Of a stretch of 32,000 nt of DNA, positions 1-32,000 are shown piece after piece. Source of the DNA: Nitrosococcus oceani ATCC 19707. Lineage in GTDB: Bacteria > Pseudomonadota > Gammaproteobacteria > Nitrosococcales > Nitrosococcaceae. The stretch is taken from contig NC_007484.1 in NCBI RefSeq assembly GCF_000012805.1, positions 240,001-272,000 on the forward strand. Reading direction: 5' to 3'. Within the stretch, counting starts at the first letter, position 1. Each line of letters starts with the position of its first letter. Made by a program: the position numbers and the translations under genes. The notes under the pieces were generated by a model. The model had not been told where the DNA came from and made no database searches. It worked only from the letters and a program-made list of their open reading frames with translations.

Positions 1-161
1 TTTCGAATGAGTGGTGATAGTCATTGGATAATTAACTGAAGCAGGGTTGGCGGCCAAAAATAATGATTGGTTTCGTAAGGATTTCGCTGTAAAGCCTTTT
101 CACTAGGGATGGTCCCGTTTAGGATTTCTTAAATCATGGGTAGTATAGCATCGGCGCGTTA

Positions 162-821
162 GTGAAAACCCATTCTTGGAATTTATCGCCTAAGGAGGCC
201 GTGGCATTGCAGCGGCGGCTTGCCGATCAAGTAGTTGCTGAAGATCGCTTGGGGCAAGTTCATTTTGTTGCCGGGGTCGATGTGGGATTTGAAGAGCAGG
301 GTAAGATCACCCGGGCTGCGGTAGTGGTTCTCCGGCTTGCCGATCTGAGTCTGGTCGAGCAGGTCGTTGCCCGGCGGCCCACCCACTTTCCCTATATTCC
401 CGGACTATTGTCATTCCGCGAGTGTCCCACAGTGTTGGCGGCGCTGGAGAAATTAACCGTAACGCCAAATCTGCTGCTCTGCGATGGTCAGGGAATCGCT
501 CATCCGCGCCGTTTTGGGATCGCTTGCCATCTAGGGGTGCTCACCGGCTTGCCGAGTATTGGCGTGGCTAAAACTCGTTTGGTCGGCAAACATGGGCCGG
601 CACCGGATAAGCGCGGTGGCTGGACGCCCCTGACCGATAAGGGTGAGACGATAGGTGTCGTATTGCGCACGCGCATCAAAGTCAACCCTGTCTTTGTCTC
701 GACAGGCCACCGGATTAGCCTGCTTACCGCCATCCAGTATGTAATGGCGTGTACTACGCGTTATCGGCTTCCAGAGACGACGCGCCTTGCCGATAAGCTT
801 GCCAGCGGCTCCAAAAAATGA
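162..821 (+). CDS. nfi: Endonuclease V (deoxyinosine 3' endonuclease)
   Basis: 219-aa ORF with a GTG start. It resembles the Nfi family over its full length, with blocks [41 protein letters not shown] and GVAK. Confidence 0.9.
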
Positions 822-1012
822 GCCTAGGGGATGTTTGCACTATTTCGTTCCAGAGCCTGTTTTTGTAAAATTTTTATTTTTAATAGCTTAGATCGATTTT
901 AAAGCAGCTATGTATACAACGATGCCCCATGCTAAGGAAAGCCAAATTCTATTCCAGTTTATACTTTGCTTCCATGATTTCGGGCAGCGCTTAAAAGGGA
1001 GTCAGGCATCTT

Positions 1013-2965
1013 ATGAGTGATGCCCGTTGGATGAAGCAGCATAGTACTGTTTCGCTCAGGCGTCTGATGCCTCGTCTGGAGGCGCGTTTCAAGGCGCAGG
1101 TCGATCCTGACGAGTGGCAGGGTTACGTGCAGCGCCTAGAGACCCATTTTCCAAGACTGTTTGATTGCCTATATCGCCTCTATGGTCAGCAATATGACTT
1201 TTTCTTCCATCTAGAAAGCATTCTGGCGTCGGCTACGGAAATGTGGTGGGTGCGCCCCGCCGAACTCAAGGCGTTGGATGCGCTCCGGACTGCCGATCCC
1301 TATTGGTACCAATCCCACCGCTTGGTGGGTGCTATGTGCTATGTGGATCTTTTTGCTGGCGATTTGGTCGGCCTGCGCGAGCGTATCTCCTATTTAACTG
1401 AGCTGGGGATTAATTATTTACATCTCATGCCAGTATTTAAGGTGCCCGAAGGGGATAATGATGGGGGCTATGCCGTCAGTAGCTATCGTGAAATCAACCC
1501 CAATCTGGGAACAATGGAAGATCTGGTCCGGTTGGCCGATGAGCTGCGCTATCGAGGCATTTCCCTCTGCCTGGACTTCGTATTCAATCATACTGCCGAT
1601 GAGCATGACTGGGCCCGCCGTGCCCAGGCCGGTGATCGAGAGTATCAAGAGTATTATCGCATGTTCCCTGATCGGGAATTGCCAGATGCTTATGAGCGTA
1701 GCCTCAATCCCATTTTTCCCGATGAACATCCAGGATCGTTTACTTACCGTAACCGCATCCGCAAGTGGATCTGGACTAGTTTCCATAATTATCAATGGGA
1801 CTTAAATTATGAAAATCCGGTGGTTTTTAACCGGATGCTGGAAGAAATGCTTTTTCTTGCTAATCAAGGGGTGGAGATTCTGCGCCTTGATGCGGTGGCT
1901 TTTGTCTGGAAGGAGCTAGGTACCAGTTGTCAGAATTTACCCGAAGCGCACATCATTATCCAGGCTTTCAATGCCTTGGTGCGTATCGCCGCGCCGGCCA
2001 TGGTATTTAAGTCCGAGGCCATTGTGCATCCGGATGATGTGAGAAAGTACATCAGCGAAGAGGAATGCCAACTTTCCTATAATCCTCAGCTTATGGCTTT
2101 GTTATGGGATGCCTTGGCAAGCCGGGACATCCGTCTGCTGCGCTATGGGTTGCAGCGACGTTTTGCCCTCCCGTCCGGTTGTGCCTGGGTGAATTATGTG
2201 CGTTGCCACGATGATATTGGGTGGACCTTTTCTGATGATGATGCGCGTGCTCTGGATCTCGATCCCCAGGCTCACCGCCAGTTTCTTAGCCAGTTTTATA
2301 CCGCGCGGTTTGAAGGTAGTTTCGCCCGGGGGATGCCTTTCCAGGAAAACTTAGCTACTGGAGATGCCCGGGTGTCGGGCACTTGCGCTTCTTTGGCAGG
2401 ATTGGAAAAGGGCCTTTATCATAATGATGAAACAGAAATCGAGTATGCGATCCGTAAGATCCTGTTGATCCATGGCGTTATTCTGACTATTGGTGGCATA
2501 CCGTTGATTTATCTGGGTGATGAAATTGGCGTTCTAAATGATTATGATTATGAAAAAGATTTGGCTAAAATTGGCGATACCCGCTGGCTGCACCGATTGC
2601 CCTTCGATGAGGCGCGGGCCGAGCAGCGTTGGGATTTTACCACTGTTCCTGGCCGAATCTACCAAGGTTTGCTGCGGCTGATCCAAATCCGCCAGCAAAA
2701 TCTAGCCTTTACCCGAGCCGAAACGGAAGTTGTCGACACCGGTAACGATCATGTATTTGGCTATTTCCGCAACCACGATGAATACACGGTACTGATACTG
2801 GCTAATTTCAGCGACTTTACCCAGCATCTGGAAGCTCGGCGGCTGCGGATGTTGGGATTGCGCAAAACCGAGGTGGACCTTTTTGCAGGTAAAACCGTTA
2901 CTGCCACCCGCGAATTGAGCCTGGAACCCTACGCTTTCATGGTGCTGGCCAGGCCTGGCAAATAA
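1013..2965 (+). CDS. Amylosucrase (GH13 sucrose glucosyltransferase)
   Basis: 650-aa ORF carrying the GH13 conserved regions DFVFNHT, EILRLDAVAFVWK (nucleophile Asp), FKSEAIVHPD (acid/base Glu) and YVRCHDDIGW. It also has amylosucrase-type blocks RVSGTCASLAG and GIPLIYLGDEIG. Length and block order match Neisseria polysaccharea amylosucrase as I recall it. Confidence 0.88.
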   Translation: MSDARWMKQHSTVSLRRLMPRLEARFKAQVDPDEWQGYVQRLETHFPRLFDCLYRLYGQQYDFFFHLESILASATEMWWVRPAELKALDALRTADPYWYQSHRLVGAMCYVDLFAGDLVGLRERISYLTELGINYLHLMPVFKVPEGDNDGGYAVSSYREINPNLGTMEDLVRLADELRYRGISLCLDFVFNHTADEHDWARRAQAGDREYQEYYRMFPDRELPDAYERSLNPIFPDEHPGSFTYRNRIRKWIWTSFHNYQWDLNYENPVVFNRMLEEMLFLANQGVEILRLDAVAFVWKELGTSCQNLPEAHIIIQAFNALVRIAAPAMVFKSEAIVHPDDVRKYISEEECQLSYNPQLMALLWDALASRDIRLLRYGLQRRFALPSGCAWVNYVRCHDDIGWTFSDDDARALDLDPQAHRQFLSQFYTARFEGSFARGMPFQENLATGDARVSGTCASLAGLEKGLYHNDETEIEYAIRKILLIHGVILTIGGIPLIYLGDEIGVLNDYDYEKDLAKIGDTRWLHRLPFDEARAEQRWDFTTVPGRIYQGLLRLIQIRQQNLAFTRAETEVVDTGNDHVFGYFRNHDEYTVLILANFSDFTQHLEARRLRMLGLRKTEVDLFAGKTVTATRELSLEPYAFMVLARPGK

Positions 2966-3037
2966 ACTGGAAGAGGTAGAGCATCCAGAAGGCTTTTCGG
3001 TTAGATTAGAGAACAATAATTATTAGGGTAAGCGGTT

Positions 3038-3862
3038 GTGAGCAGGAAACGCAGATTTGAACGTCTTCACCCTTCCCCGGGTTTGGAGAAAGCCGAGGGT
3101 GATGGCCTCTCGAGCTGTGAATTGCGGTATGGGTTACATGCCGTCCGCGCGGCCCTGGAACAGCCTGCCCTTCAAGTCATGGCCCTATGGCTGGACCAAG
3201 CCCGGATAGATCGATCGCTTCAAAAGTTGGCGAAGCTTGCTTTTCAACGGGGCCTAAAGGCCCAGCTGGTGAAGCGGGAGGAGCTTGATGATTTAGTTCC
3301 TGGAGCGCGCCATCAAGGAGTCGTAGCCCGCTGTTCCGTACAGCCGGCGCTGACGGAGGAAGGGTTATTGACTTTTTTGGAGAACTTAGAGGCGCCGCCT
3401 TTATTGTTGCTCCTGGACGGCGTTCAAGATCCCCATAATCTAGGGGCCTGTTTGCGTACTGCGGAGGCCGCCGGGGTCCATGGAGTGGTGACCCCCAAGG
3501 ATCGCGCGGCAGGTTTAACAGCTGTGGCGCGCAAGGTGGCAAGCGGCGCGGCAGAACGGATTCCCTTAGTGCGCGTGACTAACCTGGCCCGGGTAATGCG
3601 TGCGCTGCGCGAGCGCGGACTCTGGCTAGTAGGTACCGTAGTTGGTGGATCTCATAATAGTCTTTATGAAACCGATCTTCAGGGTCCCCTTGGTTTAGTA
3701 CTTGGCGCTGAAGATCGTGGTCTGCGGCGTCTAACTCAAGAGCATTGTGATTGCCTGGTTCAAATTCCTATGCAAGGAGCGGTAGGTAGCCTCAATGTTT
3801 CGGTTGCAGCGGGGGTGTGCCTTTTTGAGGCGCAACGCCAGCGTGGTTTGCTGCCTAGTTGA
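3038..3862 (+). CDS. rlmB: 23S rRNA (guanosine-2'-O)-methyltransferase RlmB (SpoU/TrmH family)
   Basis: 274-aa ORF with a GTG start. N-terminal YGLHAVRAAL substrate-binding region; SpoU motifs LLLLDGVQDPHNLGACLRTAEAAG, LVLGAEDRGLR and IPMQGAVGSLNVSVAAGV. In-frame TTG codons at 3083 and 3122 are alternative starts. Confidence 0.85.
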   Translation: MSRKRRFERLHPSPGLEKAEGDGLSSCELRYGLHAVRAALEQPALQVMALWLDQARIDRSLQKLAKLAFQRGLKAQLVKREELDDLVPGARHQGVVARCSVQPALTEEGLLTFLENLEAPPLLLLLDGVQDPHNLGACLRTAEAAGVHGVVTPKDRAAGLTAVARKVASGAAERIPLVRVTNLARVMRALRERGLWLVGTVVGGSHNSLYETDLQGPLGLVLGAEDRGLRRLTQEHCDCLVQIPMQGAVGSLNVSVAAGVCLFEAQRQRGLLPS

Positions 3863-3880
3863 ATAGTAGAGCTCATCTCG

Positions 3881-3903
3881 ATTGGGTTTAGATCCCAATT
3901 TTT
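3881..3903 (+). terminator. Weak intrinsic terminator candidate after rlmB
   Basis: A 6-bp stem (attggg 3881-3886 pairs with cccaat 3894-3899) with a 7-nt loop, followed by tttt at 3900-3903. It lies 19 nt after the rlmB stop. The stem is short and GC-poor. Confidence 0.3.
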
Positions 3904-3930
3904 GTGATCTTCAAGTAGCTGGCGTATAAT
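3902..3930 (+). promoter_or_regulatory. Sigma70-type promoter candidate for the rpsF-rpsR-rplI operon
   Basis: TTGTGA (3902-3907), a 17-bp spacer, then a perfect TATAAT (3925-3930), about 75 nt upstream of the rpsF ATG. Confidence 0.45.
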
Positions 3931-4004
3931 TCCCCACCCTTTTACTAATCTCCTTGCCATTCTTTTGAATAGGGTGGCTGTCTAGACCGTAAGGAGTCAA
4001 ATTG

Positions 4005-4475
4005 ATGCGGCATTATGAAGTTGTATTTTTAGTTCACCCAGACCAGAGTGAACAGCTCTCTGCTATGATGGATCGCTACCGCCAGATAATTGAGACCGAC
4101 GGAGGATGCATTCATCGCCTGGAAGATTGGGGCCGGCGCCAGCTCGCCTATCCCATCCAGAAGCTTTACAAGGCCCACTATGTTTTGATGAATATCGAGT
4201 GTACGCCCCGGACGATTGAAGAGTTAACCAGCGCTTTTCGATTCAATGATGCAGTGTTAAGGGATATGGTTATTCGGCGAGAGGAAGCTATCACCGAGAC
4301 TTCGCCCTTGGCGAAAGGAGAAGAGTCCGGTGGCCGCGGTTATGACAGTGCGCGTTCTGGTAGGGATCGGGATGAATCCGGCGGCCGTGGTTATGACGGC
4401 GCACGCCCTGGCAGGGATGAGGATGAATCCAAAGAAAACACGGATAGGGATGAGCAGAGCGAGGACTCAGAATAA
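4005..4475 (+). CDS. rpsF: 30S ribosomal protein S6 with extended repeat-containing C-terminal tail
   Basis: Canonical S6 N-terminus [17 protein letters not shown] and the block [15 protein letters not shown] at 3991-3996 lies 8 nt before the ATG at 4005; the ORF track begins one codon earlier at TTG 4002. The gene heads the S6-S18-L9 operon. Confidence 0.95.
4323..4424 (+). repeat. Two in-frame 51-nt tandem units inside the rpsF 3' end
   Basis: Units 4323-4373 and 4374-4424 encode [17 protein letters not shown] and [17 protein letters not shown]. By my count 40/51 nt and 14/17 aa are identical. Confidence 0.85.
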
Positions 4476-4607
4476 ACCAGATATTTTCGGTCAATGTTAA
4501 GATCGGAATGATTTTGTGGTTGTTTCTGACAATACACTATTTATAAATGTGGATAGCCTGGTTGTGTTGGCCAGGTTGAAAGAAATTAATTCATTGAAGG
4601 TGGAATC

Positions 4608-4832
4608 ATGGCACGTTTTTTTCGGCGCAGAAAATTTTGCCGCTTTACAGCCGAGGGAGTGAAAGAGATTGACTACAAAGATCTAGCTACCCTTAAAGAC
4701 TATATTACGGAAACCGGCAAAATCGTACCGAGCCGGATTACTGGCACTAAAGCCAAATATCAGCGGCAATTATCCCGGGCGGTTAAGCGGGCCCGTTACC
4801 TGGCGTTACTTCCTTATTGCGATCGGCACTAA
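4608..4832 (+). CDS. rpsR: 30S ribosomal protein S18
   Basis: 74-aa ORF with [18 protein letters not shown] and ITGT.AKYQR.L..A.KRAR.LALLPY. GAAGGTGGA Shine-Dalgarno sequence upstream. Confidence 0.97.
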
Positions 4833-4897
4833 TCCAATTTTGGAATACGGAAGAAGAGGGTTGGTTTGGCGCGGCGGAGAAGAGTGAAGGATAGAAA

Positions 4898-5353
4898 ATG
4901 GAAGTGATATTGCTGGAACAGGTGGTGAATTTAGGCAAGCTTGGGGATAAGGTAGCGGTAAAATCCGGTTATGCCCGCAATTACCTGATACCCCAGGGGA
5001 GGGCGGTGAGCGCGACGAAAGAGAATGAAGCTCATTTTGAATCCCGCAAGGCCGAGTTGGAAAAGGCTGCCGGTGATAAGGTTGCGGTAGCAGAGCGGTG
5101 CAAGCAGGCATTAGCAGATCTTGGCAGCGTTACCATTCCAGCCAAGGCCGGCACCGAAGGAAAGTTATTTGGATCGGTGGGGGCTGCCGATATTGCCGAG
5201 GCTTTAACCAAAGCCGGGGTAGAAATAGGCAAAAAGGAAGTACGGCTGCCTGAAGGCGCGTTACGCCAGGTAGGCGAATATGAGCTAGTGATTCATTTAC
5301 ATCCTACGGTAGAAGCCCCTATCAAGGTGGTGGTGACGGGGGAGGAGGAGTAG
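4898..5353 (+). CDS. rplI: 50S ribosomal protein L9
   Basis: 151-aa ORF with the L9 N-domain signature [35 protein letters not shown] and conserved operon position after rpsR. Confidence 0.95.
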
Positions 5354-5433
5354 CTTTCTTCTCGGTGCGCTAACCTGAGACAGGCCTATTTGCCGGGTAT
5401 GAGGCTTGGCGGTAACTCATCAGGAGGGGAAGA

Positions 5434-6852
5434 ATGCCGGAACTTGCCTACCAGGAAAAGAAAGATGAATTCGTCGAAGGGTTAAGAATTCCTCCCCATT
5501 CAATGGAGGCCGAGCAATCGGTATTAGGAGGGTTATTACTCGATAATCAAGCTTGGGAGCAGATCGCTGATATTTTGGGTTCGGAGGATTTCTACCGCCA
5601 GGACCACCGTCTCTTATTTCTTTCTATCGGCGAAATGCTTGAACAATCTCGTCCTTGCGACGTGGTGACCCTCTCCGAGTGGCTCAAAAATAAACGGTTA
5701 CTGGAAGAAACAGGGGGTTTAGCCTATCTCACGAACCTGGCACGCAATACCCCTACTGCCGCTAATATCAAAGCCTATGCCGAGGTAGTTCGGGAGCGTT
5801 CGGTGTTGCGCCAGCTTATCCGGGTGGGCACTGATATTGCTGGTAGTGCCTACCAGCCGGAAGGGCGAGAGAGCGGGGAATTGTTAGATGAAGCTGAGAA
5901 GCGGGTATTTGAAATTGCCGAGCAGGGCGCCCGCGGCCAGCGGAGTTTCGTCAACATAAAAGATCTGCTTGGTAAGGTAGTGGATCGGATCGATCACCTG
6001 TTCGAGCAGGATAGTCCCATTACGGGACTTCCCTCTGGTTTTGCGGATTTTGACCTGCTAACCTCTGGCCTTCAGCCAGCGGATTTGATTATTGCCGCGG
6101 GCAGGCCCTCCATGGGGAAAACCACCTTTGCCATGAATATCGCCGAGCATGTGGCTATTAAGCGCCGGGTTCCTGTGGCGGTGTTTAGCATGGAAATGCC
6201 AGGAGAGCAGTTAGCCATGCGCATGATGTCTTCTCTGGGACACATTGACCAACATCGCGTTCGGACAGGCCGCTTAGAAGACGATGATTGGCCGCGTCTC
6301 ACCTCGGCGATCAGCCTATTAACCGAGGCGCCGCTTTTTATTGACGACACCCCAGCTCTTTCCCCGACCGAGCTGCGGGCGCGGGCCCGGCGGCTGATGC
6401 GGGAGCAGGAGGGCCTGGGTCTAATCCTTATTGATTATTTGCAGCTGATGCAGGTGCCGGGTCACCGGGAAAATCGGGCGACCGAGATCTCCGAAATTTC
6501 ACGTAACCTCAAGGCAGTAGCCAAGGAACTCAAGGTTCCCGTGCTGGCCCTCTCCCAGCTTAACCGGAGTTTGGAACAACGGCCTAATAAGCGGCCCGTA
6601 ATGTCAGATTTACGTGAATCCGGCGCTATTGAGCAGGATGCGGACGTGATAGTATTTATCTATCGCGATGAAGTCTATAATGAAGAGAGTCCTGATCGGG
6701 GGACGGCGGAAATCATCGTTGGCAAGCAGCGCAATGGTCCGATTGGAACTGTGCGTCTCACTTTCCGTGGCCAATATACCCGCTTCGAAAATTATGTACA
6801 GGATGCCTATGGAGCGGGCTCTGGGTTCCCGGCTGCGGATAAGATGAATTAG
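5434..6852 (+). CDS. dnaB: Replicative DNA helicase DnaB
   Basis: 472-aa ORF. N-terminal PPHSMEAEQSVLGGLLLDN, Walker A GRPSMGKTTFAMN, Walker B LILIDYLQLM, and SQLNRSLEQR. No intein insertion. Confidence 0.97.
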   Translation: MPELAYQEKKDEFVEGLRIPPHSMEAEQSVLGGLLLDNQAWEQIADILGSEDFYRQDHRLLFLSIGEMLEQSRPCDVVTLSEWLKNKRLLEETGGLAYLTNLARNTPTAANIKAYAEVVRERSVLRQLIRVGTDIAGSAYQPEGRESGELLDEAEKRVFEIAEQGARGQRSFVNIKDLLGKVVDRIDHLFEQDSPITGLPSGFADFDLLTSGLQPADLIIAAGRPSMGKTTFAMNIAEHVAIKRRVPVAVFSMEMPGEQLAMRMMSSLGHIDQHRVRTGRLEDDDWPRLTSAISLLTEAPLFIDDTPALSPTELRARARRLMREQEGLGLILIDYLQLMQVPGHRENRATEISEISRNLKAVAKELKVPVLALSQLNRSLEQRPNKRPVMSDLRESGAIEQDADVIVFIYRDEVYNEESPDRGTAEIIVGKQRNGPIGTVRLTFRGQYTRFENYVQDAYGAGSGFPAADKMN

Positions 6853-6881
6853 CAAGTAGTACCCGTAGATTCGCAGCTTCC

Positions 6882-7952
6882 TTGAACTTTCCTCAGGCTA
6901 TTATTGATGCCAGCGCATTACGTCATAATCTGCAACGAGTCCGCGAACTGGCACCCCGTAGCCAAATCATGGCGGTCGTTAAGGCCGATGGCTATGGCCA
7001 TGGATTAACAAGAGTGGCTGATGTGCTGGTCGCGGCTGATGCTTTTGCCGTGGCTCGGCTAGAGGAAGCTACGGCGTTGCGTCAAGCTGGTCATCGGTGC
7101 CCCGTCGTTTTGCTGGGTGGTATTTCTGATAAAGAACAGTTGCAGCTTGCCGCCGCCCATCGCCTGACCTTGGTGGTCCATGAATTTGCCCAATTAGATT
7201 TGCTAGAACGGGTTCGAATAACCTCCCCCCTGCCGGTTTGGGTCAAGGCGGATACGGGGATGCACCGCCTCGGTTTTCCCCCACAGGTAGTGGCCAAGGC
7301 AATTGCCCGCTTACGTTGTTGTCCAGCGGTGGCCTCTGTGGTTGGATTGATGAGTCATCTCGCCAGCGCGGATGAAAGCGAGGACTTTCTTACTCCTATT
7401 CAGCTACAGACTTTTGAAGGAATAGCAGCACCGGGATTGTTGCGCAGCATGGCCAATTCTGCGGCTGTGATGGTTTACCCTTACGCCCATTTTGATTGGG
7501 TGCGCCCGGGTTTGATGCTCTATGGTGCTTCCCCTTTTGCCCATGGTACCGGTGCTGCCGTGGGGCTTAAATCCGTTATGACCCTGCAAACCCGTCTTAT
7601 TGCCATCCATCACTTGCGCCCGGGCGATAGTATTGGTTATGGGGCGACTTGGGTATGCCCCGAGGCAATGACCGTGGGGGTGGCAGCTCTTGGTTACGGT
7701 GATGGTTACCCCCGCCATGCGGTGTCGGGGACGCCGGTGTTGGTAAATGGCCGGCCCGTTCCCCTGGTGGGGCGGGTTTCCATGGATATGATTACCCTTG
7801 ATCTGCGCACTCAGCCAAAGGCGAAAGTGGGCGATCCGGTGATTGCTTGGGGGCCGAATTTGCCGGTAGAAGAGGTGGCGCGCCATGCCACTACCATCCC
7901 CTATGAACTGTTATGCCAAGTCACTGGGCGGGTACCGCGGACTATGGAATAA
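6882..7952 (+). CDS. alr: Alanine racemase
   Basis: 356-aa ORF with a TTG start. PLP-lysine motif AVVKADGYGHG; also GYGDGYPR, GRVSMDM and a C-terminal YELLC. The dnaB-alr adjacency matches E. coli. Confidence 0.92.
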   Translation: MNFPQAIIDASALRHNLQRVRELAPRSQIMAVVKADGYGHGLTRVADVLVAADAFAVARLEEATALRQAGHRCPVVLLGGISDKEQLQLAAAHRLTLVVHEFAQLDLLERVRITSPLPVWVKADTGMHRLGFPPQVVAKAIARLRCCPAVASVVGLMSHLASADESEDFLTPIQLQTFEGIAAPGLLRSMANSAAVMVYPYAHFDWVRPGLMLYGASPFAHGTGAAVGLKSVMTLQTRLIAIHHLRPGDSIGYGATWVCPEAMTVGVAALGYGDGYPRHAVSGTPVLVNGRPVPLVGRVSMDMITLDLRTQPKAKVGDPVIAWGPNLPVEEVARHATTIPYELLCQVTGRVPRTME

Positions 7953-7957
7953 GCAGA

Positions 7958-9328
7958 ATGGGAAAACCTAAAACTGTTTACCAATGCACTCAGTGCGGTG
8001 CTGAATCGGCTCGTTGGGCTGGCCAATGTGCTGGCTGCGGCGCTTGGAATAGCCTGGAGGAGCAGCTAAGCGCCGAGTTGCCGAAACGGACTGGACGTTA
8101 TGCCCACTACGCCGGTGCGTTGAGCACGGTGCAGCCCTTGGCGGAGGTACAAGTAACCGGTGAGGTGCGCTTATCAACGGGCCTATCCGAATTGGATCGA
8201 GTCTTAGGCGGAGGATTGGTGACGGGTTCGGTGGTGCTGATTGGGGGCGCACCGGGGATTGGTAAATCCACCTTGTTATTACAGGCCCTGGCTAAAATGG
8301 GCGCAGTCCAAGAAGGTAAAGTGTTGTATTTAACCGGAGAGGAATCCCTGGCGCAAATTAGCCTTAGAGCTCAGCGCCTGGGTTTGGGAGCGGCGCCGGT
8401 ACGGCTATTAGCCGACACCCTGGTGGAGCGGGCCTTAGCCGTTGCCCGGCAAGAACGGCCCCAGGTGATGGTAGTGGACTCTATCCAGACTTTATATACG
8501 GAGCAGCTGCAATCGGCGCCGGGTACGGTGACTCAAGTGCGGGAAAGTGCTGGTCAGTTGCTGCGTTTTGCCAAGCAAGGCGGGACCGGAGTCATCCTTG
8601 TGGGCCATGTGACTAAGGAGGGCGCCCTGGCTGGTCCCCGAGTTTTGGAACATATGGTGGATACGGTGCTTTACTTCGAGGGAGATGGAGGAGAACGCCT
8701 CCGGGTGTTGCGGGCAGCTAAGAATCGCTTTGGCGCGGTGAATGAGCTGGGAGTTTTCGCTATGACCGAGCAGGGGCTGCGGGGCGTCACTAATCCCTCC
8801 GCCATCTTTCTTTCTCGGGGGAAAGAAGCGGTTCCTGGAAGCGCCGTCACCGTGATCCGGGAAGGAAGCCGTCCTTTGCTGGTAGAGGTTCAGGCCCTGG
8901 TGGATGATAGCCATCTTGCCAATCCCCGCCGGGTTACGGTGGGCCTAGAGCCCAACCGGTTAGCCATGTTGCTTGCCATTCTTCACCGCCATGGCGCGGT
9001 TATGCCAGGGGCTCAGGATGTTTTTATAAACGTGGTAGGGGGAGTGCGGGTGAATGAAACAGGCGCTGATCTAGCGGTTCTCGCCGCCATTGTTTCCAGC
9101 TTGCGGGATCGCCCGTTAGACCAGGAATTAGTGTTGTTTGGAGAGGTAGGATTGACGGGAGAAATCCGTCCCGTGCCGGGGGGGGAAGAACGTCTGGCGG
9201 CTGCCGCTAAACATGGTTTTAAAAAGGCGATTTTGCCTCGGGGAAATACCCCGAGACGGCCAGTCGAGAATATCGCTATTGTTCCTGTAAACCGTCTTGC
9301 TGAAGTACTGGAGGCCCTCAAAGAATAA
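7958..9328 (+). CDS. radA: DNA repair protein RadA/Sms
   Basis: Zinc ribbon CTQCGAESARWAGQCAGCGAWNS, Walker A GGAPGIGKST, the RadA-specific AKNRFG motif, and a Lon-protease-like C-domain. I chose the ATG at 7958, 6 nt after the alr stop, because the track start at 7913 overlaps alr. Confidence 0.95.
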   Translation: MGKPKTVYQCTQCGAESARWAGQCAGCGAWNSLEEQLSAELPKRTGRYAHYAGALSTVQPLAEVQVTGEVRLSTGLSELDRVLGGGLVTGSVVLIGGAPGIGKSTLLLQALAKMGAVQEGKVLYLTGEESLAQISLRAQRLGLGAAPVRLLADTLVERALAVARQERPQVMVVDSIQTLYTEQLQSAPGTVTQVRESAGQLLRFAKQGGTGVILVGHVTKEGALAGPRVLEHMVDTVLYFEGDGGERLRVLRAAKNRFGAVNELGVFAMTEQGLRGVTNPSAIFLSRGKEAVPGSAVTVIREGSRPLLVEVQALVDDSHLANPRRVTVGLEPNRLAMLLAILHRHGAVMPGAQDVFINVVGGVRVNETGADLAVLAAIVSSLRDRPLDQELVLFGEVGLTGEIRPVPGGEERLAAAAKHGFKKAILPRGNTPRRPVENIAIVPVNRLAEVLEALKE

Positions 9329-9383
9329 GTTTCCTTTTTTGAGCTGGTAGCGTTGCGGGTCTGTGGGTGAGCCGGGTTCGGTA

Positions 9384-11180
9384 TTATATGAAATGGGTAT
9401 CCGCTCCCGTTTTTATGGAATTAGCGGGCCTAGACACTGTTGCAAGTAGCGCGGACAACGGTTGCGGCTGACCAAGGCCATAGCCTTGCCCGTAATCTAT
9501 ACCGAGGCCGCGTAGTTTATCCAGGATAGCGTCGTTTTCGATGTATTCAGCAATGGTTTTTTTCCCCAGCAGATGGCCGATTTCGTTGATTGAACGAACC
9601 ATAGCCAGATCGATGGGGTCATCGACAATGTCTTTAACAAATAGACCATCAATTTTGAGAAAATTAACGGGCAGGGCCTTGAGGTAAGCAAACGAGGACA
9701 AGCCGCTGCCAAAGTCATCAAGAGAGAAACAACAGCCGCGTGTTTTCAGCGCCTCCATGAACCGGGTGGCATCAGCAAGATTAGCCACGGCGGCTGTTTC
9801 CGTAATCTCGAAGCAGATTTTTTTAGCCGGCAGGCCGGTATCGTCAAATTGCCGCAGTACATAAGCGTGGAAAAAGCGATCACCGATAGAGTGGCCCGAT
9901 AAATTAATAGTGCATAACGTGATTCGATCAAGCAGCGCCGGATGGGCGGCCAGCCAGCGCAATGCCTGGGTAACGACCCAGCGATCAATCGCAACGGCCA
10001 GATTATAGCGCTCGGCGGCTGGCATAAATGCGCCTGGCGGCGATATCTTACCATCGTTTTCCACCAACCGTAGTAACAATTCGCAGTGTATGCCACCGGA
10101 TAGCGTGGCCTTAAGCGGCACTATCGGTTGTGCATACAGTTGAAAGCGATTCTCTTCCAATGCCTGCTGAATACGGGCCACCCATTGCATTTCACCATGG
10201 CGCCGGGCCAACTCCACATCGTGCTCACGATAAATGTGAATTCGATTACGGCCGCCGTCTTTAGCAACGTAACAGGCGCTGTCGGCTGTTTGTAAGACGC
10301 TGGCGGCGCTTGAATTAGCAATGGTGATGGGCACCAAGCCGATACTGACGCCGATCCGAAAGTGTTGCCCATTCCAGCAAAAACGGAAACCCTCAACCGT
10401 TTGACGTAAGGTATTGGCTATTTGCAGCGCTCTGTCCAACGAGCAGTGCTCTAATAGCAGCCCAAATTCATCGCCTCCCAGCCGCGCCAGCGTATCGCGC
10501 CGACGGATATTTTTTTCGAACAGCACCGCCAGCTGTTGCAACAACGCATCGCCTGAAGCGTGCCCGCAAGTGTCGTTGACAAGCTTAAATTGATCGAGAT
10601 CGAGATAGCATAGGGCGTGCTCGCTGTTTTGCGTCTGAACGGTCTCGATTACCCTTTGCAAGCGCCGCTCAAACTCACGGCGATTGACTAGACCCGTAAG
10701 GGCATCGTGTTGCGCCTGATGGGCAATTTCGCACTGCAACCGGCGCTGTTCACTAACATCGTGAAATACCAGTACCGCGCCTAGCACCTGGTTGTTGGCG
10801 TCGCGGATAGGGGCGGCGGAGATTTCAATTGAATATTCGGCGCCGTGGCGACTGATGAGTACCGTAGGGTTGGTGGATCTCACAGCGGAGCTGCCAGTCA
10901 AGCAAGGGGCGAGAGGATCGGCTACCGGCTCACGGGTGGACTCATTGATAATTTGCAATACGTCCGGTAATGCTTTGCCCCGGGCAGCCGCCAATAGCCA
11001 ACCGGTCATAGCCTCGGCGGTTGGATTAAGGTAGTTGATACGGCTATTAGCATCAGTAGTAATCACCCCGTCGCCGATGGATTCCAGGGTTACCTGGATA
11101 CGCTCTTTTTCGGCGACCAGCGCGGCCTCGGCACGGTTACGGGCGGTGACATCATGCATTACTGTGAGCGAGTGAGCCAC
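9384..11180 (-). CDS. Downstream fragment: PAS-GGDEF-EAL (ORF as it stands)
   Basis: 598-aa ORF opening at an internal GTG (11180), with an in-frame ATG at 11159. It holds a PAS domain (GDGVITTD...), a GGDEF domain and an EAL domain. Whether it is translated on its own is unknown. Confidence 0.7.
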   Translation of the reverse strand: MAHSLTVMHDVTARNRAEAALVAEKERIQVTLESIGDGVITTDANSRINYLNPTAEAMTGWLLAAARGKALPDVLQIINESTREPVADPLAPCLTGSSAVRSTNPTVLISRHGAEYSIEISAAPIRDANNQVLGAVLVFHDVSEQRRLQCEIAHQAQHDALTGLVNRREFERRLQRVIETVQTQNSEHALCYLDLDQFKLVNDTCGHASGDALLQQLAVLFEKNIRRRDTLARLGGDEFGLLLEHCSLDRALQIANTLRQTVEGFRFCWNGQHFRIGVSIGLVPITIANSSAASVLQTADSACYVAKDGGRNRIHIYREHDVELARRHGEMQWVARIQQALEENRFQLYAQPIVPLKATLSGGIHCELLLRLVENDGKISPPGAFMPAAERYNLAVAIDRWVVTQALRWLAAHPALLDRITLCTINLSGHSIGDRFFHAYVLRQFDDTGLPAKKICFEITETAAVANLADATRFMEALKTRGCCFSLDDFGSGLSSFAYLKALPVNFLKIDGLFVKDIVDDPIDLAMVRSINEIGHLLGKKTIAEYIENDAILDKLRGLGIDYGQGYGLGQPQPLSALLATVSRPANSIKTGADTHFI

Positions 11181-11417
11181 ACTGCCGTCAGGGTCGCGCT
11201 CGGCAATGGCCGATAGCAGGACATCAAAAACTTCGCCGTTTTTCTTTTGGATTCCAGGGTTACCTGGATACGCTCTTTTTCGGCGACCAGCGCGGCCTCG
11301 GCACGGTTACGGGCGGTGACATCATGCATTACTGTGAGCGAGTGAGCCACACTGCCGTCAGGGTCGCGCTCGGCAATGGCCGATAGCAGGACATCAAAAA
11401 CTTCGCCGTTTTTCTTT
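11078..11417. repeat. Perfect 2 x 170-bp direct tandem duplication
   Basis: Base-by-base comparison shows 11078-11247 is identical to 11248-11417. The flanking bases differ (11077 a vs 11247 t; 11248 t vs 11418 a), so there is no junction microhomology. Confidence 0.97.
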
Positions 11418-12568
11418 ACCATTTGGTAAGGGACGTCGCGGCAAGCGCCGCTACGCATAAATGCCGGTAGTACAACCTCGGTCGCGTAGCGGCGGGAGGC
11501 CTCGGTCATAAAATCCGTAGAGCACCGCCCAATGACCTCATCGTGCTCATAGCCCATGATGGTGAGCCAATAAGCGCTGACCCTGAGCAGCCGCCCTTGA
11601 TGATCAATCGAGTGCAGCATGGCCGGGGTATCATGATAGAGCGAGCGATAGCGTGCTTGATTTTGTATTATCTCCGCTTCTGCACGAAGCCGGTTTTCAC
11701 GCTCGATGCTAATCACCAGCGCTGGCAGGATGACTAGACTTAGGTAAATTTGCAGCGTTTGAATCGTGGTTAAGGAAATGCCGCCGGCTTGACTGGCGAT
11801 GGGACCCACGCCTTGCAGCGTGAGTGCAACCACGATGATAGTGATAACGAGTCCCAGTACCCCACACGCAAATAGGCCGAGACGGAAACTGAACCAGAGC
11901 ATCACGGGGGCAGTTAAGTATATGAGGGCGTACGATGAACTGTGGAACACGCCGACTGTAACCGCCGCGGCGCTCAGTAAGGCCATTGCCGTTTCAATCG
12001 CCCGCTTCGTCAGCAACATTTTCGCCACTGGCCAGGAAGCGCTTAGCAGGACCGGTGTGATGAGGGCGATACTGACCACATCGGCGAGCCACCAAGTCGG
12101 CCACGCGGCCCAGTAAAATGTGCCATAGACCACCCCAATGAAGACTGCGCCCGCGGCGGTGCCAAGCAGACCCGCACCTACTAACGCTAGTAGTTGCGAG
12201 GGTTCCCGGAGTGTAACCGGTAGTGGCATTAGCCGCTGCATGCAAGCGACCGTTACGGCAACCGCCAAGCCATTGGCCAGCATAAACCCTAGCGCGATAC
12301 TGGTTGACTCACCCATCAGCTTGCTGGCCACTAGGTCGGCTAGCAGGCAGCTCCCGAAGTAACCCGGCCAGTAGCGAGGGTTGGCCCGCAATAGTACGCC
12401 GATGAGGATGGCGTTCGATGGCCACAGCACGGCGATATTGTCGCCTTCGTTAGATAGCTCAGTTTTGAGCAAGGCAGTCAGAAAATAAGCTAGACCGACC
12501 GCCAGAAAACGGATTCCCTGCGCTCTTGTTACGGGTTTACCACCCATTTCTCTAAAATATGTTAGCAA
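11159..12568 (-). CDS. Upstream fragment: MASE1 membrane sensor domain plus first PAS domain (ORF as it stands)
   Basis: 469-aa ORF with about 8 hydrophobic helices in the first ~290 aa (MASE1-like), then a PAS domain. The last ~29 codons (KRKTAKFLMS...TRSQ) are an out-of-frame read of repeat copy 1. The start could be TTG 12568 or ATG 12547. Confidence 0.7.
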   Translation of the reverse strand: MLTYFREMGGKPVTRAQGIRFLAVGLAYFLTALLKTELSNEGDNIAVLWPSNAILIGVLLRANPRYWPGYFGSCLLADLVASKLMGESTSIALGFMLANGLAVAVTVACMQRLMPLPVTLREPSQLLALVGAGLLGTAAGAVFIGVVYGTFYWAAWPTWWLADVVSIALITPVLLSASWPVAKMLLTKRAIETAMALLSAAAVTVGVFHSSSYALIYLTAPVMLWFSFRLGLFACGVLGLVITIIVVALTLQGVGPIASQAGGISLTTIQTLQIYLSLVILPALVISIERENRLRAEAEIIQNQARYRSLYHDTPAMLHSIDHQGRLLRVSAYWLTIMGYEHDEVIGRCSTDFMTEASRRYATEVVLPAFMRSGACRDVPYQMVKKNGEVFDVLLSAIAERDPDGSVAHSLTVMHDVTARNRAEAALVAEKERIQVTLESKRKTAKFLMSCYRPLPSATLTAVWLTRSQ

Positions 12569-12776
12569 GACGCTCGGTCAATCGCTCAGCTTTATTTTCT
12601 TTATCTTAGCCGTTTTTGGCGCCTGATGGTTATCAAATAGCCGCTGAAAAACAATTCTGGCTGCAGTTTCCAGCAGAGTCTGAGAGTTGATAGTAGGAGC
12701 CGCACCGAAGATTTGCTAATCTAGCAGGTGCTAGGGCTCATAGACAATAATTTTAACTTGGAGTGATCACATAAGC

Positions 12777-13196
12777 ATGCTTTGGATCAAAGCCTTTCAT
12801 ATTATCTTTGTGGTGACCTGGTTCGCTGGTCTGTTTTATTTACCGCGGTTATTTGTCTACCATGCCCAATGCCAGGATAAGCCAGGGCGGGAGCGTTTTA
12901 AAGTCATGGAGCGCAAGCTTTATCGCGGTATTATGCATCCTAGTGCTATTTTGGCAGTGGGATTAGGTGTGTGGCTGATTTATTTAACTCCGGCTTGGAT
13001 GGGGGCGGGGTGGCTCCATGTCAAACTTTCCCTGGTTCTGCTTTTGATTGCCTATCATCTTTATTGTGGCCGGTTGTTGATCGCCTTTCGCGAAGAGCGT
13101 AACCGCCACAGTCATGTGTATTATCGCTGGTTTAATGAGTTCCCAGTGTTAATCCTGATTGGCGCGGTGATTCTAGTGGTGGTAAAGCCTTTTTGA
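12777..13196 (+). CDS. hemJ: Protoporphyrinogen IX oxidase HemJ (UPF0093/CopD-like membrane protein)
   Basis: 139-aa ORF with 4 TM helices. Family signature N-terminus WIKAFHIIFVVTWFAGLFYLPRLFVYH and the block ER.LYR.IM.P. Confidence 0.8.
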   Translation: MLWIKAFHIIFVVTWFAGLFYLPRLFVYHAQCQDKPGRERFKVMERKLYRGIMHPSAILAVGLGVWLIYLTPAWMGAGWLHVKLSLVLLLIAYHLYCGRLLIAFREERNRHSHVYYRWFNEFPVLILIGAVILVVVKPF

Positions 13197-13252
13197 GGAT
13201 AGCGCGTATTTTTAGAACAGAAAAATAAGACCGTTGAGCGGGGGGAGAAAGC

Positions 13253-14296
13253 ATGGAAATTCGTCTTTCAGAGATTGCCCAGTTTTTGGGTTGCGCTATT
13301 GAGGGCGATGGAGAAGCCCCTATCCGGGGGATTGCGCCCCTCCATCAGGCGCAGGCAAGCGAGCTAAGCTTTTATACTAATCGTAAGTACGCGGCTCAGG
13401 CTCGGTTATCAAAGGCGGGGGCTATCATAGTAGGGGCCAAGGATCGGGAACAATTTGCGGGTCGTCGCCTGCTTATTTCGGACAATCCTTACCGTGATTT
13501 TGCTCGAGTCGTGGATAGGTGGTTTAATCGCTCTTACCGTCCGGCGCCAGGTGTGCATCCTACGGCTATCGTGGGGGACGACGTACAAATTGCGGAAAAC
13601 TGCAGTATTGGGGCCTATTGTGTAATTGAAGACGGGGTGACTATCAAAGCTCATACCGTCTTATTTCCCTTTTGTTACGTGGGCGCTAAGACGATTCTCG
13701 GTGAGCATTGCTTGCTCTATCCGCGCGTTACCCTGCTGGAGCGGGTGAGGATTGGGCACCGGGTTATCCTTCACCCTGGCGTGGTTATTGGTGGCGATGG
13801 TTTTGGATTTGCGCCGGACCCTCCTCAGGGCTATTTTAAGGTGCCGCAAGTGGGGTGGGTAGAGATTGCCGATGATGTGGAGGTGCAATGTAATACAGCC
13901 ATTGACCGGGGGGCGTTGGGACCGACCCGAATCGGTCAGGGCAGCAAAATCGATAATCTGGTTCAAGTTGGCCACAATGTAGAGATTGGCGAGCACAGCA
14001 TTATTGTTAGCCAGGTGGGTATTTCTGGGAGTAGCAAAATTGGTAATTGGGTGACCTTGGCGGGCCAGGTAGGGTTAGTGGGTCATATTCGGATCGGCGA
14101 TGGGGCCGTGATAACCGCCCAATCCGGGGTGGCTAAGGATGTGCCACCCAAGGCCATTATGACTGGCAGCCCCGTCCAGCCTATGATGGAAAACCGCAGG
14201 GCGCTGGCAGAGCTGAACCGGCTTAGGGAGTTGCGCAAAAAGGTCCGTGAGTTGGAGCGGCGACTCACGGTGCTGGAGCAAGTTGAAAGCTGCTAA
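13253..14296 (+). CDS. lpxD: UDP-3-O-acylglucosamine N-acyltransferase
   Basis: 347-aa ORF with an N-terminal uridine-binding domain (LSEIAQFLG...I.G.A.L..A....LSF), a long left-handed beta-helix of hexapeptide repeats, VQVGHNVEIGEHS (catalytic His region), and a C-terminal helical tail. Confidence 0.92.
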   Translation: MEIRLSEIAQFLGCAIEGDGEAPIRGIAPLHQAQASELSFYTNRKYAAQARLSKAGAIIVGAKDREQFAGRRLLISDNPYRDFARVVDRWFNRSYRPAPGVHPTAIVGDDVQIAENCSIGAYCVIEDGVTIKAHTVLFPFCYVGAKTILGEHCLLYPRVTLLERVRIGHRVILHPGVVIGGDGFGFAPDPPQGYFKVPQVGWVEIADDVEVQCNTAIDRGALGPTRIGQGSKIDNLVQVGHNVEIGEHSIIVSQVGISGSSKIGNWVTLAGQVGLVGHIRIGDGAVITAQSGVAKDVPPKAIMTGSPVQPMMENRRALAELNRLRELRKKVRELERRLTVLEQVESC

Positions 14297-15284
14297 TGGG
14301 CTCCGGAGGCAGAGTCGTAAGGAATAAGCCGAGGGTAAGGGCTGGTGGAGGGCCTGGCGTTTCCAACAGGCGATAGACTCGGCCACGGTTGATGCTGGCC
14401 GCCGCCTGTTCTGAGCCCCCCAGAATATACAAATGGGAGCCGGTGCTGATAGCGGGCATCCCGTGGAGCGCCATGGGCAAGGGAGGACCAGGTTGCCATT
14501 TTCCGGATAGCTTTTCCAAGATTTCTGAACTGGCCAGGGTTGTTCGTCCGGTCATGATGATTTCGCCTCCGAAAACCATGATTTTTCCTTGATAAACCGC
14601 TGCGCCATGGCCACCCCGGGCGGTATTCAAGGAGGGGCCTTCCCGCCAAGTATCGGTTGCGGGATCATAGATTTCCACTGAGCCCAGTTCGCCAGCGCCC
14701 TGATAGCGGCCGCCGAGGACGACGATCCTGTCTTCAAAAACCACGCTGCGGATATGCTCCCTGCGCTGGTGCATCCCCTTTAGGAAATCCCAGGAATCTT
14801 GCTGTGGGTCATAGCGGAGCAATCTTCCGCTTGGGCCTTTGCCGCCTACAACGTAAATAAAATCACCCATTGAGACGGCATCTCCCGCATAGCGGGGTTC
14901 GGGCAAGGGCGTTAAGGTTTGCCACTGATTGCTGGGGGGATCGTAAACCCAAGCGGTTACCGTTGGAGACCAATCTTGATCGCCGCCCCCAAAAACATAG
15001 ATTTTCCCCTGATGGGCTGTGGCCATGAGGTGATGGCGAGGGGCTGGCAGCGGTGCCAGTTGTTCCCAGCTATCAGTGGTAACATCATATACTTCAAACT
15101 GGTGCTGGCCGCCTAATCCTCCTGGTACATATATTTTTCCATCCAGATAGGCTGCCGCCATTTCCGAACGGTGGGTGGGCATGGGATGTAGTTGTTGCCA
15201 CTGCGCCGAGGCGGAATAGGTTAGAAACAATAGGCTTAGGCTTAGCAAGAAAAGTAAGCTTAGGTAGGTTTTATTAGATCTCAT
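14265..15284 (-). CDS. Secreted/periplasmic six-bladed Kelch-repeat beta-propeller protein
   Basis: 339-aa ORF with a signal peptide (LSLLFLLSLSLLFLTYSASA-QW). There are six Kelch-type blades, each with a hydrophobic-GG doublet: YVPGGLGG, YVFGGGD, YVVGGKG, VVLGGRY, MVFGGEI, YILGGSE. Its 3' end overlaps the lpxD 3' end by 32 nt, convergently. Confidence 0.85.
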   Translation of the reverse strand: MRSNKTYLSLLFLLSLSLLFLTYSASAQWQQLHPMPTHRSEMAAAYLDGKIYVPGGLGGQHQFEVYDVTTDSWEQLAPLPAPRHHLMATAHQGKIYVFGGGDQDWSPTVTAWVYDPPSNQWQTLTPLPEPRYAGDAVSMGDFIYVVGGKGPSGRLLRYDPQQDSWDFLKGMHQRREHIRSVVFEDRIVVLGGRYQGAGELGSVEIYDPATDTWREGPSLNTARGGHGAAVYQGKIMVFGGEIIMTGRTTLASSEILEKLSGKWQPGPPLPMALHGMPAISTGSHLYILGGSEQAAASINRGRVYRLLETPGPPPALTLGLFLTTLPPEPISSFQLAPAP

Positions 15285-15420
15285 TTGGGCGCGCCGATTG
15301 TGTGGGTGTATCTTTTAGCATAGCAGTTTGTGTTCCGGAACACCGCTGTAATCATGTGCATGCGGCCCCCTTACGCCTCATCTATTACAGCGTTGAATGT
15401 GTGGGTAAGGAGTTCATTAA

Positions 15421-16191
15421 TCAGATTTTTTGCATTCTCATTTCAACCAGGGGGTAAATCATGTTGTTCCAAACTGCACCGAGGGCTTGACTCTTTTCTA
15501 GCCCTTCCCAAATTCTGGGCCAGTCCAGATGGGTTGGACTGAGCGCCCCGTAAGCGCTGAACATGGATTTCAGCAAGGCGTTGTTTTTCCTTCGGATCAT
15601 CCATTTCCGCCATAGCCACCAACCGGTCATACCTATCCAGATCAGTGGCCCCAGGGGTGAGGCCGGGGAAACGGCTGCAAAGATGATGAACCAGGCGGCA
15701 ATTTTAAGCAGCAATAAAGCGCCTCTCCACGCTTCCGTCAGGACTCTAAAGCCGGTTTTGCCCGATTTTCTGGATTGATAACGGCTGAAGGGCATGGTGC
15801 GGGCGCGGATGGTATCCAGCGCCGCCAGATAATCCCCATAGATTAAAGTGTTCAACACCAACCAGTCCAGTTCCCGGCAATGGAGCCAGGGAGCACGCAA
15901 ATAGCGCCCGGCAGCCTGTTGTAATTCCTCTTGAGCGAAATTTAAATTGCGCCAGTCCAATTCCCTGTCGTTTAGGGTGCGATGATGCCAGGCAGTAAGG
16001 GGATTTGGGGGGATTTCCGGGACATTCTCGCTGTTTTCCCATCCAATGGAGCGAAAGATATCCTTAACAATGGCTTGGGCTTCGGCTTGAAGTTGTTCCG
16101 TGGCGGAGTCGTTTAGATGGCGCTTGTTGGCCTCTATGGATGCTTGCTGGGCAGTTTGGGTAAGAAGTTCTGCTTTGGTGACCATTGCCAT
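15421..16191 (-). CDS. Hypothetical membrane protein (soluble N-domain plus two C-terminal TM helices)
   Basis: 256-aa ORF with AAGGG just upstream of the ATG pair at 16191/16185. Predicted TM segments are LLLLKIAAWFIIFAAV and LGPLIWIGMTGWWLW. I recognise no family motif. The coding call rests on ORF length, position and plausible composition only. Confidence 0.6.
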   Translation of the reverse strand: MAMVTKAELLTQTAQQASIEANKRHLNDSATEQLQAEAQAIVKDIFRSIGWENSENVPEIPPNPLTAWHHRTLNDRELDWRNLNFAQEELQQAAGRYLRAPWLHCRELDWLVLNTLIYGDYLAALDTIRARTMPFSRYQSRKSGKTGFRVLTEAWRGALLLLKIAAWFIIFAAVSPASPLGPLIWIGMTGWWLWRKWMIRRKNNALLKSMFSAYGALSPTHLDWPRIWEGLEKSQALGAVWNNMIYPLVEMRMQKI

Positions 16192-16347
16192 CCCTTTGGT
16201 AGTTGCCGGTTAATCAACGAGGAACTTGTCATTATATTGGGATATTTTCTACCAGGAAGGAAAAATTTTCCATGGATAATGGTTGGATGACCGGGATCAA
16301 ATTGCCTTTATGGGAATGGATTATTATTGGCGAGATTATTGTAAGAA

Positions 16348-16392
16348 GACCGGGAGGAAAGGAACTGATACCCTCCTGCCGGTCTGTTTTTA
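16348..16392 (+). terminator. Terminator-like hairpin with a plus-strand T-tract (function and strand uncertain)
   Basis: agaccgg (16348-54) pairs with ccggtct (16380-86), and gagg (16355-58) with cctc (16373-76), with a 3-nt bulge and 14-nt loop, followed by gttttt. It sits in the spacer between two minus-strand genes, and no plus-strand gene lies upstream of it. Confidence 0.3.
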
Positions 16393-16438
16393 GAGAGATT
16401 TAAAATCTTCTCTCGGTGTGGATTGAGGCAGGTATCTG

Positions 16439-17734
16439 TTAGGGATTATCTACCTCGCTCATCAAGGGTGGAAGCTTGGTGCTGGTGACAGTGAAGTTGT
16501 ATTGATGCCACGGTGACTCAACCAGTAATGTTCTCTCGCTGGGGCTAGGACAATCCTTGAGGGGCATGGTAGGATCAATAGAGCAGACATATTGTGCGCC
16601 GCCGCTTTCCTCATCTAGTGCCGGGGCCACACCAATTCGTATAAAATACTTGCCTGGATTGCGGATACCCAGATAATAATTTTGTTCCATGTCGGTCCGC
16701 CCGGTGAGCAGCATTCGTTCATTTTCATCGTACACGGTGACTTGCCAAGTGCTGTCTTCGCAGTCTTGGCTAGCGCAAAATTCTATACTGAGAATTTCAT
16801 TCCCTGCCGTGTCATAGACAAACCAGTCCTCTTCGAAGGCAAATCCCACCGATCCAAAGATGAGAGGTCCGGATATTAAGCCCTCCATGGTGACATTGGA
16901 TGCGAGGGGGGTGGCAAAGGTTAATGGGTTGGCTTCATCGCGGGAGTCATTGGGTTCCACTTCGGCGTCAAAAAAATTGACGTCAAGGGGTTCCGTGGTG
17001 ACCTGAGAATCCCCCAGAAAAGCGGCCAGGCGGTACTCGTGGGGCAGATGTTCATAGATCAGGTCAGCTTCGCCGCTTTGGTCTGAAGATCTTGTCTCTT
17101 CCTGGGCCTGCTTCAAGGATTTTACCACTACATAATAAGTACCCGCACGGGATAGGATTGTCTGTAATGGGCTTTCTGGTCCGAAGTCAAACCCAGTGTA
17201 GACTTCCGAGAAAATATTACCCCCGCTATCCCGAATGGAGAGATTCCATCCGGTAATATCGTTTAATCCGGGAACGTTAAAATTAACGGTGAGCATTTGA
17301 TTGGATTCCGTGGTGGTAATACGGAACCAGTCCACATCTTCCGGGCTATAAAGCTGCCCCGCGTATTCAACGCCGAACTCCATGGCGTCAGCGCCCATGG
17401 CATGGTTATTGGGTTCGGTTTCGCCAAAGCCGGTGCTGTCTAGAAAACTGGATAAAGTCACCCCGCAGCTTGCCGGATCGGTGGCGCATCCTGCTTTGGT
17501 TTCAGCAATAATTTCATCCTTGTTTGCAGGGGGGGAGGCGTTGGTATCAGCCTCCGGCTCTGGGTCTGCGGTATTACTAAAGTTCTGAGTACTTTCTTGG
17601 CTGGTATTATTGCTGCTGGTATTATTGTTATCATTTGAATCCAACTCGGGGAAGATATTCAAACCAGCCGCCCCGAGGGTTGGCACAAGTAGCAAACCTA
17701 AAAAAATAAAACAGTGACGGGCCAAATTTTTCAC
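16439..17734 (-). CDS. Secreted protein with two pre-peptidase C-terminal (PPC) domains and no catalytic domain
   Basis: Signal peptide (M)KNLARHCFIFLGLLLVPTLGAAG, then an Asn/Ser/Thr/Asp-rich linker. Two PPC-type modules start at ETEPNNHAMGADAM...DVDWFRI and EVEPNDSRDEANPL...EEDWFVY, and there are three Cys pairs. I prefer the GTG at 17734, which has AGGGAG 8 nt upstream; the track start is GTG 17743. Confidence 0.8.
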   Translation of the reverse strand: MKNLARHCFIFLGLLLVPTLGAAGLNIFPELDSNDNNNTSSNNTSQESTQNFSNTADPEPEADTNASPPANKDEIIAETKAGCATDPASCGVTLSSFLDSTGFGETEPNNHAMGADAMEFGVEYAGQLYSPEDVDWFRITTTESNQMLTVNFNVPGLNDITGWNLSIRDSGGNIFSEVYTGFDFGPESPLQTILSRAGTYYVVVKSLKQAQEETRSSDQSGEADLIYEHLPHEYRLAAFLGDSQVTTEPLDVNFFDAEVEPNDSRDEANPLTFATPLASNVTMEGLISGPLIFGSVGFAFEEDWFVYDTAGNEILSIEFCASQDCEDSTWQVTVYDENERMLLTGRTDMEQNYYLGIRNPGKYFIRIGVAPALDEESGGAQYVCSIDPTMPLKDCPSPSERTLLVESPWHQYNFTVTSTKLPPLMSEVDNP

Positions 17735-17923
17735 TATAACCACTCCCTAATATTCTGAGCCCAATGTAATTTAAGCCCCGGCGCATAAGTACGATCGGTA
17801 TTATTCGACTTCTGAAAAAAGCTGTGGGGCTTTATGGAAACAGGCCATTCTCCGCCGGGGGTTAAACGCCTAAGCCAAGATAGCGGTAGGTGATTTAAAA
17901 TTCTTGAGTCTTAAAGCAAGATT

Positions 17924-18736
17924 ATGATGATGAGTTATCTGAATATTGACCCAGTCGCCTTTTCCTTGGGCCCGCTCAAGGTCCACTGGTATGGCGTCAT
18001 GTATTTAATTGGCTTTTTGGGTGCCTGGTGGTTAGGTCGATTTCGGGCCAAGCGCCCCGCTTCCGGTTGGCGTCCGGAGCAGGTGGATGATCTGATTTTC
18101 TATGGTGCCCTGGGGGTTATCCTTGGCGGCCGGTTAGGATATGCCTTGTTCTACGATTTTGATCATATCTTGGCGGACCCTTTTGCTATCTTTAAAATTT
18201 GGCAAGGAGGCATGTCTTTCCACGGAGGATTGCTAGGCGTTTTAGTCGCCATGATGATCTATGCCCGCAAGGTGGGCAAAGGATTTTTCCAGGTGACGGA
18301 TTTTGTCGCCCCCCTGGTCCCTATTGGGTTAGGCGCGGGCCGTATTGGTAATTTCATCAATGGCGAACTCTGGGGAAAAGCCACGGAATTGCCTTGGGGT
18401 ATGGTGTTCCCTGATCCCAGGGCTGGCGGTTTGCCCCGGCATCCCTCGCAACTGTACGAGGCAGCTCTGGAGGGGGTGGCCCTTTTTCTTATTCTGTGGT
18501 TTTTCTCCCGCCGGCCCCGCCCCACCATGGCGGTCTCAGGTCTGTTTCTATTCTGCTACGGGTTGTTTCGCTTTGCGGTGGAGTTTGTGCGCGTGCCGGA
18601 TGCCCATTTGGGTTATTTGGCCCTGGATTGGCTTACTATGGGACAAATCCTAAGCCTGCCCATGGTCTTTATGGGTATAATTTTGCTGGGATGGGCTTAC
18701 CGGAAGCGTTCTTCTACCCATTTGATAAAATCTTAA
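17924..18736 (+). CDS. lgt: Phosphatidylglycerol-prolipoprotein diacylglyceryl transferase
   Basis: 270-aa polytopic membrane ORF with [47 protein letters not shown] and HPSQLYE. The lgt-thyA adjacency matches E. coli. Three consecutive ATGs (17924, 17927, 17930) make the start ambiguous. Confidence 0.95.
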
Positions 18737-18763
18737 GTAGCCGCGCTAACTATCCTTTTAGCA

Positions 18764-19558
18764 ATGAAACCGTATCTGGAACTTATCCAAAAGATACTCG
18801 ATACCGGAGTCGAGCGGGATGATCGGACTGGCACCGGAACGTGGTCTATCTTCGGGCATCAGATGCGATTTGATCTTCGGCAGGGTTTTCCGCTGATTAC
18901 AACTAAAAAGCTTCATATTCGCGCAATCTTTATTGAGCTGTTATGGTTCCTCCGGGGTGAGACTAATGTTAAATATCTCCATGATCATGGGGTGACGATT
19001 TGGGACGAATGGGCCGATGAGCAGGGGGAGCTGGGTCCCATCTACGGTTATCAATGGCGCTCATGGCCTCTGCCCGATGGGGGATATTTAGATCAGATGG
19101 CGAAAACGTTAACGCAGATACGGAATCATCCCCACAGTCGGCGCCATGTGGTGGTGGCCTATAATCCGGCTTGCGTGGATGAAATGGCTCTCCCTCCCTG
19201 CCATGCGCTATTCCAATTCTATGTGGCCCAGGGCCGTTTGTCTTGCCAACTCTATCAGCGCAGCGCCGATGTTTTTCTTGGGGTTCCCTTCAATATCGCG
19301 TCCTATGCGCTTTTGACCCACTTGATAGCCCAGCAATGCGATTTGGATGTGGGGGAATTCGTTTGGACAGGAGGGGATGTCCACCTGTACCGGAATCATC
19401 TAGAACCGGCGCGGCTGCAATTAACCCGGGAGCCGCTTTCGCTTCCCCATCTCCGAATCAAGCGCCGACCTCCTTCTTTGTTTGAATACCAATACGATGA
19501 TCTGGAGATTGTAGACTATCAAAGCTATCCTGCCATAAAGGCGGCTATTTCAGTATGA
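18764..19558 (+). CDS. thyA: Thymidylate synthase (ThyA type)
   Basis: 264-aa ORF with [36 protein letters not shown], the catalytic Cys in [13 protein letters not shown], and [20 protein letters not shown]. Confidence 0.97.
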
Positions 19559-19568
19559 TATTGAAAAG

Positions 19569-20066
19569 ATGATTATTTCCTTCATCGTTGCCATGGATGA
19601 GAATCATTTGATTGGAGCTAATCGCCGCTTACCTTGGCATTTACCGGCGGATCTCAAATATTTTCGCCGCATGACCATGGGTAAGCCCATGCTCATGGGG
19701 CGGAGCACCCACGAAGCCATCGGACGCCCCCTGCCCGGGCGGCATAATATCGTCGTGACCCATAACCCTGACTATAAAGCACCCGGATGCACCGTGGTCC
19801 ATACTGTGGAAGCGGGCTTGCAGGCAGCGGGGGAAGCAGAGGAGGTGACGGTCATTGGCGGGGCTTCTCTTTATGAGCAACTATTGCCCCAGGCGCGACG
19901 CATCTACCTCACTTTAGTGCGGGGACATTTCCAGGGGGATACCTGGTTTCCTGCCTTTGATCCTGGTACTTGGGTTGAGGTCTGGCGGGAAGATTATGAT
20001 CCCGATCCCCAAAACCCTTATCCTTACAGCTTTATCCGCCTTGAGCGAGAAGAGAGGAAAAAGTAA
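19569..20066 (+). CDS. folA: Dihydrofolate reductase
   Basis: 165-aa ORF with IVAMDENHLIG....LPWHLPADLKYF...T.GKP.LMGR.T.E.IGRPLPGR.NIV.T and VIGG..LY. It lies immediately downstream of thyA. Confidence 0.95.
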   Translation: MIISFIVAMDENHLIGANRRLPWHLPADLKYFRRMTMGKPMLMGRSTHEAIGRPLPGRHNIVVTHNPDYKAPGCTVVHTVEAGLQAAGEAEEVTVIGGASLYEQLLPQARRIYLTLVRGHFQGDTWFPAFDPGTWVEVWREDYDPDPQNPYPYSFIRLEREERKK

Positions 20067-20115
20067 GGAAGAGGAAAATTTAAGCGTTAGGGAGTGGTTC
20101 ATAAAGATGGTTTTT

Positions 20116-20790
20116 TTAGAGGAGACCCCGCTCGGCAAAGGATAGGGTTTCGCCATCTCCTACAATAATGTGATCGAGCACTCGAATATCTACCAGCGCT
20201 AACGCTTCCTTAAGGCGCTGCGTGATGCACTCATCGGCTCGGCTGGGTTCGGCCACCCCGGAGGGGTGATTGTGGGCCAGGATGACGGCCGCAGCGTTAT
20301 GGGCAAGGGCGCGCTTGAGCACTTCGCGGGGATGCACACTGGCGCCATCAATGGTGCCCCGGAAAAGCTCTTCGAAGGCTAGCACTCGGTGCCGGTTGTC
20401 AAGGAAAAGGCAAGAGAAGACTTCAAAGGGATAAGCCCGCAAGCGCGCCACCAGGTAGCGTTGAGTGGTTTGGGGATCAGTTAGAACATCGCCACGCTTG
20501 AGGGTGTCTTCCAGGTGGCGGCGCCCCATTTCCAGGCAGGCTTGCAGTTGCGTATACTTAGCTATTCCCAGCCCTGGAGCATGGCAGAATTGTTTAAGAT
20601 CAGCCTCAAGCAATGCTCGGAGGCTACCAAAGCTTTCCAGGAGTTCCCGTGCCAAGTCAACAGCGGTTTTTCCGGCGACTCCGGTACGGAGAAAAATAGC
20701 TAAAAGTTCGGCATCCGATAAGGCATTTGGACCTCGTTGAAGAAGTTTCTCGCGGGGCCTTTCGTGGACGGGCCAGTCGGTAATTGCCAT
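20116..20790 (-). CDS. radC: RadC-family JAB/MPN-domain protein (UPF0758)
   Basis: N-terminus [17 protein letters not shown], HhH region [14 protein letters not shown], and JAB motif ILAHNHPSG...PS.AD. I chose the ATG at 20790; the track start at TTG 20808 adds 6 codons. Confidence 0.9.
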
Positions 20791-20990
20791 GATATAGGGA
20801 GCTTCCAATAATTGTTGGCACAGTTTTTTACATCAGCCTATATAAATTAACGGGATGGGAGTGTGTCCTGGTTCACTATTGCCGCGCACACTGGCTAGAT
20901 CTAAGTAGGGGACTGGAACTTCCAGGCAGGTCGTAGTATCGTGAAGCCTGCGTTTAAAGATTTTGATTGGAGAAAGCGATAAGCATTTTC

Positions 20991-22334
20991 ATGGCTAAGA
21001 AGCTTTATATTAAGACTCATGGCTGTCAGATGAATGAATACGATTCTAGCCGGATGGCCGATGTATTGCGGGAATCCCACGGGCTAGAACTGACTTCTGA
21101 CCCTGAGCAAGCGGAAGTGCTGTTACTCAATACCTGCTCCGTGCGGGAAAAAGCCCAAGAAAAAGTCTTTTCCCAGTTGGGCCGATGGCGGCAGCTAAAG
21201 CAATCGCGTCCTGAATTAGTTATTGGGGTCGGCGGCTGTGTTGCTAGTCAAGAGGGTGAAACGATTCGCGTCCGGGCGCCCTATGTGGATCTGGTGTTTG
21301 GACCCCAAACAATACACCGGTTACCAGCAATGCTGACTCAGGCAAAGGCAAGCTCACAGCCAGTGGTCGATCTTTCTTTTCCTGAAATTGAGAAGTTTGA
21401 CAAATTGCCTGAACCCCGCGCTGAGGGTCCAACCGCTTTTGTCTCCGTGATGGAAGGGTGTAGCAAGTATTGCTCTTTTTGTGTCGTGCCTTATACCCGG
21501 GGCGAGGAAATCAGCCGGCCTTTCGACGATGTCATTGCCGAGATCGTGGGTCTGGCGGAGCAGGGAGTGCGGGAAATTACCCTGTTAGGCCAGAACGTGA
21601 ATGCCTATCGGGGGTCCATCGGGGAGGGAGATACTGCCGATCTTGCCCTGCTGATCCACTATGTGGCCTCTATTGAGGGTATTGAGCGCATCCGCTTCAC
21701 GACTTCTCACCCGGTAGAATTCTCCGACAGCCTCATCCAGGCTTTTGCCGAGGTGCCAGCGCTGGTTAGCCATTTGCACTTACCAGTACAGAGTGGCTCG
21801 GATCGTATGCTGAGTTTGATGAAACGGGGTCACACTGTGCTGGAGTATAAAGCGAAGCTGCGGAAATTGCGCCAGGTGCGTCCTGATATCAGTATTTCAA
21901 GCGATTTCATCGTTGGCTTGCCCGGCGAGACTGAGGCTGATTTCCAGGCTACGCTAGCGTTAGTGGATGAGGTGGGTTTTGATCATTCTTTCAGTTTTAT
22001 TTATAGTCCAAGGCCGGGAACACCAGCGGCTAGCCTTCCTGATTGCACACCGATAGCCCTCAAGAAAGAGCGGCTTGCAATCCTGCAAGGACGTCTTCGA
22101 GCTCTGGAAATTGCTATTAGTCGAGGGATGGTGGATACCGTACAGCAAGTACTCGTTGAACGTCCCTCAAAGAAAGATCCCACCATGCTGGCGGGGCGTA
22201 CGGCTAATAACCGGGTAGTAAATTTTTCTGCCTCTCAAGACATGGTAGGCCAGTTTGTCAATATTAGAATTACAGAGGCTCTGCCCAACTCGCTGCGGGG
22301 TATCGTTCTTGATGCTAAAAGACGATGTGCTTAA
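20991..22334 (+). CDS. miaB: tRNA-2-methylthio-N6-dimethylallyladenosine synthase
   Basis: N-terminal MTTase Cys triad (THGCQMN, NTCSVRE, GGCVAS), radical-SAM [15 protein letters not shown], and a C-terminal TRAM domain. I chose the ATG at 20991 ([15 protein letters not shown]); the track start at TTG 20967 adds 8 codons. Confidence 0.95.
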
Positions 22335-22615
22335 TTGGCAATAAGAGCTAACCCATCATATATTGTGGCGATCTTATCCTCTACCGAGAGTCTCCAAAGT
22401 TGAAAATCGAGCTAAAATAAGCCAATATCTTAGTTAATTTGAGTTATTTTAGATTGAGTAAGGCTATAAGCATAGCGCCGAAATATTTTTATGCTAGTGT
22501 TTTCTAATTCCTGTTTTTTTTGCATTTTAGTTTTGCCCGCGTCTTCGTTCCGCCTCCGAGTTCGGCGCAAGGAATCAGGAATTTATAGTAGAGCGTTTGG
22601 GCTATTAGCATACCT

Positions 22616-23608
22616 TTGAACGAACACCCTCCTTCTGATCATTCCGAGATTAGCGATTTCGTCCTGGAACCAGCGGATAACCAGCGGTTAGCCAATCTTT
22701 GCGGGCAGATGGATGAGCATCTGCGCCAGATAGAAAGAGAGCTGGGAGTAGAAATCAATAATCGGGGAAATTTCTTTCAGGTGCTTGGTAACAGCCCTTC
22801 GGTAGAGGCGGCTGGTGAGGTGATAAGGCGCCTTTATGATGATGCTGATGAAGCTCCGGTGACTCCCGCCCAGGTCCACCTCCTTTTGCGGGAAGCGGGG
22901 AGCCAGGAATATTCCCCTTTGGAAGAGCAGGAAGAAATCCTGATTCGGACTCGTCGAGGCGTGGTTAAAGGCCGCAGCCCGCGGCAAATTCGGTATTTAC
23001 GCAATATTCTCACCCATGATATTAGCTTCGGTATCGGTCCAGCAGGGACGGGAAAAACCTATCTTGCCGTCGCTTGCGCCGTAGAAGCTTTAGAGAAAGA
23101 TCGGGTACGGCGGGTGCTTTTAGTACGGCCCGCGGTAGAAGCCGGTGAGCGTTTAGGATTCCTGCCAGGCGATCTAGCTCAGAAAATCGATCCCTATCTG
23201 CGTCCTCTCTACGATGCCCTTTATGAAATGTTGGGCTTTGAGCGGGTTGCCAAGCTTATTGAGCGCCATGTGATTGAAGTGGCTCCTCTAGCGTATATGC
23301 GTGGTCGGACTTTAAACGAGTCCTTTATTATTTTAGATGAGGCTCAAAATACGACAATTGAGCAGATGAAAATGTTTCTCACTCGTTTAGGGTATGGCTC
23401 AATTGCTGTTGTGACGGGTGATATCACCCAAATAGATTTGCCTAAAGGCCAACCTTCGGGCTTGCGCCATGTCATTGAGGTATTGAAGGAGGTTAAAGGA
23501 ATTAGCTTTGATTTTTTTCAATCACGGGATGTGGTGCGGCATCCACTAGTGCAACGGGTAGTGCAAGCCTATGAGCATTTTGGTGGTAGCGGCAGGGTAG
23601 AGTCATGA
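22616..23608 (+). CDS. ybeZ: PhoH-like ATPase (YbeZ)
   Basis: 330-aa ORF with LEPADNQRL..LCG, Walker A GPAGTGKTYLAV, Walker B ILDEAQN, and GD.TQIDLP. TTG is the only available start (an in-frame stop lies at 22589), and no clear Shine-Dalgarno sequence is visible. Confidence 0.92.
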   Translation: MNEHPPSDHSEISDFVLEPADNQRLANLCGQMDEHLRQIERELGVEINNRGNFFQVLGNSPSVEAAGEVIRRLYDDADEAPVTPAQVHLLLREAGSQEYSPLEEQEEILIRTRRGVVKGRSPRQIRYLRNILTHDISFGIGPAGTGKTYLAVACAVEALEKDRVRRVLLVRPAVEAGERLGFLPGDLAQKIDPYLRPLYDALYEMLGFERVAKLIERHVIEVAPLAYMRGRTLNESFIILDEAQNTTIEQMKMFLTRLGYGSIAVVTGDITQIDLPKGQPSGLRHVIEVLKEVKGISFDFFQSRDVVRHPLVQRVVQAYEHFGGSGRVES

Positions 23609-24066
23609 GTATTACTGTCCATATTCAATATGCCGTGCCCAAGGCAAGCGTGCCGCTGCAAGCCGATTTCCTGCGTTGGGTGAAGGCAGCGCTGGTAAAT
23701 CAGTCGAAAGCGGGGGAAATCACTATCCGTGTCGCCAGTGAAAGTGAGGCGGCGCAGCTTAACTGGCGGTATCGCCACAAGGAAGGAGCAACCAACATCC
23801 TGTCTTTTCCTTTTGAGGTTCCCTCCTGCGTGTCTCTTGATGTTCCCTTGTTAGGAGACTTGGTTATTTGTGCTCCGGTGGTTGCGCGTGAAGCCTTGGA
23901 ACAAACTAAGAAAGAGCAGGCCCACTGGGCTCACCTAGTGGTTCATGGAGTGCTTCATTTACTAGGTTTTGATCACCAACAGGAAGTGGAAGCGCAGCAA
24001 ATGGAGAGCCTGGAAGTGACTATACTTGAATCATTAGGTTATCCCGATCCCTACGAGAGTGTATAA
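23605..24066 (+). CDS. ybeY: Endoribonuclease YbeY (16S rRNA maturation)
   Basis: 153-aa ORF with the zinc motif HGVLHLLGFDH and the block TNILSFPF. Its start overlaps the ybeZ stop as ATGA. Confidence 0.93.
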   Translation: MSITVHIQYAVPKASVPLQADFLRWVKAALVNQSKAGEITIRVASESEAAQLNWRYRHKEGATNILSFPFEVPSCVSLDVPLLGDLVICAPVVAREALEQTKKEQAHWAHLVVHGVLHLLGFDHQQEVEAQQMESLEVTILESLGYPDPYESV

Positions 24067-24075
24067 CGAGGACTT

Positions 24076-24951
24076 ATGAACGAAGGCCGACCTAGTCATA
24101 ATTTAGTATCCCGCTCTTGGCGAGAACGTCTGGGGCAGGTGCTGCTGGGTGAACCCCAAGATCGAGAACAGATTATCGAGATTTTACGTAATGCCTCCCA
24201 GCGCCGCCTCCTTGACCCGGAAACCCTGAGCATGATTGAAGGTGCTTTAGTGGTGGGGGAGATGCAGGTACGCGATATCATGGTGCCGCGGTCGCAAATG
24301 GTAGTCGTAGAGCGGGATGCGCCGCCGGAAGATACCCTGGAGGTGATTACCCGATCCGCCCATTCCCGGTTTCCGGTTATAGGTGAAAGCCGGGATGGTA
24401 TTGTTGGAATCCTGCTAGCGAAGGATATGCTTCTCTATTGCCGGCAGCAGGAAGCGCGGACCTTCAATATTCGGGATATTCTGCGTCCAGTGGTATTTAT
24501 TCCGGAGAGCAAGCGTCTTAATGTTTTGCTAAGGGAGTTTCGTGCGAGCCGTAATCACATGGCGATCGTCGTGGATGAATATGGAGGAACGGCAGGGCTG
24601 GTGACCATCGAAGATGTCTTGGAGCAAATCGTAGGCGAGATTGAAGATGAGCACGATGTTGCTGAAGACGCCTTCATCTTTCGCCGCAGAGAAGATAATT
24701 ATACGGTTAAGGCGCTCACTCCCATCGAAGATTTTAATGAGTATTTTGGGACCGATTTTAGTGATGAGGAATTCGATACCATTGGCGGCTTGGTGCTAAA
24801 TGGGTTCGGACGGATGCCTGAACGGGGGGAAACTATTGCTATTGGCAGCTTTGAGTTTAAGGTTTTGCGCGCCGATAGCCGGCGCCTCTATTTACTAGAA
24901 TTATGCCTAAAAACCAACGGCGTTGAACACTCAGTGGCAGCAGGGACCTGA
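24076..24951 (+). CDS. corC: CBS-pair Mg/Co efflux-associated protein CorC (YbeX)
   Basis: 291-aa ORF with two CBS domains (VRDIMVPRSQM..., IRDILRP..FIPES), HMAIVVDEYGGTAGLVTIEDVLEQIVGEI.DE, and a CorC_HlyC-type C-domain. Conserved position after ybeY. Confidence 0.9.
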   Translation: MNEGRPSHNLVSRSWRERLGQVLLGEPQDREQIIEILRNASQRRLLDPETLSMIEGALVVGEMQVRDIMVPRSQMVVVERDAPPEDTLEVITRSAHSRFPVIGESRDGIVGILLAKDMLLYCRQQEARTFNIRDILRPVVFIPESKRLNVLLREFRASRNHMAIVVDEYGGTAGLVTIEDVLEQIVGEIEDEHDVAEDAFIFRRREDNYTVKALTPIEDFNEYFGTDFSDEEFDTIGGLVLNGFGRMPERGETIAIGSFEFKVLRADSRRLYLLELCLKTNGVEHSVAAGT

Positions 24952-25020
24952 TTCCTCTATAGTAAGTAGCCTGACAGGGTGTTTTGCTGAGTTACTGCTG
25001 GGGTTGGTAGGGGAGGTCTC

Positions 25021-26586
25021 ATGGGCTACACGCCTGAGCAGAAGCCATTTTATGAAAGAGTCTGTCAGAAAAAATGTTTTTTTTCTGACTCGGCGGGAGC
25101 AAAAACCTGGTGTGGTGACGCCTTAGCCTTGGTAGCGGGGCTTCTCGGTCCCCTCGCTTTTTCGCCTTATAATTTCTACCCTTTGGCGGTTATTCTTCCC
25201 GCATTGTTATTTGTTGTATGTCGGAATTTGTCCGCTCGGCGGGCTTTTTGGCGTGGCTGGTTATTTGGATTGGGGTGGTTTGGCGCAGGGGTTTCCTGGG
25301 TTTATTTTGCCATTCACGACTTTGGCTATGCCAGTGTACCGTTAGCACTAGGATTAACCACATCATTCGTGGCTTTTTTGAGTCTTTTCCCAGCGATACT
25401 GTCGGGAAGCGTTGCTTTGTTGTTTCCTCAGGAGAATAGCCGTAAATATCTTTTGGTATGGCCAGCAGCCTGGGTGATGATAGAGTGGTTTCGGGGTTGG
25501 TTTCTTACCGGTTTCCCATGGCTAAATCTTGGTTACAGTCAAATAGAAAGTCCCCTTCGCGGGTTGGCGCCGATTGTGGGGGCTTATGGCGTTTCTTTAG
25601 CGGTGGCTTTTAGCGCAGGGCTGATCGTAGTTGCTTGGCGCTGGGCTCAACGGACGCGCCTGATAGCGCTTGGTAGCTTGGGAATTCTATGGGCTTCGGC
25701 ACTGCTGCTCTCCTTGGTATCTTGGACGACGCCGGTAGGTAAGCCGCTGCAGGTAAGTTTGATTCAGGGAAATATTCCTCAGGCTATCAAATGGCAACCG
25801 GAGCAAATAGAGGCCACTTTAGAGCGGTACTGGCAGTTAACTGCTAAGCATTGGGAGAGCGATCTGATTGTTTGGCCGGAGAGCGCGCTTACTGTATTTT
25901 ATCACCAGGTGGCTAATGGTTACCTGGCTGCCCTTGCTGCCGAAGCCCGAGTCCATGGCACGGATTTGCTCATTGGCTTGCCGGTTTTCCACCAGGAAAC
26001 GGGAAAATATTATAATGGCATGCTAAGCCTCGGCTCCCAGCAGGCATTTTATTATAAGCGGCATTTAGTTCCTTTCGGCGAATATATACCTTTTGAAGAA
26101 TACCTTAGAGGGCTTATCCGCTTTTTCGATTTGCCCATGTCCTCTTTCAGTGCTGGCCCCGAGGGACAGCCCTTGTTGCAAGCCGCTGGCTACCCGGTAG
26201 CTACCTCTATTTGTTATGAAGATGCATTTGGAGAAGAAGTCATTACGGCGCTGCCCGAAGCTAATTTATTGGTGAATGCCACCAACAATGCTTGGTATAG
26301 GGATTCTTTGGCGTCTCACCAGCATCTACAGATTTCCCGGATGCGCGCCCTGGAGACAGGGCGGGATCTAGCCCGGGCTACTACCAATGGTATCTCCGCT
26401 ATTATTGATGCTCAAGGTGCTTTGCTAGCCACCACCCCTCAGTTCCAAACGGCGGTACTCACAGGTAGCGTTCAACCCCGTGCTGGCGCGACGCCCTATG
26501 TCTTCTGGGGTAATGAATTCATCCTAGGATTATGCCTGTGTTTATTCGCCATTGGAAGTTATTACCCGCGTAGTAAAGGAAGCTAG
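25021..26586 (+). CDS. lnt: Apolipoprotein N-acyltransferase
   Basis: 521-aa ORF with multiple N-terminal TM helices (LAFSPYNFYPLA, GFPWL.LGYSQ). The C-terminal CN-hydrolase domain has Glu in WPESAL, Lys in YYKRHLVPFGEY and Cys in SICYE. GGGGAGG lies 4 nt before the ATG. Confidence 0.92.
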   Translation: MGYTPEQKPFYERVCQKKCFFSDSAGAKTWCGDALALVAGLLGPLAFSPYNFYPLAVILPALLFVVCRNLSARRAFWRGWLFGLGWFGAGVSWVYFAIHDFGYASVPLALGLTTSFVAFLSLFPAILSGSVALLFPQENSRKYLLVWPAAWVMIEWFRGWFLTGFPWLNLGYSQIESPLRGLAPIVGAYGVSLAVAFSAGLIVVAWRWAQRTRLIALGSLGILWASALLLSLVSWTTPVGKPLQVSLIQGNIPQAIKWQPEQIEATLERYWQLTAKHWESDLIVWPESALTVFYHQVANGYLAALAAEARVHGTDLLIGLPVFHQETGKYYNGMLSLGSQQAFYYKRHLVPFGEYIPFEEYLRGLIRFFDLPMSSFSAGPEGQPLLQAAGYPVATSICYEDAFGEEVITALPEANLLVNATNNAWYRDSLASHQHLQISRMRALETGRDLARATTNGISAIIDAQGALLATTPQFQTAVLTGSVQPRAGATPYVFWGNEFILGLCLCLFAIGSYYPRSKGS

Positions 26587-26593
26587 AGGCGTT

Positions 26594-28045
26594 ATGCAGC
26601 TTGCCGTGGTTCAGCGGATTTTAGGGTTGTTGCTGGCCCTCTTTAGTACCGCTATGCTTCCGCCAGTCATAGTTTCCCTATTTTACCGGGATGGTGCGGG
26701 GGCCGAGTTTCTAATCGCCTTTGGCCTGATACTAGGCATTGGTTTGCTGTGTTGGCTACCGGTACGTAATTATCGGCAGGAGCTACGGCTGCGTGATGGG
26801 TTTGTGGTAGTAGTTATGTTCTGGGTGGTTTTAAGTCTTTCTGGAGCTTTGCCCCTTTTTTTAACCGCTGAGCCCCGCTTGTCTTTTACTGATGCTGTAT
26901 TCGAGTCCGTTTCTGGCCTGACGACTACCGGAGCTACGGTGATTACCGGGCTCGATAACTTGCCTAAATCCGTGTTGTTTTATCGGCAAGAATTGCAGTG
27001 GTTAGGGGGCATGGGTATTGTGGTTTTGGCGGTAGCTATTTTGCCCATGCTGGGTATTGGTGGCATGCAGCTTTACCGGGCAGAAATTCCAGGCCCCATG
27101 AAAACGACCAAGCTTACCCCCCGTATTGCTGAGACGGCTAAAGCCCTGTGGTTGATTTATCTAGGTTTGACGATAGCTTGTGCGACCGCTTATTGGATAG
27201 CGGGTATGACCCTATTCGATGCTGTTGGCCACAGTTTTTCAACGATTGCTATTGGCGGTTTTTCTACCCATGATGCCAGCATGGGCTATTTTAATAGTCC
27301 ACTTATTGAGATGATCGCGGTATTTTTTATGCTGCTTGCTGGGGTCAATTTTTCCCTCCATTTTCTTGCCTGGCGCCATCGGACGGTAGGCCATTACTGG
27401 CAAGATGAGGAATTTCGGACTTATCTATCCGTGCTTGCTGGGGTCGCGGCATTGACTTCCAGTTATCTCTGGATAACACATAGCTTCGATAATCCGCTTT
27501 TGGCCCTCCAGCATGGTATTTTTCATACGGTCTCTATTGGTACTACCACCGGATTTACCTCTAGTGACTATTATAGCTGGCCCGGTTTCCTTCCTATTCT
27601 GCTATTGATGACCAGTTATATCGGTGGGTGTGCCGCTTCTACCGCTGGTGGTATGAAGGTTATTCGTATTTTATTGCTTTATAAGCAAGGGGTGCGGGAG
27701 ATCAAGCGGTTGATTCACCCAAGCGCCATCATACCTATCAAAATTGGGAGTAAAAGCTTACCAGATAGGATTGTAGAGGGGGTAGGCGGGTTTATGGCGG
27801 TCTATGTGGCCTGTTTTATCGTGATGTATTTGCTGTTGCTAGCGACAGGGTTAGATATGATTACCTCGTTTTCCGCGGTAACCGCGTGTCTCAATAATTT
27901 AGGCCCTGGATTGGGTCAAGTGGGCGCTCATTACGAGGTTATTAATGCCGCCTCTAAATGGGTGTTGTGTTTTGCGATGTTGTTGGGCCGCTTAGAAATT
28001 TTTACCCTACTGGTTATTCTGAGCCCAACCTTTTGGCGTCGATAA
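26594..28045 (+). CDS. trkH: Trk-type potassium uptake protein TrkH
   Basis: About 483-aa polytopic protein with GLTTTGATV, GGMGIV, TIAIGGFSTHD, GTTTGF, STAGG.KV.R and NN.GPG selectivity-filter-like repeats. I chose the ATG at 26594, 8 nt after the lnt stop; the track start at 26552 overlaps lnt. Confidence 0.93.
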   Translation: MQLAVVQRILGLLLALFSTAMLPPVIVSLFYRDGAGAEFLIAFGLILGIGLLCWLPVRNYRQELRLRDGFVVVVMFWVVLSLSGALPLFLTAEPRLSFTDAVFESVSGLTTTGATVITGLDNLPKSVLFYRQELQWLGGMGIVVLAVAILPMLGIGGMQLYRAEIPGPMKTTKLTPRIAETAKALWLIYLGLTIACATAYWIAGMTLFDAVGHSFSTIAIGGFSTHDASMGYFNSPLIEMIAVFFMLLAGVNFSLHFLAWRHRTVGHYWQDEEFRTYLSVLAGVAALTSSYLWITHSFDNPLLALQHGIFHTVSIGTTTGFTSSDYYSWPGFLPILLLMTSYIGGCAASTAGGMKVIRILLLYKQGVREIKRLIHPSAIIPIKIGSKSLPDRIVEGVGGFMAVYVACFIVMYLLLLATGLDMITSFSAVTACLNNLGPGLGQVGAHYEVINAASKWVLCFAMLLGRLEIFTLLVILSPTFWRR

Positions 28046-28106
28046 TATTGAAGAAAGGATACATAGGTAACTATTAAAGGGAAAATTCTAGCTTTAAGAC
28101 TGGAGC

Positions 28107-28135
28107 TTGCCGTGTAAAGGATGAACCGGTAGAAT
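28107..28135 (+). promoter_or_regulatory. Sigma70-type promoter candidate for rpmE
   Basis: TTGCCG (28107-28112), a 17-bp spacer, then TAGAAT (28130-28135), about 39 nt upstream of the rpmE ATG. Confidence 0.4.
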
Positions 28136-28173
28136 TTAAAGGTTTATAGAACGAAAATTTGAGAGCATTCCCT

Positions 28174-28380
28174 ATGAGGCAGGATATTCATCCCAAGTAC
28201 AGCGAAATTACGGTGACTTGTAGCTGCGGTAATAGTTTTAGTACCCGCTCGACTGCAGGCAAGGATTTTCATATAGAAGTTTGTTCTGCTTGCCACCCCT
28301 TCTATACTGGTAAGCAGAAGCTATTGGACACTGCGGGTCGGGTAGATAAATTCCGCCAAAGATACAATTTAAAATCTTAA
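28174..28380 (+). CDS. rpmE: 50S ribosomal protein L31 (zinc-ribbon form)
   Basis: MRQDIHPKY...CSCGN...[13 protein letters not shown]...GRVDKF..RY is collinear with E. coli L31. I chose the ATG at 28174; the track start at TTG 28159 adds 5 codons. Confidence 0.95.
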
Positions 28381-28524
28381 TAGCCTCATCCCCTATACTC
28401 GTTTGTTTAATCCGCCGCCATATCTAGGTGGGCATTATTAGGATAATCTCTATTTTTAAAGAGTTCGGGTAGGCGAGTCCAGGGTTCATTTAAATGTCTT
28501 TACGCTCACTAAAATAGGTATGAT

Positions 28525-29841
28525 ATGCCTCTTCACTTGTTAAATCAGCCAGAGTTACTATCTCCTAGTGAGGAATTGGAAACGCCTTCTGGAGAACTGA
28601 CGAAGGAAACAGAGCAAAAGCCGACACAGGATTTAATGGCGACTGCCTTAGGCTATCATGCGGAGCCGCGGCCTGGAAAATTGGAGATCAGTATTACCAA
28701 GCCTTGCGCGACACAGCAGCAGTTGAGTTTAGCCTATAGTCCTGGAGTTTCTGTACCGGTGGGAGCTATTGTGGCTGATCCTGAAGCTGTCTATCGTTAT
28801 ACCGCTAAGGGTAATTTGGTTGCGGTAATTACCGATGGCAGCGCCGTATTGGGGTTGGGAAATACAGGTCCTTTGGCCAGCAAACCCGTGATGGAAGGCA
28901 AGGCGGTTTTGTTTAAGTCTTTCGCCGGGCTAGATGCTATCGATATCGAAGTAGAGGCGGAGTCTCCCGAGGCCTTCGTGGATACAGTAGCCCGTATCTC
29001 ACCGACTTTTGGCGGAATCAATCTGGAGGATATTGCCGCACCTCACTGTTTTATGATCGAGCAAGCCCTTATTGAGCGTCTGGATATCCCGGTTCTGCAT
29101 GATGACCAGCATGGTACGGCCATCACAATTGCGGCAGCGCTTCAAAATGCCCTGGAATTGCAGGGAAAATCTTTACCAGAGGCCCGAATCGTTTGTGTGG
29201 GTGCTGGGGCGGCTGGGATTGCAACGCTTCGGCTGCTGGTTGCCCTAGGTCTGGATCAGGAGAACATTTTACTCGTTGATCGCCAAGGGGTTATTCGCGA
29301 AGAGAGCCAAGCACCGCATTCTTATTGCCGTCCTTTTATCTCTTCCTCGCCAAAGCGTACCCTAGAAGAAGCGATAGAGGGGGCGGATGTCTTTATTGGC
29401 GTGGCGGCTCCCAATCTGTTGACTATGGAGATGCTAAAATCCATGGCTTCACGCCCTATTGTCTTTGCACTTTCTAACCCGGATCCAGAGATAGATCCAG
29501 GTTTAGCCCATGCCGCTCGTGATGATTTAATCTTGGCTACCGGCCGCACCGACTATCCCAACCAGGTAAATAATGTATTAGTTTTTCCTTTCTTGTTCCG
29601 CGCTGCCCTCAATGTTCGTGCCCGATGCATTAATGATGCAATGAAGCTTGCGGCAGTGCGAGCATTGGTTGAGCTGACAAAGGAGCCAGTTCCCAAACAA
29701 GTGCTTGAAGCTTATGGCGAGCAGCAACTTGCTTTCGGAGCCAATTACATTCTTCCCAAGCCACTGGATCCCCGTTTAAGAGAGTTTGTGACGATGGCTA
29801 TTACTCAAGCAGCCATTGAGTCGGGGATAGCACGAATTTAA
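28525..29841 (+). CDS. NAD(P)-dependent malic enzyme, short form without a phosphotransacetylase-like domain
   Basis: LAYSPGV, GNLVAVITDGSAVLGLGN.GP.ASKPVMEGK, FGGINLEDI, HDDQHGTA, the Rossmann GAGAAGIA, and ALSNPDPEI. The first 37 aa are acidic, low-complexity and not family-like; the ATG at 28636 (MATALGYH, with AGGA upstream) is a credible alternative start. Confidence 0.9.
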   Translation: MPLHLLNQPELLSPSEELETPSGELTKETEQKPTQDLMATALGYHAEPRPGKLEISITKPCATQQQLSLAYSPGVSVPVGAIVADPEAVYRYTAKGNLVAVITDGSAVLGLGNTGPLASKPVMEGKAVLFKSFAGLDAIDIEVEAESPEAFVDTVARISPTFGGINLEDIAAPHCFMIEQALIERLDIPVLHDDQHGTAITIAAALQNALELQGKSLPEARIVCVGAGAAGIATLRLLVALGLDQENILLVDRQGVIREESQAPHSYCRPFISSSPKRTLEEAIEGADVFIGVAAPNLLTMEMLKSMASRPIVFALSNPDPEIDPGLAHAARDDLILATGRTDYPNQVNNVLVFPFLFRAALNVRARCINDAMKLAAVRALVELTKEPVPKQVLEAYGEQQLAFGANYILPKPLDPRLREFVTMAITQAAIESGIARI

Positions 29842-30452
29842 TCTGCGGTTTGAGCTTTTGTCTCAAGTAGAGATTGTACTTTCTTGCGCCCTGCCCGGCG
29901 CATGGGTTTTCCATCGATGGGGCTGAGCGGTGCGTGGCGCGTAGCTGCCGGAGGAAATACAGTCAGTTCCACGGCAACTTCTCCCGCTATAAAACGGTAA
30001 ACTGGGAAATTTTGAAATAGTTTAGGGGAAAGAGATAGTTGCCGGGATCTTAATTGGAAGGGAATTCCTGCTTCCGTGAGAAATATTGCAACTTCTTCCC
30101 CAGTATCAGCGAAGAGATGGAGATTAATATCTGAATATTCAGAAGCCAGTCCGCTAAGCACCGAACCAACGAGGCGCGGGTTAAAGCGGGAAAAAAAATC
30201 CATTGCTTCTAATGCTGTTTGACGCAACTTTTCCACGGTAGCAGGCTGGGACTTTGATTTAAATAGGCGTAAATAGGCACCCACTGCTTGCTCTATTTCT
30301 TGGTTAGTGGGCAAGTTTCTAGTATCTGCGGCACCTAGAAAGGCGGCTGCCTTGCGCTTAGCTTGATAGTAGTTCTTAATTCCGTGTTCGACCATGAACC
30401 GCGCTGCCTCTGTAGCGATATATTCCCTCATTTGCTGGTCTTTTTTAGGCAT
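29838..30452 (-). CDS. Hypothetical protein, possibly a degenerate Pol-beta-type nucleotidyltransferase fold
   Basis: 204-aa ORF lying 17 nt downstream of the mrcA stop on the same strand. The segment LVGSVLSGLASEYSDINLHLF fits hG[GS]-x10-D-h-[DE]-h except that Asn replaces the second carboxylate. Its stop shares the tetranucleotide TTAA (29838-29841) with the convergent malic enzyme stop. Confidence 0.6.
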   Translation of the reverse strand: MPKKDQQMREYIATEAARFMVEHGIKNYYQAKRKAAAFLGAADTRNLPTNQEIEQAVGAYLRLFKSKSQPATVEKLRQTALEAMDFFSRFNPRLVGSVLSGLASEYSDINLHLFADTGEEVAIFLTEAGIPFQLRSRQLSLSPKLFQNFPVYRFIAGEVAVELTVFPPAATRHAPLSPIDGKPMRRAGRKKVQSLLETKAQTAD

Positions 30453-30469
30453 AATCGCTATCCCATTAT

Positions 30470-32000
30470 TTAAAATAACCGTTCGGCAACGGGGGTATCC
30501 GTCTTTGTACTGCCGTCGCTGCCCTCGCTACTTGAATCATCGTATCTGGTAGGGGCGTGTCCAGCAATAAAAGTTTCAAAAATAGCATCAGAAGCATTAG
30601 AGTCCGCGAGTAACCCGGTTTCAGGATCAATACGTACTGTTACCATGCCTTTAGGTGGGATAAAAGGTTTTTCTGGCGTACCATCGAGCACGGTGCCCAT
30701 ATAGTTTATCCACATTGGAAGCGCTACCCGGGCGCCTGTTTCTAAACTTCCCAATGATTCGGGCTGATCAAAACCTACCCAGCAGACAGCAACGAGTTCT
30801 GGATTAAAGCCAGAAAACCAAGCGTCATGTTGATCATTGGTTGTTCCCGTTTTGCCCGCTAAATCATTTCGCCCAAGTTTTTTAGCGCGCCGTCCCGTGC
30901 CATGGCGAATAACATCATGCAACATGCTGTTAATAAGATAGGCATTTTGTGCTGTGATTGCCCGAGGAGCCGGGTTGAATTGAGCGGATTCGGTATTTAG
31001 TAGGTCAGCAGTGAGGGTTGGATTATAGGCTTGTGTTCGTTCCGTCTTTATTTTTTCGCAGCGTTGGCAAACTTGGGCTGGGCGCGATCGAAAAATAATT
31101 TTTCCATCCGCATTCTCGGTTCGCTCAATCAGGTAGGGCTCGATAAGATAGCCCCCGTTGGCGAAGACGGCAAAACCGCGGGCCATCTCTAGAGGAGAAG
31201 CACTACCGCTGCCTAGTGCCAAGGATAAACTTTGGGGCAATTGTTCAGCTTTAAATCCAAAATTTTGTATATATTCGATGGCATAATCAATGCCTATGGC
31301 CCGCAGCAATCGAATAGAAACCAGGTTTCTGGAGTGGGTCAAGGCTGTTCTAAGACGCGTGGGACCGTAAAAACGTCCGCTATAATTTTCCGGCCGCCAG
31401 GCATTGTCTGGCCCACCAGGTTCATCCAATACTATAGGAGCATCATTGATAATGCTCGCGGCAGTATAGCCTTTATTGAGGGCAGCGGAATAGAGAAACG
31501 GCTTGAAACTAGACCCTGGTTGCCGTTGAGATTGGGTAGCTCGATTAAATTTACTTTCATAAAAATCAAAGCCCCCACTAAGCGCGGTGATGTTTCCATT
31601 GTAAGGAGAGAGTGACACAATGGCGCCCTCTACGCGAGGTCTTTGCGCTAGCCGCCACCCTCCCTTAGGTAGTGCTTCCACCCAAATAAGATCCCCTGCT
31701 TTGAGAATATCTGCGGCCTGCTTTGGTTTTTCCCCGACTGCGTTGACTTCGAGATAGGGCTGGGCCCAAGATAGCCCTTCCCAGGTGAGCATAGCCTCAC
31801 CGTCGGTTTTTGTGTAAATCCGGCTAGTTCGTTCGTCCGTCGCTAGTACCAGGGCTGGCACTAGACCATTGGCTAATCTGCGTTGCGAGAGAGCCTGCTG
31901 ATAGAATATCTCGCCGGCGTCTACCGGCAATTCGATATGCCGTTCTGGCCCGCGAAAACCATGCCGTCGATCATAGTCAAGCAGAGCCTTTCGTAAGGCG
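30470..32000 (-). CDS. mrcA: Penicillin-binding protein 1A, C-terminal part (5' end lies beyond the window)
   Basis: Transpeptidase motifs SSFK (PGSSFKPFLY), SRN (THSRNLVS) and KTG (AGKTGTTND). The frame stays open from the track start (an internal TTG at 31930) to nt 32000, reading ...ALLDYDRRHGFRGPERHIE. The glycosyltransferase domain therefore lies outside the window. Confidence 0.93.
   Translation of the reverse strand, partial: ALRKALLDYDRRHGFRGPERHIELPVDAGEIFYQQALSQRRLANGLVPALVLATDERTSRIYTKTDGEAMLTWEGLSWAQPYLEVNAVGEKPKQAADILKAGDLIWVEALPKGGWRLAQRPRVEGAIVSLSPYNGNITALSGGFDFYESKFNRATQSQRQPGSSFKPFLYSAALNKGYTAASIINDAPIVLDEPGGPDNAWRPENYSGRFYGPTRLRTALTHSRNLVSIRLLRAIGIDYAIEYIQNFGFKAEQLPQSLSLALGSGSASPLEMARGFAVFANGGYLIEPYLIERTENADGKIIFRSRPAQVCQRCEKIKTERTQAYNPTLTADLLNTESAQFNPAPRAITAQNAYLINSMLHDVIRHGTGRRAKKLGRNDLAGKTGTTNDQHDAWFSGFNPELVAVCWVGFDQPESLGSLETGARVALPMWINYMGTVLDGTPEKPFIPPKGMVTVRIDPETGLLADSNASDAIFETFIAGHAPTRYDDSSSEGSDGSTKTDTPVAERLF

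Follow-up and report, generated by a model that had tools for sequence, protein, structure and literature searches.

A perfect 170-bp tandem duplication that splits a MASE1-PAS-PAS-GGDEF-EAL gene in Nitrosococcus oceani

Organization of the split locus and of the restored gene

The analyzed DNA (hereinafter referred to as the window) was a stretch of 32,000 nucleotides from the chromosome of Nitrosococcus oceani ATCC 19707, and the features found at the locus are listed in Table 1. Two adjacent copies of a 170-bp unit were identified. Direct comparison of the copies within the 32-kb window showed a match at all 170 positions, and Tandem Repeats Finder reported the repeat with a score of 680, a period of 170, 2.0 copies, and 100% matches. 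Identity beyond the unit edges was 0 bases on both sides, and no junction microhomology was detected at the repeat by flank extension on either side, which confirmed the exact 170-bp identity and the absence of microhomology claimed in an earlier note on this DNA. A perfect repeat of 170 nt cannot have originated by chance. Only one further array, a 51-bp repeat (81%), was present in the window.

Table 1. Positions of the features of the duplicated locus in the window.
Feature	Position	Strand	Description
Downstream ORF	9384..11159	-	591 aa from ATG 11159; 598 aa from GTG 11180
8-bp inverted repeat GTCGCCGA / TCGGCGAC	11070..11117		Left breakpoint coincides with the end of the left arm
Copy 1 of the 170-bp unit	11078..11247		Second in minus-strand reading; contains the out-of-frame tail and the downstream ORF start
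TAATG, stop/start overlap by one base	11157..11161	-	TAA 11161-11159; ATG 11159-11157
Upstream ORF	11159..12547	-	462 aa from ATG; 469 aa from TTG 12568
Aberrant tail, 29 out-of-frame codons from copy 1	11162..11248	-	Translation KRKTAKFLMSCYRPLPSATLTAVWLTRSQ
Novel junction, 11247/11248	11231..11264		Plus strand ...CGCCGTTTTTCTTT / TGGATTCCAGGG...
Copy 2 of the 170-bp unit	11248..11417		First in minus-strand reading, in frame

Copy 2 codes for KKNGEVF...IQVTLES, which covers the C-terminal part of PAS1, the linker between the PAS domains, and the start of PAS2 (aa 385-440 of the 1004-aa ORF described below). The junction between the copies, spanned by ...CGCCGTTTTTCTTTTGGATTCCAGGG... in the duplicated allele, is the sole sequence that tells this allele from the single-copy allele, which on the plus strand reads GTCGCCGA, one unit, and then ACCATTTGG.

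Two overlapping ORFs were present on the minus strand as a result of the 2-nt frameshift that the duplication introduces. The upstream ORF (ABA56757.1 / EDZ65589.1 / GEM20514.1) contained MASE1 (~11705-12508), the complete PAS1 (~11312-11608), the linker, and the aberrant tail; it was normal through copy 2 up to ...TLES, where the frame was lost, and the junction peptide of its product was ...IQVTLESKRKTAKFLMSCYRPLPSATLTAVWLTR. The downstream ORF (ABA56756.1 / WP_256998772.1), starting within copy 1 and ending at 9384, contained the linker, PAS2 (~10740-11102), GGDEF (~10242-10715), and EAL (~9465-10175). Since both ORFs keep the duplicated segment, no domain was lost from either half. The ATG in the TAATG overlap was the native in-frame Met414, and it opened the 591-aa ORF. 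Translation agreed with the earlier description of a minus-strand frameshift, a stop after 29 aberrant codons, and two ORFs; in RefSeq, the gene is annotated as two fragments.

No Shine-Dalgarno-like sequence was found ahead of either candidate downstream start (GTG 11180 or ATG 11159), and no promoter-like site was found within the 170-bp unit. No slippery heptamer or long homopolymer was seen by eye in the stretch from the altered frame to the stop (the junction reads TCC AAA AGA AAA ACG, with A runs of 4 and 5). On this inspection, and because the arrangement does not occur in the orthologues, we rejected a programmed frameshift or slippage during transcription as the explanation of the junction.

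Deletion of one copy in silico restored a single 3015-nt ORF (1004 aa plus stop) from TTG 12568; in the annotations of the orthologues, the start is placed at an ATG seven codons downstream of this TTG, giving 997 aa. Pfam analysis of the restored ORF identified MASE1 (PF05231; residues 21-288; 69.6 bits against a gathering cut-off of 29.8), two PAS domains (321-419 and 433-553), GGDEF (562-719; E = 5.6e-42), and EAL (742-978; E = 1.1e-58), in line with the domain order and the intact motifs that had been proposed from the sequence alone. The motifs RRRD-x5-GGDEF, EITE, and DDFGSG were present in the restored ORF, and the GGDEF domain, which carries the RxxD I-site five residues upstream of the GGDEF motif, reads RRRDTLARLGGDEF.

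The C-terminal half aligned nearly end to end, over 430 residues, with the structure of Pseudomonas aeruginosa RbdA (PA0861; PDB 5xgb; E = 4.6e-154). In this alignment, the N. oceani/RbdA pairs were EITE/EVTE, DDFGSG/DDFCAG, AEYIE/AEFVE, and GQG/AQG, and KIDG was kept; judged from these residues, the EAL motifs of N. oceani look RbdA-like and apparently intact. [quoted passage not shown] Escherichia coli DgcE (YegE) has the architecture MASE1-PAS-PAS-PAS-GGDEF-EAL and acts as a cyclase, its EAL domain being degenerate. DgcE and the N. oceani protein have MASE1, tandem PAS, and GGDEF-EAL in common, whereas the EAL motifs of the latter look intact. RbdA is a c-di-GMP phosphodiesterase, the deletion of which leads to higher c-di-GMP (PMC7148300; PMC10294637). 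The N-terminus of RbdA contains a putative periplasmic sensor domain (PMC10294637), whereas the N. oceani protein has MASE1 and an extra PAS domain, and its split in the window falls between PAS1 and PAS2.

Distribution of the duplicated and single-copy alleles

The split products ABA56757.1 and ABA56756.1 of strain ATCC 19707 are encoded by a finished 3.48-Mb chromosome. The same arrangement was found in strain NS58, whose contig BJWX01000011.1 matched the window without a difference across 11,797 bp, both copies included, and in strain AFC27, whose scaffold DS995301.1 was identical over 8,420 bp, again including both copies. The three assemblies that resolved the duplication used different technologies, that of NS58 being based on 301-bp MiSeq reads and SPAdes. 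The contig of strain C-27 stopped at window position 11396, 22 nt into copy 2, and this strain almost certainly carries the duplication. ATCC 19707, AFC27, NS58, and C-27, which belong to a near-clonal cosmopolitan lineage, share ANI of >99.99% with one another and of 98.28% with strain AFC132 (PMC6715879). The isolation sites of the carriers are the Atlantic, the North Pacific, and Tokyo Bay; NS58 was obtained from Tokyo Bay sediment, isolated in Japan independently of the US strains, and differs from ATCC 19707 by nine SNPs (PMC6715879).

For the SRA runs, presence or absence of the junction was inferred from k-mer contigs that either broke or read through. A de Bruijn graph built from the window at k=31 is branched by the novel junction, and its flank unitigs are predicted to end at 11107 and to start at 11388; a single-copy genome has no graph branch at either position. 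Logan contigs from SRR1425912 and SRR9437462 ended at 11107, and contigs from SRR9437463, SRR9429920, SRR9437462, and SRR22137129 started at 11388. In total, at least six independent k=31 read assemblies broke at the predicted positions. A contig from SRR29904083 had the duplicated-type layout, compared by gene layout alone. The unit and the junction were common to all carriers, and the graph breaks were confined to the two positions; no recurrent duplications with different ends were found among the carriers, either in the assemblies or in the graph breaks. Since every carrier has the same junction, a single duplication event is indicated.

Orthologues were taken from a protein search and exact look-ups. 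Strain AFC132 (JPFN01000010.1) and Nitrosococcus watsonii (CP002086) each harbored one undivided 997-aa ORF, and on these sequences the single-copy state is ancestral. A two-ORF layout with diverged copies, which the earlier note had named as the mark of an old fixed arrangement, was looked for in the relatives, and they have the single undivided gene. The two copies of the 170-nt unit differed from each other at 0 positions, from AFC132 at 9, and from N. watsonii at 20, which supports the view that the event is very recent. Insertion of foreign or mobile DNA was ruled out: the unit consists of native coding sequence, of which AFC132 and N. watsonii each have one copy.

The single-copy allele was also found in contigs from SRR22137162, -108, -151, -118, -174, and -140, which matched the window at 100% identity for as much as 11 kb; the gene in SRR22137162 was, base for base, the collapsed gene of the window. 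Within the SRR221371xx series, which may simply mix different strains, these six runs read through and SRR22137129 broke at 11388. Both alleles thus occur on one background, since runs of identical DNA in this series show the single copy and the duplication-type break. Further, the difference represents a strain-level polymorphism rather than an assembly error, because otherwise identical DNA from other runs has the undivided gene. Judged at this locus, the single-copy runs may be revertants or a never-duplicated sister line.

No N. oceani-like locus was found among JGI metagenome contigs with the PAS1-PAS2 region as query (best match, 57% identical), and a scan of genome contigs with the restored protein detected no Nitrosococcus relatives, giving only partial matches (29-58% identical). 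Neither the gene nor the duplication is mentioned in a 2013 N. oceani expression paper or in the main text of the 2020 five-strain comparison.

Origin of the duplication and competing explanations

The 8-bp inverted repeat at the left breakpoint encloses a 6-bp hairpin (TCCAGG/CCTGGA), and the region, as single-stranded DNA, was predicted to fold with -13.4 kcal/mol (z = -2.05). At the right breakpoint, no structure above background was found (z = -0.3 to -0.7). Inverted repeats of 6 bp were frequent in the region. A part of the inverted repeat in the formation of the duplication is speculative.

Taken together, we consider it likely that the locus represents a genuine, single-origin, and very recent 170-bp duplication at the PAS1/PAS2 junction of the 997-aa MASE1-PAS-PAS-GGDEF-EAL gene, which is a lineage marker, is revertible, and uncouples the sensor from the enzyme. 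An assembly or sequencing artefact from a mis-joined repeat, which had been raised earlier, would likewise give zero divergence between the copies, but its probability is negligible: the duplication was resolved in the ATCC 19707 chromosome, the AFC27 scaffold, and the MiSeq assembly of NS58, and the exact graph breaks recurred in independent read sets, where none would be expected for a single-copy genome. A mutation of laboratory domestication, with the 'strains' being in reality one laboratory lineage, would fit the near identity of the carriers, the existence of single-copy material with identical flanks, and the frequency with which c-di-GMP genes are targets in culture. Such an origin is nevertheless very unlikely. 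The independent isolation of NS58 speaks against it, the same microhomology-free junction cannot arise repeatedly, and the 2020 strain comparison favors natural clonal evolution (PMC7285500). The earlier suggestion that the event arose in one culture is likewise unlikely, given the wide geographic separation of the sites at which the carriers were isolated.

It is somewhat unlikely that the locus is a dead and decaying pseudogene of which neither ORF gives a working protein. The broken frame, the downstream start without a ribosome-binding site, and the annotation as two fragments are consistent with decay, but the two ORFs together retain all domains, the TAATG overlap permits coupling, and the collapsed ORF equals the intact allele with no second disabling change, a weak point because the lineage is so young. 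An adaptive switch resembling phase variation was judged unlikely. In such a system, populations of N. oceani would use a heritable toggle in which repeat collapse and rarer re-expansion switch an RbdA-like c-di-GMP phosphodiesterase between a single MASE1-coupled polypeptide and two TAATG-coupled proteins; both states would persist within one clone, with effects on aggregation or dispersal. The occurrence of both alleles on a 100% identical background and of both signatures inside the SRR221371xx series, the suitability of the repeat as a substrate for precise deletion, the survival of all domains together with the newly formed TAATG overlap, and a precedent in Streptococcus pneumoniae, in which duplication in cap3A turns the capsule off and reversion turns it on (Waite et al., 2001, as described in PMC11163986), are in accordance with a switch. 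Against it, the one junction in every carrier points to one event, unlike the recurrent cap3A duplications, and the forward step has no microhomology to make it recurrent; moreover, the SRA series may be explained by different strains. In addition, the duplication persists in three strains from different oceans that were independently isolated and sequenced, which argues that collapse is rare or selected against.

Predicted consequences and significance

The two ORFs created by the frameshift encode a membrane protein composed of MASE1, PAS1, and the linker, ending in a junk tail of 29 residues, and a separate linker-PAS2-GGDEF-EAL protein. Because the upstream stop overlaps the native ATG, termination-reinitiation probably allows continued translation of the RbdA-like PAS-GGDEF-EAL half. 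The reinitiated enzyme half would be soluble, produced in smaller amounts, and cut off from MASE1/PAS1 input; as the predicted net outcome, one sensory c-di-GMP input would be lost or rewired. The perfect direct repeat would be able to collapse precisely into the intact gene, by replication slippage or homologous recombination, and the duplication is probably revertible. At the junction, no microhomology that would favor re-duplication was found, and for this reason the locus is better regarded as a revertible mutation and lineage marker than as a symmetrical switch. It is at most a one-way revertible mutation, and a regulated two-way switch is hypothetical.

Pneumococcal capsule duplications recur with diverse endpoints and lengths, and their switching has been measured. 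In contrast to cap3A, the N. oceani carriers have one junction, and the forward step lacks a feature for recurrence. What the two systems share is that a perfect in-ORF tandem duplication inactivates the gene and precise loss of one copy restores it, as described for cap3A and also for cap8E and tts of S. pneumoniae (Waite et al., 2001, as described in PMC11163986). In the IS-flanked, RecA-dependent duplication of Burkholderia thailandensis, as may be the case here, the copy number of a direct repeat constitutes a heritable and reversible state (PMC9946442). Duplications of that type comprise many genes, recur in both directions owing to the IS copies at their ends, and act through gene dosage (PMC9946442), whereas the N. 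oceani duplication lies within one gene, measures 170 bp, lacks flanking repeats, and takes effect by shifting the frame.

Among marine gammaproteobacterial ammonia oxidizers, N. oceani serves as the model, and because its strains are nearly identical from one ocean to another, any structural difference among them is informative. The duplication provides a marker that can be scored by PCR (~330 vs. 500 bp) and that distinguishes the cosmopolitan clone both from AFC132 and from the single-copy DNA of public reads. If the single-copy runs are revertants, the locus would offer a testable case of a reverting tandem-duplication switch outside pathogens. It also represents a natural gene fission, in which one mutation turned a multidomain sensor-enzyme into two complete and potentially co-translated parts. 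Physiology studies rely on a type strain whose c-di-GMP signalling gene is altered, and this alteration could bear on aggregation and biofilm formation.

Structure of the duplication and the divided gene

The two adjacent copies of the unit were identical at 170/170 positions, and Tandem Repeats Finder, run on the window, reported a period of 170 with 2.0 copies, 100% matches, and a score of 680. On neither side of the repeat did the match continue for even one more base; the junction thus lacks microhomology. The resulting ORFs are listed in the table below. When one copy was removed in silico, a single ORF of 3015 nt was obtained, and the restored protein contained MASE1 (21-288), PAS (321-419), PAS (433-553), GGDEF (562-719), and EAL (742-978) domains with the motifs RRRD-x5-GGDEF, EITE, and DDFGSG. 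Profile and motif tests identified it as a member of the GGDEF-EAL and MASE1 families. The earlier note had described a base-perfect duplication without junction microhomology, a frame shift followed by about 29 aberrant codons and a stop, a downstream ORF resuming inside copy 1, and recovery of a 3015-nt frame with intact motifs upon removal of one copy, all of which were reproduced.

Features of the duplicated locus (window coordinates) and protein accessions of the two halves
Feature	Start	End	Strand	Description
Repeat copy 1	11078	11247		
Repeat copy 2	11248	11417		
Upstream ORF	12568 (TTG) or 12547 (ATG)	TAA 11161-11159	-	Copy 2 in frame to ...IQVTLES
Aberrant tail of upstream ORF		TAA 11161-11159	-	29 out-of-frame codons in copy 1
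Downstream ORF	GTG 11180 (598 aa) or ATG 11159 (591 aa), inside copy 1	9384	-	
Upstream half, annotated				462 aa; ABA56757.1 / EDZ65589.1 / GEM20514.1
Downstream half, annotated				591 aa; ABA56756.1 / EDZ65519.1 / GEM20513.1

A promoter-like match at 12554-12581 (-) (TTGACC, 16-nt spacer, TATTTT) overlaps TTG 12568 and ends 7 nt before ATG 12547; placed there, it would argue for the annotated start (997 aa) rather than that of the longest ORF. Matches of this kind are no more frequent in the region than expected by chance. Elsewhere in the window, a 51-bp tandem repeat (4326-4430; 2.1 copies, 81% matches) lies within ORF 4002-4475, which seems to encode ribosomal protein S6; the protein would then have a repeated 17-residue unit in its C-terminal tail.

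Distribution of the two alleles among strains and sequencing runs

In the 90% protein cluster, the split pair was annotated in three assemblies, one of which was the 3.48-Mb ATCC 19707 chromosome. The 598-aa product had an exact match on BJWX01000011.1 (GCA_007990675.1), a contig that agrees with the window at every base for 11,797 bp, both copies included; it belongs to N. oceani NS58 from Tokyo Bay sediment, assembled with SPAdes from 301-bp MiSeq reads (PMC6715879). In strain AFC27, scaffold DS995301.1 matched the window at 100% identity for 8,420 bp, again with both copies, and contig JPGN01000009.1 of strain C-27 stopped at 11396, 22 nt inside copy 2, as expected of an assembler at an unresolved repeat.

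An alignment with orthologous genes had been proposed in the earlier note, and AFC132 (JPFN01000010.1) and N. watsonii C-113 (CP002086) each proved to carry an undivided 997-aa ORF with one copy. In the protein search, N. watsonii provided the closest intact orthologue (997 aa, 89% identity), and the species match was also N. oceani. The intact genes (AFC132, N. watsonii, restored window, and run SRR22137162) were all 2994 nt long and aligned without gaps. The restored window gene differed from that of AFC132 at 79 positions (9 in the unit) and from that of N. watsonii at 362 (20 in the unit), whereas the two window copies showed 0 differences. ANI is >99.99% among ATCC 19707 (Atlantic), AFC27 (North Pacific), C-27 (Barbados), and NS58 (Tokyo Bay), and 98.28% for AFC132 (South Pacific) (PMC6715879). 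From these copy and unit differences, the strain distribution, and the ANI values, it follows that the duplication is derived, arose after AFC132 had split off, and is a shared mark of the cosmopolitan clonal lineage. The suggestion that the event is very recent was thus upheld, while an origin in culture alone is unlikely, as independent sequencing found it in strains from three oceans.

Compared with window 4384-16402, the AFC132 locus showed mosaic divergence, with only 6 differences in 4384-10000 (the stretch from rpsF to radA plus the EAL-encoding end of the c-di-GMP gene), a rise within that gene from ~10300 to a peak of 34 differences per 500 nt in the PAS1 region (11500-12000), and ~2% beyond it; such a pattern suggests either a boundary of recombination or a sweep within the gene. 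At its positions 813-2330 and 3200-3880, the N. watsonii locus carried an IS200/IS605-type pair (Y1 transposase and TnpB-like OrfB) between lpxD and the UPF0093 gene, and a TnpB-like fragment ending ~120 nt upstream of the MASE1 gene start, followed by a 44-aa ORF overlapping that start. Neither was found in the N. oceani window.

Public SRA runs assembled at k = 31 (Logan) served as an independent check of the repeat. When the window was turned into a de Bruijn graph (k = 31), the duplicated allele was predicted to give a left-flank unitig ending at 11107 and a right-flank unitig starting at 11388, and the single-copy allele to give no branch. Contigs ended at 11107 in SRR1425912 (a contig common to three samples) and SRR9437462, and started at 11388 in SRR9437463, SRR9429920, SRR9437462, and SRR22137129; these runs therefore contain the junction. 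A contig of SRR29904083, compared at the level of gene layout, had a matching layout. These breaks at the predicted positions, together with the three assemblies, contradict the option of an assembly artefact that the earlier note had left standing; the duplication is real and was correctly described.

The AFC132 sequence with one copy was found in SRR1501315. In six further runs (SRR22137162, -108, -151, -118, -174, and -140), contigs ran through the locus with one copy, apart from this matched the window at 100% identity along stretches of up to 11.1 kb, and contained the collapsed window gene, base for base. Given that contigs from this pipeline do break at the repeat in other runs, and that chance is very unlikely to have left a coverage gap at just the 30 junction k-mers in each of six runs, the single-copy state was taken as real, on our understanding of the assembler rather than on mapped reads. 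Both alleles thus occur on one sequence background, the SRA series SRR221371xx showing both signatures. Contigs SRR22137162_165 and SRR22137140_1556 both ended exactly at window 17756, through which the 2019 contig SRR9437463_188 reads. The site is intergenic, upstream of ORF 16439-17743, and AT-rich with no obvious repeat; the break hints at heterogeneity of the single-copy material, or at a second site where it departs from the reference lineage.

Predicted products of the split gene

Residues 385-440, encoded by the unit, span the end of PAS1, the linker between the two PAS domains, and the beginning of PAS2. Owing to the second copy of this segment, neither ORF has a truncated domain: MASE1-PAS1-linker plus 29 junk residues make up the upstream product, and linker-PAS2-GGDEF-EAL the downstream one. 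Across ~430 residues, the latter could be aligned with the part of Pseudomonas aeruginosa RbdA that has been crystallised, PAS-GGDEF-EAL (5xgb, E = 4.6e-154); RbdA has EVTE at the position of EITE in the N. oceani protein. RbdA is a c-di-GMP phosphodiesterase, whose deletion raises c-di-GMP and biofilm (PMC7148300).

No Shine-Dalgarno-like sequence was found before either candidate downstream start, and no promoter-like site within the 170-bp unit. In the sequence TAATG (11161-11157, -), the out-of-frame TAA overlaps the native Met414 codon by one base, and the downstream protein could plausibly be made only by termination-reinitiation there. Such translational coupling is well known and usually of reduced efficiency. 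Most likely, the enzymatic module would be either lost or made in soluble form and in smaller amounts, and in both cases would be freed from MASE1/PAS1 input.

Origin and reversibility

Precise loss of one copy, through replication slippage or homologous recombination, is well established for tandem repeats of this size, and the same may be expected of this perfect 170-bp repeat. The occurrence of both alleles on an identical background is compatible with the reversible switch envisaged in the earlier note; the single-copy allele on that background is compatible with reversion and equally with a never-duplicated sister line. Against a true two-way switch, one junction is common to all carriers, there is no microhomology that would make the forward step recurrent, and the duplication has persisted in independently sequenced strains from three oceans. 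At the left breakpoint, an 8-bp inverted repeat (GTCGCCGA/TCGGCGAC; 11070-11117), the left arm of which ends exactly at the breakpoint, encloses a 6-bp hairpin; the inverted repeat folds at -13.4 kcal/mol (z = -2.05), and structure at the right breakpoint was not above background. Any role of this repeat in the origin of the duplication would be speculative.

In cap3A of Streptococcus pneumoniae, intragenic tandem duplications switch the gene off and reversion switches it on (Waite 2001, as cited in PMC11163986), and in Burkholderia larger duplications act as bet-hedging devices (PMC9946442). The N. oceani locus shares the structure of the cap3A type but not its recurrent forward events, and is a new example of an already known mechanism class, intragenic tandem duplication. 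Among the papers covered here, the five-strain comparison, the NS58 announcement, and the 2013 expression study, none was found to mention the duplication.

At this locus, a sensory c-di-GMP gene has been divided neatly into two halves by a tandem duplication that arose once, very recently, and marks a lineage. The site is polymorphic on an otherwise identical background, and the duplicated allele can probably revert. The finding is of moderate interest, since it can mark strains and calls for caution with the type strain, and its interest would be greater only if the single-copy material were a revertant or if both halves were expressed.
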